64,000 nucleotides of DNA from an uncultured Actinomycetota bacterium. Its GTDB lineage: Bacteria; Actinomycetota; Actinomycetes; Mycobacteriales; Jatrophihabitantaceae. Positions 1 to 64,000 of the stretch are shown here, one piece after another (position 1 is the first letter of the stretch; the number at the start of each line of letters is the position of its first letter). The stretch covers positions 20,825-84,824 of the forward strand of contig CAWELM010000005.1 of NCBI GenBank assembly GCA_963809815.1. Reading direction: 5' to 3'. The translations under genes were made by a program, and so were the position numbers. The notes under the pieces are model-generated. The model worked only from the letters and a program-made list of their open reading frames with translations. It did not search any database and was not told where the DNA came from.

Positions 1-61
1 CGGCCGCGTCGACAGGTTCGAGAAGCGTTACGGCAAGCGCGTCCGCAGCAGCAACTCCTAG
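1..61 (+). CDS. rpmE: 50S ribosomal protein L31, C-terminal fragment (gene begins upstream of window)
   Basis: Frame starting at nt 2 reads [19 protein letters not shown], the typical L31 C-terminus (GRVxRFxKRYG). It lies directly upstream of prfA, as is usual in actinobacteria. Confidence 0.6.
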
Positions 62-68
62 CGTTCTC

Positions 69-111
69 CAGCGCCCGCAGCCAGACCACGTCGTCTGGGC
101 TGCGGGCGCTG
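69..111 (+). terminator. GC-rich hairpin after rpmE (about 18-bp stem with one bulged g, 6-nt loop, no U-tract)
   Basis: cagcgcccgcagccagac and gtctgggctgcgggcgctg are reverse complements around loop cacgtc, 8 nt after the rpmE stop. Confidence 0.55.
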
Positions 112-149
112 AGTCATGTTGCGACAGCCTCGGGCGGAAGGAGACAGAC

Positions 150-1235
150 ATGACCGATCAGGCCGACCCCGACGGCATTCTGGCCACTCTCGCCGCTGAG
201 CACAACGAGGTAGAACGTGCCCTGGCCGATCCGGCCGTGCATGCCGACCAGGCTCGGGCCCGGACGCTCGGCCGCCGCTACGCCGAGCTGTCGCCGATCA
301 TGGCCGCGGCCGCCGAGGTCGACCGGCTACGGGGTGACCTGCACACCGCGCTGGAGCTTGCCGCGGAGGATGAGTCCTTCGCCGACGAGGTGACGACTCT
401 GCAGGCCCAGCTCGACGCCGCGGAAGCGAAACTGCGCGAGCTGCTGCTGCCCAAAGATCCAAACGACAGCAAGGACGTCATTCTCGAGATCAAGGCCGGC
501 GAGGGCGGTGAGGAGTCGGCGTTGTTCGCCAGTGACCTGCTCCGCATGTACACCCGGTACGCCGAGCGGCAAGGCTGGGCCTTCGACGTACTCGACCTGG
601 AGGCGACCGACCTCGGCGGGGTCAAATCCGCCACCGTCGCGGTGCGGGCGCGTCGGCGGGACCAGGCCGTGTGGCGGCGTCTGAAGTACGAGGGCGGCGT
701 GCACCGAGTGCAGCGGGTACCTGCGACCGAGTCGCAGGGTCGGATTCATACTTCGGCTGCCGGTGTCCTCGTGCTCCCTGAGGCCGAGGAGGTCGACGTC
801 GAGCTCGATCCGAATGACCTGCGCGTCGACGTGTTCCGCTCATCCGGCCCCGGGGGGCAAAGCGTCAACACGACCGATTCGGCGGTTCGCATCACTCACC
901 TGCCGACCGGAACTGTCGTGTCAATGCAGAACGAGAAGAGCCAGCTGCAGAATCGGGAGGCGGCCCTGCGAGTGCTGCGAGCTCGACTGCTGGCAGCGGC
1001 TCAGGACCAGGCGGATGCCGCCGCCGCCGACGCCCGCCGGTCTCAGGTCCGTACCGTCGATCGCTCGGAGCGAGTGCGTACCTACAACTTTCCGGAGAAC
1101 CGGATCAGCGATCATCGGGTGGGGTTCAAGGCCTACAACCTCGACCAGGTCCTCGACGGTGCTCTCGATGACGTCATTGATGCCCTGACTGAGGCCGATA
1201 CCGCGGCCCTACTTCGCGGAGAACCAGTGCCGTGA
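150..1235 (+). CDS. prfA: peptide chain release factor 1
   Basis: 361 aa with the GGQ motif ([24 protein letters not shown]) and an RF1-type PxT-like region ([14 protein letters not shown]). SD ggaaggag precedes the ATG at 150. Confidence 0.97.
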
Positions 1236-2092
1236 CGGCCCCGCGCACTTTGCTCACGGTCGCCGTCGAGACGCTCTCGTCCGCCGGGGTACCCGCGGCC
1301 CGAGCGGATGCTGAGCAGCTGCTGGCCGCCGCTCTAGGCGTTCCGCGCACTCGGCTCGCCGCGGTCGAGACCGTCGACGCCGACACGGCCGTGCGATTCG
1401 CGGAGCTCGTGACCCGCCGGTCGGCGCGGGAGCCGCTCCAGCACCTCGTTGGCACCGTGTCGTTCCGCTACATCGAGGTAGCGGTGGGACCGGGAGTGTT
1501 CGTGCCGAGACCGGAGACGGAGTCGCTGGTGGATGCCGTTCTGCCAGTACTGCGGGCCAGCCCCTATCCGATCGCCGTCGACCTGTGCGCTGGTTCGGGG
1601 GCGCTCGCGCTCGCGATCGCCGACGAGGTGCCTTCGGCCACGGTGTATGCCGTCGAGCGCTCACCCAGTGCGCTCCATTGGCTCCGGAGAAACTGCGCTG
1701 GTTCGAAAGTGCGGGTCATTTCAGCAGACGTCGGGGATGCGAGCTTGCTGCCCGAGCTGACCGGCCGGGTCGACGCGGTGCTGGCCAATCCGCCTTACGT
1801 GGGGACCGGCGAGGACGTCGATCCGGAGGTGCGCCACGACCCGGCCGACGCCCTCTTCGCGGGCCCGGACGGACTCGCCGTGCTGCCGGCCGTGGTCAGT
1901 ACGGCGAGGCGGCTGCTCCGCTCCGGGGGCGTGTCGGCGGTAGAACACGGTGACCAGCAGGGCACAGCCATTACTGCGTTGCTGTCGGGCGATGATCGCT
2001 GGCGCCAGGTCGTCGACCACCGAGATCTCGCGGGTCGCCCTCGTTATCTAACTGCTGAGCGAACCTCGTTCGCCGACGACTACTCCGGCTGA
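1232..2092 (+). CDS. prmC: release-factor glutamine N5-methyltransferase (HemK/PrmC)
   Basis: SAM-binding [10 protein letters not shown] and catalytic NPPYV motifs. The GTG start overlaps the prfA stop (GTGA). Confidence 0.93.
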
Positions 2093-2178
2093 TGATCTGG
2101 GGCAGTCCGTCGCACCTGGGGTGCGGCTCGAGATAGCGAGCAACCGGTGCCTGCCCGCCGGTGTGGGAGGGTGGGCCG

Positions 2179-4602
2179 GTGATCGACACCGATGGCTATA
2201 TATGTTTCGAGCGGGTCGATTCCGTGCGCGGCACCGAGCGAGGAGTGCTCGCCGAACTGCACGGCGAGCAACTGCGCGTCGACGTCGTTCGCGCTGACGT
2301 GGTTCGGTTCAAGATCAGCCGAGGCGGTGTTTTCGACGATTCGCCGACGTTCGCGGTATGCGTCGACCCGCTCGCCGAGCCAGTGGACTTCACCGTCGAC
2401 TTCGGGCCGGACGCGGTCCGAATCGGCAGTGTTGCCATGACGGTGACGTTGGGCCTTGATCCGTTCCGTTTGGACGTTCATCGCCCCGATGGCACTGCGG
2501 TGATCGAGACAGCGACGGACGCCAACGGTCGCTGCTGGGCTTACGCCACGCTCAACGACGCGTTCACCCTTCGCCGCCGCTGCCGCAAGGAAGACGCCAT
2601 CTTCGGACTGGGGGAGAAGACCGGGCGCCACAATCGCAACGGCCGGGACTTCACGTTGTGGAATACGGACGTGCTGGATCCACACGCCGCCCGGGAATTC
2701 GTGCGGGGCCGGGCGGCGGATGATCCGCGCGCGGACCCAACGAGCGTGGAATGGGATCCCTACTACATCGCGGTGCCATTCTTCTACCACCAGACGTATC
2801 CGACTGGGCCGATGGCGGCCTCGTTTGTCGACAACGGCTATCGCGGTGACTACGACTTCACGCGGCCGGACACCTATCGGGTGCAGTTCGCCGGCGGCCA
2901 GTACACGGAGTACGTCTTCGCCGGCCCGAACGTGGGGGACATCCTCTCGACCTACACCTGGCTTACCGGACGGATCGCGCCGCCGCCGTTGTGGGCATTG
3001 GGGTATCACCAGTGCCGATGGTTCAACTACACCCAGGACGCGGTTGAAGCGCTGGCCGCGCGACACCGCGACCTCAATGTCCCCTGCGACGCACTCTGGT
3101 TCGACATCGAGCACATGGACGAGTACCGCGTCTTCACTTGGGACTGCTCGGCATTTCCCGATCCCGCGGCGATGCTTTCCCGATTGGCTGATCTTGGCTT
3201 CCGGGTGATCACGATCGTCGACCCAGGAGTGAAGTACGAACCGGGCTACTGGGTCTTCGATCAGGCGCGGGAACGTGACGTCCTATGTCGGACCGAGGGC
3301 GGTGACATATACATCGGCCAAGTCTGGCCGGGCGATACCACCTTTCCGGATTTCGTGACCGAGGAAGCGCGGACCTGGTGGGGGGAACTGAACGCGGCCC
3401 ACGTGCAGTCCGGGTTGGCTGGGATCTGGAACGACATGAACGAGCCCGCCACCGGAAGCATTCCGCCGTCCCGGATGCGCTTCGACCGAGGCCGCTCCTC
3501 GCACGAGCGCTACCACAATCAGTACGCGTTACTAATGGCGATGGGCACGTCGGCCGGCCTTCGGCAGGCAATGCCGGAGCAGCGCGCGTTCGTGCTGTCC
3601 CGCGCCGGCTTCGCTGGCATTCAGCGGTATGCGGCGAACTGGCTCGGCGACAACCAGTCGCGCTGGGATCACCTGTGGTTGAGCATGCCGATGGGCATGG
3701 GCTGCGGACTGTCCGGCCAGCCGTTCATCGGTGCCGACATCGGCGGCTTCCAGGGCAACTCGAACGCCGAGCTGTTTCTCCGGTGGATGCAATACGGCAC
3801 GCTCACGCCGTTCTGCCGAAACCACTCCGAGATCGGCAATGTCGACCAATACGCCTGGTCATGGGGGGAGGTCGTCGAGGAACTCGTGCGCGCCGCGATC
3901 GGGTTGCGTTATCGCCTCATGCCTTATCTCTACGCCTCATTCCTGCACGCCGCCGAAACCGGTGCGCCTATCCAGCGACCGTTGGTGTTCGACTACCAGT
4001 ACGACCCGACCGTCCGCGACATCGACGACCAGTACCTGCTCGGACCCGACTTCCTCGTTGCGCCGGTGACGACTCGTGGCCAAACCGCGCGGCATGTCTA
4101 CCTCCCGAGTGGACGCTGGTACGACTGGCACTCGGGGGATGCGGTCAGTGGCGGTCAGTTTGTGCTCGTCCCCACGCCGATGGATCGGATTCCGCTCTAT
4201 GCACGCGGCGGCGCCGTCATCCCGATGTGGCCCGAGGCTCCGCCCAGCACGGACTATCACCCGACGGCGGTGGAATTACATCTCTTCGTGCCTGACGGAG
4301 ACAGCGTCCATCGAACGTTCCTCCAGGAAGACGACGGTCTGACGATCGCCGCCCAGGACGGCGCGATGTACCGCACGACATTTGAACTGATCCGGGCCGG
4401 ATCGTCTGTCACGTTGCGGGCCGAAGTGTCGGGTCGCGGGTTTCCCGAGTTCGCGCGCCGGGAATTCCGGCTGTTCGTCCACGGCGCGACGCCCGACGTG
4501 ACTGTAGACGGCCAGCTGATGACGGCCACCGAGGACTACGTCGTGATCCCGAATGCGGGCACCGGCTTCACCGCCGGGTTCGAACTAGGATCTTGCTCGT
4601 GA
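2179..4602 (+). CDS. glycoside hydrolase family 31 alpha-glucosidase
   Basis: GH31 hallmarks are present: nucleophile region GIWNDMNEP, YHNQYALLM, and ANWLGDNQSRWDHL. The ORF opens at 2161. I prefer GTG 2179, which has GGAGG 8 nt upstream. Confidence 0.9.
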   Translation: MIDTDGYICFERVDSVRGTERGVLAELHGEQLRVDVVRADVVRFKISRGGVFDDSPTFAVCVDPLAEPVDFTVDFGPDAVRIGSVAMTVTLGLDPFRLDVHRPDGTAVIETATDANGRCWAYATLNDAFTLRRRCRKEDAIFGLGEKTGRHNRNGRDFTLWNTDVLDPHAAREFVRGRAADDPRADPTSVEWDPYYIAVPFFYHQTYPTGPMAASFVDNGYRGDYDFTRPDTYRVQFAGGQYTEYVFAGPNVGDILSTYTWLTGRIAPPPLWALGYHQCRWFNYTQDAVEALAARHRDLNVPCDALWFDIEHMDEYRVFTWDCSAFPDPAAMLSRLADLGFRVITIVDPGVKYEPGYWVFDQARERDVLCRTEGGDIYIGQVWPGDTTFPDFVTEEARTWWGELNAAHVQSGLAGIWNDMNEPATGSIPPSRMRFDRGRSSHERYHNQYALLMAMGTSAGLRQAMPEQRAFVLSRAGFAGIQRYAANWLGDNQSRWDHLWLSMPMGMGCGLSGQPFIGADIGGFQGNSNAELFLRWMQYGTLTPFCRNHSEIGNVDQYAWSWGEVVEELVRAAIGLRYRLMPYLYASFLHAAETGAPIQRPLVFDYQYDPTVRDIDDQYLLGPDFLVAPVTTRGQTARHVYLPSGRWYDWHSGDAVSGGQFVLVPTPMDRIPLYARGGAVIPMWPEAPPSTDYHPTAVELHLFVPDGDSVHRTFLQEDDGLTIAAQDGAMYRTTFELIRAGSSVTLRAEVSGRGFPEFARREFRLFVHGATPDVTVDGQLMTATEDYVVIPNAGTGFTAGFELGSCS

Positions 4603-5240
4603 GCGTGACCTACGACTGCGCGGATCTGGACGTGCGCGAGTCGGCCATCGCGGCCGCGGCGCGCACCGTGCAGTCCGGGCAGCTTGTCGTGCTGCCGACG
4701 GACACCGTGTACGGGATCGGCGCCGACGCCTTCGATGCTCGGGCGGTGGCCGATCTGATCGCCGCCAAGGGTCGCGGCCGCGACATGCCGGTGCCGGTTC
4801 TGGTCGGCTCGTGGGACACCATCGACGGGCTCGTGAGCTATGTTCCAGCCGCTACCCGCGCGCTGATCGAGGCGTTTTGGCCGGGTGGCCTAACGCTCGT
4901 GGTTGAGCACGCGCCGTCACTGAATTGGGATCTGGGTGACGCGCGCGGCACGGTTGCGGTGCGGATGCCCCTGCACCCCGTCGCACTTGAGCTGCTCGAA
5001 CTCACCGGGCCGATGGCGGTGTCGAGCGCCAATCGCACCGGCCAGCCTCCGGCCCTCACCGCGCAGGCCGCCCGTGAACAACTTGGGGAAGACGTACAGA
5101 TCTACCTGGACGGTGGCCCGGCCGCGGTCGGGGTCGCTTCCACGATCGTCGATGTCACGACCGACGTGCCTCGGGTGCTTCGAGAGGGGGCCGTGAGCAT
5201 CGATGCAGTGCGATCGGTTGCCTCGACCGTCGTAGCCTGA
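4599..5240 (+). CDS. tsaC: L-threonylcarbamoyladenylate synthase, YrdC/Sua5-domain protein (t6A biosynthesis)
   Basis: Contains VLPTDTVYGIGADAF and PMAVSSANRTGQPP motifs typical of the YrdC/Sua5 family. GTG 4599 overlaps the GH31 stop (GTGA); TTG 4593 is an alternative start. Confidence 0.88.
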   Translation: MSVTYDCADLDVRESAIAAAARTVQSGQLVVLPTDTVYGIGADAFDARAVADLIAAKGRGRDMPVPVLVGSWDTIDGLVSYVPAATRALIEAFWPGGLTLVVEHAPSLNWDLGDARGTVAVRMPLHPVALELLELTGPMAVSSANRTGQPPALTAQAAREQLGEDVQIYLDGGPAAVGVASTIVDVTTDVPRVLREGAVSIDAVRSVASTVVA

Positions 5241-5383
5241 GGCGGAGCCGGCGCCTCGGTGGGTCGACCGTCTTCGCGGTCAGGCCCATAGCCCAGCTGG
5301 ACCCGGTACCGTGGGGCGGCCCGATCTGCTGATCTCCGACGCATCCGAACCCATAGGAGTACCAGGACCAGGACAGGCAGTAA

Positions 5384-6562
5384 GTGCATCCCAGTCTGGA
5401 ATACGCGCTCGTCTGCTGCCTCGCCGCGGTAGGCAGCTTCTTGCTGACCCCCATCGCGCGAGTGATCGCCATCCGCTGGGGTGCGGTGGCCCGCCCTCGA
5501 GACCGGGACGTGCACGCTGTGGCCACCCCCCGGTTGGGCGGCATCGCGCTGTTCGGCGGGTTCGCCGTCGCCGTCCTGATGGCACATCAGCTTCCGACCC
5601 TGCGCGCGACGTTCCTCGCCGGACCCAATGTCGACTGGGTCCTGGTCGCAGGGGCCATGATCTGCGCGATCGGGGTACTGGACGACAAGTACGAACTCGA
5701 TTCGCTGACCAAGCTCGCCGGCCAAGTCGCGGCCACGGGCGTCATGGTCACCCTCGGTGGAGTTCAGCTTGCTGCGATCTACGTTCCCTGGGGCGACACC
5801 GGAACATTGGTGCTGGGCCGGGATGTCGGCATTCCCGTCACGATTCTGATCACGGTGCTCACCATCAACGCGATCAACTTCATCGACGGGCTCGACGGGC
5901 TGGCCGCCGGCGTCACTGCGATCGCATCGCTTGCGTTCTTCGTATTCGCCTATCACCTCGCGGTTATCGGTGAGGCCGACGTGTGGGCGACCCCGGTGCT
6001 GCTGAGCGCGGCCTTGGGCGGCACCTGCCTGGGCTTCTTGCCGCACAACTTCGCCCCGGCCCGAATCTTCATGGGGGATTCCGGTTCGATGCTTGTCGGT
6101 CTTATTCTTTCGGCCGCGGCAACGACGGCCACGACGAGCGCCGATCCGCAGACGTTCGGCCGGCTGCTCGGGTCGATTCCGCTGGCGCTGCCCCTGCTCA
6201 TCCCGGTTGCCGTGCTGGCGATACCGCTTGTCGACTTGCTGCTCTCTATCGTGCGGCGAGTAGGCCGGGGCCAGTCGCCGTTCGCACCGGACAAGCAGCA
6301 TCTGCACCACCGGATGTTGCAAATGGGTCACACACATACCCGAGCGGTGCTCCTGCTGTACTTCTGGTCGGCCCTGCTGGCCTTCGGAGGCGTCGCGCTG
6401 TCGATCATGAGCACGCCCTGGGTTGTCGTGATCTGCCTGTCGGTATTCGTCGTTCTCGGAATCGTGCTGTCCGCGCGGCCGGATTTGCTCGCTCATCACG
6501 GATCGAGACCACCGGCCGGGCGGCCGCGGCACCGCGTCGGCGCGGGGAGGTCATCCCGATGA
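5384..6562 (+). CDS. wecA: MraY/WecA-family polyprenyl-phosphate GlcNAc-1-phosphate transferase (glycosyltransferase family 4)
   Basis: 392-aa polytopic membrane protein with VLDDKYELDSLTKL, NAINFIDGLDGLAAG and FMGDSGS motifs. It occupies the position of mycobacterial rfe/wecA. Confidence 0.9.
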   Translation: MHPSLEYALVCCLAAVGSFLLTPIARVIAIRWGAVARPRDRDVHAVATPRLGGIALFGGFAVAVLMAHQLPTLRATFLAGPNVDWVLVAGAMICAIGVLDDKYELDSLTKLAGQVAATGVMVTLGGVQLAAIYVPWGDTGTLVLGRDVGIPVTILITVLTINAINFIDGLDGLAAGVTAIASLAFFVFAYHLAVIGEADVWATPVLLSAALGGTCLGFLPHNFAPARIFMGDSGSMLVGLILSAAATTATTSADPQTFGRLLGSIPLALPLLIPVAVLAIPLVDLLLSIVRRVGRGQSPFAPDKQHLHHRMLQMGHTHTRAVLLLYFWSALLAFGGVALSIMSTPWVVVICLSVFVVLGIVLSARPDLLAHHGSRPPAGRPRHRVGAGRSSR

Positions 6563-6930
6563 GGGTGAGGGCCCGACGCGGGTGGCTGATTCCCTACGCG
6601 GTGGCGATCCTCGGTTCGGTTGCCTTCTGGATGTGGGCCGATCAGGGTGGCCGGTCTGCGACGAGCTATCTGGCTGGTCTTGCCGCTGCGACGGCGATCT
6701 TTCAGGTCAGCGTGGCCGCCGTAAGGCGAGCGTCGGACGCGTCGCCGAGCTTCGGGGTAGTCGTGGCCATGACCACTTACCTCACGGTTGTTGTGCTGAT
6801 GGCCGCGATCGCCGCGCTACTGAGTCCCCAACTGGTCGATGGCGAAGCGTGTGCGGCCGGACTCGTCGTCGCGGCCGTGTTAGGCGTCGCGCAGCAATAC
6901 CGCGCCGCTCGTCCAGATGCTTCGAATTAA
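6559..6930 (+). CDS. small 4-TM membrane protein upstream of the atp operon (AtpI-like position)
   Basis: The ATG at 6559 overlaps the wecA stop (ATGA). Hydrophobic segments include LIPYAVAILGSVAFWMW, YLAGLAAATAIFQV and VVVAMTTYLTVVVLMAAIAALL. No family motif is recognised. Confidence 0.55.
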   Translation: MRVRARRGWLIPYAVAILGSVAFWMWADQGGRSATSYLAGLAAATAIFQVSVAAVRRASDASPSFGVVVAMTTYLTVVVLMAAIAALLSPQLVDGEACAAGLVVAAVLGVAQQYRAARPDASN

Positions 6931-6958
6931 GCGTCGCACTCGGTAAGGTTCGCTCGGA

Positions 6959-7270
6959 ATGGGCACCAAGTCATCACGGTCGGATAGTGGCCAGGGCGGT
7001 GCAGATCCGTGGGCGGCATTCGGCTATCTTGTAGCCGGAGTCGGTTTCTACGGCCTCGCCGGCTGGGCGCTCGGCAGGTGGTTGCACGTCGACTACCTCG
7101 CTCCGCTGGGGATCGTGATCGGCGCCGCGTTCGGGCTTTATCTGGTCTTCGCACAACTGGCTTGGAAACCTCACGACGATTCGACAAACGACAGCAAAGG
7201 CAGCGACAGCACAACCGACAGCGACAACGCTCCCCGCCCGATTGACGACGACCGAGGAGAGATCGCGTGA
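6959..7270 (+). CDS. AtpZ/AtpI-family small membrane protein with acidic Ser/Asp-rich tail
   Basis: Two TM helices (WAAFGYLVAGVGFYGLAGWALGRWL; LGIVIGAAFGLYLVFA) as in AtpZ/AtpI proteins. The stop overlaps the atpB start (GTGA). Confidence 0.65.
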   Translation: MGTKSSRSDSGQGGADPWAAFGYLVAGVGFYGLAGWALGRWLHVDYLAPLGIVIGAAFGLYLVFAQLAWKPHDDSTNDSKGSDSTTDSDNAPRPIDDDRGEIA

Positions 7271-8082
7271 CGCACGTCAGCCTTGATGGCATGGTCGGGA
7301 TCGCGGCTGGCAACGGTTTCCAAGCTCCGGGTCCTGCCGATTTCGAGTTTCCCGACATCTTCAACGGCAATCAGGTGCTGCTCGCGAAGAGTTCGCTGTT
7401 GCTCGTGCTGGGCGCGATCGTCGTGGCGGCCTTCTTCCTGATCACAACCCGCCGGTTGCGGATCGTTCCGTCGAAGTCGCAGTACTTCTCGGAAGAGGCC
7501 TACAGCTTCGTTCGCAACGGCATTGCCCAGGACATCATCGGCGGCCGCGACTACATGCGCTTCGTGCCGCTGTTGACGACGATGTTCTTCTTCATTCTCG
7601 TCAACAACCTGTTCGGGCTCGTCCCGTTCCTGCAGTTCGCCCCGTTCTCCCGCGCGGGCTTCGCCTACGCTCTCGCCGGCATGGTGTGGGTCGTCTACAA
7701 CGGTGTGGGCATCGCCCGGCATGGGTTCTTCCCGTACCTGAAGCTGCAGACGGTCCCGGCCGGCGTCCCGGCCTGGATCTTGCCGCTCCTAGTGCCACTC
7801 GAGTTCCTGTCCAACTTGATCATTCGGCCGATCACGCTGTCCCTGCGGTTGTTCGCCAACATGTTCGCCGGCCACCTGCTGCTGACGCTCTTCGCCACCG
7901 GTGGCGCGTACCTGCTGTTCCACGCCACCGGCTCGTTCCTTGTGAAGCCGGCCGGCATCCTGTCGTTCATCCTCGGCATCCTGGTCGGATTCTTGGAGCT
8001 GATCGTCTCGGTTCTGCAGGCCTACGTCTTCACCCTGCTTACCGCGACGTACATCCAAGGTTCTCTAGCAGCAGAGCACTGA
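7267..8082 (+). CDS. atpB: F0F1 ATP synthase subunit a
   Basis: Contains the conserved RPITLSLRLFANMFAGH motif holding the essential Arg; polytopic membrane protein. Confidence 0.96.
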   Translation: MTHVSLDGMVGIAAGNGFQAPGPADFEFPDIFNGNQVLLAKSSLLLVLGAIVVAAFFLITTRRLRIVPSKSQYFSEEAYSFVRNGIAQDIIGGRDYMRFVPLLTTMFFFILVNNLFGLVPFLQFAPFSRAGFAYALAGMVWVVYNGVGIARHGFFPYLKLQTVPAGVPAWILPLLVPLEFLSNLIIRPITLSLRLFANMFAGHLLLTLFATGGAYLLFHATGSFLVKPAGILSFILGILVGFLELIVSVLQAYVFTLLTATYIQGSLAAEH

Positions 8083-8153
8083 CCATGTCCCAACCAACTC
8101 GGATCCCCGGCCTCACCAGTCGCGCCCGCGGCTGACAACGAAAGGAAACCCCA

Positions 8154-8363
8154 ATGGGTGGCACTCTGAACATGGTCGGCTACGGTCTCGCGGCCATCGG
8201 CCCGGGTATCGGCATCGGCCTGATCTTCGCGGCGTACATCAGTGGCACCGCGCGCCAACCCGAGATGCAGAGCAGGTTGCAGCCGATCGCCATCCTCGGC
8301 TTCGCCCTGGCCGAGGCGCTCGCCATCATCGGTATCGCGCTCGCTTTCGTTCTCAAGCCATAG
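8154..8363 (+). CDS. atpE: F0F1 ATP synthase subunit c
   Basis: 69-aa hairpin proteolipid with a GxGxGxG helix ([15 protein letters not shown]), an RQPE loop and the carboxylate helix [14 protein letters not shown]. Confidence 0.96.
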
Positions 8364-8396
8364 CCCTAAGTTCCCGACTGAGGCCAGAGGTCCGCC

Positions 8397-8945
8397 ATGA
8401 CTCACAACATCCTGGCAGCCGGGGAGGAGCCGAACCCCCTGGTTCCGCATCTCTCCGAGATCATCCTGGTGCTGATCATCTTCGGCATCCTCTACTACCT
8501 CGTCTGGAAGTACGTCGTCCCTCGTTTCGAGGCGAACTTCGCGGCGCGGAAGGACGCCATCGAAGGGGGTATCGCCCGGGCGGAGGCCGCACAGGCCGAG
8601 GCGGCTCAGGCGCTGGCGGAGTACCAGCACCAGCTCGCCGACGCCCGCGGTGAGGCAGCGCAGATTCGCGAGAACGGCCGCGCGGAAGCGCAGCGGATCG
8701 TCGAGGAACTGCGGGCTCAGGCGCAGCAGGAGTCAGATCGGATCGTCGCTCGCGGCGAAGAGCAATTGCAGACTCAGCGCGGCCAGGTTGTTCGCGAGTT
8801 GCGGCAGGAGATCGGCACACTCGCCGTGGAGCTGTCGGAGAAGATCGTCGGTGAACAACTTGCTGATGACGCCCGGGTGAGCGCCACGGTCGACTCGTTC
8901 ATCGCCGATCTCGAGCAGCAGGACGCAGCGGAGCAGGCGAGATGA
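8397..8945 (+). CDS. atpF: F0F1 ATP synthase subunit b
   Basis: One N-terminal TM helix followed by a long Ala/Glu/Arg/Gln-rich helix, in the canonical operon position. Confidence 0.92.
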   Translation: MTHNILAAGEEPNPLVPHLSEIILVLIIFGILYYLVWKYVVPRFEANFAARKDAIEGGIARAEAAQAEAAQALAEYQHQLADARGEAAQIRENGRAEAQRIVEELRAQAQQESDRIVARGEEQLQTQRGQVVRELRQEIGTLAVELSEKIVGEQLADDARVSATVDSFIADLEQQDAAEQAR

Positions 8946-9763
8946 TCCGCGGAGTCAGCCGGGCGTCGCTCGTCACATTGCGGGCCGAGGTGGAGCGCGC
9001 CATCTCGGATCTGTCCTCTACCGATCGCAGCGCGCTGTCCGAGCAGCTCGCTGCCGTCGGGGGGCTGCTCACCGCCCAGCCTCGGTTGCGCCGCGCCCTC
9101 GCCGACCCGTCGACGCCGCCCGAGGCCCGCGCGAACCTGGCGACAACCCTCCTGCAGAACAAGATCGGTTCGAGCGCGATGGGCGTCGTCCAGACCACGG
9201 TACGGGAGCGTTGGTCGTCACCCTGGGATCTCGTCGACTCGATCGAGCAGATTGCTGATGACATGCTGCTCTATGACGCCGAGGCAGCCGGGTCGCTCGG
9301 AGAGATCGAGGACGAGCTGTTCCGCTTCGAGCGGATTCTCGAGGCCGAGCCCCAGCTGACCACGCTCCTGGATTCGGCTGCCCAACCGACCGACCGACGC
9401 GTCGAACTACTGCGCACCCTGGTATCCACCAAGGTCACCCCGACCGCGATGCTGCTGCTGGAGCACGCGATCCGCAGCGGCCGTCGGCGCGGCATCACCG
9501 CGGCTATTAGCCGGCTGCTGGAGGACGCTGCCGCCCGGCAAGACCGATCGATTGCCCGCGTTATCTCGGCCGTTCCATTGACAGACGCTCAGGAAAGCCG
9601 GCTCAGTGCCGTGCTCAGCGAGTATTTCCGGCGCCGCATCTCGGTCCGGACCGCGGTCGAACCGGCCGTCCGCGGCGGCTTGATGATCCGCATCGGGGAC
9701 GAAGTGATCGATGGCACCGTCTCGACTCGGCTGGCTCTCGCGCGCAACGCGTTGGCTAGCTGA
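8942..9763 (+). CDS. atpH: F0F1 ATP synthase subunit delta (long actinobacterial form)
   Basis: The start overlaps the atpF stop (ATGA). The OSCP-like C-terminal region GGLMIRIGDEVIDGTVSTRL is present. Confidence 0.9.
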   Translation: MIRGVSRASLVTLRAEVERAISDLSSTDRSALSEQLAAVGGLLTAQPRLRRALADPSTPPEARANLATTLLQNKIGSSAMGVVQTTVRERWSSPWDLVDSIEQIADDMLLYDAEAAGSLGEIEDELFRFERILEAEPQLTTLLDSAAQPTDRRVELLRTLVSTKVTPTAMLLLEHAIRSGRRRGITAAISRLLEDAAARQDRSIARVISAVPLTDAQESRLSAVLSEYFRRRISVRTAVEPAVRGGLMIRIGDEVIDGTVSTRLALARNALAS

Positions 9764-9819
9764 CCGCTTGGCGGCGACCAGGAGGACCATGATTTCGACG
9801 CACGAGACAGGATGAGCTG

Positions 9820-11469
9820 ATGACCGAGCTGACGATTTCCGCCGACGAGATCCGCAGCGCCATCGAAGGGTACGTTTCAACGTATACGCCCGAGGCGTCG
9901 CGAGAAGAAGTTGGCGTTGTCTCGGAGACCTACGACGGGATCGCGATCGTCGAGGGTCTGCCAAGCGCCATGACGAACGAGCTGCTGCGCTTCCCCGACG
10001 GCACGCTCGGCGTCGCCCTGAACTTGGACGCGCGGGAGATCGGTATCGTCGTCCTCGGTGACGCGTCCAAGATCGAGGAAGGTCAGCAGGTAAAGCGAAC
10101 CGGCGAGATCCTGTCCGTACCGGTCGGCGATGGTTTCATGGGCCGAGTCATCAACCCGCTCGGCGATCCGATCGATGGTCTCGGTGAGGTCGCTTCGACC
10201 GAGCGGCGGGTTCTAGAACTGCAGGCGCCGTCAGTGGTGCAGCGGCAGGACGTGAGCGAGCCCCTGCTTACCGGCATCAAGGCCATCGACGCCATGACCG
10301 CCATCGGCCGCGGCCAGCGGCAGCTGATCATCGGGGACCGCCAGACCGGCAAGACGACAGTCTGCCTGGACGCGATCATCAACCAGCGAGACAACTGGGC
10401 GTCGGGTGATCCCAAGAAGCAGGTCCGCTGCATCTACGTCGCGATCGGCCAGAAGGGCTCAACCATTGCGGGCGTGCGCGGCACGCTCGACGACGCCGGT
10501 GCGTTGGAGTACACGACAATCGTTGCTGCTCCGGCGTCGGATTCCGCGGGATTCAAGTACATCGCGCCATATACCGGCTCGGCTATCGGCCAGCACTGGA
10601 TGTACGACGCGAAGCATGTGCTGATCGTCTTCGACGACCTGACGAAGCAGGCTGAGGCGTACCGCACCGTATCGCTGCTGCTGCGCCGGCCGCCCGGCCG
10701 GGAGGCCTATCCCGGCGACGTGTTCTACCTGCACTCGCGGTTGCTCGAGCGCTGCGCGAAGCTGTCCGACGAGCTCGGCGCCGGCTCGATGACGGGGTTG
10801 CCGATCATCGAAACCAAGGGCAATGACGTGTCGGCCTACATTCCCACCAACGTCATCTCGATCACCGACGGGCAATGCTTCCTGGAGACTGACCTGTTCA
10901 ACGCCGGTGTGCGTCCGGCGATCAACGTGGGCATCTCGGTGTCCCGCGTCGGCGGCGCCGCACAGACCAAGGCGATGAAGTCAGTAGCCGGGCGGCTGCG
11001 GGTCGACCTGGCCCAATACCGCGAGCTGGAGGCCTTCGCGGCATTCGGTTCCGACCTGGATCAGGCATCGAAGGCGCAGCTGGACCGCGGCGCCCGGCTG
11101 GTCGAACTGCTGAAGCAGTCCCAGTCCAACCCGTTCCCGATCGAGCGGGAGGTTGTCTCGATCTGGGCCGGCACGACCGGAGCCCTGGACGACATTCCGG
11201 TAGCGGACATTCGACGCTTCGAGCGCGACCTGCACGACTACATCCAGCACAACGCCAAGCAGATCTTCGACACGATCGTGGAGACCGGGACGCTGCCCGA
11301 CGACACGGTCGAAGAGCTGAAGAAGGCCGTGGCGGAGGTCAAGCAAGAGTTCCGCACCTCCGAGCAGATCGCCTCCGCCGAGGAAGAGGCCGAGGCCATG
11401 AGCGCGGAGGATGTCGGCCAGCACACGGTGACCCGCGTCCGCCCCGCGCCGCCGCCGCAGAGCAGCTGA
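9820..11469 (+). CDS. atpA: F0F1 ATP synthase subunit alpha, with about 35-aa C-terminal extension
   Basis: Walker A GDRQTGKT and the motifs [20 protein letters not shown] and ITDGQ are present. The tail [35 protein letters not shown] extends beyond the usual alpha C-terminus. Confidence 0.97.
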
Positions 11470-11476
11470 GTTCGTC

Positions 11477-13866
<2,390 letters not shown>

Positions 13867-13870
13867 CGCC

Positions 13871-14257
13871 ATGGCCACGATGCACGTCGAGCTGGTGTCC
13901 GTCGAGACACCGATCTGGGCCGGCGAGGCAAAATCGATCTACGCTCGTACTACCGACGGCGAGATCGGCGTGATGCCCGGGCACGCTCCGCTCCTGGCGG
14001 TGCTGGAACCCGGCTGGATCGTACGGATCGAGCGGGATGGCGATACTGAACTGACTGCGGCGGTGCACGGTGGATTCATCTCGGTTCGAACCGACGGGGT
14101 GTCCGTGATGGCCGAGATGGCCGAGGAGGCCTCGGAGATCGACGTGGCTCGGGCGCGGGATGATTTGCTCAAGGCCGAGGCCGATATGGGCCCCGACCAA
14201 GCCGCGGCACGGGACCGGGCGCGGTCCCGACTCCGCGCAGTGGGCGAGGACGTCTGA
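13871..14257 (+). CDS. atpC: F0F1 ATP synthase subunit epsilon
   Basis: 128 aa with VELVSVETPIWAGEA...GEIGVMPGHAPLLA, typical of epsilon. It is the last structural gene of the operon. Confidence 0.93.
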   Translation: MATMHVELVSVETPIWAGEAKSIYARTTDGEIGVMPGHAPLLAVLEPGWIVRIERDGDTELTAAVHGGFISVRTDGVSVMAEMAEEASEIDVARARDDLLKAEADMGPDQAAARDRARSRLRAVGEDV

Positions 14258-14281
14258 CCGGACTCGGAAGGAGTTCCCGCG

Positions 14282-14689
14282 ATGGCCGTCTTGGTTGAGA
14301 CGACCATCCTTGTGCTGTTCGCAATCGTGGTCGTGGCGCTCGCACTGGTGGTCGCGCGGCAGCGGTACATGCTCAAGAGCCAAGGCGGCATTCCCGTCGC
14401 GGCGCGACGCGGCAATAGATGGCTGTACGGTGTCGCCCGGTACGAGGGCGACGAATTGCGCTGGTACCGGGCGTTCGGCATCGGTACCAGTCCCACTCGA
14501 GTGCTGCGTCGCGATGATCTGCAGGTGCTCGGCCGCCGCGAGCCGACCCGCCTCGAAATGTCCTGGCTACCTGCCAGCGCGGTGATTGTCGAATGCCGAG
14601 ACGGCACCGGGGACATCGTCATCGCCCTCGCCGACGGCGCGTTCGAGGGCTTCATCTCGTGGCTGGAGGCCTCCTCGCCGCATATGTAG
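14282..14689 (+). CDS. DUF2550-family membrane protein conserved downstream of atpC in actinobacteria
   Basis: N-terminal TM helix followed by YGVARYEGDELRWYRAFGIG, a motif I associate with the Rv1312-type protein that follows atpC. Confidence 0.75.
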   Translation: MAVLVETTILVLFAIVVVALALVVARQRYMLKSQGGIPVAARRGNRWLYGVARYEGDELRWYRAFGIGTSPTRVLRRDDLQVLGRREPTRLEMSWLPASAVIVECRDGTGDIVIALADGAFEGFISWLEASSPHM

Positions 14690-14723
14690 CCCTGACTCAG
14701 CGCGGCCTTCAGCGCGAGCATGG

Positions 14724-15296
14724 TTATCGGTCGCCGCCCGGACGCCACTTCACGTCCCCGTCCGGGTTAGCCACGCGGGCCAAGATGAACAACAAGTCCG
14801 AGAGCCGGTTCAGGTAACGGATCGCCTCGCGGTTGGTCCGCTCGGGATCGCCCTCGTACAGCGCCCAGGCGCGCCGCTCGGCCCGGCGGGCGACCGTGCG
14901 GGCGTTATGGAGCAACGCGCCGGCTGGTGTCCCGCCGGGGAGGATGAAGCTGTCCAGCGTCGGCAGATCGGCGTTGAACTCGTCGCACCAGCCTTCGAGC
15001 CGGGTCACGTAGTCCGGCGTGATTCGCAGTGGGGGATAGGCCGGATCAGGCCCGATCGGATTGCAGAGATCAGCGCCGACATCGAACAGATCGTTCTGTA
15101 CCTGCGCCAGCACGGCGGCGATCGGCCCTGGTAGCGCCCCGAGCGCGAGCGCGACTCCGACTGTGGCGTTGGTCTCGTCACAGTCCGCGTACGCAGCTAC
15201 GCGAGGATCGGTCTTCGGCACCCGACTCATGTCACCCAGCGCAGTCGTGCCGTCGTCTCCGACGCGGGTATAGATGCGGGTGAGATGGAAAGCCAC
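14724..15296 (-). CDS. ATP:cob(I)alamin adenosyltransferase, PduO type
   Basis: IYTRVGDDGTTALGD at the N-terminus is the PduO/MMAB hallmark. The longer 338-aa ORF is an upstream extension; GTG at 15296 gives the canonical start. Confidence 0.88.
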   Translation of the reverse strand: MAFHLTRIYTRVGDDGTTALGDMSRVPKTDPRVAAYADCDETNATVGVALALGALPGPIAAVLAQVQNDLFDVGADLCNPIGPDPAYPPLRITPDYVTRLEGWCDEFNADLPTLDSFILPGGTPAGALLHNARTVARRAERRAWALYEGDPERTNREAIRYLNRLSDLLFILARVANPDGDVKWRPGGDR

Positions 15297-15318
15297 CCCA
15301 TGACGATAGCCTCGGGCT

Positions 15319-16599
15319 GTGCAGGTTCTGAGGGTCACTGGCGGGGCGCGGCTGGCCGGCGAGGTATCGGTCGTCGGCGCCAAAAACAGCGTTTTGAAAC
15401 TCATGGCGGCGGCGCTGCTGGCGCCGGGAGAAACCACGATCGGCAACTTGCCGGCGATCTCTGACGTCAGCACGATGCACGAGCTGTTGGGCCGGCTCGG
15501 CTGCGAGGTCACCGAGTCGGTGCAGGGACGCGTCGACAGCGTGCGAGTGCGCGTACCCGAGCGCCCGATGTCCGAGGCGCCGTACGAGCTCGTGCGCAAG
15601 ATTCGCGGATCGATCTGTGTGCTCGGACCGCTGCTGGCCCGAACGGGTCGGGCGAGAGTCGCGTTGCCCGGAGGCGACGCGATCGGGTCCCGGCCGCTCG
15701 ACATGCACTTTTCCGGCCTGGAACGGATGGGCGCGGACATCCGGACCGAGCACGGCTACATCATCGCGGAGGCGAGCGGGCTGCGCGCCGCCACGATCTG
15801 GCTTGATTTCCCGAGCGTCGGCGCGACCGAGAACATCCTGACCGCGGCTGTCCTCGCCAAGGGCACGACCGTCATCGACAACGCGGCCCGGGAACCGGAA
15901 ATCGTCGACTTGTGCAAGATGCTCGTCGGCATGGGGGCCCAGATCGACGGACAGGGCTCATCCACCCTGGAGATCACGGGCGTCGACGAGCTGCATCCCA
16001 CCGCGCATGTCGCCGTTGCCGACCGGATCGTCGCCGGTACCTGGGCGTTCGCGGCGGCGGCAACGCTCGGCGACGTTACGGTACGTAACGCCCGCCCGGA
16101 GCATCTGGAGCTGGCGCTGGACAAGCTCGTGCGCTCTGGTGCGGACGTGGAATTGCTCGCGAACGGCTTCCGGCTGCAGATGCACAATCGGCCGCGCAGC
16201 TTCGACGTCGTGACCCTGCCCTATCCAGGCTTGGCTACCGACCTGCAACCGCAGGCGATTGCGCTCCTGTCGATCGCGGACGGGACCGCAATGATCACCG
16301 AGAACCTGTTCGAGGGCCGGTTCATGTTCTGCGACGAGATCGCGCGCATGGGCGCGGACGTTCGCACGGACGGCCATCACGCGGTTGTCCGAGGCCGGGA
16401 ACGGCTATCCGGTGCCCCGGTGCGGGCGACCGACATCCGCGCCGGGGTGGGGCTGGTGATCGCCGGATTGGTCGCCGAGGGAGTGACCGAAGTGGCTGAG
16501 ATCCGGCACATCGACCGGGGCTACGTGCGTATTGAGGAGCAGCTGCGCAGCCTGGGCGCGGACGTCGTGCGAGCCGAGTCAGAGGCTTTCGGCGGTTGA
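15319..16599 (+). CDS. murA: UDP-N-acetylglucosamine 1-carboxyvinyltransferase
   Basis: Contains [20 protein letters not shown] and the active-site loop [15 protein letters not shown] (Asp replaces Cys, as in mycobacterial MurA). Confidence 0.95.
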
Positions 16600-16634
16600 G
16601 CTCGCGCGGCGCGGGCGGGCCTGGTAACGCAGGG

Positions 16635-16958
16635 TCAGCGAAGTAGCTCCCGGGCCCGGGGCAGATCGTCATGGAATACCAGCACATCGACGTCCCCGTT
16701 GCGCCTGCGCGAGATGGACGAGCGAATTCCCGCATCCCCCAGCACCGCACGTAACGACATCGCATCGGCCCGTGAGAGGTCGGCCGCCAAGACGTCCAGC
16801 ATGCCGAGATCGGTCGACTCCGTGGCGTCGACGACCGGCCCGGTGCGCGGTCGCGAGGGCTTGAACACCCAGCGGGTGATGAGGCTCAGTACGCATACGA
16901 CCAGGATCACGACGACCAGAGCCGAGACATCGGCGGTCACGGTTCCATGCTCGACCAT
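16635..16958 (-). CDS. hypothetical small membrane-anchored protein
   Basis: One TM helix (ALVVVILVVCVLSLITRW) followed by a soluble alpha/beta tail. I chose ATG 16958 because the longer ORF start at 17102 would overlap meaA. No confident family assignment. Confidence 0.45.
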   Translation of the reverse strand: MVEHGTVTADVSALVVVILVVCVLSLITRWVFKPSRPRTGPVVDATESTDLGMLDVLAADLSRADAMSLRAVLGDAGIRSSISRRRNGDVDVLVFHDDLPRARELLR

Positions 16959-17077
16959 CGACAGGCGAATCGCTACCACCGGAATTGGTCCGTCGCCCGG
17001 AGATGCGAAGTCGGCCACAATACCTACCAGGGAGTAACCAGCCGTGGCATGGTAAGTCACTCCCGCGGAGGTGGCCC

Positions 17078-19072
17078 GTGCCGTATCCCGACGACGCGTC
17101 ACGTGACCGGCCCTGGGTAATGCGCACGTACGCAGGGCATTCGTCGCCGGCTGAGTCCAACGCTCTGTACCGGCGCAACCTGGCCAAGGGCCAGACCGGT
17201 TTGTCCGTTGCCTTCGATCTACCCACGCAGACTGGTTACGACCCCGACGCAGAGTTGGCGCGGGGCGAGGTCGGCAAGGTAGGCGTACCGATTGCCCACA
17301 TCGGCGATATGCGGGCCCTGTTCGACGGCATCCCGTTGCAGCACATGAACACGTCCATGACGATCAATGCTCCGGCGATGTGGTTGCTGGCCCTCTATTT
17401 GACGGCGGCCGAGGAGCAGGGCGCGGACATCGCGCAGCTGGCCGGTACCACCCAGAACGACATCATCAAGGAGTACCTCTCGCGGGGAACCTACGTGTTC
17501 CCGCCCGTGCCATCGCTCCGGCTGATCACCGACATGATCACCTACACGGTGCACCACGTGCCCCGGTGGAATCCGATCAACGTGTGCAGTTATCACCTGC
17601 AGGAGGCCGGAGCGACCCCGGTGCAGGAAGTGGCATTCGCGCTGGGCACGGCGATCGCAGTGCTCGACGCAGTCCGTGCGTCCGGGCAGGTTGACGAGAG
17701 AGATTTTGGCGCTGTCGTAGGGCGAATCTCGTTCTTCGTGAACGCCGGTGTGCGCTTCGTCGAGGAGATGTGCAAGCTGCGGGCGTTCGGCGAGCTCTGG
17801 GGCGAGATCACCCGCGACCGATATGGCGTGACGGATCCGAACCAGCGCCGATTTCGGTACGGCGTCCAGGTCAACTCACTGGGGTTGACCGAGACGCAGC
17901 CGGAGAACAACGTCACGCGCATCCTGCTCGAGATGCTCGCGGTGACCTTGTCTCGCGATGCGCGGGCCCGGGCAGTCCAACTGCCCACCTGGAACGAGGC
18001 CCTCGGGTTGCCGCGACCGTGGGACCAGCAATGGTCGCTACGAATGCAGCAGGTGCTCGCCTTCGAGTCCGACCTGCTGGAGTACGAAGACCTGTTCACG
18101 GGCTCGCCGGTTGTGGAAGCGAAGGTCGCCGAGATCGCCGGCGGTGCCCGACTCGAGATCGACCGCGTGTTGGCCATGGGCGGCGCGGTCGCGGCCGTCG
18201 AGTCCGGCTACCTCAAGTCCGCGCTGGTGTCATCGCTGGCCCGCCACCGAGCCGATATCGAGGCGGGCAGCACCGTTGTCGTCGGACTCAACCGGTTCGT
18301 GGAGTCGGAGCCGAACCCGCTACTCGCCGACATGGATACCGCGATCCAGACGGTCGATCCGGCCGTCGAGGCCGCGGCGATCTCCGCCGTCCGGGCGTGG
18401 CGGGCCGCCCGGGATCCGGCGCCGGTTGCGGAGGCGTTGGTCGCCCTTCGTGACGCCGCCAAGACCGACGCGAACCTCATGCCGGCCACGCTGGCCTGCG
18501 CCCGCGCCGGGGTCACGACCGGCGAATGGGCGGGCGTATTGCGAGAGGTTTTCGGCGAGTATCGCGCACCGACCGGCGTCGCTGGGGCGGGAGGCGTGAT
18601 CGACGCGTCGGCCGTGCGGGAACGCGTGAAAGCGGTCGGCGCCCAGCTCGGCCGGCCGCTGCGTTTTCTCGTCGGCAAGCCTGGCTTGGACGGCCACTCC
18701 AACGGCGCCGAGCAGATCGCGGTTCGAGCCCGGGACGCGGGCTTTGAGGTCGTCTACTCAGGCATCCGGCTCACGCCGGGCCAGATCGTGAATGCGGCCA
18801 TCGAAGAGGACGTCGACATCGTCGGGCTCTCCGTCTTGTCCGGATCGCACCTGTCGGTCGTCCCGCTCGTTGTCGAGGGGTTGCGAGAGGGTGGGCTGCT
18901 CGACGTACCCGTGGTGGTCGGCGGGATCATTCCGGAGGCCGACGCCCGGGCGCTTCGGGCTGGCGGGGTCGCCCGCGTGTTCACGCCTCGTGACTTCGCG
19001 ATCGCCGATGTCCTAGGGCAGGTCGTCGACGCGATCGAGGAGGCCCGTGGGCTGCGCGCGGCGGAACACTAG
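17078..19072 (+). CDS. meaA: ethylmalonyl-CoA mutase-type B12-dependent acyl-CoA mutase (single-chain, with C-terminal B12-binding domain)
   Basis: RPWVMRTYAGHSSPAESNALYRRNLAKGQTGLSVAFDLPTQTGYDPD matches the MeaA/Ecm signature (RTYAGHS). The carboxylate-binding Arg is retained (KEYLSRGTY). The B12 domain carries GKPGLDGHSNG. GGAGG lies 6 nt before GTG 17078. Confidence 0.85.
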   Translation: MPYPDDASRDRPWVMRTYAGHSSPAESNALYRRNLAKGQTGLSVAFDLPTQTGYDPDAELARGEVGKVGVPIAHIGDMRALFDGIPLQHMNTSMTINAPAMWLLALYLTAAEEQGADIAQLAGTTQNDIIKEYLSRGTYVFPPVPSLRLITDMITYTVHHVPRWNPINVCSYHLQEAGATPVQEVAFALGTAIAVLDAVRASGQVDERDFGAVVGRISFFVNAGVRFVEEMCKLRAFGELWGEITRDRYGVTDPNQRRFRYGVQVNSLGLTETQPENNVTRILLEMLAVTLSRDARARAVQLPTWNEALGLPRPWDQQWSLRMQQVLAFESDLLEYEDLFTGSPVVEAKVAEIAGGARLEIDRVLAMGGAVAAVESGYLKSALVSSLARHRADIEAGSTVVVGLNRFVESEPNPLLADMDTAIQTVDPAVEAAAISAVRAWRAARDPAPVAEALVALRDAAKTDANLMPATLACARAGVTTGEWAGVLREVFGEYRAPTGVAGAGGVIDASAVRERVKAVGAQLGRPLRFLVGKPGLDGHSNGAEQIAVRARDAGFEVVYSGIRLTPGQIVNAAIEEDVDIVGLSVLSGSHLSVVPLVVEGLREGGLLDVPVVVGGIIPEADARALRAGGVARVFTPRDFAIADVLGQVVDAIEEARGLRAAEH

Positions 19073-19088
19073 CTCGCTTCCGGGCTTT

Positions 19089-19128
19089 GTATGCAGATTC
19101 CGTTGTCTCGACGACGGCATCTGCATAC
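19089..19128. repeat. 40-nt imperfect palindrome/hairpin, copy 1 of a two-copy family (terminator-like, between meaA and nucS)
   Basis: gtatgcagattccgttgtc-tc-gacgacggcatctgcatac gives a 19-position stem with one mismatch and one G-T pair. It shares its ends and core with the element at 51036. Confidence 0.7.
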
Positions 19129-19159
19129 CAATCGTGAGGAACATCTAGGCTCGGCCATC

Positions 19160-19819
19160 GTGCGGCTCGTAATCGCCCGGTGCTCGGTCGACTATTTGGG
19201 TCGGCTGACGGCCCACCTCCCGCTTGCCACGCGGCTGCTGCTCATCAAGGCCGACGGAAGCGTGTCGATCCACGCCGATGACCGGGCCTACAAGCCGCTG
19301 AACTGGATGAGCCCGCCGTGCCGGCTGGAGACGGCGCCGGGCGTCTGGACCGTGACCAACAAGGCCGGTGAACGGCTGGTCATCACGCTCGAAGAGATCC
19401 AGCACGACTCCACCCACGAGCTCGGGCCGGACCCGGGACTGGTCAAGGACGGCGTGGAGGCGCACCTGCAGCAGCTGTTGGCCGAGCACATCCAGACGCT
19501 CGGCTTCGGCTACCGCTTGGTCCGACGGGAGTACCCCACACCGATCGGTCCGGTCGATCTCCTGGTTCGCGATCCGGCCGGACTTGCGGTCGCGGTCGAG
19601 ATCAAGCGGCGCGGTGAGATCGACGGCGTCGAGCAGCTGAGCCGCTACCTCGAGCTGCTGAACCGCGATCCGCTGCTTGCGCCGGTTCGGGGGGTCCTCG
19701 CCGCGCAGGAGATCAAACCGCAAGCCCGCACGCTCGCACACGATCGAGGGATCGACTGCCTCGTGCTCGACTACGACGCCCTGCGCGGGGTTGACGATCC
19801 GTCCGAGCGCTTGTTCTGA
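19160..19819 (+). CDS. nucS: endonuclease NucS (EndoMS, non-canonical mismatch repair)
   Basis: [21 protein letters not shown]...[16 protein letters not shown] is the conserved NucS N-terminus. The RecB-like C-terminal motif is DLLVRD...[10 protein letters not shown]. The protein ends in ERLF. Confidence 0.93.
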
Positions 19820-19843
19820 GTCGTTTGCGAAGGAGCTGTCACC

Positions 19844-21304
19844 GTGCCGACGTTCGACTCGCTCAATCCGGCCACCGGCGAGGTGCTGGCCAGCTTTCCA
19901 ATCGACACGGCTGACGACGTTCGGGCGGCGGTGGCACGGGCCCGAACGGCCGCGCAATGGTGGCGGGAGATCGGCTTCGCCGGCCGGCGTCAGCGGCTGC
20001 ACGCCTGGCGCCGGGTCCTCGTCGCCGGGCTGACTGAACTCGCCGACCTCGTGCGTCGCGAGAACGGCAAACCAGTCGACGACGCCATCGGTGAGATCGC
20101 GGTCGCCGTTGCTCACCTGGCCTGGGCCGCTCGACACGCCGAGCCCGTGCTGCGCCGCCGGAAGGTGCGGCCCGGGCTGCTGGCGATCAACCACGCGGCC
20201 ACCGTGGAGTACATCCCGTACGGCGTAGTCGGTGTGATCGGGCCATGGAACTTTCCGGTGCACACCCCGATGGGATCCATCTCCTACGCACTGGCCGCCG
20301 GCAACGCCGTCGTGTTCAAGCCCAGCGAATACACACCGGCCATTGCTCGCTGGGTGGTGGACGCCTTCCACCAGGCGGTTCCGGAACATCCGGTGCTACA
20401 GCTCGTCACCGGTTTCGGCGCAACCGGCGAGGCGCTCTGCCGGGCGGGCGTGGACAAGATCGCGTTTACCGGCTCGACCGCGATCGGCCGGAAGGTCATG
20501 GCCAGCTGCGCGCCGACCCTCACACCGGTCGTGATGGAGTGCGGGGGCAAGGACGCTCTGATCGTGGCCGCCGATGCCGACCTGTCAGCCGCCGCCGATG
20601 GCGCGGTGTGGGGGTCAATGGCCAACGCCGGACAGAGCTGCGTCGGCGTCGAGCGGGCGTATGTCGTGGCCGAGGTCTACGACGAGTTCGTGCGCCGGGT
20701 GGTCGAGCAGGCTCGCGAACTGCGGCCAGGCATCGAGGCAGACGCTAGCTACGGTCCGATCACCATGCCGGCCCAGCTGGACGTCATCGCCGCACATCTC
20801 GCTGCCGCCCAGGCGGACGGCGGACAGGCCGTATTGGGCGGGACTGACTCGCTTGCGCCCCCATTCGTGGCGCCGTCTGTCCTCGTCGACGTTCCCGAGG
20901 ACTCGATCGCCATCACCGATGAGACGTTCGGCCCGACGCTCACGATCACCCGGGTGTCCGACGTGGACCAGGCGATAGAGCGAGTCAACGCGAGCCGGTT
21001 GCGCCTAGGCGCCGCGGTCTTCAGCGCGCGACAGGGCCCCGAGGTGGCGGCGCGACTGGCCACCGGCATGGTCACGGTCAACTCGGTGTTCACCGTCGCA
21101 ATGACCCCTTCGCTACCGTTTGGTGGGGTTCAGGACTCCGGATTCGGCCGGATCCACGGCGCCGACGGCCTGCGGGAGTTCGCGTGGGCTCATTCGGTGA
21201 CCCGGCAGCGGGTTCCACCACTGATGGCCCTGACCACGTTTCGGCGCTCGTCGCATGCCGTGGACCGGCTGGCCACGGTCGTACGCGCCCGCTGGGGCCG
21301 CTGA
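19844..21304 (+). CDS. NAD(P)-dependent aldehyde dehydrogenase family protein
   Basis: Contains GPWNFP, the catalytic Glu region VMECGGKD, the catalytic Cys region NAGQSCVGVER, and ETFGP. Confidence 0.9.
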   Translation: MPTFDSLNPATGEVLASFPIDTADDVRAAVARARTAAQWWREIGFAGRRQRLHAWRRVLVAGLTELADLVRRENGKPVDDAIGEIAVAVAHLAWAARHAEPVLRRRKVRPGLLAINHAATVEYIPYGVVGVIGPWNFPVHTPMGSISYALAAGNAVVFKPSEYTPAIARWVVDAFHQAVPEHPVLQLVTGFGATGEALCRAGVDKIAFTGSTAIGRKVMASCAPTLTPVVMECGGKDALIVAADADLSAAADGAVWGSMANAGQSCVGVERAYVVAEVYDEFVRRVVEQARELRPGIEADASYGPITMPAQLDVIAAHLAAAQADGGQAVLGGTDSLAPPFVAPSVLVDVPEDSIAITDETFGPTLTITRVSDVDQAIERVNASRLRLGAAVFSARQGPEVAARLATGMVTVNSVFTVAMTPSLPFGGVQDSGFGRIHGADGLREFAWAHSVTRQRVPPLMALTTFRRSSHAVDRLATVVRARWGR

Positions 21305-21351
21305 CGGAACACGGTCGCGAACTAGTGTTGCCCGCAGGAGGTGCGCAGCGC

Positions 21352-23124
21352 ATGTCACGTGAGTTCACCAAGGTCGGCGTTGTCGGACTGGGCACCATGG
21401 GCGCGGGCATCGCCGAGGTGTTTGCGCGCAACGGATTGCCCGTCGTTGCCATCGAGCGCGACGAGGCGGCGATCGGCCACGGCCTCGGTCATATCGAGCA
21501 CTCGACCGCACGCGCAGTGGCCCGCGGAAAGCTCACGGCCGCGCAGCAGCGGGCCATCCTGGAGCGGATTGACTGCGAAACCGATCTGGGGGCGCTCGCC
21601 GACGTCGATCTCGTCGTGGAGGCTGTGCCTGAGCATCTCGATCTGAAGCGCGCGATCTTCGCGCGGATGGATGAGGTCTGCAAGCCCGACACCATCCTGG
21701 CGACCAACACCTCATCACTGTCCGTCACCGAGATCGCCGTCGCTACCCACCGACCGGGCAAGGTCATCGGCTTGCACTTCTTCAACCCGGCGCCCGTGAT
21801 GAAGCTCGTCGAGATCATCCGCAGCGTCGTCACCGAACATGATGTCGTCGACGACGTCGAGGCATTCGCGCAGAAGCTCGGCAAGGTCGACGTCACCATC
21901 GGAGACCGGGCCGGGTTCATCGCCAACGCGCTGCTGTTCGGCTATCTCAACCACGCCGCGGAAATGTACGAATCGCACTACGCGACCCGGGAGGACATCG
22001 ACGTCGGGATGACGCTCGGGTGCGGCCTGCCCATGGGGCCACTCGCGCTCATTGACCTCATCGGTCTGGACACCTCGTACGAGATTCTCGACACGATGTA
22101 CGAGCAGACCCGCAATCGGCTGCACGCGCCGACGCCGATCTTGAAACAGATGATCACGGCCGGACTGCTCGGACGGAAGGCCGGCCGCGGCTTCTACACG
22201 TATGACGCGCCGGATTCGCCCACCGTCGTTGAGGATGCGACGGTGCCAGCGCGGGTGCCAGCGGCCACTCCGCGACGGGTCGAGCGCGTCGGCGTCGTCG
22301 GCTCAGGGGTGATGGCCACCGGCATCGTCGAGGTCCTCGCCCGCGGTGGTTATGACGTGACGTTCGTCGCGCGCAGCTCGGGGAAAGCCGAGCGGGTGCA
22401 AGCCGCCGTGGCGCGATCGATGGAGAAGGCCGTCCAGCGCGGCAAGCTGGACGCGACGGCCCGGGACGCGGCGATCCGACGGATCACGTCGTCGGTCCGG
22501 CTCGACGACCTGGCCGACGCGCATCTTGTCGTCGAGGCTGTGGTCGAGGACATCACCGTCAAGGAGGCACTGTTCTCCAACCTGGACGAAATCTGCGCAC
22601 CGGGGGCCGTGCTCGCCACGACGACTTCGAGCCTCCCGGTCATCCAATGCGCGGCAGCGACGTCGCGGCCCGGCGACGTGATCGGCATGCATTTCTTCAA
22701 TCCGGCGGCGATCATGCGGCTCGTCGAGGTCGTGTCCACGGTGTCCACGACGCCGGATACCGAAGCCACCGCGCTGGAGGTTGCGTCCGTCATCGGCAAG
22801 CGAGCCGTGCGATGTGCGGACCGGGCCGGCTTCATCGTCAACGCGCTGCTCTTCCCGTACCTGAACGACGCGGTGAAGATGCTGGAGGCGCACTATGCGA
22901 CGGCCGATGACATCGACTCGGCGATGAAGGTCGGCTGCGGATACCCGATGGGCCCGTTCGAACTGCTCGATGTCGTCGGCACCGATGTAGCGCTAGCCAT
23001 CGAGCGAACGCTCTACCAGGAGTTCCACGAACCGGGCTTCGCCCCGGCGCCCCTGCTCGAGCACCTGGTCACAGCGGGCCGCCTCGGCCGCAAGACCGGC
23101 ATGGGTTTCCGCGACTACAGCTGA
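21352..23124 (+). CDS. tandem-domain 3-hydroxyacyl-CoA (3-hydroxybutyryl-CoA) dehydrogenase
   Basis: Two complete HADH modules are present. Rossmann motifs: VGVVGLGTMGAGIA and VGVVGSGVMATGIV. Each module also has HFFNPAP/HFFNPAA and DRAGFI(A/V)NALL. The ATG at 21352 is preceded by caggagg. Confidence 0.9.
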   Translation: MSREFTKVGVVGLGTMGAGIAEVFARNGLPVVAIERDEAAIGHGLGHIEHSTARAVARGKLTAAQQRAILERIDCETDLGALADVDLVVEAVPEHLDLKRAIFARMDEVCKPDTILATNTSSLSVTEIAVATHRPGKVIGLHFFNPAPVMKLVEIIRSVVTEHDVVDDVEAFAQKLGKVDVTIGDRAGFIANALLFGYLNHAAEMYESHYATREDIDVGMTLGCGLPMGPLALIDLIGLDTSYEILDTMYEQTRNRLHAPTPILKQMITAGLLGRKAGRGFYTYDAPDSPTVVEDATVPARVPAATPRRVERVGVVGSGVMATGIVEVLARGGYDVTFVARSSGKAERVQAAVARSMEKAVQRGKLDATARDAAIRRITSSVRLDDLADAHLVVEAVVEDITVKEALFSNLDEICAPGAVLATTTSSLPVIQCAAATSRPGDVIGMHFFNPAAIMRLVEVVSTVSTTPDTEATALEVASVIGKRAVRCADRAGFIVNALLFPYLNDAVKMLEAHYATADDIDSAMKVGCGYPMGPFELLDVVGTDVALAIERTLYQEFHEPGFAPAPLLEHLVTAGRLGRKTGMGFRDYS

Positions 23125-23156
23125 GGCGAACTTCCCCGCGAAGTACCGTCAGTCCT

Positions 23157-23501
23157 GTGCCGCGTCGTAATCTGCCGAGTCGACGTCGCCGGGCGGCACA
23201 GCCCGAGCCGGAGCCGCCCGGCAACGGGCGGCAACTTGGCGCGTCCGCCGAACGCCTTGAGTCCTGGCGGGGCGAGGACTGGGTGGTGCGTGCGATGCCA
23301 GGCGCGCCCGGGGCGTCCGGCAAGGTCTACCGCTGCCCGGGCTGCGATCAGTTGATCCCGGCCGGCAGCGCACACGTCGTGGTCTGGCCGGCTGTGGATC
23401 GCGAAGCAGACGATCGCAGGCACTGGCACACCTCGTGCTGGGCAGCGCGCAATCGACGCGAGCCCGGTGTCCAGCGGTCCCGGTCGGCTCCGCGCTATTG
23501 A
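23157..23501 (+). CDS. conserved hypothetical zinc-ribbon-like protein
   Basis: Arg-rich N-terminus followed by YRCPGCDQLIPAG...RRHWHTSCW (CxxC...HxxC). I recall similar small proteins annotated as ATP/GTP-binding protein in Streptomyces. Confidence 0.55.
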   Translation: MPRRNLPSRRRRAAQPEPEPPGNGRQLGASAERLESWRGEDWVVRAMPGAPGASGKVYRCPGCDQLIPAGSAHVVVWPAVDREADDRRHWHTSCWAARNRREPGVQRSRSAPRY

Positions 23502-23581
23502 GCTGAATCCGCTGGGACGATCAGCCTCCGCGTTTTAGAGCCTTCGCCGATAGGAACTGCCGGCCTGGGCCAGGCTCAGGC

Positions 23582-23631
23582 GCCGACCGGCGGAAATCGC
23601 CGCGCGATTTCGCGGGGGAGCCCCGGTCGGC
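23582..23631. terminator. nested hairpin between convergent genes (likely bidirectional terminator)
   Basis: The outer stem is gccgaccgg/ccggtcggc and the inner stem is gaaatcgc/gcgatttc with loop cgc. Confidence 0.45.
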
Positions 23632-23661
23632 CACGGCGCACCTATTGGCGCAGGCTCCCAG

Positions 23662-24657
23662 CTACGCGACTCCGTCGATGACGCCGCGCAGCCGGTCGTG
23701 CAGTCCGGACAGGTCGGTGAGCACGTTGTCGCGGTGCGCGTGCAGCTGGTCGACCTCGGTCCGTGCCTGGGTCGTCAGCCGCTCGGCTTCGGCGCGAGCT
23801 TCGGATACCAGCCAGTTCGCCTGCGCCTGCGCGGCCGACACCAGCTGGGTGGCCTTGGCCTCGGCGGCCTCCAGTTGCTCGGTAGATCGCTGCTGTTCCG
23901 CCGTCCGACGCGCCCGCAAGGTGATCTCGAAGTCCTCCTGGACAGCCGCTCGCTGCGTGTCGCCCTCCGCGTCGAGGAGTTCGCGCGCCGCAGCCGCCTC
24001 TGCGTACAGCCGGGCTCGCTCGGCTGCCGCCTCGACATTCAGCCGCTCACGCTCGGCGGCCTCTCGCTTGGTGAGCTGACCCTCTTGGGCCATGACGGTC
24101 GCGTAGTGCTCGTCGGCCCGAGTGGTGACCTCCTCCTGATACGTGTCGGCCTGCTCGGTCACCTCAGTTCGGTAGCGATCGGCTTCCGCGAGGCGCTGCC
24201 GGAAGGTCTCGTCGGCGGCGGCGTGCTTGTCGTTCGCCTCCGCCAGAACCTCGGCCGCCTCCGCCCGGGCGCTGGTCCGGATCCGCTCCGCTGCCTCATC
24301 AGCGCTGCGTCCAACGGCGAGCGCATAGGCATCGGCCTCGGACCGTAACCTGGCCGCCTCCGTCCGGGCGCTTTCGAGGATCTTGCGCACCCGAGGCTCG
24401 ACGTTCTCCTCGGTCGCCGGCTCCGCCGCGGCCTGTAACTGCCGTCGCAACGAATCGAGCTGCGCGTTGGAATTGGCCAGCTGCGCCGTCAGTTGCGCGA
24501 CCGCGGCTTCTCGAGCGGCGACGGTGGCTTGCAGTTCGTCCTCGAGCTGGGCAACGTAAAGGTCGACCTGGCGGCGATCATAACCACGCATCGCGGTGTC
24601 GAATCCGCGCTCGGCGAAGATCGGCAAGGTGTCCGGGGAGTGGTTCTCGGCAGACAT
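23662..24657 (-). CDS. DivIVA-domain coiled-coil protein
   Basis: The N-terminus FAERGFDTAMRGYDRRQVDLYVAQLEDEL is the DivIVA motif. The remainder is an Ala/Glu/Arg/Gln-rich coiled coil with repeated AEAxRL-type segments. Confidence 0.8.
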   Translation of the reverse strand: MSAENHSPDTLPIFAERGFDTAMRGYDRRQVDLYVAQLEDELQATVAAREAAVAQLTAQLANSNAQLDSLRRQLQAAAEPATEENVEPRVRKILESARTEAARLRSEADAYALAVGRSADEAAERIRTSARAEAAEVLAEANDKHAAADETFRQRLAEADRYRTEVTEQADTYQEEVTTRADEHYATVMAQEGQLTKREAAERERLNVEAAAERARLYAEAAAARELLDAEGDTQRAAVQEDFEITLRARRTAEQQRSTEQLEAAEAKATQLVSAAQAQANWLVSEARAEAERLTTQARTEVDQLHAHRDNVLTDLSGLHDRLRGVIDGVA

Positions 24658-24722
24658 GAATCCATCGTTGCACTTCGAGCAACCGTCCAAAACCACACCC
24701 ATTGGCGTGTCTTGGAGCGGCT

Positions 24723-26054
24723 CTAAGCATCCTCACGAAATCGGTTGATGTCGTGGATGTGTCGCGCGCGCAATTCACCGTCGCGCACGCCCAGCCCGGC
24801 CTCGGGCGCCAAGCACAGCACGCCAACCTTGCCCTGGTGCAGATTTCGATGTACGTCGAACGCAGCCTGCCCGGTATCGGGGAGCGCGTATACGCGGGAC
24901 AGCGTGGGGTGGACCCGGCCGCGGGTAATCAGCCGATTGGCCTCCCAGGACTCGCGATAGTTGGCGAAATGTGAACCGATGATTCTTTTCAAACTCATCC
25001 ACAAGTAACGGTTGTCGTACTCGTGCCAGTAGCCAGAGGTCGAGGCACACGTCACAACCGTGCCGCCGCGTCGGGCCACGAAGACACTGGCCCCGAACGT
25101 CTCCCGGCCCGGGTGCTCGAAGACGATGTCGGGGTCTTCTCCGCCGGTCAGCTCGCGGATCCGCTCGCCGAGCCGCCGCCATTCCCGGGGTTGTTGTACG
25201 CCGTCCCGCCAGAATTCGAACCCTTCCGCCGTCCGGTCGATGACGAGCTCGGCGCCCATGCGCCGGCAGAGCTCCGCCTTGCCCGGTGACGACACGACAC
25301 ACACCGGAATGGCGCCGCCGTGGACCGCGTACTGGGTGGCGTAGGAGCCGAGCCCGCCCGACGCGCCCCAGATCAGCACGACGTCGCCCTGCTTCATGTC
25401 CGCACCGTGCCGGCTGACCAGCTGCCGGTAGGCCGTCGAGTTGACGAGGCCAGGACAGGCGGCCTCCTCCCAGCTCAGGTGCGCTGCCTTCGGCATGAGC
25501 TGATTCGACTTCACCAGCGCGAGCTCGGCCAGGCCGCCGAAGTTGGTCTCGAAGCCCCAGATGCGCTGCTGCGGGTCCATCATCGTGTCGTCGTGGCCCT
25601 GCGGGTCCTCGAGTTCAACCGACAGGCAATGAGCCACGACCTCGTCGCCTGTCTGCCATCGGGTCACGCCCGGGCCGACCCGCAACACGACGCCGGCGAG
25701 GTCGGACCCCACGACATGAAACGGTTGATCATGCTTGGCTGCTAGCTCCGAGGTCTTCGCGTACCGGCGCAAGAACGCGAAGGTCGGCACGGGCTCGAAG
25801 ATCGAGGTCCACACCGTGTTGTAGTTGATGGCGCTGGCCATCACCGCGACGATGGCTTCGCCGGGCCCCACTTCCGGGGTCGGCACGTCCTCCACATGCA
25901 GGCTTTGCCGCGGATCCTTGTCCCGCGTGGCCAGACCTTCGAACATGCGGACTTCGTCGGCGCGTACGACGACGCCGCGGTAGGACTCGGGGACTGGGAC
26001 GCCGGCGAGGGCGCCGGGCTCGCCGGACAGGATCGCGGCGCGGACCTCGTCCAT
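24723..26054 (-). CDS. ccr: crotonyl-CoA carboxylase/reductase
   Basis: Near-colinear with the Streptomyces Ccr sequence as I remember it: VMASAINYNTVWTSIFEP, RIWGFETNFGGLAE, SSPGKAELCR, YDNRYLWMSLKRIIGSHFANY, HQGKVGVLCLAPE. Confidence 0.93.
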   Translation of the reverse strand: MDEVRAAILSGEPGALAGVPVPESYRGVVVRADEVRMFEGLATRDKDPRQSLHVEDVPTPEVGPGEAIVAVMASAINYNTVWTSIFEPVPTFAFLRRYAKTSELAAKHDQPFHVVGSDLAGVVLRVGPGVTRWQTGDEVVAHCLSVELEDPQGHDDTMMDPQQRIWGFETNFGGLAELALVKSNQLMPKAAHLSWEEAACPGLVNSTAYRQLVSRHGADMKQGDVVLIWGASGGLGSYATQYAVHGGAIPVCVVSSPGKAELCRRMGAELVIDRTAEGFEFWRDGVQQPREWRRLGERIRELTGGEDPDIVFEHPGRETFGASVFVARRGGTVVTCASTSGYWHEYDNRYLWMSLKRIIGSHFANYRESWEANRLITRGRVHPTLSRVYALPDTGQAAFDVHRNLHQGKVGVLCLAPEAGLGVRDGELRARHIHDINRFREDA

Positions 26055-26084
26055 CTGGCCTCCGGGTTCGCGAGTGGCCGAATG

Positions 26085-26516
26085 CTATGAGTCGGCGGCG
26101 GGCTCGACTAGTTCGACTAACACGCCGCCGGCATCCTTCGGGTGAAGGAAGTTGATCCGGCTTCCGGCCGTTCCGCGACGGGGCTCGTCGTACAGCAGGC
26201 GCAAGCCGCGCTCGCGCAAGGAAGCGGACGCCGCCTCGATATCGTCGACGGTGTATGCAACCTGCTGAATCCCGGGACCCTTCCGGTCGAGAAACGCCGC
26301 TATCGGCGACGTGGGACTGAGCGGGGCCAGCAGCTGCAAGCGGGTAGCACCGTCACCGACGGCGAGCATGGCCTCCCGTACCCCTTGGTCCTCATTGACC
26401 TCCTCGTGCACGCTGGCGAACCCGAACGTGTCCCGATAGAAGGCGACCGCCGTGTCCAGGTCGGGCACCGCGATACCCACGTGGTCAACCCGGCGATACG
26501 GGTATGTGGGTGCCAT
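26085..26516 (-). CDS. mce: methylmalonyl-CoA/ethylmalonyl-CoA epimerase (VOC superfamily)
   Basis: Contains RVDHVGIAVPDLD, GPGIQQVAYTVDDIE and INFLHPKDAGGVLVELVE. An alternative TTG start lies at 26540. Confidence 0.88.
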   Translation of the reverse strand: MAPTYPYRRVDHVGIAVPDLDTAVAFYRDTFGFASVHEEVNEDQGVREAMLAVGDGATRLQLLAPLSPTSPIAAFLDRKGPGIQQVAYTVDDIEAASASLRERGLRLLYDEPRRGTAGSRINFLHPKDAGGVLVELVEPAADS

Positions 26517-26640
26517 CGCCACATGATGACGTGTGACCAACGATTTCGGGCGGCCAGGTGCCCGGGCTCACACCAGGCGGAAACGGTCAGCCGTCTACAG
26601 TTAGTAGTTCCTACCAGCGATTTCCGGGAGGTGCTCCGCT

Positions 26641-27822
26641 ATGGCTGGATCAGTAATCGTCAATGGCGCTCGGACCCCGATCGGCCGGATGCTCGGTGCC
26701 TTCAAGGACTTCTCGGGTGCGGACCTCGGCGGCGTGGCAATCAAGGCGGCCCTGGAGCGTTCCGGGGTACGCCCGGACCAGGTGCAGTACGTCATCATGG
26801 GCCAGGTGCTGCAGGCCGGTACCGGGCAGATCCCGGCTCGTCAAGCTGCCGTCAAGGCCGGCATCTCGATGTCGGTCCCGGCACTCACCCTCAACAAGGT
26901 GTGTTTGTCCGGCCTGGACGCGATTGCGCTCGCTGATCAACTGATCCGGGTTGGTGAGTTCGACATCGTGGTAGCTGGTGGACAGGAGTCCATGACCAAT
27001 GCCCCACACCTGCTGCCCAAGTCTCGGTCCGGGTACAAGTACGGTTCCGTCGAGGTGCTCGACTCGATGGCGTACGACGGGTTGACCGACGTGTTCGACC
27101 ACGTTCCCATGGGCGAGGCCACCGATCGGTACAACGCGAAGCTCGGCATCGGCCGCCCGGCCCAGGACGAGTTCGCCGCCCAGTCCCACCAGCGCGCGGC
27201 GGAGGCAATCAAGAACGGCCTGTTCGCCGACGAGATCACGCCGGTGAGCATTCCGCAGCGCAAGGGCGACCCCCTCGAGGTGACCGAGGACGAGGGAGTC
27301 CGGGCCGACACCACAGTCGAAAGCTTGGCCCGGCTCCGGCCGGCCTTCGGCAAGGACGGCACGATCACAGCCGGGAGCGCATCGCAGATATCGGACGGTG
27401 CCGCCGCGGTCGTCGTAATGAGCAAGGACAAGGCCCAAGAGCTCGGCCTGACCTGGCTGGCCGAGATCGGCGCGCACGGCAATGTCGCCGGCCCGGACAA
27501 CTCGCTGCAATCCCAGCCGTCGAACGCGATCAACCAGGCTCTGCGCAAGGCGGGACTGACTGTGGCCGATCTCGACCTGATCGAGATCAACGAGGCGTTC
27601 GCATCCGTGGCGCTGCAGTCCATGGCCGACCTCGGCGTCGCACCAGACATCGTCAACGTCAACGGCGGGGCGATCGCTCTTGGTCACCCGATCGGCATGT
27701 CGGGCGCTCGGCTGGCGCTGACGCTTGCCCTGGAACTGAAGCGGCGAGGCGGCGGCCTCGGCGCTGCGGCGCTGTGCGGCGGTGGCGGCCAGGGAGATGC
27801 ACTCCTCCTGCGCGTCCCGTGA
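26641..27822 (+). CDS. acetyl-CoA C-acetyltransferase (thiolase II)
   Basis: Contains the active-site Cys region [26 protein letters not shown] and [11 protein letters not shown] gggagg precedes the ATG. Confidence 0.95.
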
Positions 27823-28796
27823 CCGCGGGGGTCCGCCGGACCGTCGACATCCCGGACCTCGTCGAGCGCGCACGCGCAGCTGACCCCCGCGCGATCGCGC
27901 GGCTTATCTCGCTGGTCGAGAGCGACTCGCCGGCGTTGCGTGACGTCGCACGCATATTGGTCGGGCTGGCCGGGCACGCGCAGGTGGTGGGCCTGACCGG
28001 CTCGCCCGGTGTCGGCAAGTCAACGACGACATCGGCGCTAGTGAGAGAGCTGCGGGCCGACCAGCAGCGCGTCGGCGTGCTGGCTGTCGACCCGTCTTCG
28101 CCGTTCTCGGGCGGTGCGCTACTCGGCGACCGGGTGCGCATGCAAGATCATGCGACCGACGACCGAGTGTTCATCCGCTCCATGGCGTCGCGGGGCCACC
28201 TGGGCGGCTTGTCCAGCGCGGTGCCGCAAGCGCTGCGGGTGCTGGACGCCGCCGGCTGCGACGTGATCATCGTCGAGACCGTGGGCGTCGGACAGGCGGA
28301 GGTCGACATCGCATCGCTCGCCGACACCACTGTCGTGCTTCTCGCCCCCGGTATGGGCGACGGCATCCAGGCGGCCAAGGCCGGCATTCTGGAGGTCGCC
28401 GACATCTTCGTCGTCAACAAAGCCGACCGGGACGGTGCTGATCAGGTTGTGCGTGACCTGCGATACATGCAGTCGCTAGGTGGCCGCCACTCGGTACAGG
28501 GTGCGTGGCGGCCATCCATCGTCAAGACGGTGGCGTCGCGGGGAGAGGGCATCAGCGAGCTTCGCGCCGCCATCGAGAAGCACCGCGAGTGGATGGTTCG
28601 GCACGGGGAACTTGACCGGCGTCGAATCGCGCGAGCGGCTGCGGAAATTGAGGCGATCGCCGTCGCTCACGTCCGGGATCGGATCACTGCGGTACACGGC
28701 TCGGCGGCCTTGTCGGCGTCGGCCGCCCGGGTGGTGACCGGGGAGACGGACCCGTACACAGCAGCGTCCGATCTGGTCGCCGCGCTCGCGAACTAG
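27819..28796 (+). CDS. meaB: methylmalonyl-CoA-mutase-associated G3E GTPase
   Basis: Contains P-loop [17 protein letters not shown] and VVNKADRD. The GTG at 27819 overlaps the thiolase stop (GTGA). Confidence 0.92.
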
Positions 28797-28818
28797 CGGG
28801 ACAGCGCTAGCGCGGTCT

Positions 28819-29568
28819 CTAACGGCGCCTACGACCAGCGCCGGGATCAAGCTCGGTCAGGCCGAGCGCCAGCCCGCGCAGGCGATCGGTCTCGTCCTCG
28901 ATGCGCTCCAGCGCCCAGCTGTCCGGTACCCCGGAGCTGGCCGCTACCGCGTCGGCGGCCGCCAGCACGAGCCGTCCATGGGCAGTGACACCGGTGTCGA
29001 GTCGGGTGACGAGGGCGGCGACCGCCGGGTCGCTCCGCCGGCCAACGCGACTCGTCCGCGCCGACGCCGCCTCGATCGCGACGACCCGAGCGGCACACTG
29101 CCGCAGCGCGTTCGCGGCGTCGGCCGCGGCGACAGCCGTGTACGCCGCCGGCTCGCCGAGCAATCCGAGAAGCTGTCTGAGCGCGACCTCGTCGGCATCC
29201 AGTCGATCGATGGCCGGCCGGGCGGCTGAGCCGCGCGGCGGCCGGACCGGTCGCGCCGCCGGAATCGGCAGTTGATGCAGGTGCCAGGCGTGGCGGGATG
29301 CGGTCGCGGTGACCCAGGCGCCCCCAGCCGACACCGCGGCCAGGCAGGCTCCTGCGATCGGATCGCCGGTCACGATCGCCTGAGCGGCAAGACCGCCCAG
29401 AACCGCAGTCGGAACGGCGCGCAAGGCCACGCCCCACCGTGCTCGACGCTGCCGGCGCCGCAGCCGTAACCCGGGGTCCCGCATCCGGGCCAAGCTCACC
29501 CGAGCACCGGCGGCCAGGTCGACCGCCCGCTGTCGGGTCACCGTCGCACGGACCGGCTTGCGAGCCAC
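28819..29568 (-). CDS. hypothetical 2-TM membrane protein with Ala-rich helical cytoplasmic domain
   Basis: Arg-rich N-terminus, two TM helices (AVPTAVLGGLAAQAIV; IAGACLAAVSAGGAWVTA), then an Ala/Arg-rich region. GTG 29568 was chosen to avoid overlap with the upstream gene. There is a vague resemblance to PspM-type proteins. Confidence 0.45.
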   Translation of the reverse strand: MARKPVRATVTRQRAVDLAAGARVSLARMRDPGLRLRRRQRRARWGVALRAVPTAVLGGLAAQAIVTGDPIAGACLAAVSAGGAWVTATASRHAWHLHQLPIPAARPVRPPRGSAARPAIDRLDADEVALRQLLGLLGEPAAYTAVAAADAANALRQCAARVVAIEAASARTSRVGRRSDPAVAALVTRLDTGVTAHGRLVLAAADAVAASSGVPDSWALERIEDETDRLRGLALGLTELDPGAGRRRR

Positions 29569-29575
29569 CGTCCGA

Positions 29576-30373
29576 TCATGCCTGAGCGCCGGCCGTCTTA
29601 CCACGGGTGGTCGATTGACCGACAGCCTCAGCCGACTCCTCGACCTCCAGCAGCGACGCTTCCCGTTGCGCACGCTCGTACGCCGCGTGGCCGCCGCGAA
29701 TCCCGAACAGGCGCTTCGACACCAGCAGATACACCACTGCCGCGACGTTGACGATCAATGCGACGACGCGTAACCAGGTGATCTTCTCGGTGAGCTCGTA
29801 CACCTCGAGAGGGATGAACAACGACGTGGCGACAACGGCGAAATATTCACCCCACCGCTTGAGCAGCCACAGACCGACCCCCTCGAACAGTTGCAAGACC
29901 CCGTAAAAGATCAGGAAAGCGGCGACGAGGTCCAGTGTGGTCGGGCTCGCATTGAGCGCGTTCTCGACTGCCCGCACCAAGCCGGAGTCCGACACGTTGA
30001 AGTTGATCTGGTCGAAGAACGGCTTCAGCGCTCGCAGGTCCTGGTTGACGAGATCTTTGATGCTGACCTGACTGCTTTCCACGCGGAGAACGGCTATGCC
30101 GAGCAGGAGGATGATGGTGCCGCGAACCCATCGTTCGACGGCCAGCAGGCGCAGGATGAACGCGGAGCGCAACGCCTTGCCGCGAAGCAGCATCGGAGCG
30201 TGGTCGGCCGGACCGCTGCCATCCGGTGGGCCGAGGACGTAAGTACCGCAGCGCAGGCACCGCCACGCCTCGCCCAACGGTGTGCTCGCTTCGAGCTTGG
30301 CCCGCAGAGGTGGTTCGTCTGGCGCGTAGGTCACGTGACCCTTGCGCGAGCACGTCCGCAGGTTCCAATCCAC
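29576..30373 (-). CDS. DUF2127-family membrane protein with N-terminal Cys-rich segment
   Basis: CSRKGH...CLRCGTY is followed by RSAFILRLLAVERWVRGTIILLLGIAVL and further TM helices. This layout is what I associate with DUF2127. Confidence 0.6.
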   Translation of the reverse strand: MDWNLRTCSRKGHVTYAPDEPPLRAKLEASTPLGEAWRCLRCGTYVLGPPDGSGPADHAPMLLRGKALRSAFILRLLAVERWVRGTIILLLGIAVLRVESSQVSIKDLVNQDLRALKPFFDQINFNVSDSGLVRAVENALNASPTTLDLVAAFLIFYGVLQLFEGVGLWLLKRWGEYFAVVATSLFIPLEVYELTEKITWLRVVALIVNVAAVVYLLVSKRLFGIRGGHAAYERAQREASLLEVEESAEAVGQSTTRGKTAGAQA

Positions 30374-30433
30374 TCCGGCCAGCCTATGGGTTAGCTCAGG
30401 TCAGGACGCCGGTCTGCGTTCTGTTCGGCTCGG

Positions 30434-30471
30434 CGGGGTCAGCGGAACGCGTCGGGGTCAGCGGAAGGCGT
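30434..30471. repeat. 19-nt tandem duplication spanning the acd stop codon
   Basis: cggggtcagcggaacgcgt (30434-30452) and cggggtcagcggaaggcgt (30453-30471) differ at one position. Confidence 0.85.
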
Positions 30472-31630
30472 CGATGCCCGTGAGCGCCTGCCCGAGAACG
30501 AGCGTGTGCACCTCGTGCGTGCCTTCGTAGGTGTACACGGTCTCGAGGTTAAGGGCATGGCGGAGTACCGGGTATTCCGTCGTGATACCGCTCCCGCCGA
30601 GGATGCTGCGCGCCTCCCGGCAGATCTCCAATGCCGCCCGGACGTTAGCGAACTTGCCGAAACTCACCTGCTGCGACGTAAGGCGCCCGGCATCCTTCAG
30701 CTCGGCCAGTCGCCGCGCGGTGAGCTCGGCCTGGTTCAACGACACGGCGAGCTCGGCGAGCTTGCGTTGCGTCAACTGAAAGCCTGCGATGGGCCGCCCG
30801 AACTGGGTCCGGGTTCCGGCGTAGTCGAGCGTGGCGGCCAACGCGTCGCGCGCGGCTCCGGTTACTCCGCACACGATCCCGAAGCGGGCCTCGGACAGGC
30901 AAGCTAGTGGCGCCCGAAGTCCGGCTGCTTCAGGCAGCTGCGCGTCGCCCGGTAGCCGGACCTCGTCGAAATGCAGTGAGCTCGTCACCGACGCCCGCAG
31001 CGAGAGCTTGTGATGCACGTCCGCAACGCCGAAGCCAGCCGTCCCCGGTTCGACGAGGAAGCCGCGAATACCGTCGTCGGTTCGGGCCCACACCACGGCG
31101 ATGTCGGCGACCGAACCGTTGGTGATCCACATCTTCGATCCGTTGAGCACCCAGTCCGACCCGTCACGCACCGCGCGGGTGCGCATCGAGCCGGGATCGG
31201 ATCCGGAGTCGGCCTCGGTCAGGCCGAAGCACCCAATTGCTTCGCCCGCAGCCATGCGGGGCAGCCAGCGCTGTTTTTGTTCTTCGCTGCCGTAGGCGTA
31301 GATCGCATACATGGCGAGCGAGCCCTGCACGCTGATCAGCGACCGCAGCCCGCTGTCCACGGCCTCGACTTCCGCGCAGACCAGCCCGTACTGGGCCGCC
31401 GTAGAGCCTTGGCAGCCGTAGCCGGACAGGTGCATGCCAAGAAGGCCGAGCTCGCCGAAGTCGCGGGCTAGCTCTCGTGCGGGCAGGGTGCCAGCCTCGT
31501 ACCAGTCTCGGATGTTCGGCCGGAGCCGGTCGTCGGCGAACTTGCGCACGGTGTCACGGAGCAGTCGATTGTCGTCGGACAGATCGGCATCGAGGCCGAG
31601 CAGGTCCAGGCGATCCAGCGCATCAGTCAT
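30458..31630 (-). CDS. acyl-CoA dehydrogenase (glutaryl-CoA dehydrogenase-like)
   Basis: Contains GCFGLTEADSGSDPGSM, NGSKMWITNG and YEGTHEVHTLVLG. SD ggagga precedes the ATG at 31630. Confidence 0.9.
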   Translation of the reverse strand: MTDALDRLDLLGLDADLSDDNRLLRDTVRKFADDRLRPNIRDWYEAGTLPARELARDFGELGLLGMHLSGYGCQGSTAAQYGLVCAEVEAVDSGLRSLISVQGSLAMYAIYAYGSEEQKQRWLPRMAAGEAIGCFGLTEADSGSDPGSMRTRAVRDGSDWVLNGSKMWITNGSVADIAVVWARTDDGIRGFLVEPGTAGFGVADVHHKLSLRASVTSSLHFDEVRLPGDAQLPEAAGLRAPLACLSEARFGIVCGVTGAARDALAATLDYAGTRTQFGRPIAGFQLTQRKLAELAVSLNQAELTARRLAELKDAGRLTSQQVSFGKFANVRAALEICREARSILGGSGITTEYPVLRHALNLETVYTYEGTHEVHTLVLGQALTGIDAFR

Positions 31631-31635
31631 GAGGA

Positions 31636-31707
31636 GCCGTCCTCCGCGAGCATCGTAGGGAGCACCGCAGCGAGCGTCAGCGAGTGAGGAGCGCTGCGGA
31701 GGACGGC
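31636..31707 (-). promoter_or_regulatory. candidate SD-sequestering leader of acd (12-bp inverted repeat plus competing 8-bp repeat)
   Basis: On the acd mRNA strand, GCCGUCCUCCGC (31707-31696) is complementary to GCGGAGGACGGC (31647-31636), which contains the SD. CCGCAGCG/CGCUGCGG (31692-31699 with 31665-31672) forms an overlapping alternative stem. Confidence 0.4.
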
Positions 31708-31772
31708 GACGGGCAGCACGGTCATGCTGGCAGGTTACGCGGGCGAGTGGGCGCCGAGGTTACTCTGCAACG

Positions 31773-32285
31773 GTGCCGTTGCTGCCGTTCGACCCCATCG
31801 AGCGCGCCGGGGTGCTGTGGGAGAAGCACTCGCCGGGTGAGCCCGCAGAGGTCTACGCAGCCATGCGGGCGGTTACCTCGATCATGCGCGCCCAGCAGGT
31901 GCTGATCGGCGAGCTCGACGGGCTGCTCAAGCCTTACGGCGTCACCTTCAGCCGCTACGAGGCGCTCGTGCTGCTCTCCTTCGCCCGAGACGGGGCCTTG
32001 CCGTTGTCCAAGGTGGGTGAGCGATTGCAAGTCCACGCCACGTCTGTGACCAACGTCATCGACCGGCTCGAGGGTGCGGGCCTCGTCCGACGAGAGCCCA
32101 ACCCGCGCGACGGCCGCGGCATCCTGGCCGTGATCACCGAGGACGGCCGGCGGGTCGCTCGGGAGGCCACCGCCGCATTGAACGAGGCCCACTTCGGGCT
32201 CGGCGCACTCGGCGTCGACGACCTCGACGCGCTGTTCACAATCTTGCGAGGGCTGCGCGTCGATGCCGGCGACTTCGCCGACTAG
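31773..32285 (+). CDS. MarR-family transcriptional regulator
   Basis: Winged-helix region FSRYEALVLLSF...LPLSKVGERLQVHATSVTNVIDRLEGAGLVRREPNPRDGRG. Confidence 0.9.
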   Translation: MPLLPFDPIERAGVLWEKHSPGEPAEVYAAMRAVTSIMRAQQVLIGELDGLLKPYGVTFSRYEALVLLSFARDGALPLSKVGERLQVHATSVTNVIDRLEGAGLVRREPNPRDGRGILAVITEDGRRVAREATAALNEAHFGLGALGVDDLDALFTILRGLRVDAGDFAD

Positions 32286-32303
32286 CAGCCCGAGCGGTAG
32301 CGG

Positions 32304-32333
32304 GCTGCCACGTCGGCTCGCAGACGTGGCAGC
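32304..32333. terminator. 11-bp stem hairpin between convergent marR and the BNR gene
   Basis: The stem gctgccacgtc/gacgtggcagc encloses the loop ggctcgca. An overlapping 8-bp alternative stem is gcagcccg/cgggctgc. Confidence 0.6.
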
Positions 32334-32345
32334 CCATCGCCTCAG

Positions 32346-34088
32346 TTAGGGCGCCGTGGTGAAGCTGAAGATATCCGAGTTGCCGAAGTTCAACGGGCAT
32401 ACCTGCTGGACCGGAGGCGCCGTCGCGGCTTCGCCGTTCTGTAGTGCCTGCCGATACGCGTCGATCGCGGGGCAGTCGGCCGCGTTTCTCGCATCGTTCC
32501 AGACCGCAACGCCGTACGTTCGAGTCGCGGCGGCGTACACATAGTCGCCGAGGAACTCATCGGTTAGGGCGTTCGCACTGCTGCCGCGTGGATCTCCGGG
32601 TTCACCTCGATGCAAGGTGGTGAACGTGCCGGTCGCCCCCGAGCCGCTCGCCGAAGCGTGCATGACGACGCCGACGAGGCTGCGCGGCGTGGCCGTCGTT
32701 GGCTGGAATGGCGTTGTGAATGCGTTGTACACGACGTACACATCCGTGCCGTTGGGTGATATCGCGGGAGCGGTGTAAATGCCGCGGTCACCTGCGGCTT
32801 CGATCGCGCGCGGTGCCGCCCACGTGGCGCCGCGGTCCGTCGACTCGGTGAAGAACACATCCGGCTGAGCGAGCGTGCCGCTCACGTAACTCATCACGAT
32901 GCGGTCCGTCGCCCCCGCACCGGTGGGGGCGCCATTCGCGATGTCCACGCTCGGTGCGGGCGCCAGGTCGCTACGGGCGCCGGCGACGCCGTCGATGACC
33001 GGACTTCCCTGAACCGGATCGAATGCGCCCGGTTGGGTGACCGGCCCAGCGACCGGCCGCTGGCTCGACCACGTCTGGCCGCCATTGGCCGACTGAGACA
33101 GCAACTCGAACGACTGTCCTCCGGCCGAGGACACGGTCCCAACACCGAACACGTAGGCGGTTCCGCGACTGTCCGTGCGGATCGTGCAGCCGTCAGGTGG
33201 GTTTCGCTGGCCGTTGTTGGCCGCCGCGCTGATCTGCCGTTGCGTCCAGGTGCTGCCGCCATCGCGTGATGTAGCAACCTGAAGCGGTGCCGGGACCGCG
33301 TTGCCTTTTTCCTGACCCCGGAAAGCGGCCCAGCACACGTACACCGTGCCGAAGAACGGGCTGCTCTCAGCGTTGTCAGCCCAGACTTGGGACTTGTCGG
33401 AGAACGTGGTGTTCGACTGCCGGGATATGACGACCGGCGGCATCCAGGCGCTCTTGGCGTTGTTCGCCGCCGCGCGCACGTCGTCGGTGCGGGACACGGC
33501 GATCGCCTCGAAGCCCTTGAAGGCCGGAGCCGTGGTCGGGAAGTTGGACGTCAAGTTCGAGTAGTACAAACGGGAACCGTTGGCCCACGAGAAACCGTTC
33601 GGGCCGGGTTTCGGCCCGAAGGCGACGCCAGGATCGCCGTCTGAAACGAGCCCATTCTCGAAGTACCACGGCAATGTGCCGATCGGACCGACGCCGGGCT
33701 GGCAAGGCGAATCGGTGTTTCCGGGCGCGCCTTGGCAGCTGCGCGCGCTCCACCCGGTGTACGTCGGCTGGGTCCAACTGTGGCCGCTGTCGAAGGAGAA
33801 GTAGACGCCGGATACGCCAACTCCGGGCGTGAACGGACAGGTGTTGTCCGTCCCGGCGTTGCAGGCCTCCATGTCGACCTCTTCGTTGACGCCCGCCGCC
33901 AGCACGGTCGGATTCGACTCGTTCACCGCGACCGCCGGCTCGTTCTGTTTGTTCTGCGAGAACGGCCCCGGTGGGCTCCCTACTGTCACCAGTGCCTCGC
34001 CAGGGGATTGCGCGGTGGCGATTCCCGGTAGGGCGACGCCGACTGCGGCAACTGCAGCAATCGCCAGAATGGACAACCGTCGAAGCAT
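32346..34088 (-). CDS. secreted BNR/Asp-box repeat protein (sialidase-fold beta-propeller)
   Basis: Signal peptide MLRRLSILAIAAVAAVGVALPGIATAQ. Four SxDxGxTW Asp-boxes: SFDSGHSWTQ, SRDGGSTWTQ, SANGGQTWSS, STDRGATWAA. SD gaggag precedes the ATG at 34088. Confidence 0.8.
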   Translation of the reverse strand: MLRRLSILAIAAVAAVGVALPGIATAQSPGEALVTVGSPPGPFSQNKQNEPAVAVNESNPTVLAAGVNEEVDMEACNAGTDNTCPFTPGVGVSGVYFSFDSGHSWTQPTYTGWSARSCQGAPGNTDSPCQPGVGPIGTLPWYFENGLVSDGDPGVAFGPKPGPNGFSWANGSRLYYSNLTSNFPTTAPAFKGFEAIAVSRTDDVRAAANNAKSAWMPPVVISRQSNTTFSDKSQVWADNAESSPFFGTVYVCWAAFRGQEKGNAVPAPLQVATSRDGGSTWTQRQISAAANNGQRNPPDGCTIRTDSRGTAYVFGVGTVSSAGGQSFELLSQSANGGQTWSSQRPVAGPVTQPGAFDPVQGSPVIDGVAGARSDLAPAPSVDIANGAPTGAGATDRIVMSYVSGTLAQPDVFFTESTDRGATWAAPRAIEAAGDRGIYTAPAISPNGTDVYVVYNAFTTPFQPTTATPRSLVGVVMHASASGSGATGTFTTLHRGEPGDPRGSSANALTDEFLGDYVYAAATRTYGVAVWNDARNAADCPAIDAYRQALQNGEAATAPPVQQVCPLNFGNSDIFSFTTAP

Positions 34089-34244
34089 CGTTGCTCCTCT
34101 CGCTGCTTGGTGGGGCCGTCCAGTCGTCGGACGCAAGCTCATCGTCGGTCCGATGTGCGGCCCAGACAAGAGGTAATAACCCTCCGCTTCACCCCAGGAT
34201 CTCGGCAGAGGCTGCGACCATGAAGGTCGTGAACGGTCTTGGAG

Positions 34245-35324
34245 TCACTGCTCCGGGACGACGACAAGTCCAAGATCATCAGCCGCATCTTGCGTGACCG
34301 CCGGCGCGAGTGTGCGGATCGTGCGCTCGATCGGATCGACCCGGGCTCGCACGCCCAGCGGAAGCACCCCCATCGGCGAGCTATGGCCGTAGTCGAGATT
34401 GGCAACGATCACGAGGTCAGCTCGACCCCATTCGGCCAGCACCCGCTGGACCCGATCCCACAGCTCGAACATCCGTTGCAGCGTGTACGTCTCCGGCCGG
34501 GACAGCAGCAGCGCGCCGAGTCGGCCGAGAATGCCGGTGGCGCCGTAGTTCTGCAGCCACAACTCCACCGTGTACGGCGCCGGTGCTTCCTCCGAAAGCT
34601 CCAACAGAAGAATCGCGCCGTCCCACGTCGATGGCGGCGGCCAGATGGCAGTGCCCTTCACGGTTTCGAGCGTGTCGGCGCAGCCGCCGATGAGCTCACC
34701 TTCGACTGGTTCGGTGCCCTGTAGCCACGCCCAGCCTGGGTTCGGCCACCAGCGGCGGCGACGACTGGCGAGCAGCGGGTTGGCCCAGTCCAACCGCTCA
34801 TCGGTCCATTCCGGGGCCGCCCGCAATTGAAGTGGTTCGGACCGGAACAGCGCATCGCGCACACATTCCTCGACGTAAGGATGGATGCCACCGTTCTCGG
34901 CGAACGCGGTCAGCAAGCTCGGGCCATAAAACGACACGACACCCGCGACGCGATTGGCGAGATGCTGCACGGTCGTGTCCGAGAAGCCCATGAAAACCTT
35001 GGGATGGTCGCGGATCATGTCGAAGTCGAGGTACGGGATCATGCGGATCGAGTCATCGCCGCCAATGCTGGTCAGGATGCCCGCCACGGCATTCTCGGCG
35101 AGGGCCCAATGCAGGTCATCGGCCCGCGCTCGCGGATTAGCCCGCAGGAACGCGTCGTCTCGGCGGGCGTTGGGCGCGTCGACAACGTGCACGTCGAAGG
35201 TCTGCTCTAGTTGACGGATGCCGGCGTCGTGGCGGTGCGGGACAGCGGCGCTGACACCTGCAGACAGCGACACGATGGCCACGGTGTCACCCGCGCGCAA
35301 GGCGGGAGGAGAGATCAACGACAT
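34245..35324 (-). CDS. LD-carboxypeptidase (peptidase S66, MccF/LdcA-like)
   Basis: Contains LRAGDTVAIVSLSAG, the nucleophile region VFMGFSDTT, and the C-terminal VIVANLDYGHSSP. ATG 35324 was chosen to avoid a divergent-start overlap. Confidence 0.8.
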   Translation of the reverse strand: MSLISPPALRAGDTVAIVSLSAGVSAAVPHRHDAGIRQLEQTFDVHVVDAPNARRDDAFLRANPRARADDLHWALAENAVAGILTSIGGDDSIRMIPYLDFDMIRDHPKVFMGFSDTTVQHLANRVAGVVSFYGPSLLTAFAENGGIHPYVEECVRDALFRSEPLQLRAAPEWTDERLDWANPLLASRRRRWWPNPGWAWLQGTEPVEGELIGGCADTLETVKGTAIWPPPSTWDGAILLLELSEEAPAPYTVELWLQNYGATGILGRLGALLLSRPETYTLQRMFELWDRVQRVLAEWGRADLVIVANLDYGHSSPMGVLPLGVRARVDPIERTIRTLAPAVTQDAADDLGLVVVPEQ

Positions 35325-35374
35325 GAGGCGAGCGTGCCGTGCCTTCGTACTCACAGCAACCCGGGAGTAACGCA

Positions 35375-36277
35375 GTGATGGGACCGGCCCTGTCGCCCAC
35401 GCTTCCCGCCCACGCGTCGGGAACGTTCACTATTGGCGAGCGGACCGTCCACCGGCTCGGGTTCGGCACGATGAGATTGACCGGACCCGGTATCTGGGGT
35501 GAGCCGGTCGACCGTGACGAATGCGTGGCCGTCGTGCGCCGTGCGGTCGAGCTTGGTGTCGATCTCATCGATACCGCAGATTCGTACGGGCCCGCGGTCA
35601 GCGAGGACATCATCCGCGAAGCGCTGCATCCCTATCCGTCGCACGTGCTCATCGCCAGCAAGGCCGGCCTGGTCCGAACCGGCCCGGATGCGTGGTTCCC
35701 GGTCGGGCGACCCAGGTACTTGCGTCAGCAGGCGGAAATGTCACTGCGCCGGCTTCGCCTGGACTGCATTCCGCTCTTTCAACTGCATCGCGTCGATGAG
35801 CAAGTCCCGCTCACGGATTCGCTCGGCGCTCTCATCGAGCTTCGGGATGAGGGAAAGATCGAGGCTATCGGCTTGTCCGAGGTCGGAATCGCGGAGATCG
35901 AGCAGGCTCGGGCAATCACGCCAATCGCCACGGTGCAGAACCTCTACAACCTCATGCACCGACGGTCGGATCCCGTTGTCGACTACTGCGCCTCGAACGG
36001 CATCGGGTTCATCCCGTGGTATCCGATCGGGAGTGGACGCCTCGCGGCGACCCACGGCCGCCTCGATCACCTCCTGCGCGCCGCCGATGGGACACCCGCG
36101 CAAGTGGCGCTGGCGTGGCTACTCGCACGCTCGGAGGTGATCCTGCCCATTCCGGGTACGTCCCAGGTGTCACACCTGGAGGAGAACGTCCACGCGGCTC
36201 AGATCAGCCTGACCGACGACCAAGTGGCCGAGCTGACAGCCGCGGGCGCACCGCACCGAAGCCGCCATCCCGTGTGA
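35375..36277 (+). CDS. aldo/keto reductase
   Basis: Contains LGFGTMRLTG, IDTADSYG, LFQLHRVD and IPGTSQVSHLEEN. The start is GTG 35375 or ATG 35378, after gggag. Confidence 0.88.
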   Translation: MMGPALSPTLPAHASGTFTIGERTVHRLGFGTMRLTGPGIWGEPVDRDECVAVVRRAVELGVDLIDTADSYGPAVSEDIIREALHPYPSHVLIASKAGLVRTGPDAWFPVGRPRYLRQQAEMSLRRLRLDCIPLFQLHRVDEQVPLTDSLGALIELRDEGKIEAIGLSEVGIAEIEQARAITPIATVQNLYNLMHRRSDPVVDYCASNGIGFIPWYPIGSGRLAATHGRLDHLLRAADGTPAQVALAWLLARSEVILPIPGTSQVSHLEENVHAAQISLTDDQVAELTAAGAPHRSRHPV

Positions 36278-36303
36278 CGTTGCCCCGTTTCGATGGCAGA
36301 TAG

Positions 36304-36322
36304 TAGGACGTCCTAGTAATCT
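36304..36322 (+). promoter_or_regulatory. 12-bp perfect palindrome TAGGACGTCCTA overlapping a TANNNT -10-like hexamer just upstream of icmA
   Basis: taggacgtccta lies at 36304-36315. taatct lies at 36317-36322, 6 nt before the A of the icmA ATG, and no SD is present. Confidence 0.4.
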
Positions 36323-36328
36323 GGCGCC

Positions 36329-37996
36329 ATGGATGCCGGTGACATCGAGGCGGGCCGCGCCCGCTGGCAGCAGCGCTACGACGCGTCGGCGAAGCGCGAT
36401 CGGGACTACACGACCCTGTCCGGAACGGAGGTCGAGCCGCTTTACGGGCCGACGGGTGCCGATGACCGGTTCGAACGTATCGGCTGGCCGGGGGAGTACC
36501 CGTTCACGCGAGGAATTCACGCGACGGGCTACCGGGGCAAGCCGTGGACGATCCGGCAGTTCGCCGGGTTCGGGAACGCGGAGCAGACCAACGAGCGCTA
36601 CAAGATGATCCTCGCCGAGGGCGCCGGCGGGCTGTCGGTTGCCTTCGACATGCCCACGCTCATGGGCCGCGATTCCGACGATCCGCGCTCGCTCGGCGAG
36701 GTTGGGCACTGCGGGGTCGCGATCGATTCCGCCGCGGACATGGACGTGCTGTTCGACGGTATTGACCTCGCCGCGACGACCACCTCGATGACGATCTCCG
36801 GTCCCGCGGTACCGATCTTCTGCATGTATATGGTGGCGGCGGAACGGCAGGGCGCCGATATCAGCCAGCTGAACGGGACCCTGCAGACCGACATCTTCAA
36901 GGAGTACATCGCGCAGAAGGAGTGGATCTATCCGCCTGAGCCGCACCTGAAGCTCATCGGTGACCTGATGGAGTTCGTAGGCACCGAGGTGCCCGCTTAC
37001 AAGCCGTTGTCCGTCTCGGGTTACCACATCCGGGAGGCGGGTGCGACGGCGGCGCAGGAGCTGGCATTCACGCTGGCCGACGGATTCGGCTACGTCGAGC
37101 TGGGCCTATCCCGCGGGCTGGACCTCGAGCAGTTCGCTCCCGGCTTGTCGTTCTTCTTCGACGCCCACATCGATTTCTTCGAAGAGATAGCAAAGTTCCG
37201 CGCCGCTCGCCGCATTTGGGCGCGGTGGATGCGCGATGTGTACGGCGCTCGGACCGCACGGGCGCAGTGGCTGCGGTTCCACACCCAGACGGCTGGCGTC
37301 TCGCTGACTGCGCAGCAGCCGGACAACAACATCGTTCGCACCGCCGTCGAGGCCATGGCCGCGGTACTCGGTGGCACGAACTCGCTGCACACCAATGCCC
37401 TCGACGAGGTACTCGCGCTGCCCTCAGGGAAAGCCGCGCAGATCGCACTTCGCACCCAGCAGGTGATCGCCGAGGAAACCGGTGTGCTCAACGTGGTCGA
37501 TCCGCTCGGTGGCTCCTGGTACGTCGAAGCCGAGACGGATCGCATCGAGGCGGACGCCGAACGCATCTTCGCGCAGATCCGAGATCTCGGGTCTGACGGC
37601 ACGATGACGTCCGGGTTACTGCGGGGCATCGAGGACGGTTGGTTCATCACCGCGATCGCCGACTCTGCGTTCGCGTACCAGCAAGAGCTGGAGAAGGGCG
37701 AGAAGCGCGTGGTGGGGGTGAACACGCTCACCGGCGACGTCAGCGACGAGCTGGAGATCCTGCGGGTCTCGCATGAAGTCGAGTTGGCCCAGCGTCAGCT
37801 GGTCGCCGATCGGCGTCGCGCCCGCGACCGGGCAGCGGTGGATGTGGCTCTCACCGGGATGGTCGAGGCGGCCCGTTCCGATCGCAACATCGTCCCGCCC
37901 ATGCTCGAGGCCGTGCGCGCGGAGGCCACGCTGGGCGAGATCTGCGACGCGTTCCGGCCGCTGTGGGGCGAGTACCGGGAGCCGGTGCGCTTCTAG
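36329..37996 (+). CDS. icmA: isobutyryl-CoA mutase large subunit (no B12-binding domain)
   Basis: WTIRQFAGFGNAEQTNERYKMIL carries Phe in place of the MCM Tyr. LQTDIFKEYIAQKEW carries Gln in place of the MCM Arg. Both are ICM-type substitutions. It is close to the Streptomyces IcmA sequence as I remember it. Confidence 0.85.
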   Translation: MDAGDIEAGRARWQQRYDASAKRDRDYTTLSGTEVEPLYGPTGADDRFERIGWPGEYPFTRGIHATGYRGKPWTIRQFAGFGNAEQTNERYKMILAEGAGGLSVAFDMPTLMGRDSDDPRSLGEVGHCGVAIDSAADMDVLFDGIDLAATTTSMTISGPAVPIFCMYMVAAERQGADISQLNGTLQTDIFKEYIAQKEWIYPPEPHLKLIGDLMEFVGTEVPAYKPLSVSGYHIREAGATAAQELAFTLADGFGYVELGLSRGLDLEQFAPGLSFFFDAHIDFFEEIAKFRAARRIWARWMRDVYGARTARAQWLRFHTQTAGVSLTAQQPDNNIVRTAVEAMAAVLGGTNSLHTNALDEVLALPSGKAAQIALRTQQVIAEETGVLNVVDPLGGSWYVEAETDRIEADAERIFAQIRDLGSDGTMTSGLLRGIEDGWFITAIADSAFAYQQELEKGEKRVVGVNTLTGDVSDELEILRVSHEVELAQRQLVADRRRARDRAAVDVALTGMVEAARSDRNIVPPMLEAVRAEATLGEICDAFRPLWGEYREPVRF

Positions 37997-38046
37997 CTCC
38001 GCTAGCTCCGCCGAGGACGCCTGGGCGAGTCTCCTAGGATGCCCGC

Positions 38047-38616
38047 GTGACTACCAGCGTGATCGATTTTGAGGTGTCGAAGACCGCCATCGACGGTTTG
38101 CTTGTGCTGTCCATGAAGCAGGTCAGCGATGAGCGCGGCACTATTCGGGAATTCTTCCGGGAGAGCGGCCTGCAGGAGGCCGGTGTCGACGCCGGGCCGT
38201 GGCGACAGATCAACGTGACGCAAACTCGGCAGGGGACGATCCGGGGCCTGCATGGCGAGGCGATGACAAAGCTCGTCGCCATCGTGTCCGGCGAGGCCTT
38301 CGGCGCGTACGTTGACACCCGACCGGATTCGTCGACGGCCGGCGCGGTCGCCACGGTGCGACTCGTGCCGGGAACCCAGGTTCTGGTGCCCGCGGGCGTG
38401 TGCAATGGCTTCCAGTCGGTGAGCGCCGAACCGACGCAATATCTGTATTGCTTCGATACCGAATGGGCACCAGGCATGGCCGGGGTGGCCGTCAATCCCT
38501 TCGACGCTCCGCTCGGCATCAACTGGCCGATTCCGATTGACCGGGAAGACCGGTCTTTGCTGTCCGCGAAGGATGCGGCCGCGCCGGCCCTCGCCGAAGT
38601 GCTCGCCCGTAGCTGA
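38047..38616 (+). CDS. dTDP-4-dehydrorhamnose 3,5-epimerase-family cupin
   Basis: Contains DERGTIREFF, RGLHGE and VLVPAGVCNGFQ..YLYCFD, typical of RmlC-like epimerases. Confidence 0.8.
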   Translation: MTTSVIDFEVSKTAIDGLLVLSMKQVSDERGTIREFFRESGLQEAGVDAGPWRQINVTQTRQGTIRGLHGEAMTKLVAIVSGEAFGAYVDTRPDSSTAGAVATVRLVPGTQVLVPAGVCNGFQSVSAEPTQYLYCFDTEWAPGMAGVAVNPFDAPLGINWPIPIDREDRSLLSAKDAAAPALAEVLARS

Positions 38617-38657
38617 ACAGCGGCGGGCACCAGGCTGCGTCTGGGACACTGGAGCAC

Positions 38658-39611
38658 ATGACTGCTGCGAACCGTCGTCGTCCCCCCGCGTCTGCGCCCG
38701 CGATGGCGGCCGCCATGTCCGGAGCCGTCGACCTGGCGGCCGTGAAGGCCCGCTCGGAAGCAGCCGCGCGCGCCGCGGACAACGCCACTCCGGCGCCTGG
38801 TGGCTCCGTCGTCGAAGTGACCGAGGCGACCTTCCAGGCCGAGGTGATCGATCGATCATTCCAGGTGCCGGTGCTCATCGACTTGTGGGCCGACTGGTGC
38901 CAACCGTGCAAACAGCTCTCGCCCATCCTGGAGCGGCTCGCCGCCGAGGCCGGCGGCACATGGATTCTGGCCAAGATCGACGTGGACGCCAACCCGCGCA
39001 TCTCGCAGGCATTGCAGGTCCAGAGCATCCCGACCGTCTTCGCGGCGATCGGTGGACAGCTGGTCCCTGGTTTCCAGGGTGCCTTGCCTGAACCGCAGGT
39101 TCGGGAGTTCGTAGACGCACTGGTCAAGGCCGCCTCGCAGGCGGGACTCAGCGGCGCGGTCCCAGATGCCATTGACGAGGCAACGTCAGCCGAGGTGCCC
39201 GTGGACCCGCGATTCAGCGAGGCGGAAGCCGCGCTCGAAGCCGGTCAGTTCGACCTAGCCGCGAAGCGCTACCAGGCCATCCTCGACGCCGAGCCGGCAA
39301 ACACCGAGGCGGCACTCGCCCTGCGCCAGGTGCGGCTGTTGGAGCGACTCCAGGACATCGATCCCAAGCTGGTGGCCCGGGCTGAGACCGCACCGGACGA
39401 CGTGCCGGCCCAGCTTGCTGCCGCCGACTATGCGCTCTCGCGCAGCGACGTCGATGGCGCGCTGGGCCGGTTGCTCGGCCTCGTCCGCAGAGTGAGCGGT
39501 GCTGATCGGGATGCCGTACGAGAGCGCCTCATCGAGTACTTCGACCTACTGGGCCCGGACGACCCCCGTGTCGCACCCGCGCGGCGCGCCCTCGCCAACG
39601 CTTTGTTCTAA
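38658..39611 (+). CDS. thioredoxin-domain plus TPR-like protein (YbbN-type co-chaperone)
   Basis: The thioredoxin motif WADWCQPCKQL is followed by a helical repeat C-terminal half. Confidence 0.85.
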   Translation: MTAANRRRPPASAPAMAAAMSGAVDLAAVKARSEAAARAADNATPAPGGSVVEVTEATFQAEVIDRSFQVPVLIDLWADWCQPCKQLSPILERLAAEAGGTWILAKIDVDANPRISQALQVQSIPTVFAAIGGQLVPGFQGALPEPQVREFVDALVKAASQAGLSGAVPDAIDEATSAEVPVDPRFSEAEAALEAGQFDLAAKRYQAILDAEPANTEAALALRQVRLLERLQDIDPKLVARAETAPDDVPAQLAAADYALSRSDVDGALGRLLGLVRRVSGADRDAVRERLIEYFDLLGPDDPRVAPARRALANALF

Positions 39612-39665
39612 AGCTGAGGGCAGCGCGCGGGCGGCAGGTCTCAGGTCTCGAGCTGAGCCAGCCGC

Positions 39666-40637
39666 TCAGTTCGAGGTGTGGGGCATGATCGCGTTGGCCG
39701 GGATCACACCGAGCCGGCCGGCGCGGTAGTCGTCGAGAGCCTGCTGCAGCTCCTCGGTGGTGTTCATGACGAACGGACCATAGTGCGCCACCGGCTCACC
39801 GATCGGCCGGCCGCCGAGAATCAACACGTCCAGAGCCGGATGGCGGGATTCCTGCGCGACGTTCGCCGAAACCGTCAGCCGGTCGCCGGCGCCGAACAGG
39901 GCCAGCTGGCCGGTGCGAATCGGCCGGCCCTGCGGCCCGACCGTGCCGGACCCGGAAAGAACGTAGACCAGGGCGTTGTAATCCGGCTGCCATGGCAGGG
40001 ACAGCGTTGCGCCCGGGGCGACAGTCGCGTGCGCCAAGGTAATCGGCGTGTGGGTCGAGCCCGGCCCGGGGTGGCCGTCGATGCTTCCCGCGATGATCCG
40101 GACGAGCGCGCCGCCGTCGTCGGATGCCACGAGTGTCGCTTCGCCGCCCTCGATGCTCTGGTACCGCGGTGGGGTGAACTTGTCCTTCGCGGGAAGGTTC
40201 ACCCACAGCTGGATGCCGTGGAACAAGCCACCGGACAGGACCAGTTCCTCGGGCGGCGTTTCGATGTGCAGGATGCCCGCGCCCGCGGTCATCCACTGGG
40301 TGGCGCCGTTTTCGATCACCCCGCCACCGCCGTGCGAATCCTGGTGCAGGAACGTGCCGTCGACCATGTAAGTAACGGTCTCGAAACCGCGATGTGGATG
40401 CCACGGGGTGCCCTTCGGCTCACCCGGGGCGTAGTCGACCTCGCCCATCTGGTCCATGTGGACAAACGGGTCAAGGTCCCGCATCCCGACGCCGGCGAAG
40501 GCGCGCGTCACCGGAAAACCTTCGCCCTCGAACCCCTTGGGGCCGGTTGTCACCGACCGCACGGGGCGCTCGGTGTCGCCGAGCGTCGCTGGGTTCAGGC
40601 GTGGCAACGTCAAAGTATCCGCGGTCACAGCGGGCAT
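39666..40637 (-). CDS. pirin-family protein
   Basis: Contains the metal-ligand region TPWHPHRGFETVTYMVDG...TQWMTAGAGILHIE. The ATG at 40637 is preceded by ggaggc. The longer 397-aa ORF is an upstream extension. Confidence 0.9.
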   Translation of the reverse strand: MPAVTADTLTLPRLNPATLGDTERPVRSVTTGPKGFEGEGFPVTRAFAGVGMRDLDPFVHMDQMGEVDYAPGEPKGTPWHPHRGFETVTYMVDGTFLHQDSHGGGGVIENGATQWMTAGAGILHIETPPEELVLSGGLFHGIQLWVNLPAKDKFTPPRYQSIEGGEATLVASDDGGALVRIIAGSIDGHPGPGSTHTPITLAHATVAPGATLSLPWQPDYNALVYVLSGSGTVGPQGRPIRTGQLALFGAGDRLTVSANVAQESRHPALDVLILGGRPIGEPVAHYGPFVMNTTEELQQALDDYRAGRLGVIPANAIMPHTSN

Positions 40638-40783
40638 ATCAGCCTCCAAAATGTTGCATCTGCAACGACATGGCGGAGTAACGCCGGGCCGGGCCGGGGA
40701 ATTCCCCATGCCGCACCTCCCAGCATGGCGCCGGGGCGGCTGCGGTCCAAAACAGCGCTCGATCGCAAGTCGATCGGAGCGGC

Positions 40784-43105
40784 TTATTCGATCCAGCGCA
40801 ACCAGACGGCTCCCAGCGGCGGGACCCGCAGGGTTACGGACGTGGGCTGACCGTGCCACGGCTGGTCGCCGGTATCGACGCCGCCGAAGTTGCCGACCCC
40901 GGACCCGAAGTAGACCTCGGCGTCGGTGTTGACAACCTCCTCCCAGCGTCCCGCCTTGGGCAGGCCGAGCTGGTAGCGCTCATGCGGCACCGGCGAGAAG
41001 TTAGCGACGCAGGCGATGATCGACCCATCGGTTCCAATCCGCAGGAACGAGTAGACGTTTCCCATCGCGTCGTTGGCATCGATCCAGTGGAATCCGGCCG
41101 GATCGTTGTCTTGGGACCACAACGCGTTCGTCTCGCGGTAGATCCGGTTGAGGTCAGTGACGAGTCGTTGTACGCCACGGTGTTCCGGTCCGTCGAGCAG
41201 CCACCAGTCAAGTGATCGCGACTCGCTCCACTCGGCGCCCTGCGCGAACTCCTGGCCCATGAACAGCAGCTGCTTGCCGGGATGCGCCCACATGTACGCG
41301 TACAGAGTGCGAAGCGTCGCCAGCTCCTGCCACCGATCGCCGGGGATCTTTCCCAGCAGGGAACCCTTGCCGTGAACGACCTCGTCGTGCGAGATCGGGA
41401 GGATGTAGTTCTCCGAGTAGGCGTAGACCATCGAGAAGGTCATCTCGTGGTGGTGGAACTGGCGGTGAACGGGCTCCCGGGCGATGTAGCCGAGCGTGTC
41501 GTGCATCCAGCCCATGTTCCACTTGAAGCCGAAGCCCAGCCCGCCGAGATGCGTCGGCCGGGTGACGCCGGGCCACGCCGTCGACTCCTCGGCAACGGTG
41601 ACGACCCCTGGCACGCGCTTGTAAACCGTGGCGTTCATCTCTTGCAGAAAGGCGACCGCGTCGAGGTTCTCCCGGCCGCCATAGACGTTGGGCAGCCACT
41701 CGCCGTCCTTGCGCGAGTAGTCGAGGTAAAGCATCGAGGCGACGGCGTCGACCCGAAGTCCGTCGATGTGAAACTCCTCGAGCCAGAACAGGGCGTTGGC
41801 CACGAGGAAGTTGCGTACCTCGCGCCGGCCGAAGTCGAAGACGAGCGTGCCCCAATCGGGCTGCTCACCTCGGCGCGGGTCCGCATGCTCGTACAGCGGC
41901 GTGCCGTCGAAGCGGGCAAGGGCCCACGCGTCCTTCGGGAAGTGGGCCGGCACCCAGTCGACGATGACTCCGATCCCGGCCTGATGTAGCCGGTCCACGA
42001 GATACCGGAAGTCGTCCGGGTTGCCGAAGCGAGCACTCGGCGCGTAGTACGACGACACCTGATACCCCCAGGAGCCGCCGAATGGATGCTCGGCCACGGG
42101 GAGGAATTCCACATGCGTGAAGCCGGTGGCCTTGACGTGCGCGACCAGCTCCTCGGCCAGCTGGCTGTAGGACAGCCCTTGTCGCCAGGACCCGATGTGC
42201 ACTTCATAGATGGACATGGGCGACGCATGCCACTGGGTTCCGGCCCGGGCGGCGAACCACTCGTCGTCGCCCCACTTGTAACCGGAAGTGAACACCACCG
42301 AGGCGGTTGCGGGCGGAGCCTCGGTCGCGAAGGCCAGCGGGTCTGCCTTCTGACGCCACACGCTGTCTGCGCCCAGGATGTTGAACTTGTACTTCGCCCA
42401 CTTGCCGACGCCGGGGACGAACAATTCCCAGACACCCGACGATCCCAACGAGCGCATTGGGTAGTCCCGGCCCGACCAGTAGTCGAAGTCCCCCACGATC
42501 CGGACTCCGCGCGCGTTCGGTGCCCATACTGCGAACGAGGTGCCGCTCACCGGACCCTGCGGCGTGTCATAGGTGCGTTCGTGCGCGCCGAGGACGTCCC
42601 ACAGCTGCTCGTGCCGACCTTCGCCGATGAGATGCAGGTCCACCTCGCCGACGGTCGGCAACCAGCGGTAGGGATCGTCGACTGTGTAGGTCTCATCGCC
42701 GTACGTGACCTCGAGCCGGTAATCGGTGGGGAGGCCGTCAACGACTGTCCCGAACACCCCACCGTCATGCAGTCGTTCCAGCTCGAACGGCTTGCCCTCG
42801 ATGATCGCCGTGACCTTGCTGGCTTCCGGCCGCAAGGTGCGGATAACGGTGCGCCCATCGGCAGTCGGATGCGCGCCGAGCAGACCGTGCGGATCATGGT
42901 GCGATCCACCGACGAGGCGGTCGAAGGCGTCGCCCTCGACCGTTGCCACGGCCGGGATCGGGCCGGTCTCGACCGGCGGTGCGTCGGGCGCCGCGGGCCG
43001 CGCGGCCGGGATGGCGGCGTCGGCCGCGGCGACCGCTTCGCTCACCGGGGTGGCCTTGCGGGGCGACTGTGACTTGCTGGGCTTTGAGTCCTTGTCCTTG
43101 CTCAT
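40784..43105 (-). CDS. glgB: 1,4-alpha-glucan branching enzyme
   Basis: GH13 motifs [31 protein letters not shown] and [16 protein letters not shown]. The ATG overlaps the pep2 stop (ATGA). Confidence 0.96.
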
Positions 43106-44577
43106 GAAGCACCTTCCTCACGGACGGGGCCGGTGTCGGCAGCTGCTCTGTCGTCCGACGCGCGGTAGCTCGTACCGGTGGGCTCGGCGAGCCGGGTGAG
43201 CGATGCGAGCGGAATCCGAACCCACGTCGGCCGATTCCGGGTCTCGTAGACCGCCTCGTAGACCGCTTTGTCAGCCTCGAATCCGCGCAACAGAACGTCA
43301 TGGACCCGGGGATCGCTGCCTGAAACATCCGCGTACCCAGCGCAATAGGCGTCCCGGTTGCGCTCGGCCCACTCGTTCGCACGATAGGAGAGCTGCGGGT
43401 CAGGCGTGTCGACGATCTGGTATCGGGACGCGTAGTCGAACGATCGCAACATCCCGGCAACGTCGCGCAGCGGCGAGTCGAAGGACCTGCGGCCGGCGAG
43501 CGATGCGATCGGTTCCCCCTCGAAGTCGAGCAAGATCCACCGCCGCGAGGTCCGCAGCGCCTGACCGAGGTGCAAATCGCCGTGGATCCGTTGGGTCGGC
43601 ACCGGCTCGGCCGTGTCGGCCAGGGAATCCACCGCATCGAAGGCCGTGCGCAGTCCCGGCTCGACCGGGGCGAGCAAAGGTACCTCGGCCAGCGCGGCGT
43701 CGAGGTGCGCGTGCATGGCCGCCGCCCGTTCCCGAAGCTGATCGCCCGGCATCACGTCAGTGCCGAACGCAACGGCTAGGTCGGTGTGCACGACAGCCGT
43801 CGCGGCGCCCAGCCGCTCGGCCTCGGCCGCGAAGTCACCGCCCGCCTCGGCCGCGTGCAGGTCCGCTTCCGCCATCAGGTCTCGGACGCTGGTCTTGGCC
43901 AGGTCCCATCCGTTGCTCGCCGTACTCATGAACTCCTGCAGCATCGCCAGGCTGACCGGCGCCAGGGTGCCACGGCCGTCATCGGGCAGATCAGCCGTCA
44001 TGCTTCCGAGCAGGCGGGCAATATGCTTCGCGCCGAGCTCGCTGAGTGCCTGGTGAATTTCGATGTCCGGGTTGATGCCGGGCTCGAGCCGCCGAAATAC
44101 CTTGAGAATGGCTTGATCGCCGTAGACCAGCGAGGTATTGGATTGCTCGCCGGTGAGCACCAGGCTCAGTAGATCAACGGGCAGGTCGCTCGCGTCGACA
44201 TATCGCTGGAAATACACCGGTCCGGGCGTAGCGTCCTTCCGGACCCCGTCGATGAAGACACCCGTGACGTCCCGGTCGTGAAGGGCGTCGTAGATCCAGC
44301 GGGTGCCATCCGGCGTCTGTATCGTGCCGAGCAACACATGCTCGAGGCTGCCGGCTGGCTCCGTCCGCCCCACGAGTGGTAGTTGATAGGTGTCCATCTG
44401 GCCGTCGGCGTAGGTCACGGTCACCAACCAGATGCCGACCTCAGGGACGGCCTCGGTCAGTGCCGTAAGAAGTCTCAGCGACACGTCGGACATGCCCCGA
44501 CCCTTGCCGGCGTACCATCGCTGACTCGGCAACCAGCGTTCGACGAGCGGTTGCAGGTCGTCATCGGTCAGGGTCAC
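43102..44577 (-). CDS. pep2: maltokinase (maltose 1-phosphate-forming)
   Basis: [13 protein letters not shown] at the N-terminus and the kinase core [13 protein letters not shown]...LLDFEGEP. The GTG at 44577 overlaps the treS stop (GTGA). Confidence 0.88.
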
Positions 44578-46313
44578 GTCACCACCTCGCGGGCCCACTG
44601 TCCTCGCTCCGGTTCCGCATCAGACACCTGGTTACGGGGAATGCGCAGCCAGTAGAAGCCATGCCCGGCAAGAGTCAGCAAATACGAGAGTTCACCGATC
44701 GCCGGGAAGCGAGTGTCGCCCATCAACTCAATGGGCTCCGCTCCCTCCCAAGGGCGTAGATCGAGTTCGACCGGCTGGGGGAACCGGGACAGGTTGTTCA
44801 CGCAGAGCACGATGTCGTCACCGAAGGCGCGGACGAAGGCGAGCACGCTCGGGTTACTGCCCCCGATATCGTGGAAAGTCCCCAAGCCGAACGCCGGATT
44901 CGCCTTGCGCACCCTGATCATGCGCCGCATCCAGTGCAGTAGTGACGACGAGTTGCGCGTCTGGGATTCGACGTTCGTCACTTGGAAGCCATAGATGGAA
45001 TCCATATTGACCGGAAGGTACAGCCGGCCCGGATCGCACGAGCTGAACCCGGCGTTACGGTCGGGCGTCCATTGCATCGGCGTGCGGACGCCATCGCGAT
45101 CCCCGAGCCAAATATTGTCACCCATGCCGATTTCGTCACCGTAGTACAGGACGGGCGACCCTGGCAAAGAGAGGAGCAACGCGGTGAACAGCTCGATCTG
45201 ATTGATGTCATTCTCGAGCAACGGGGCCAGCCGCCGGCGGATGCCGATATTCGCCTTCATTCGCGGATCCTTGGCATACTCCGCCCACATGTAGTCCCGC
45301 TCCTCGTCGCTGACCATCTCCAGAGTCAGCTCGTCATGATTGCGCAGAAATATGCCCCACTGACAATTGGCGGGAATGGACGGCGTCTGCTCCATGATTT
45401 CTGAGATCGGGTAGCGGTTCTCTCGGCGCACCGCCATGAAGATTCGGGGCATGACGGGGAAGTGAAAGGCCATATGGCATTCGTCGCCACCGGTCGCCGG
45501 ATCGCCGAAGTACTGCACCACGTCATCCGGCCACTGATTGGCCTCACACAACATGACCCGATCCGGGTAGTCGCGATCGATTTCTTTTCGTAATCGCTTG
45601 AGAAACTCGTGGGTCTCGGGCAGGTTCTCGCCGTTCGTGCCGTCGCGCTCATAGAGGTACGGGACAGCGTCCAGGCGGAACCCGTCGATGCCGAGGTCGA
45701 GCCAGAACCTCAGCGCATCGATCATTGCCTGCTGAACATCGGGGGAGTCGAAGTTCAAGTCGGGCTGGTGGCTGAAGAAGCGATGCCAGAAGTACTGCTT
45801 GCGGACTGGGTCGAATGTCCAGTTCGACGGCTCCGTGTCGACGAAGATGATGCGGGCATCCGGATACCGCGTGTCGTCGTCGCTCCACACGTAATAGTTG
45901 CCGTAGGGGCCGTTCGGATCCTTGCGCGACGCCTGGAACCAGGCATGTTGGTCCGAGGTGTGGTTCATCACGAAGTCAATGATCACCTTGATGCCGCGCT
46001 CGTGCGCCGCCTTCAGGAGCCCCGTGAAATCGTCGATCGTGCCGAACTCGGCGAGCACACCCTCGTAGTCGCTGATGTCGTACCCGCCGTCTCGCAACGG
46101 GGATGGGTAGAAAGGCGGCAGCCACAGGCAGTCGATGCCGAGCCAGGCGAGGTAGTCGAGCTTGTCGGCGAGGCCCCGCAGGTCACCCGTGCCGTCGCTG
46201 TTGGAGTCACTGAATCCTCTGACCAAAACTTCGTAGAACACCGCGCGTTTGAACCAGTCGGGATCGGGAGAACCGAGCGCGCCAGCAGCAATGCTGTCGG
46301 TCAACGCAGTCAC
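44574..46313 (-). CDS. treS: trehalose synthase (maltose alpha-D-glucosyltransferase)
   Basis: Contains WFKRAVFYEVLVRGF, IDGFRLDAVPYL, NHDELTLE and LPGSPVLYYGDEIGM. Confidence 0.95.
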   Translation of the reverse strand: MTALTDSIAAGALGSPDPDWFKRAVFYEVLVRGFSDSNSDGTGDLRGLADKLDYLAWLGIDCLWLPPFYPSPLRDGGYDISDYEGVLAEFGTIDDFTGLLKAAHERGIKVIIDFVMNHTSDQHAWFQASRKDPNGPYGNYYVWSDDDTRYPDARIIFVDTEPSNWTFDPVRKQYFWHRFFSHQPDLNFDSPDVQQAMIDALRFWLDLGIDGFRLDAVPYLYERDGTNGENLPETHEFLKRLRKEIDRDYPDRVMLCEANQWPDDVVQYFGDPATGGDECHMAFHFPVMPRIFMAVRRENRYPISEIMEQTPSIPANCQWGIFLRNHDELTLEMVSDEERDYMWAEYAKDPRMKANIGIRRRLAPLLENDINQIELFTALLLSLPGSPVLYYGDEIGMGDNIWLGDRDGVRTPMQWTPDRNAGFSSCDPGRLYLPVNMDSIYGFQVTNVESQTRNSSSLLHWMRRMIRVRKANPAFGLGTFHDIGGSNPSVLAFVRAFGDDIVLCVNNLSRFPQPVELDLRPWEGAEPIELMGDTRFPAIGELSYLLTLAGHGFYWLRIPRNQVSDAEPERGQWAREVVT

Positions 46314-46373
46314 CTCTCAGTCCGGGACGGTCCATTTCTCAATTCACCCGACGCCGGGGCCTAACTGTCGCTC

Positions 46374-48389
46374 TCACCCCAACTGTGACAGTCGAACCTC
46401 GAAAATGTGCGCCGGGCCCCAGTGCGGGTCAAGCCGTACATAGTTGAACTGGCCCCACTCCCACTCGGAGCCGGTGAGCAGGTCGTGGACGGTGAACCGC
46501 TCGTCCCAGCCGGCCCCCAGTGCGGGCAGGTCGAGCCCTGTCCAGCCCTCGCGAACGTTGTGGGGGTCGGTCGAGCAGACGACCAAGATCGTGTCCGCCG
46601 GTTCGTCGTCTGTCGCTTCGACCCGCTTGCTGAATGCCGTGATCGAGTCGTTGTCGACCTGGTGGAAATGAAGGTTGCCGAGCCAGTGCAGGGCGCGATG
46701 CTGCCGGCGGATCTCGTTCAGCCGGGTGAGGAACGGAGCAAGGGATCGGCCGTCGGCCTCGGCCCCGGCGTAGTCCCGAGGTTTCAGCTGGTATTTCTCA
46801 CTATCCAAGTACTCTTCGCTGCCCGGGCGCACCGGAAGGTGCTCGAACAGCTCATAGCCCGAATACACGCCCCAGGTCGGGGAGAGCATCGACGCCAATA
46901 TCGCGCGAATGCGAAATGCTCCGGGACCGCCCGTCTGGAGAAAGCCATTCAGGATGTCAGGCGTGTTGACGAAGAAGTTCGGATGCATGTAATGCGCGGT
47001 GCTGACCAGATCCCGGGCGTACTGCTCGAGCTCGTCCTTGCTGTTTCGCCAAGTAAAGTAGGTGTAGCTCTGGCTGAAGCCGATCCGGGCCAGCTCGTGC
47101 ATCATAGCGGGGCGGGTAAACGCCTCAGCGAGGAACAGCACGTCCGGATTCTTCTGCTTGACGGTCGCGATCAGCCATTGCCAGAAGTTGATCGGTTTGG
47201 TATGAGGATTGTCGACCCGGAAGATCTTCACCCCGGCATCGATCCACACCGAAAGGACCCGCAGGCATTCGGCGTAGATCCCTTCCGGATCGTTATCGAA
47301 ATTAATCGGATAGATGTCCTGGTACTTCTTCGGCGGATTCTCGGCGTAGGCAATCGTCCCGTCGGGTTTGGTGGTGAACCATTCAGGATGCTCGGTGACC
47401 CACGGATGATCCGGGGCCGCCTGCAGGGCGTAGTCGAGCGCGACCTCCATACCGAGCTCGTTGGCCCTCCGCACGAAGGCAACGAAGTCAGCGATGGTGC
47501 CGAGATCAGGATGGACGGTGTCGTGGCCGCCTTCGTCAGAGCCGATCGCCCACGGCGAGCCGACATCCCATGGCATGGCCATCACCGAGTTGTTGGCGCC
47601 CTTGCGGTTCTGTTTGCCGATCGGATGGATGGGCGGTAGGTAGACGACGTCGAAGCCCATCCTCGCCACGTAATCCAGGTGCTCGGTGGCGTCCTTGAGC
47701 GTCCCGTGCCGGGCTGGTCGCGCGGGTGCGTGCGGGTCGTTCGCCAGCTCCGCTCCGATGGAGCGGGGAAAGAACTCGTACCACGATCCGTACAGCGAGC
47801 GGGGTCGATCCACCCACACCGAATACCGCGGGGACTTGGTCACCAGTTCCCGGACCGGGTCTTGCTCGGCGAGACGTATGAGATACGGGTCGAGAGCCGG
47901 ACCCACACGGTGTCCGAGATCCAGCGTCTGGTCGCGTAGCGCGGCCGCGGCGGCGACCGCCCGCGGGCGCTCGGGCTTGGGCAGCAACGTGGCGAGCTGG
48001 TCGAATATTCGTGCGCCGATTTCCAGGTCGTTGGCCAGGTCCGCGCTGCCCTGACCCGCGTCGATCTTGACGGTCACCGCGTGATGCCACGTCGACAGCG
48101 GATCGCTCCACGCCTCGACGGTGAACGTCCACATGCCCTCGACATCCGGCACCAGATCCGCGTGCCATCGGTCGAGACCGGGTGCACCGTAGGTCATCCG
48201 GAGGAACGGCAGGCGGCGCCCGTCCGGCGCCCGGACAACCACATTCGCGGCAACAGCGTCGTGACCTTCCCGGAATACCGTGGCAGAGATGGGAATGCGC
48301 TCACCAACGACCGCCCGGGCCGGATGCTCACCGTCCGCCGTCGAACCCACGACCGGGCCGACGTTTGCTAGTCCGATACGTCCCACCAC
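46374..48389 (-). CDS. glgE: alpha-1,4-glucan:maltose-1-phosphate maltosyltransferase
   Basis: Contains AVVGERIPISATVFREGHDAV, YEFFPRS, FRVDNPHTKP and FFVNTPDIL. Confidence 0.95.
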   Translation of the reverse strand: MVGRIGLANVGPVVGSTADGEHPARAVVGERIPISATVFREGHDAVAANVVVRAPDGRRLPFLRMTYGAPGLDRWHADLVPDVEGMWTFTVEAWSDPLSTWHHAVTVKIDAGQGSADLANDLEIGARIFDQLATLLPKPERPRAVAAAAALRDQTLDLGHRVGPALDPYLIRLAEQDPVRELVTKSPRYSVWVDRPRSLYGSWYEFFPRSIGAELANDPHAPARPARHGTLKDATEHLDYVARMGFDVVYLPPIHPIGKQNRKGANNSVMAMPWDVGSPWAIGSDEGGHDTVHPDLGTIADFVAFVRRANELGMEVALDYALQAAPDHPWVTEHPEWFTTKPDGTIAYAENPPKKYQDIYPINFDNDPEGIYAECLRVLSVWIDAGVKIFRVDNPHTKPINFWQWLIATVKQKNPDVLFLAEAFTRPAMMHELARIGFSQSYTYFTWRNSKDELEQYARDLVSTAHYMHPNFFVNTPDILNGFLQTGGPGAFRIRAILASMLSPTWGVYSGYELFEHLPVRPGSEEYLDSEKYQLKPRDYAGAEADGRSLAPFLTRLNEIRRQHRALHWLGNLHFHQVDNDSITAFSKRVEATDDEPADTILVVCSTDPHNVREGWTGLDLPALGAGWDERFTVHDLLTGSEWEWGQFNYVRLDPHWGPAHIFEVRLSQLG

Positions 48390-48473
48390 GGGGCCACCGT
48401 ACCGATTCGATCGGTGGTGGAGTAGGTCCGCAGGCGCCCAGACCGCCTATCTGCACCCGCTAGTGTGCTCCCC

Positions 48474-51014
48474 GTGAAGGCATTGAGACGGCTCACGGTA
48501 CGAGCCACGTTTCCTCCCGAATTGGTGAGGCTCGGCGCGATCGTGACCAATTTGCGCTGGTCGTGGCACCCGGACTCGCGCGATCTGCTGGAGTCGGTCG
48601 ACCCGGAACTCTGGGCGGCCTGCGATGCGGATCCGGTCAAGATGTTCGGCGAGGTCAGCGCCCAGCGGCTCGCCATCCTCGCCAAGGATCGCCGATTCCT
48701 CCGTCGGATGAACGACGTCTACGACGACCTGACCGACTACGTCGAGCAACCGCGCTGGTATCAGGGTCAGCAGGACGGAAGCCTGCCGACCAGCATTGCC
48801 TACTTCTCACCGGAATTCGGCATCACCGAAGCACTCCCGCAGTACTCCGGCGGGCTCGGCATCCTTGCGGGCGATCATCTCAAGGCGGCAAGCGACCTCG
48901 GTGTGCCGATCATCGGCGTCGGTCTGCTCTACCGCGCGGGGTACTTCAGCCAGTCCCTCTCTCGTGATGGGTGGCAGTTGGAGCGATACCCATCGCTCGA
49001 CCCCCAAGGTCTGCCGATCAAGCCACTGGATCTCGCCGGCAGTCCGGCGCGAATCTCGCTAGCGCTCCCCGAAGGCCGGACCCTCTACGCGCAGATCTTC
49101 GTGGCCCAGGTCGGACGAGTGCCGCTCCTCCTTCTCGATAGCGACATCGAGGAGAACGACGCCGCCGCCCGGCAGGTCACAGACCGCCTGTACGGCGGCG
49201 GCGCCGATCACCGGCTCGAGCAGGAACTGCTGCTGGGCATGGGCGGCGTTCGCGCAATCCGCGCTTACTGTGCGGCGACCGGGACGATCGCGCCGCAGGT
49301 GTTCCACACCAACGAGGGCCACGCCGGATTCCTCGGTATAGAGCGCATCCGGGAACTCATCGAGACCGACGACCTCAGTTTTGACGAGGCCTGGCAGGCG
49401 GTTCGAGCCGGGACGATTTTCACAACCCATACGCCGGTCCCGGCCGGCATCGACCGGTTCCCGCGCTCGCTCGTCGCCGTGCACCTCGCTGGCATCCCGG
49501 GTGTTCCGATCGAGCGGATTCTCGACCTCGGGCGGGAAGAAGACCCCAACATTTTCAACATGGCATACATGGGCTTCCGGCTCGGTCAGCGCGCCAACGG
49601 CGTGTCCCGGCTGCACGGCGAGGTCAGTCGAGAAATGTTCTCCTCGCTGTGGCCGCGCTTCGATGCGTCGGAAGTGCCGATCACCTCGGTCACCAACGGG
49701 GTTCATGCTCCGACGTGGATGTCCCGCGAGGTCCTCAGCATCGCCGAGCGCGAGGTCGGTCCGGAGGCGATCGCCGACGGCTCGCCCTGGACCGCGATCG
49801 ACCGCGTGGCCGACAGCGAGCTGTGGAGCCTGCGGCACGAACTGCGTGACCGGCTGGTCACCGAGATCCGCCCGCGCATCCGAGCCTCGGCCCGCCAACG
49901 CGGGATGGCGGAAGCCGAGCTGGGCTGGACCTCGTCCGCCTTCAGCCCCGACGTGCTCACCATCGGGTTTGCTCGCCGGGTGCCGCAGTACAAGCGCCTG
50001 ACCCTCATGCTGCGCGACGAGGAGCGGCTGAAGTCGCTCCTGCTGCATCCCGAGCGTCCGGTGCAGATCGTCATTGCCGGCAAGAGCCACCCGGCCGACG
50101 ACGGGGGCAAGCAACTCATCTCGCAAATGGTCAAGTTCGCCGACGACCCGGCCATCCGGCATCGGATCACGTTCCTGCCCGACTACGACATCCGGATGGC
50201 CCGCTACCTCACCGGGGGCGTGGACGTCTGGCTGAACAACCCGCTGCGGCCGCTGGAGGCATGCGGCACATCGGGTATGAAGGCCGCGCTGAACGGGGCG
50301 CTCAATCTATCCATCCGCGACGGATGGTGGGACGAGTGGTTCGACGGCGAGAACGGCTGGGCCATTCCGTCGGCTGACGGGTTGACCGACCCGGACCGGC
50401 GCGACGATGTCGAGGCAATGGCCCTCTACGACATCATCGAGCACCAGGTCGCGCCCCGGTTCTATGACCGTGACGAGACCGGCGTCCCAACTCGATGGGT
50501 GCAGATGGTCCGCCACACCCTCAAGTCGCTCGGGCCGAAGGTGGTCGCCACCCGGATGGTTCGGGAGTACGTCCAGGAGTTGTATGCCCCGGCGGCCCAA
50601 TCGGCCGCGCGGCTCGCGGCGGGTGACTACAAGGCTGCTCGGGCGCTGGCAGAATGGCGCCAAGACGTGCTCAACGCATGGCCAGGTGTCACGGTGCTGC
50701 ACGTGGAGTCCCAACTCGAGGGGGACCCGCAGCTTGGGTCGGCATTGCATCTGCGAGCCGAGGTGGCGCTGAACGGGCTGGGTCCAGCCGAGGTCGACGT
50801 GCAGGCCGTGTACGGCGGGATCGACGCCGAGGACCGGCTCGTCGACATGAGCACCGTTTCGTTGGCCTACGCCGGCCCCACCGACGGCACGAGCCGATTC
50901 GAGGGGGACGTCCCGCTCGAGCGCACCGGCACGTTCGGCTACACCGTCCGAGTACTGCCGAAGAGCGATCTCCTCGCGAGCCCCTCGGAGTTGGGACTGG
51001 TGGTCACCGCCTAG
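48474..51014 (+). CDS. glgP: alpha-glucan (glycogen) phosphorylase, GT35
   Basis: Contains NLRWSWHP, GGLGILAGDHLKAASDLG and EACGTSGMKAALNGALN (PLP Lys). The ORF opens at 48465. GTG 48474 gives the usual (M)KALRRLTV start. Confidence 0.93.
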   Translation: MKALRRLTVRATFPPELVRLGAIVTNLRWSWHPDSRDLLESVDPELWAACDADPVKMFGEVSAQRLAILAKDRRFLRRMNDVYDDLTDYVEQPRWYQGQQDGSLPTSIAYFSPEFGITEALPQYSGGLGILAGDHLKAASDLGVPIIGVGLLYRAGYFSQSLSRDGWQLERYPSLDPQGLPIKPLDLAGSPARISLALPEGRTLYAQIFVAQVGRVPLLLLDSDIEENDAAARQVTDRLYGGGADHRLEQELLLGMGGVRAIRAYCAATGTIAPQVFHTNEGHAGFLGIERIRELIETDDLSFDEAWQAVRAGTIFTTHTPVPAGIDRFPRSLVAVHLAGIPGVPIERILDLGREEDPNIFNMAYMGFRLGQRANGVSRLHGEVSREMFSSLWPRFDASEVPITSVTNGVHAPTWMSREVLSIAEREVGPEAIADGSPWTAIDRVADSELWSLRHELRDRLVTEIRPRIRASARQRGMAEAELGWTSSAFSPDVLTIGFARRVPQYKRLTLMLRDEERLKSLLLHPERPVQIVIAGKSHPADDGGKQLISQMVKFADDPAIRHRITFLPDYDIRMARYLTGGVDVWLNNPLRPLEACGTSGMKAALNGALNLSIRDGWWDEWFDGENGWAIPSADGLTDPDRRDDVEAMALYDIIEHQVAPRFYDRDETGVPTRWVQMVRHTLKSLGPKVVATRMVREYVQELYAPAAQSAARLAAGDYKAARALAEWRQDVLNAWPGVTVLHVESQLEGDPQLGSALHLRAEVALNGLGPAEVDVQAVYGGIDAEDRLVDMSTVSLAYAGPTDGTSRFEGDVPLERTGTFGYTVRVLPKSDLLASPSELGLVVTA

Positions 51015-51035
51015 ACCTCGGGCCGCCCCGGAAAC

Positions 51036-51075
51036 GTATGCATGATCCGTTGCCGGAGCCACGGATCATGCATAC
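51036..51075. repeat. 40-nt perfect hairpin (15-bp stem, 10-nt loop), copy 2 of the family seen at 19089
   Basis: gtatgcatgatccgt-tgccggagcc-acggatcatgcatac lies 22 nt after the glgP stop and 58 nt before the next gene. Confidence 0.75.
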
Positions 51076-51133
51076 AGAGCGGCGGGTGCGCGGCCGGAGC
51101 GAGCAGGTCGGCCCGGAGTGGGATGCTCGGGCC

Positions 51134-52012
51134 GTGACTGACCTCGGTGTGGTGTTCCGACCCGAGCTACCGCCCGAACAACTGCGAGCGGTAGCGTCCG
51201 CGGCCGAAGAGGCCGGGCTCGCCGAGTTGTGGCTATGGGAGGACTGCTTCAAAGAAGGCGGCATCGCGGCCGCGGCGGCCGCATTGGCGTGGACCGATCG
51301 GCTGCGGGTGGGCATCGGCTTGCTCCCTGTGCCGTTACGCAATGTGGCGCTGTGCGCGATGGAGATCGCGACGGTGGCCCGATTGTTTCCCGGTCGCTTC
51401 GAAGTCGGCGTCGGGCACGGTGTGCAGGATTGGATGGGGCAAGCGGGTGCTCGCGTGCGGTCCCCGCTGACCCTGCTCGGTGAGTACCTCACCGCCTTGC
51501 ACGGGTTGCTCGGTGGCGAGACGGTGACGGTAGACGGCCGGTATGTCCGGCTAACCGACGTTCGCCTCGATTGGCCGCCCACACCAGCACCCCGCCTGTT
51601 CAGTGGCGGATACGGGCGCCGCACGTTCGAGCTCATCGGGCGGATCGCGGACGGCGCCATCATCACCGGCGGAACGAGCCCGGAAGACCTGCAGGACACG
51701 CTTCGGCTCATCGACCAGACGCGGGTGGCCGCCGGCCGCGTCGGTGACTATCCCGTCACTGCGTATGTCATGGCGGCGACCGGCGCTGACGCCGACGATC
51801 GAGTGCGCCGTGCGCTCGCGCTGTCCGGCCTCAATGCAGGCCGCGAGGCCGCGGCAACCGGCGACGCGACTGCCATCGCGGCGGTCGTACGACGGTACGT
51901 CGCCGCCGGTGCGCACACCGTTGTGCTCGAGCCGACAGTCGACGAACCGGATGTTGTGGGATTCGTCCGGTTCGTTGGGCGGGAGGTCCAGCCATTGGTT
52001 AGAGCGGCTTGA
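51134..52012 (+). CDS. LLM-class (luciferase-like) F420-dependent oxidoreductase
   Basis: VFRPELPPEQLRAVASAAEEAGLAELWLWEDCF...GVGHG is typical of the LLM family. GTG 51134 was chosen; the longer ORF overlaps glgP. Confidence 0.8.
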   Translation: MTDLGVVFRPELPPEQLRAVASAAEEAGLAELWLWEDCFKEGGIAAAAAALAWTDRLRVGIGLLPVPLRNVALCAMEIATVARLFPGRFEVGVGHGVQDWMGQAGARVRSPLTLLGEYLTALHGLLGGETVTVDGRYVRLTDVRLDWPPTPAPRLFSGGYGRRTFELIGRIADGAIITGGTSPEDLQDTLRLIDQTRVAAGRVGDYPVTAYVMAATGADADDRVRRALALSGLNAGREAAATGDATAIAAVVRRYVAAGAHTVVLEPTVDEPDVVGFVRFVGREVQPLVRAA

Positions 52013-52452
52013 CCGGGTCGGAAGCCCGCCGGAGATTCGGGGCCGCCCGGATCGCCCGGCTGGCGACAGCCGACGGGGCGGGGATCCCCCATGTCGTACC
52101 GATCGTGTTCGCGGTGGACGGCGATCGCGTGTACTCCGCGGTGGATGCCAAACCGAAGCGCACCTGGGCCTTGCGCCGGCTGGCGAACATCACGGTCAAT
52201 CCAAACGTGGCCGTCCTCGTGGATCACTATGCCGACGACTGGTCGACGCTGTGGTGGGCGCGCGCCGACGGCACGGCTCGGGTGGTGAGTCCGGACGCCA
52301 GCGATGGGGAGCACGCGATCGCGCTGCTGACGGCCCGATACGCCCAATACGCGACCGATCCACCCGCCGGACCAGTCATTGTGATCGACGTCCAGCGATG
52401 GTCGGGTTGGTCCGCGACCCCGGTGTCCGCTGATGGCTCCGTCGTACAGTGA
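52009..52452 (+). CDS. PPOX-class (pyridoxamine 5'-phosphate oxidase-like) probable F420-dependent enzyme
   Basis: ARIARLATADGAGIPHVVPIVFAVDGDRVYSAVD...VLVDHYADDWSTLWW shows a split-barrel pattern. The TTG start overlaps the upstream stop (TTGA). Confidence 0.75.
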   Translation: MTGSEARRRFGAARIARLATADGAGIPHVVPIVFAVDGDRVYSAVDAKPKRTWALRRLANITVNPNVAVLVDHYADDWSTLWWARADGTARVVSPDASDGEHAIALLTARYAQYATDPPAGPVIVIDVQRWSGWSATPVSADGSVVQ

Positions 52453-52511
52453 AGCTGCGCTCACGGTTCTGGGTTGAGAATCGTATGTAGTCAGCAGCCG
52501 AGGTGAGAGCC

Positions 52512-55244
52512 ATGGACGTCGCGAAACCGCCGGTCTACAACAGCCTTTGGCAGCTGCGAGCAGACAGTTGGAGCGGCTTAGAGGAGGCCAGCGAGCGGCT
52601 GGCCGTTGCGGTGACGCAGGAGCGCCCCACCGAACATCTGGTCAAAGAAGTGGACCGTCTGCTCGATGTGCTCGCGCCGATGGAGGTCTACTGGGCCTTC
52701 CCCGGAGTGCAAACGTTTCAGCACGCGCGACGGCTGTTCGGCGCCGGGAAGCACGACCGCCTCGCCCGACTGATCGCAGGGATCAACCGCGCGTTGATCA
52801 CGGATTCCTACCGCAACGGCGGACAATGGTCGGCCGAGCACCTGGACCGCGAACCGCTGAACGGCGCCGACGGATTGAGCCCGGAGCACAATCGGGAAAC
52901 CCGTCCGTACTTCGAGGTACTGATCGTCGATGACATGACGGGCGCGCAGGAGCGTGCCTTGCGCGAGGACCTGCGGCGGCTTCGCCGGCGGGACGACGCG
53001 TTCGTCTATGAGGTCGTCGTCGTCCCCAGTTTCGAAGACGCCTCGATGGCTGTGCTACTGAACTTCAACCTGCAGGCCTGTGTGATTCGTCGGCGGTTCG
53101 TCCATCACTCGCGCCACGATCTGTCCCAGTTGGGCTCGTTCTTCGAGGAGCGCAGTGACCACCAGCTCGTAGACAGCCCGCCGGAGGAGCGGGCCCAGAT
53201 GCTCGCCCGCCGGATCGCCCGACTGCGGCCGGAGTTGGACCTCTATCTCATGACCGAAGTGTCGCTCGAGGAGACGGCCGGGCGGCTCAGCCATCACTAC
53301 CGGCGGGTGTTTCATGCCCGTGAAGGACTGCTCGAACTCCACCTCAGCATCTTGAAGGGCATCGAGGAGCGATACGACGCGCCGTTCTTCGAGGCGCTCC
53401 GCGACTACGCCCATCGCCCCACGGGCGTCTTCCACGCGCTGCCGATATCTCAAGGCAAGTCCGTCGTGAGCTCGCACTGGATCAGCGACATGGTGGACTT
53501 CTACGGGCTGGATATCTTCCTGGCCGAGACATCGGCGACCTGCGGTGGCCTGGATTCGCTGCTCGAGCCGACCGGATCCTTGCGGGACGCGCAAGAACTT
53601 GCCGCGATGACGTTCGGCGCGCGAAAGACATTCTTCGTTACCAACGGCACCTCGACGGCTAACAAGATCGTGGCTCAAGCGCTGTTACAGCCGGGCGACA
53701 TCGTGCTGGTCGACCGGAACTGTCATCAATCGCACCACTACGGCTTGATGATGTCCGGCGCGCATGTGACCTATTTGGACGCTTATCCGCTCAACCAGTA
53801 CTCGATGTACGGCGGCGTGCCGTTGCGCGAGATCAAGCGGGTGCTGCTCCAATTTCGCGCGACCGGCAAGTTGGACCGGGTGAAGATGCTGATGCTCACC
53901 AACAGCACCTTCGACGGCATCGTGTACGACGTGCAGCGCGTCATGCGGGAGTGTCTCGCGATTAAGCCGGATCTCATCTTCCTCTGGGACGAGGCGTGGT
54001 TCGCTTTCGCTCGGTTCCATCCGGTCTATCGACCCCGCACAGCCATGCGGGCGGCGCGGACGCTCATTGAGAAGCTGCGGTTGCCGTCGTATCGGGAGAA
54101 GTATTCGCGCTACGCCGAACGGCTCGCTGAGGAACGCCCGCCTGACGATGCGTTGCTGGATCGGGAGTTGCTGCCGGATCCGGCTCGCGCCCGGGTGCGG
54201 GTCTATGCCACCCAGTCGACCCACAAGACGCTGACCTCGCTGCGGCAAGGATCCATGATCCACGTCTACGACCAGGACTTCAGTCAGAAGGCAGAGGACA
54301 CGTTCCACGAGGCCTACATGGCCCACACCTCGACATCGCCGAACTACCAGATCCTGGCGTCGCTCGACCTGGGCCGGCGGCAGGGCGCCCTCGAGGGGTT
54401 CGAGCTGGTGCAAAAGCAGGTCGAGAACGCGATGCGGCTGCGGGACGCGATCGACTACCATCCGTTGCTCAGCAAGTACGTCCGTTGCCTCATCACCGCC
54501 GACATGATCCCGGAGGAGTTCCGGCCGAGCGGCGTCGATCAGCCCCTACGTTCGGGATTGCTGACGATGCATCAGGTTTGGAAACAGGACGAGTTCGTCC
54601 TCGACCCCTGCCGCATCACGCTGTATATCGGGCTCACCGGCGTCGATGGCGACACGTTCAAGCGTGATCACTTGATGGACCGGTATGGCGTGCAGATCAA
54701 CAAGACGTCGCGTAACACCGTCCTGTTCATGACGAACATCGGCACGACGCGTAGCTCGGTGGCGTACTTGATCGAGGTTCTGGTCACCCTGGTGCGCGAG
54801 CTGGTGGACCACGTCACGGACATGAGTCCGAGGCAGCGGGCTGACCATGAGCAGAAGGTCCTGTCGTTGACCAATCCCGCGGCCCCGCTGCCCAATTTCA
54901 GCGGATTCCACCCTAGCTTCCGACCGGGGGCGGATCTGGACACGCCCGAGGGCGATCTGCGCCGGGCCTTCTATGTGGCCTACGACGACGCACTCTGCGA
55001 ATTCCTCACACCGGACGAGGTGCAAGAGCGACTCGATGCGGGGACCGAGGTGGTTTCGGCCACCTTCATTACGCCTTATCCGCCTGGTTTCCCGGTTCTG
55101 GTCCCCGGGCAGCTGTTCAGTCAGGAGATCATGGCGTTCATGCGCTCGTTGGACACCAAGGAGGTCCATGGCTTGCGACCGGACCTGGGCTACCGCGTAT
55201 TCCTCGACAAAGCGATGGAGATAGCGGCACCTAACGGCGCGTAG
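52512..55244 (+). CDS. long-form Orn/Lys/Arg-type PLP-dependent amino-acid decarboxylase (fold type I) with wing domain and extra N-terminal region
   Basis: Contains the PLP-Lys motif TQSTHKTLTSLRQGSMIH, plus FHALPISQGKS, FVTNGTSTANK and TPYPPGFPVLVPG. A CheY-like wing (YFEVLIVDDM...) is preceded by about 130 additional residues. Confidence 0.85.
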   Translation: MDVAKPPVYNSLWQLRADSWSGLEEASERLAVAVTQERPTEHLVKEVDRLLDVLAPMEVYWAFPGVQTFQHARRLFGAGKHDRLARLIAGINRALITDSYRNGGQWSAEHLDREPLNGADGLSPEHNRETRPYFEVLIVDDMTGAQERALREDLRRLRRRDDAFVYEVVVVPSFEDASMAVLLNFNLQACVIRRRFVHHSRHDLSQLGSFFEERSDHQLVDSPPEERAQMLARRIARLRPELDLYLMTEVSLEETAGRLSHHYRRVFHAREGLLELHLSILKGIEERYDAPFFEALRDYAHRPTGVFHALPISQGKSVVSSHWISDMVDFYGLDIFLAETSATCGGLDSLLEPTGSLRDAQELAAMTFGARKTFFVTNGTSTANKIVAQALLQPGDIVLVDRNCHQSHHYGLMMSGAHVTYLDAYPLNQYSMYGGVPLREIKRVLLQFRATGKLDRVKMLMLTNSTFDGIVYDVQRVMRECLAIKPDLIFLWDEAWFAFARFHPVYRPRTAMRAARTLIEKLRLPSYREKYSRYAERLAEERPPDDALLDRELLPDPARARVRVYATQSTHKTLTSLRQGSMIHVYDQDFSQKAEDTFHEAYMAHTSTSPNYQILASLDLGRRQGALEGFELVQKQVENAMRLRDAIDYHPLLSKYVRCLITADMIPEEFRPSGVDQPLRSGLLTMHQVWKQDEFVLDPCRITLYIGLTGVDGDTFKRDHLMDRYGVQINKTSRNTVLFMTNIGTTRSSVAYLIEVLVTLVRELVDHVTDMSPRQRADHEQKVLSLTNPAAPLPNFSGFHPSFRPGADLDTPEGDLRRAFYVAYDDALCEFLTPDEVQERLDAGTEVVSATFITPYPPGFPVLVPGQLFSQEIMAFMRSLDTKEVHGLRPDLGYRVFLDKAMEIAAPNGA

Positions 55245-55345
55245 GCCTATAGGACGTATCACGTCGTCGCGTACGCGCCTCCAGTAGGTAACCTGGCTTG
55301 ATCTTGGCGGAGCATGATTGTGCCGACGTGGTTGGGGGAGATTTC

Positions 55346-55723
55346 GTGGTCGCCGAAGTCGATGTGTCTGTCGCGGAGGTGGGGGCCGACGCCGAGCAGC
55401 TCGAGGAACTCACCCGGGCTCTCCGGGAGGAGATCCTCACCCTTGATGTCGAGTCAGTCGTTCCCCGCTCCGGCGGCGAGGCTCCACCGGGAACGCGCGG
55501 GGTAGATGCGGCGGCTATCGGAGCGCTCGTTGTGTCCGTTGCGCCCGCGCTGGGTGCCTTAGCTCGTCTGGTCACGACCGTGGTGGACTGGCTGCGGCGC
55601 GGCGGGACCCAGCGGACCGTGCGCCTGAAGATCGGTGACGACGAGTTGGAGCTGTCCGGCGCTAGTTCGGCAATGCAGCAACAACTCGCTATGGACTGGA
55701 TCCGCGCGCACGCTCTGGAGTGA
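55346..55723 (+). CDS. EACC1-like small protein (effector-associated constant component-like)
   Basis: 125 aa from GTG 55346, with SD GGGGGAG 5 nt upstream. It has an acidic N-terminal third, a P/G linker, a hydrophobic A/V/L segment ending in DWLRR, then RTVRLKIGDDELELSG. It sits 6 nt upstream of the caspase gene. The ORF track opens at TTG 55298. Confidence 0.6.
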   Translation: MVAEVDVSVAEVGADAEQLEELTRALREEILTLDVESVVPRSGGEAPPGTRGVDAAAIGALVVSVAPALGALARLVTTVVDWLRRGGTQRTVRLKIGDDELELSGASSAMQQQLAMDWIRAHALE

Positions 55724-55729
55724 TGTGGG

Positions 55730-57943
55730 ATGGCTGGCGCGCGGCTCGCGCTTGTGGTTGCCAACGAGGACTATGCGGACGACGGTCTTCGCCGGCTGGC
55801 TGCGCCCGGTCGGGATGCTGACGCGCTGGCCGAGATCCTCGGCGATCGGTCCGTTGGCGGCTTCGACGTTCAGGTCTTGCGAAATGAGTCGGCCCAGCAG
55901 ATCAGGTTTGCGATCGAGGACTTCTTCGCCGACCGCAGTCCGACCGATCTCCTGCTCGTGCACTTCTCCTGCCATGGCGTGAAGAACGCGTCCGGGGAGT
56001 TGTTCCTAGCCGCAGCGGACACTCGCCCGACGCGGCTCGCTTCGACCGCAGTCGCCGCCGACTTCGTAAACCGTCAAATGGCTGACAGCCGCGCCCAACG
56101 CATCGCGTTGTTCCTCGATTGTTGCTACGGAGGCGCGTTTCCACGCGGCATGGTTGTGCGCGCGGCGCCAGCTGCACAGGTAGGCGACGCCTTTGCCGAT
56201 CAGCAAGATCTCGGTGGCGGGCGCGGCCGCGTGGTCGTCACAGCGTCGAGTGCGATGCAGTACGCCTTCGAGGGTGAGGAGCTCGCGCCCGACGCCGACG
56301 TCGGCACGTCGGTGTTCACCAAGGCGCTGGTCGACGGTCTCACTACCGGCGAAGCCGATCGGGACGGCGACGGGTGGGTGGGACTGACTGAGCTGTTCAG
56401 CTACGTCTCCGAACAGGTCCGGCAGGCCATACCCCAGCAAACGCCGCAGATGTGGACCTTCGGCGCGCAGGGCGACATGCATATCGCGCGGAGCCGTGTC
56501 CGTCGGGTAACACCCGCAGCGCTGCCGCCGGCCATCGTCGAGGCCATTGCCAGTCCGCTGCCGATGATGCGGTACGGCGCCGCCGACGAGCTACGGGATC
56601 GGCTGCACGGCGAGGACCTCCGCCAAGCGCTCGCCGCGTGGCAAGCGCTCGGCGCGATGGTCGAGGACGACAGCCGCAAGGTGGCCGAGACCGCCGAATC
56701 GGCGCTGGCGGCCGCCGCTTTGCGCGTTAATCCGCAGGTGCTCGACCTCGTCACCGTCGAGGATCACGCCGAGGGGGAACTCCTCCTTGACGGACCGCCA
56801 CTTGCGCTGTGTGCCACCGCGACGACCGCCGAGCGGTGGCTGCAGGTGGAACAGGACGGACCGCGGGTGCGGGTCAGTGCCGATCTTGCCGATGTGGAGC
56901 GACGTGACGGAGTAGTGGCGTTCTCCGGGCCGATCACGGAGCGGCTCGAGGTACCGGTAGTGGTCCGAACGTCGACCTCAGCCCAGCTACCCGAAGCGAA
57001 ACCGGCGACGACCTCACTGGCGCCGGCCTCAGATGTGGCCGGTCGAGCGGCGGCCGTCCCAGCAGCAGTCATCGAGCGCCAAGAGGCTCGGGAGGAGTCG
57101 GCCGGTCCGCCGGAGCGCGGGTTATTTGATGGACCGAGGCTCGGCCCGCGTGGCCTATTGCTCCTGCTCGTCGACCTGATTCTGCTCGTCCTGGGCGGGA
57201 TCATCGCCGCCGGCGGGGACCTCGATGCGTCGGTCGGCGTCATACCGGCCGCAAGCGCCGTGGTGATCGTCACCTGCCTGATCATGCGGCGCCTACCGTT
57301 TGCCCTGTCAGCCGTACTTGCGATCGCCGCGGTTGCTCTCGTGTGCGAGGCGCTCGCGCTGCCGAAGCACGAGGATTACTGGAACGCGAACGAGAACATC
57401 AGCGGGCTTCCGGCATTTGTCGTATGCGTAATCCTCTTCGCTGCGCTGACGCTGGTTGTGCTCCTGACGTACCGGTCCGGCCCCGAGGAGGGGCGCGCCG
57501 GACATGAGCTTCGGTCCACCGGGATTGTCCTGAGCATTGTGATCGCCCTGGCGGCCGTGGTCAGCGTCTCATTTGTGCATCTCATGGATCGGACATGGTG
57601 TAACCAAAATGGCGAGAGCACGTGTCGCAGCTTTGCACTCGGGTTCGAGGCCCCGGTACTGGTTGCCCACGTGATTCCGTTCGTCGCGGTGATCATCGTG
57701 CTGCTCTACGCGACGTGGACTGGGCGACGGCGGCTCGCGTCGGGTGCCGCCGTGGCGAGCGCGTTCCTCTGCGTCGTGACCGCCTGGGTCGATCTGGCCA
57801 TGTTCTATACGTTCCCGAGCGATCCCGGCACCGACGTCAACCGGCTGGTGTCCTACGCGGTTGGTGCCCTCCTCCTTGCGGCCTTTGTCGCCGGCATCTC
57901 CGCAGTGAAACCCAACTGGGTCAAGACGTTGATGACGCGTTGA
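55730..57943 (+). CDS. caspase-like (peptidase C14) protease fused to HEAT-like region, beta-rich domain and 8-TM C-terminal domain
   Basis: ALVVANEDY; catalytic His in LLLVHFSCHG (His82); catalytic Cys in IALFLDCCYGG (Cys131/132); DRDGDGWVGLTELFSYV. About 8 hydrophobic helices span aa 475-726. Confidence 0.8.
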   Translation: MAGARLALVVANEDYADDGLRRLAAPGRDADALAEILGDRSVGGFDVQVLRNESAQQIRFAIEDFFADRSPTDLLLVHFSCHGVKNASGELFLAAADTRPTRLASTAVAADFVNRQMADSRAQRIALFLDCCYGGAFPRGMVVRAAPAAQVGDAFADQQDLGGGRGRVVVTASSAMQYAFEGEELAPDADVGTSVFTKALVDGLTTGEADRDGDGWVGLTELFSYVSEQVRQAIPQQTPQMWTFGAQGDMHIARSRVRRVTPAALPPAIVEAIASPLPMMRYGAADELRDRLHGEDLRQALAAWQALGAMVEDDSRKVAETAESALAAAALRVNPQVLDLVTVEDHAEGELLLDGPPLALCATATTAERWLQVEQDGPRVRVSADLADVERRDGVVAFSGPITERLEVPVVVRTSTSAQLPEAKPATTSLAPASDVAGRAAAVPAAVIERQEAREESAGPPERGLFDGPRLGPRGLLLLLVDLILLVLGGIIAAGGDLDASVGVIPAASAVVIVTCLIMRRLPFALSAVLAIAAVALVCEALALPKHEDYWNANENISGLPAFVVCVILFAALTLVVLLTYRSGPEEGRAGHELRSTGIVLSIVIALAAVVSVSFVHLMDRTWCNQNGESTCRSFALGFEAPVLVAHVIPFVAVIIVLLYATWTGRRRLASGAAVASAFLCVVTAWVDLAMFYTFPSDPGTDVNRLVSYAVGALLLAAFVAGISAVKPNWVKTLMTR

Positions 57944-58360
57944 ATGCATCCGCTGGCCTACGGTGAAGTCGTGGCCTCGTGGGACGACGTGCGCACGATA
58001 ACGTCGACGCTGCCGGAGACGTCCGAGGGCGGCCAGTACGGCAACGCCGGTTGGCGGGTCAAGGACAAGAGCCTGGCGTGGGAGCGACCTTTGCGCCGCT
58101 CCGACCTCGAGGCGCTCGGACCGGACGCACCCGGCGGCCCGATTCTCGCCGTACGCGTGGCCGATATCGGCGTCAAGGACGCGCTCGTCGCTGACGACCC
58201 GGACGTGTACTTCACGACGCCGCACTTCAACGGATACCCCGCCGTCCTTGTCTGTCTGGACCGGATCGACGTGGCCGAGCTTCGGGAATTGCTCGTGGAG
58301 GCATGGCTGGCCCGCGCGCCGAAGCGGCTGGCCCAGGCCTACCTCGACGCGCAGCCGTGA
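57944..58360 (+). CDS. MmcQ/YjbR-family protein
   Basis: WDDVRTITSTLPETSEG..YGNAGWRVKDKSLAWERP...TTPHFNGYPAVLV follows the YjbR pattern as I recall it. The ATG directly abuts the caspase stop (TGAATG). Confidence 0.65.
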   Translation: MHPLAYGEVVASWDDVRTITSTLPETSEGGQYGNAGWRVKDKSLAWERPLRRSDLEALGPDAPGGPILAVRVADIGVKDALVADDPDVYFTTPHFNGYPAVLVCLDRIDVAELRELLVEAWLARAPKRLAQAYLDAQP

Positions 58361-59187
58361 AAGAGGTGACGCGGACCAGGATCACGTCCTCACCGCGGGA
58401 GAGTGTCCTCGGCGACCTTCCATGCCTGGTGATGGGCAGCGGGCCGCCACTAGCACTGTTGGGCGGCCTGACCCCCGAGAACGGGCTCCCGGTCGGGCTT
58501 GCTCGGTGGCTCGAGGTCCAGACGATGACCCCGTTCGTCCACGACTTCGAGGTCTACTGGGTCGCGCGCCGCCGTGGTTTGGCGAAGGGGACGACCATGG
58601 GGGACCTGGCTGCCGAGGTCGCCGATGCACTGGCGGCACAATTCACGCAACCCGTCGACGTACTCGGCATCTCGACGGGTGGCAGCATCGCCCAGCAACT
58701 CGCCGCTGATCATCCATCGAGGGTGCGTCGCTTGGCGTTAGTCAGTGCGGCCTGCCGGCTGGAGAACACCGGCCGACGATTTCAGCAAGAGATGGCCGCG
58801 CTCGCGCACGACGGGGCCCGTCGCGAAGTGTTCGCGCGGTTCGCCCGCGACCTGGTCCCGCCGCGGCGAGGTCGGGCCGCGGCCGGAGCGACGATGGCAT
58901 GGTTGGGCCCACGGCTTTATCCGCACGCCGGCGACCTCGGCGATCTGGCGGTCACCCTGGCGGCCGAGGACGCCTTCGACCTGCGCGAGCTTGCGCCGAT
59001 CCAGGCGCCGACGTTGATCGTGGCCGGCGGCCAGGATCGTTTCTATCCACAGGCCTTGTTCGCCGAGACCGCACGCCTCATCCCGGACGCGACGCTCGCG
59101 ATCTACCCGCGGCGCGGCCACATCACGGTGGTCAGCGACCCGGACGCGCAGGCCGTCATCATCAAGTTCTTGCGAGCCGGGCGCTAA
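58357..59187 (+). CDS. alpha/beta-fold hydrolase
   Basis: The nucleophile elbow is GISTGGSIA. C-terminal GGQDRFYP...RGH supplies His. The GTG overlaps the YjbR stop (GTGA). Confidence 0.8.
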   Translation: MKEVTRTRITSSPRESVLGDLPCLVMGSGPPLALLGGLTPENGLPVGLARWLEVQTMTPFVHDFEVYWVARRRGLAKGTTMGDLAAEVADALAAQFTQPVDVLGISTGGSIAQQLAADHPSRVRRLALVSAACRLENTGRRFQQEMAALAHDGARREVFARFARDLVPPRRGRAAAGATMAWLGPRLYPHAGDLGDLAVTLAAEDAFDLRELAPIQAPTLIVAGGQDRFYPQALFAETARLIPDATLAIYPRRGHITVVSDPDAQAVIIKFLRAGR

Positions 59188-59220
59188 GTAAACCAGCATC
59201 GCCGCGGGAGACTGCTCAGC

Positions 59221-59964
59221 ATGCCTACCGCGCTGGTAACGGGCGTCAGCCGTCGGGTCGGGATCGGATGGACAGTCGCCGAGCGCTTGATCAGGGAGGG
59301 CTGGTCGGTGACCGCAACGGGCTGGCCGCCGCACGACGAGGCCCAGCCCTGGGGTGGTGACTCGTCCGCACCCGATCTGGCCAACCTCTCGTGGCTCCCA
59401 GAGGATCTGGCCGACCCCGACGCGCCGTCGCGTCTGGTCTCACGACATGTCGCGCAGCACGGTCGGCTCGACGCCCTGGTCGCGGTTCACGCCCGATCCA
59501 GTCTGCAGGACCTGGCGACGGTCACCGCGACCGAGCTCGACGCGTCGTTCGTGGTCAACACGCGAGCGACCGTGCTGCTCGTGCAAGCCTCGGCGCGCGT
59601 CGGCGTGCGCCGGGTGGTGCTCTTCACGACCGGAGTTCACCGCGAACCGATGCCGGCGGAGATCCCTTATGTCGTCTCGAAGGCGGCGCTGCAGGGTGTA
59701 ACCGCGACGCTCGCCGCGGCCCTCGCTCCCATTGGGGCGACGGTCAACTGCGTGAACCCAGGCCCGAACGACACTGGCTACGCTGATGCCCCAACGCGGG
59801 AGTTCGTTGTGGCGCACATGCCACTGGAGCGGCGCTGGGGCCAGCCCGCAGATACGGCCGAACTGGTCGCATTCCTGGTGTCCGACCGAGCGGCCTGGAT
59901 TACGGGTCAGACCATTGACTCGGACGGCGGCTGGAGCATGCGCGCGGGCGTACACCCGGAATAG
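59221..59964 (+). CDS. SDR-family oxidoreductase
   Basis: Contains TGVSRRVGIG (TGxxxxxG), the catalytic YVVSKAAL (YxxxK) and NCVNPGP. Confidence 0.88.
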   Translation: MPTALVTGVSRRVGIGWTVAERLIREGWSVTATGWPPHDEAQPWGGDSSAPDLANLSWLPEDLADPDAPSRLVSRHVAQHGRLDALVAVHARSSLQDLATVTATELDASFVVNTRATVLLVQASARVGVRRVVLFTTGVHREPMPAEIPYVVSKAALQGVTATLAAALAPIGATVNCVNPGPNDTGYADAPTREFVVAHMPLERRWGQPADTAELVAFLVSDRAAWITGQTIDSDGGWSMRAGVHPE

Positions 59965-60020
59965 CAACTCCCCCTGTTGATGATCTTGGACGTAGGCCCA
60001 GAGCTTTTGGTCTGCTGTCA

Positions 60021-61268
60021 TTAGCTTCCGCTGGGGAGTACCACGAGAGGTGGTCGACCGTTGGCCGCGGCATGCACCATGGCCGACTCGAATGGGCGGC
60101 CCAGGCCCGGTCGCCACGTCAACAGCCGAATAGTCCGGCCGTTGTTCAACGCGAGGACCAGCCAGCCATTGTCCGAGAAGGCCAAGCCGGGCACGGGCGC
60201 GATCGGCAACTCGACACCCGGAACGATCGTGATGGAGCCGGATGATGTCGCGAGTACGGCGACGTCCGTGGGCGCCGCGTCGGACGGATAACGGCTGTCT
60301 TGTGCGGCGCGCTGCAACGTGAAGGCAACCCGTCCTCCGTCCGGGCTCACGACCCCCCGTGCGGTCGGCATGCGACCTGGCGGGAGCCGAATCGACCGGG
60401 CCGGCCCGGGCGGTACGAGTGGCTGGAAGACCAGAGTGCAGGCGATCCGCACGGCATTCGGGCACATCGGAAACCAGAGGACCCCGGTTGGCGTCACGGC
60501 AATGACCTGTCCTCGGCCCAGGCGCGTCGACGCGTCGTCGCCATTCCGCAGATCACGCATTTGGACGGTTGGCAGATCCTCGCCGGCGAGGGGACCGACT
60601 TGTAGCTGCTCGCCCACGTAGTGCGACCCGATGATGCCCAGCGGGGTAAAACCACGAGGCGTCTGCACCGTGTTGGCATCATCCAGCGAGCGCAGTGTGC
60701 CGGGAATGGCGTTCCCGCCGCCGAGCACGGCCCAGGCCTGCCCGGTCACCGAAATCACGTTGCGCAGCAACCCGGTCGTCGGCACGGCTGCGGGCGCGCC
60801 GGTACCGACCCGGACCAGCCCGAGGTTCGTCAAAGGATCACAGCCCGAAAGGACGGCGTAGGTCGGGGACGCCCCCCGCAGCTGGGTGACCGATTGCCCA
60901 CTCTTCGGGTCGACGCCCGGCACGACGGTCGCGGTTCCGCTGTCGAGGTCGACCTTACGGAGCTGGTCACCGCCGAGGAGCACCCGAAGCTCGGTCGCGT
61001 TGGGTGGCATCGGCGCGCTCAACACGATGGGGAGCAGGCCCGATCCGCACACACCGTCAGCGCTTGGCCATTGCGCGACATGCCGTCCGGCGGAGGCGGA
61101 TGGGTCCGGGCGGGCCGGAGCTCGATCCGCGCCGAGGCCGGCACCACCGGCGAGCTGTGCACCGACGATGGCGAGCGCAGCGACCACCGCGCCGCCGGCC
61201 AGCCATTTCATCAGCGGCGGCAGACGCGAGGGACCGGCCAGTTCCTCCTCGCCGTCCACGCCATCCAT
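60021..61268 (-). CDS. hypothetical membrane-anchored extracytoplasmic protein (beta-rich, propeller-like)
   Basis: N-terminal TM anchor WLAGGAVVAALAIVGAQLAG followed by a Gly/Val/Thr/Pro-rich beta-type sequence. The C-terminal VSPDGGRVAF resembles TolB/WD40-like blades. ATG 61268 was chosen to avoid overlap with glgX. Confidence 0.5.
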   Translation of the reverse strand: MDGVDGEEELAGPSRLPPLMKWLAGGAVVAALAIVGAQLAGGAGLGADRAPARPDPSASAGRHVAQWPSADGVCGSGLLPIVLSAPMPPNATELRVLLGGDQLRKVDLDSGTATVVPGVDPKSGQSVTQLRGASPTYAVLSGCDPLTNLGLVRVGTGAPAAVPTTGLLRNVISVTGQAWAVLGGGNAIPGTLRSLDDANTVQTPRGFTPLGIIGSHYVGEQLQVGPLAGEDLPTVQMRDLRNGDDASTRLGRGQVIAVTPTGVLWFPMCPNAVRIACTLVFQPLVPPGPARSIRLPPGRMPTARGVVSPDGGRVAFTLQRAAQDSRYPSDAAPTDVAVLATSSGSITIVPGVELPIAPVPGLAFSDNGWLVLALNNGRTIRLLTWRPGLGRPFESAMVHAAANGRPPLVVLPSGS

Positions 61269-61305
61269 GAGAGCACAACCGCGAAGGGACGGCGGAGGCT
61301 CTAAG

Positions 61306-63429
61306 TCAGGCTCGAACCACCCGCAGCAGCTGCACGCTCCGGGCCACAAGATGCATCGGTCGTCCGGCCCGGATGCGCGACCCGCCGTCGATCCTGCCCG
61401 ACACATAGCGGGTATCGATGATGGTCTCGTACTCGCTGGCCCAGGGCGGCCCCGGCAGGAAGAAGCGCACCGGATCGTCTCCGGAGTGCAACAGGATCAG
61501 GTAGGAGTGGTCGACGAGCTGCTCGCCGCGGCTGCCGCGGTGCCGTAGTCCACGACCGTCCAGGTACATCCCAATCGTGCACAGTCCGTTGTCGAACCAG
61601 TCGTCGGCTATGAGCTCGCGTCCGGCCGGATGAAACCAAGCCAGGTCCTTGCTGCCATCCGCGCCGAGGACCGGGCGACCCTCGAAGAACGCCCGTTGGC
61701 GAAGCACCGGCGAGGAGCGTCGGAGGGTCACTAACCGCCGCGCGAGCTCCAGCAGGTCAGCAGCCTCCGGCGTTGCCGACCAGTCCAGCCACGAGGTGGG
61801 GTTGTCCTGGCAATACGCGTTGTTGTTTCCACCCTGCGTGCGCCATCGCTCGTCGCCGGCAAGCAGCATCGGTGCACCGGTGGAGAGCAACAGCGTGCAG
61901 AGAAAGTTTCGGGCCTGACGCAACCGCAGTGTCCTGACGTCGGCATCGCTGGTCTCACCCTCGACGCCACAGTTGTAGGAGAGGTTGTCGTTCGTCCCGT
62001 CGCGGTTGTGCTCGCCGTTGGCCTCGTTGCGCTTGCGCTCGTATGTGACCAGATCCCGCAACGTGAACCCGTCGTGTGATGTCACGAAGTTGATCGATGC
62101 GAACGGCAGCCGCCCGTCGTCGCCATACAGATCAGAGGACCCGGACAGTCGCGTGGCCAGCTCGCGTACGCCAGCGCCCTGGGCCCAGAACGAGCGAACG
62201 GTGTCGCGATATCGCCCGTTCCACTCCGTCCAACGGGCCGGGAACTGACCGACCTGGTAGCCACCGTCACCGACGTCCCACGGTTCGGCAATGAGCTTGA
62301 CCTGGCTGAGCACCGGGTCTTGGTGGATGGTGTCGAAGAACGACGAGAGCTTGTCGACATCATGCAGCGACCGGGCCAGCGCAGACGCGAGGTCGAACCG
62401 GAAGCCGTCGACGTGCATCTCGGTGGCCCAGTAGCGGAGGGAGTCCATGACCATCGCGAGGACGGATGGCGTGCGCACGTCCAGGGTGTTGCCGCAGCCG
62501 GTGTAGTCGGCGTAACGAGAAGGATCACCCGGTGCCAGCCGGTAGTACGCGGCGTTGTCGATTCCGCGGAAGGCCAGGATCGGTCCGTCCGGTGCGCCCT
62601 CGGCGGTGTGGTTGTAGACCACATCGAGAATGACCTCGATCCCGGCCGCATGGAGCGCCCGAACCATCGACTTGAACTCCCGAACCTGGTTGCCCCGGCG
62701 CGATGAATATGCCTCGTGCGGCGCGAAGAAGCCCAGCGTGTTGTAACCCCAGTAGTTGGGCAGGCCCCGGCGCTGGACCGCCGGCTCGGTGACGAAGTGC
62801 TGGATGGGAAGCAGCTCTACCGCGGTCACTCCGAGTGAGCGCAGGTAGTCAATGGCCACCGGCTGGGCGAGTCCGGCGTATGTGCCGCGGATTTCGGGAG
62901 GAATGTCGGGGTTGGTCATCGTGAAGCCGCGTACGTGCAGCTCGTAGATGACGGTGTCCTCCCAAGGAATGTCGGGCTTCCGGTCGCCGCCCCAGGGAAA
63001 CGCGCCGTGCACGATGACCGACCTCGGGACGTACGGTGCCGAGTCCTCGTCACCTCCGTAGACAGCGGGGTGGTCGACCAATTCCCCTTCGAGCGCGCGC
63101 GCATACGGGTCGATCAGCAGCTTGTTCGGGTTGTGCCGCAATCCTCGGCTCGGGTCGTTCAGGCCGTGCACCCGGAACCCGTACCGCTGCCCGGGACCTA
63201 CGCCGGGTAGGTACCCGTGCCAGACGTGGTAGGTCCGCTCATCCAGCGCTATCCGGGTCTCCACCCCGTCGGGGTCGAACAGGCACACGTCAACGCCCGT
63301 TGCCGACCGGCTCCACAGCGCGAAGTTCGCTCCGTCGCCGTCCCACTCCGCTCCGGACGGGTACGGCTTTCCCGGCCAGGCACGATCGAGCCGTGCCCCG
63401 AGCGCGGCGGTCAGGTCTTCTGGGCGCAT
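61306..63429 (-). CDS. glgX: glycogen debranching enzyme
   Basis: Contains [35 protein letters not shown] and [13 protein letters not shown]. Confidence 0.96.
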
Positions 63430-63473
63430 CGTGCGGACTGTAACGGTTGCGCCTGCACTGTTCCTCCCGAGAC

Positions 63474-64000
63474 GTGCGGTTGGATGGGCGCGTGCCCGAC
63501 CGGAACCCCGACGCCGTGCTCCAATTCGACGGGGTGTCCATCCGTCGGGGGCCCAAACTGCTGCTCGACCGAATCGACTGGACGGTGGAGCTCGACGAGC
63601 GGTGGGCCGTCCTCGGGCCGAACGGCGCGGGCAAGACGACCCTGCTACAAATCGCGGCGGCGAATCTATGTCCCACGTCGGGGACCGCGTTCGTCCTCGG
63701 CGAGCAGCTGGGGGCGGTCGACATGTTCGAGTTGCGCCCGCGGATCGGGCTGTCGAGCGCGGCCGTGGCCCAGCGCATCCCCGATCAAGAACGCGTCGCG
63801 GATCTGGTCGTCAGTGCTGGATATGCGGTTCTCGGACGATGGCGGGAGGCGTATGGACGGGTCGACCTGCGCCGTGCCTCGGCCCTGCTGGAGCGCTGGG
63901 GAGTCGGCGGTCTCGATGACCGGCGGTTCGGCACGCTGAGCGAAGGGGAGCGGAAGCGGGCCCAGATCGCTCGCGCGCTGATGACGGATCCTGAGTTACT
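63474..64000 (+). CDS. ABC transporter ATP-binding protein, N-terminal part (continues past window end)
   Basis: This open-ended frame is not in the ORF track. It contains Walker A GPNGAGKTT, the signature LSEGERKR, and the beginning of Walker B. Candidate starts are GTG 63474, GTG 63492 and TTG 63447, after the in-frame stop at 63441. Confidence 0.8.
   Translation, partial: MRLDGRVPDRNPDAVLQFDGVSIRRGPKLLLDRIDWTVELDERWAVLGPNGAGKTTLLQIAAANLCPTSGTAFVLGEQLGAVDMFELRPRIGLSSAAVAQRIPDQERVADLVVSAGYAVLGRWREAYGRVDLRRASALLERWGVGGLDDRRFGTLSEGERKRAQIARALMTDPEL

Follow-up and report, generated by a model that had tools for sequence, protein, structure and literature searches.

An EACC1 gene and a caspase-family protease gene with an exchangeable membrane tail: a presumed member of a described bacterial suicide or defense system with a candidate sensor

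The window analyzed here is a 64,000-nt stretch of DNA, and the two genes of interest are adjacent on its plus strand. The first (55346..55723) has a GTG start and encodes a 125-aa EACC1 protein, which by analogy with a studied homologue is a predicted latent pore-forming effector. It ends 6 nt upstream of the second (55730..57943), which encodes a 737-aa caspase-family protease with a membrane tail. The small gene can also be read from a TTG at 55298, which gives a 141-aa product with the same end on the same strand. However, a Shine-Dalgarno-like GGGGGAG (55334..55340, plus strand), read directly from the sequence, lies 5 nt 5' of the GTG, and the N termini of homologues (MVAEVDV and MGAEVQV) agree with the 125-aa form. 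Therefore, we favor the start at 55346. The original prediction for this locus had described both ORFs and the gap, along with the motifs ALVVANEDY, HFSCHG, LDCCYGG, and DGDGWVGLTELFSYV and the codons for His82 (55973-55975) and Cys131/132 (56120-56125). All of them were found as described. An identical 737-aa protein is encoded on 20 metagenome contigs.

The small protein had been identified as EACC1-like, and most of the comparisons bear this out. The Pfam EACC1 profile (PF19953) scored the 125-aa form at 23.2 bits (E = 6.9e-5), 0.4 bit below its gathering score of 23.6, and the 141-aa form at 22.4 bits. The direct match is thus just short of the curated threshold. A Kribbella catacumbae protein annotated as "effector-associated constant component EACC1" shares 52% identity with the small protein (98% of the length covered, E = 7e-26), and several other PF19953-positive proteins were recovered as well. 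PF19953 was also matched at E ≤ 0.01 by 18 of the 23 aligned homologues. A dN/dS of 0.08-0.09 was obtained for the EACC1 gene.

Alignment and analogy with KrEACC1, the EACC1 of Ktedonobacter racemifer, delimit an N-terminal acidic alpha/beta region (aa 1-45; 55346..55480, plus strand) as a predicted autoinhibitory fragment. The N-terminal fragment of KrEACC1 is nontoxic and was modeled as inhibitory (Evans et al., bioRxiv 10.1101/2025.11.14.688446). Next comes the linker motif A-P-P-G-T-R51-G (55481..55501, plus strand), a predicted recognition and cleavage site just 5' of a Gly/Ala-rich hydrophobic helix. This helix (aa 55-81) and the W82-L-R-R85 that follows it (together 55508..55600, plus strand) stand out by their conservation. 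Among 80 distinct EACC1 sequences, W82 was present in all, R85 in 79, and G59 and L61, both within AAAIGALVVSVAPALGALARLVTTVV, in 79 of 79; the conserved segments on either side appear beta-like and helical. This suggests the layout typical of the family, a single conserved hydrophobic helix with a small/Gly patch and short alpha+beta flanks. It also agrees with Kaur et al. 2020 (PMC7159879), who described a small-residue patch on the transmembrane (TM) helix of EACC1. The C-terminal beta-strands and helix (aa 86-125, TVRLKIGDDELELSG...QQQL...H; 55601..55720, plus strand) were defined by conservation, with D99 in 79/80, E102 in 78/80, and H122 in 78/80 sequences, and by hhalign, which aligned this stretch to KrEACC1 residues 62-106. 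In KrEACC1, the C-terminal strands were proposed to mediate ring assembly (Evans et al.).

The caspase (C14) domain of the protease (aa 1-250; 55730..56479, plus strand) matched Peptidase_C14 (PF00656) at 77.3 bits (E = 1.8e-21; cutoff 21.4) and NCBIfam NF047832, "caspase, EACC1-associated type," at 160 bits (cutoff 140). Both scores exceed the curated cutoffs. His82, Asp130 (56117-56119, plus strand), Cys131, and the catalytic Cys132 (56123-56125) were invariant in 105 homologues, so the prediction of a catalytically intact enzyme held. Cys132 aligns with Cys152 of the Ktedonobacter protease KrAvs12; the two enzymes share an LDCC motif in which the second Cys is catalytic, and mutation of Cys152 abolished cleavage and toxicity (Evans et al.). 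The dN/dS of the domain was 0.04-0.14. The loop that follows Cys132 (aa 134-164; 56130..56221, plus strand) has FPRG..VR and GRGR motifs whose residues are invariant in the alignment of 105 homologues, and its model confidence is low (pLDDT <50). This loop is possibly an autoprocessing or activation loop.

Two-thirds of the protease is a 490-aa C-terminal extension. It begins with a constant module (56513..56974, plus strand) of four helices (aa ~262-330) and an Ig-like beta-sandwich (aa 331-415), modeled by AF2 at pLDDT 90-98. A Pfam search returned no match for this module. It was matched by 296 cluster representatives, and in nearly every case the matching stretch was residues ~250-450 of a caspase protein. 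One or more TM segments were predicted in 84 of the 86 full-length representatives with the same module. The portions of Kaur et al. 2020 (PMC7159879) used here do not name it. After the constant module is a Pro/Ala-rich disordered linker (aa 416-470; 56975..57139, plus strand; pLDDT <50). It is the least conserved part of the protease, at 45-51% identity between close relatives and a dN/dS of 0.5-0.76.

In a Foldseek search, the protease model matched MALT1 and caspases-1, -3, -4, -7, and -11. MALT1 caspase-Ig3 structures, in which an Ig-like domain comes after the caspase domain, gave the best matches (E about 4e-9, with about 450 columns aligned), at an rmsd of 18 Å; therefore, the domain arrangement is not comparable. 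We rejected membership in the paracaspase (MALT1-like) family because there was no sequence match to any PDB chain, and the likeness, at the level of the fold, is a resemblance in architecture. Unlike MALT1, the window protease is membrane tethered and lacks death and Ig1-2 domains. The constant unit of caspase domain plus helical and Ig-like module, reminiscent of MALT1, provides a directly testable handle.

The last part of the protease is a TM module (aa 471-737; 57140..57940, plus strand) with eight segments by hydropathy and a predicted N-in/C-in topology. Its charge distribution obeys the positive-inside rule. Conservation is 74-100% in the cytoplasmic loops (91-100% in three of them, out of four), whereas it is 60-62% in outer loops 3 and 4. 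The third of the outer loops (aa 619-641) has a conserved Cys pair. AF2 confidence for the module was low (pLDDT 50-65). It had no significant Pfam, NCBIfam, or PDB-sequence similarity. Among 1.84 billion representatives, only about 6 matched it, and relatives were detected solely within a narrow uncultured lineage. The window and Kribbella proteins are 71-77% identical in the caspase domain but only about 15% in the TM region, and no homology was detected between the two types of TM module (hhalign probability 0.5%). Homologues carry 3-17 predicted TM segments. Every part of the gene pair is under purifying selection, with a dN/dS of 0.25-0.34 for the TM module and 0.19-0.34 across the middle and TM parts.

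Comparison of closely related strains revealed a recombinant block (~56780..57950, plus strand) that runs from inside the beta-sandwich to the stop codon. Between the window and one related locus (L088), mismatches per 50 nt numbered about 1 outside the block but about 13-15 within it. Nucleotide identity between strains was 94-99% in the flanks and 69-76% inside. Similarly, dS was 0.66 inside the block versus 0.04-0.17 in EACC1, the caspase domain, YjbR, and the decarboxylase. Another relative (P0006) was 99-100% identical over aa 1-415, with only 66% identity in the TM module. The block has been swapped by recombination between near-identical genomes in which EACC1 is still 99% and the caspase domain 98% identical. 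As judged from these alignments, the stretch from the Ig-like domain to the gene end is an allelic cassette. Such natural exchanges of the membrane module, between genomes that otherwise hardly differ, supply ready-made chimeras with which to learn what it senses.

The eight-TM module is a candidate sensor or anchor. Strains swap it as an allelic cassette and keep the remainder of the pair constant, as one would expect for a specificity determinant but not for a passive anchor. This fast-swapping eight-helix tail is the sole unusual feature of the pair, and it probably acts as the sensor. The original prediction had called the pair sensor-less or self-sensing, but it described only the first ~250 of the 737 aa, and the remaining 490 aa hold the variable part that is the obvious candidate. 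A more specific and tentative idea, which we consider possible but would not bet on, is that the TM module is an envelope-facing immune receptor. Its variable outer loops, including the one with the Cys pair, would detect phage, a competitor toxin, or envelope damage, and the signal would pass inward through the MALT1-like caspase-Ig unit to a gasdermin-like pore, with receptor alleles swapped by recombination to track enemies. If so, bacteria would have an outside-in form of "pyroptosis" that does not depend on an NTPase.

The two genes occur together consistently. An EACC1 ORF lies directly 5' of the caspase gene in 79 of 80 related genome loci, ending within a few nucleotides of the caspase start or overlapping it. 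Neighbor-gene clustering identified EACC1 and the caspase as the only genes common to 20 taxon groups, with no third gene conserved near the pair, and across 81 loci there was no conserved NTPase neighbor. Walker-A ORFs of at least 450 aa were found in only 17 of the 81 loci and were heterogeneous. The NTPase-free, TM-bearing form is the rule among the related genome loci examined, and the earlier statement that such genes typically sit next to STAND-type NTPases is untrue for this clade.

Within the window, no STAND or other NTPase domain or gene is fused or adjacent to the pair, and there is no NTPase gene within 27 kb. Profile and motif searches of the 737-aa protein found no P-loop motif and no NTPase family match. 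The original prediction of an EACC1 gene with an intact caspase-family protease and no fused or adjacent NTPase was therefore correct. Its broader claim, that the window has no STAND/AAA/GTPase, vWA, or TIR gene, was right for STAND, vWA, and TIR but not literally true for GTPases. A MeaB/ArgK G3E GTPase gene (27774-28796; PF03308), whose product serves methylmalonyl-CoA mutase as a housekeeping partner, is present about 27 kb from the pair. The remaining Walker A motifs in the window belong to the alpha and beta subunits of ATP synthase and to one ABC ATPase.

These features place the pair in System 4 of Kaur et al. 2020 (PMC7159879). The two share a 5' EACC1 gene, an N-terminal caspase domain, a variable C terminus, TM helices, an actinobacterial host, and an NTPase that is not obligatory, and they differ only in the particular C-terminal module, which here is the window-type eight-TM one. 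The defining traits of System 4 were found at this locus: an EACC1 gene immediately 5' of the caspase gene as a conserved pair, and a constant caspase with a variable TM-bearing C terminus. According to Kaur et al., STAND NTPases are only one of about 50 alternative C-terminal fusions in the EACC1 system, and at least 33% of the caspase proteins have TM helices. The description of the pair as a stripped-down version is not tenable, because the first definition of the EACC1 system already comprised just two genes and the NTPase-free TM form is usual in the related loci examined.

The pair also resembles EACC1-KrAvs12 of Ktedonobacter racemifer, a system that renders out of date the earlier remark that there was no experimental characterization. 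The caspase cleaves EACC1, the C-terminal fragment alone is toxic, liposomes leak only after cleavage, and the cleaved form kills cells (Evans et al.). Both small proteins match PF19953 (the window protein at 23.2 bits, below the gathering score of 23.6), and the predicted logic is the same by analogy, with cleavage removing an inhibitory N-terminal piece so that the C-terminal piece can form pores. However, KrAvs12 is a cytoplasmic STAND ATPase that recognizes phage tail-connector proteins, whereas the window protease has an eight-TM module. The homologue is also distant (28% identity over 74 aa, with hhalign covering the C-terminal 45 residues only), which counts against transferring its mechanism.

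Where the protease might cut EACC1 is suggested by conservation. A P-x-G-x-[R/K] motif lies directly before the hydrophobic helix, and in the 79 of 80 distinct genome-derived sequences that have a residue at the linker positions (one is gapped), P47 is present in 79/79 and G49 in 77/79. Position 51 is Arg in 69 and Lys in 10; therefore, it is basic in all 79. From this we infer that cleavage would occur after Arg51. In addition, Asp130 lies two residues before the catalytic Cys132, a position at which caspase-3 has the pocket residue Gln161. An acidic residue at that position and a predicted P1 Arg or Lys are shared with MALT1 and with meta- and orthocaspases, and the characterized noncaspase C14 enzymes all cleave after Arg or Lys (PMC5756287). 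Alternatively, the predicted cut is after Asp54 (55505-55507), but position 54 is Asp in only 10/80 sequences. Counting against Arg51, Evans et al. put the KrEACC1 cut at Asp49, not at an Arg. KrEACC1 and the window EACC1 each have R-x-x-D just before the hydrophobic helix. In KrEACC1, too, an Arg precedes the proposed Asp49, by three residues. An Arg-specific site, predicted from a motif conserved over about 80 genomes, would revise the Asp site proposed for KrEACC1.

The pair is an ordinary member of a described two-gene bacterial suicide or defense system in which a caspase-like protease presumably cuts EACC1 into a membrane pore, and the reading of it as a conflict or programmed-death module was upheld. 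The find as such is ordinary because the system type is described and annotated at NCBI and its mechanism has been understood in one homologue since late 2025. We put a probability of roughly 60% on the following scheme, in which EACC1 and the caspase form a self-contained, membrane-associated two-gene module for conflict or cell suicide. EACC1 would be made as an autoinhibited monomer, as homology to KrEACC1 suggests. By sequence and model, the cytoplasmic protease (His82/Cys132) is tethered, through its helical and Ig-like module and the flexible linker, to the eight-helix membrane module. A cue at this variable module, perhaps a disturbance of the envelope or membrane or a membrane-acting component of a phage or competitor, would turn the protease on, most simply by bringing two caspase domains together. 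The protease would then cut EACC1 at the P-P-G-T-R51|G linker; Arg would be the P1 residue, as it is for meta-, para-, and orthocaspases. Once freed, the C-terminal fragment (the hydrophobic helix, the WLRR motif, and two beta-strands) may oligomerize into membrane pores and, by analogy with the Ktedonobacter experiments, kill or arrest the cell. An NTPase would not be needed, and the membrane module would replace the Avs/STAND sensors of other EACC1 systems. The pair is a clean natural example of the large, membrane-tethered EACC1-caspase branch.

This scheme parallels bacterial gasdermin-protease systems, in which a neighboring protease strips an inhibitory segment from a small pro-toxin that then forms membrane pores, a comparison drawn by Evans et al. 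Unlike gasdermins, which EACC1 does not resemble in sequence or size, EACC1 has its inhibitory piece at the N terminus.

The roles are reversed in the model that Kaur et al. 2020 (PMC7159879) proposed for System 4. EACC1 would be a membrane-inserted sensor that, on a signal, leads the caspase to cut itself, for example in the disordered linker, and so free the variable C-terminal effector, which here would be an eight-helix channel or pore. The linker at aa 416-470 is indeed long and protease accessible, and the loop after the catalytic Cys has invariant Arg-rich motifs. Polymorphic effectors also exist in other conflict systems, which fits the model. However, P-x-G-x-[R/K] is conserved in EACC1, whereas the protease linker is the least conserved part. 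The eight-TM domain is already membrane integral and therefore would not obviously be "released" by a cytoplasmic linker cut. In the homologous pair, moreover, EACC1 is both the substrate and the toxic pore-former (Evans et al.). We consider this model unlikely.

Still less probable, to our minds, is the minimal module of the original prediction, in which the protease is constitutively poised or EACC1 does the sensing, and the tail is a membrane anchor only. Profile searches found no NTPase or other recognizable sensor domain, KrAvs12 is constitutively active in vitro (Evans et al.), and mere anchoring would colocalize the protease with its membrane-directed substrate. However, a constitutive protease beside a pore-forming pro-toxin would be lethal. 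A simple anchor also fits poorly with a 490-aa tail on which purifying selection acts (dN/dS 0.19-0.34 in its middle and TM parts). Its cytoplasmic loops and extracytoplasmic Cys pair are conserved, and strains exchange it as an allelic cassette without altering the rest.

The surroundings of the pair count against the two-gene conflict module that we prefer; as predicted earlier, the flanks are metabolic genes. The pair sits among glycogen and amine-metabolism genes rather than in a defense island, and relatives with as little as about 80% identity retain this synteny. PADLOC-DB v2, in a library dated 2023 that precedes the EACC1 experiments, recognized no system, with a weak generic "caspase" match (32.6 bits) and none for EACC1. 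No phage homologues were found. All of this would fit the same biochemistry in a nondefense role, as a chromosomal stress-response or developmental circuit for cell death or membrane quality in filamentous or aggregating actinobacteria. EACC1 systems are strongly tied to a multicellular habit (650 of 671 organisms), and Evans et al. raise a stress response for DnaK-fused versions. We nevertheless regard such a role as rather unlikely. The sole experimentally tested homologue responds to a phage protein (Evans et al.), and replacement of the putative sensor allele in near-identical strains, together with the homologues that occur on plasmids, is more typical of conflict systems.

The protease ORF (55730-57943, forward strand, 737 aa) starts six nucleotides after the end of the small ORF on the same strand at 55723. 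The small ORF could begin at a TTG at 55298 (141 aa) or at a GTG at 55346 (125 aa). The 125-aa form is likely because a GGGGGAG Shine-Dalgarno sequence lies at 55334-55340 and homologues begin at this position, with MVAEVDV or MGAEVQV. All of the protease motifs in the original prediction were present (ALVVANEDY, HFSCHG with His82 at 55973-55975, and LDCCYGG with Cys131 and Cys132 at 56120-56125), and the catalytic dyad is intact and conserved. HMM searches bore out both family assignments. The protease matched Pfam Peptidase_C14 over residues 5-242 (77.3 bits) and NCBIfam NF047832, "caspase, EACC1-associated type" (160 bits; curated cutoff, 140). The small protein matched Pfam EACC1 (PF19953) with 23.2 bits (E = 6.9e-5), 0.4 bit below the gathering score. 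Its identity to a Kribbella catacumbae protein named EACC1 by NCBI is 52% (E = 7e-26), and PF19953 matched 18 of 23 aligned homologues at E <= 0.01.

Kaur et al. (PMC7159879) described a system, prevalent in actinobacteria, in which a 5' EACC1 gene is paired with a 3' gene whose product has a caspase domain at its N terminus. About 50 alternative domains can follow the caspase, STAND NTPases being just one option, and 33% or more of the caspase proteins have transmembrane (TM) helices. EACC1 had been said to have no experimental characterization, which is out of date. In November 2025, Evans et al. (bioRxiv 10.1101/2025.11.14.688446) reported on the Ktedonobacter racemifer EACC1-KrAvs12 pair, in which the protease is fused to an Avs STAND ATPase. 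The caspase domain cut EACC1 into two fragments, and mutation of Cys152 abolished cleavage. Toxicity was limited to the C-terminal EACC1 fragment, and only cleaved EACC1 permeabilized liposomes. Therefore, the pair belongs to a described kind, a public HMM (NF047832) annotates it, and experiments on the K. racemifer protein (KrEACC1) have tested the effector logic. Pfam is the only link between the two EACC1 proteins; an HMM built here from EACC1 homologues did not match KrEACC1. The value of the pair lies in representing an uncharacterized membrane-sensor branch, for which it supplies a cleavage motif open to testing and naturally occurring sensor chimeras.

Scanning 185,579 species genomes turned up 511 relatives, of which we examined the best 80 loci. 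Most were from Kribbella, with others from Cellulomonas, Streptomyces, Nocardiopsis, Marmoricola, and several MAGs. In 79 of these best 80 loci, the EACC1-homologue HMM identified an EACC1 ORF directly preceding the caspase gene, with a spacing of 1-11 nt down to a short overlap. When neighboring ORFs within 10 kb were clustered, EACC1, the caspase gene, and antisense shadow ORFs of the latter were the only ones common to 20 taxon groups, and all other neighbors reflected lineage-specific synteny. Walker A ORFs of at least 450 aa occurred at only 17 of 81 loci and were heterogeneous. These two genes make up the entire system, and members of this clade normally lack an NTPase. What had been put forward as a novel minimal system is, in the loci examined, the usual form of a described one. 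The antisense ORFs inside the caspase gene (56400-57300, reverse strand; for example, 56591-56977) are long, and the clustering scored them as "conserved" at every locus. They are not genes but shadow ORFs of the sort typical of high-GC DNA.

The protease had also been called sensor-less, which was not supported: the description had covered only its first 250 residues. The other 490 comprise four helices and an Ig-like beta-sandwich (aa ~262-415), a Pro/Ala-rich disordered linker (aa 416-470), and eight hydrophobic helices (aa 471-737). A shallow 10-sequence alignment gave a poor AlphaFold2 model (pLDDT 51). A 105-sequence alignment improved only the caspase domain (pLDDT ~60-85) and the middle modules (90-98 for the helical/Ig unit). 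The TM part stayed at 50-65, so we make no fold claim for it. The top Foldseek matches were to human MALT1 caspase-Ig3 (E about 4e-9, ~450 aligned columns), followed by caspases-11, -1, -4, -3, and -7. The caspase-then-Ig order thus resembles that of a paracaspase, although at an rmsd of ~18 Å the relative domain placement is not comparable. The caspase domain alone had no match in the PDB, the 105-sequence profile retrieved only TM/low-complexity noise from it (MCT8 and rhodopsins, E >= 0.07), and a Pfam search of aa 250-480 at E <= 10 found nothing. An exhaustive HMMER search with aa 250-737 returned 296 cluster representatives, nearly all matching the helical/Ig stretch only, at residues ~250-450 of their own proteins. 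At least one TM segment was predicted in 84 of the 86 full-length representatives with caspase motifs, and three or more in 53. Therefore, this membrane-tethered clade has a second constant part in the helical/Ig unit. The loop after the catalytic Cys (aa 134-164; 56130-56221) was unstructured in the model. It carries invariant FPRG..VR (FPRGMVVR) and GRGR motifs, which are possible sites of Arg-directed autoprocessing or activation.

The charge pattern of the eight-helix module is consistent with an N-in/C-in topology. Of the four inside loops, one is neutral and three have net charges of +2 or +3, and the outside loops are net negative. Among eleven close alleles, conservation was 91-100% in three of the four cytoplasmic loops and 74% in the fourth, and only 60-62% in outer loops 3 and 4. 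A Cys pair (W-C-x8-C) is kept in outer loop 3 despite this low conservation. The module had no significant Pfam, NCBIfam, or PDB-sequence similarity, and a Pfam search of aa 481-737 at E <= 10 gave only insignificant membrane-DUF matches (E >= 0.5). Only ~16 clusters in 5.8 billion proteins, and about six representatives in 1.84 billion, matched it. The caspase domains of the Kribbella orthologues are ~75% identical to that of the window protease, yet no homology was detectable between their ~8-TM membrane modules and the window type (hhalign probability, 0.5%), and we rejected the idea that they form one recognizable sensor-domain family. Some orthologues from Kribbella and Pseudonocardiaceae (L008, L018, L031, and L047) are ~1,000-1,120 aa long with ~16 predicted TM segments, double the usual eight, which suggests a duplicated or extended module. 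Relatives from Streptomyces and Nocardiopsis (L073-L087) are ~600-740 aa long with only 3-5 predicted TM segments, as if the same constant part carried a different membrane module. In these loci, the end of the EACC1 gene and the start of the caspase gene overlap by 4 nt.

Gene order in L088, a contig from another sample, matches that of the window. The two are 94-99% identical over ~12 kb, but only 69-76% identical between ~56780 and the stop codon at 57943. Synonymous divergence was 0.66 in the linker and TM parts, compared with 0.04 in EACC1, 0.08 in both the caspase domain and YjbR, and 0.17 in the decarboxylase. Since high synonymous divergence is confined to the linker and TM parts, they were replaced by recombination, beyond mere relaxed constraint. 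For another protease allele, P0006, identity was likewise 99-100% up to and including residue 415 but 66% in the TM module. Purifying selection acts on each allele (dN/dS 0.25-0.34 in the TM part and 0.04-0.14 in the caspase domain). A search of the window for a source of local diversification found no DGR template, retroelement template, repeats, or paralogues. The eight helices might be a passive anchor, leaving the module sensor-less as originally proposed, but we consider this improbable. EACC1 did not covary with the TM allele (99% versus 66% identity), and this fits EACC1 working with the constant part of the protease.

To look for a cleavage site, we scored linker positions in 80 distinct EACC1 sequences from genome loci, 79 of which have a residue there and one of which is gapped. 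Just before the hydrophobic helix, P47 was present in 79/79 and G49 in 77/79. Position 51 was basic in all 79 (Arg in 69 and Lys in 10). Asp54, the positional counterpart of the cut residue proposed for KrEACC1 (Asp49), was found in only 10 of the 80. In the protease, Asp130 is invariant, two residues before the catalytic Cys132, at the position of the specificity-pocket residue Gln161 in caspase-3. Characterized non-caspase C14 members all cut after Arg or Lys (PMC5756287). The LDCC motif of the window protease is also present in KrAvs12, where the second Cys is the catalytic Cys152, and KrEACC1 has Arg46 three residues before Asp49. Taken together, these features point to a cut after Arg51 (...APPGTR/GVDAAAIG...), which would yield fragments of ~5.4 and 7.8 kDa. 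The published KrEACC1 cut site was called putative, and toxicity was kept when the site was shifted by a few residues (Evans et al., bioRxiv 10.1101/2025.11.14.688446).

The most likely reading, to which we give a probability of about 0.6, is that the caspase-like protease is membrane tethered and remains inactive until the variable eight-helix module detects a membrane or envelope cue. It would then cut EACC1 in the conserved linker, and the freed C-terminal fragment would form pores that kill or arrest the cell. The data show the family assignments, the conservation of the pair and of its intact dyad, the domain layout, and the recombined variable module. That EACC1 is cut, where it is cut, that this orthologue forms pores and, most of all, what kind of trigger acts are inferred. 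Kaur et al. proposed the reverse arrangement, with EACC1 as the sensor and the C-terminal domain of the protease as a released effector, which we think quite unlikely here.

The same proteolytic release of an EACC1 pore could also serve a stress response or development instead of defense. In favor of this, the gene context is housekeeping, PADLOC recognized no system, and the caspase domain had no homologue in 50,697 phage records. However, plasmid-borne homologues and allele swapping point to conflict, making such a role fairly unlikely. The plasmid homologues (H1-H7; 40-55% identity in the caspase domain) are on actinobacterial plasmids and megaplasmids of Nonomuraea gerenzanensis and Streptomyces spp.

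Upstream of the pair are genes for GlgE and GlgP (glycogen/trehalose), a luciferase-like oxidoreductase, a PNPOx-like protein, and an Orn/Lys/Arg decarboxylase. The pair is followed downstream by genes for YjbR, an alpha/beta hydrolase, a short-chain dehydrogenase, and a GlgB-like amylase. Genes elsewhere in the window are housekeeping as well, with an ATP synthase operon, methylmalonyl-CoA mutase (36329-37996), thiolase, and acyl-CoA dehydrogenase. The expectation of no STAND, vWA, or TIR gene held across the 64 kb. That of no GTPase was literally wrong but harmless, because a MeaB/ArgK-type G3E GTPase with a housekeeping role is encoded at 27774-28796 (forward strand; Walker A GSPGVGKS; PF03308 in a matching contig) next to the thiolase gene. 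ATP synthase alpha and beta and an ABC ATPase account for the remaining P-loop proteins. GC3 of the pair (0.74-0.78) was slightly lower than that of flanking genes (0.80-0.86), a difference too weak to use for horizontal insertion and at most a weak hint of foreign origin. The YjbR ATG abuts the caspase stop codon (TGA-ATG, 57941-57946), and the two are 0-36 nt apart in lineage relatives (L088, L089, and L007). We rejected YjbR as a third component; it is probably outside the system, because this adjacency is kept only in the window's lineage and is missing from Kribbella and other genera.

The identical 737-aa protein was found on 20 metagenome contigs. The nearest named relatives are Kribbella species, and the closest genome that the species collection contains is a MAG of an uncultured Actinomycetota bacterium (L030, MFD02199.bin.2.108). 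In this MAG, one 2-nt and several 1-nt deletions (window-equivalent ~56463 and 57157-57378) break the caspase ORF at 285 aa. Its decarboxylase gene also has single-base indels, and the deletions may be assembly error rather than pseudogenization. An ORF at 60021-61406 (reverse strand; 415-461 aa), between the short-chain dehydrogenase and GlgB-like genes, is kept in related contigs and had no Pfam match even at E <= 10. A 607-aa protein with weak BNR/sialidase-repeat matches (BNR_2, E = 5e-6) is encoded at 32346-34169 (reverse strand), between MarR and LD-carboxypeptidase genes. It is strain variable, because those two genes are only ~365 nt apart in the close contig L090.
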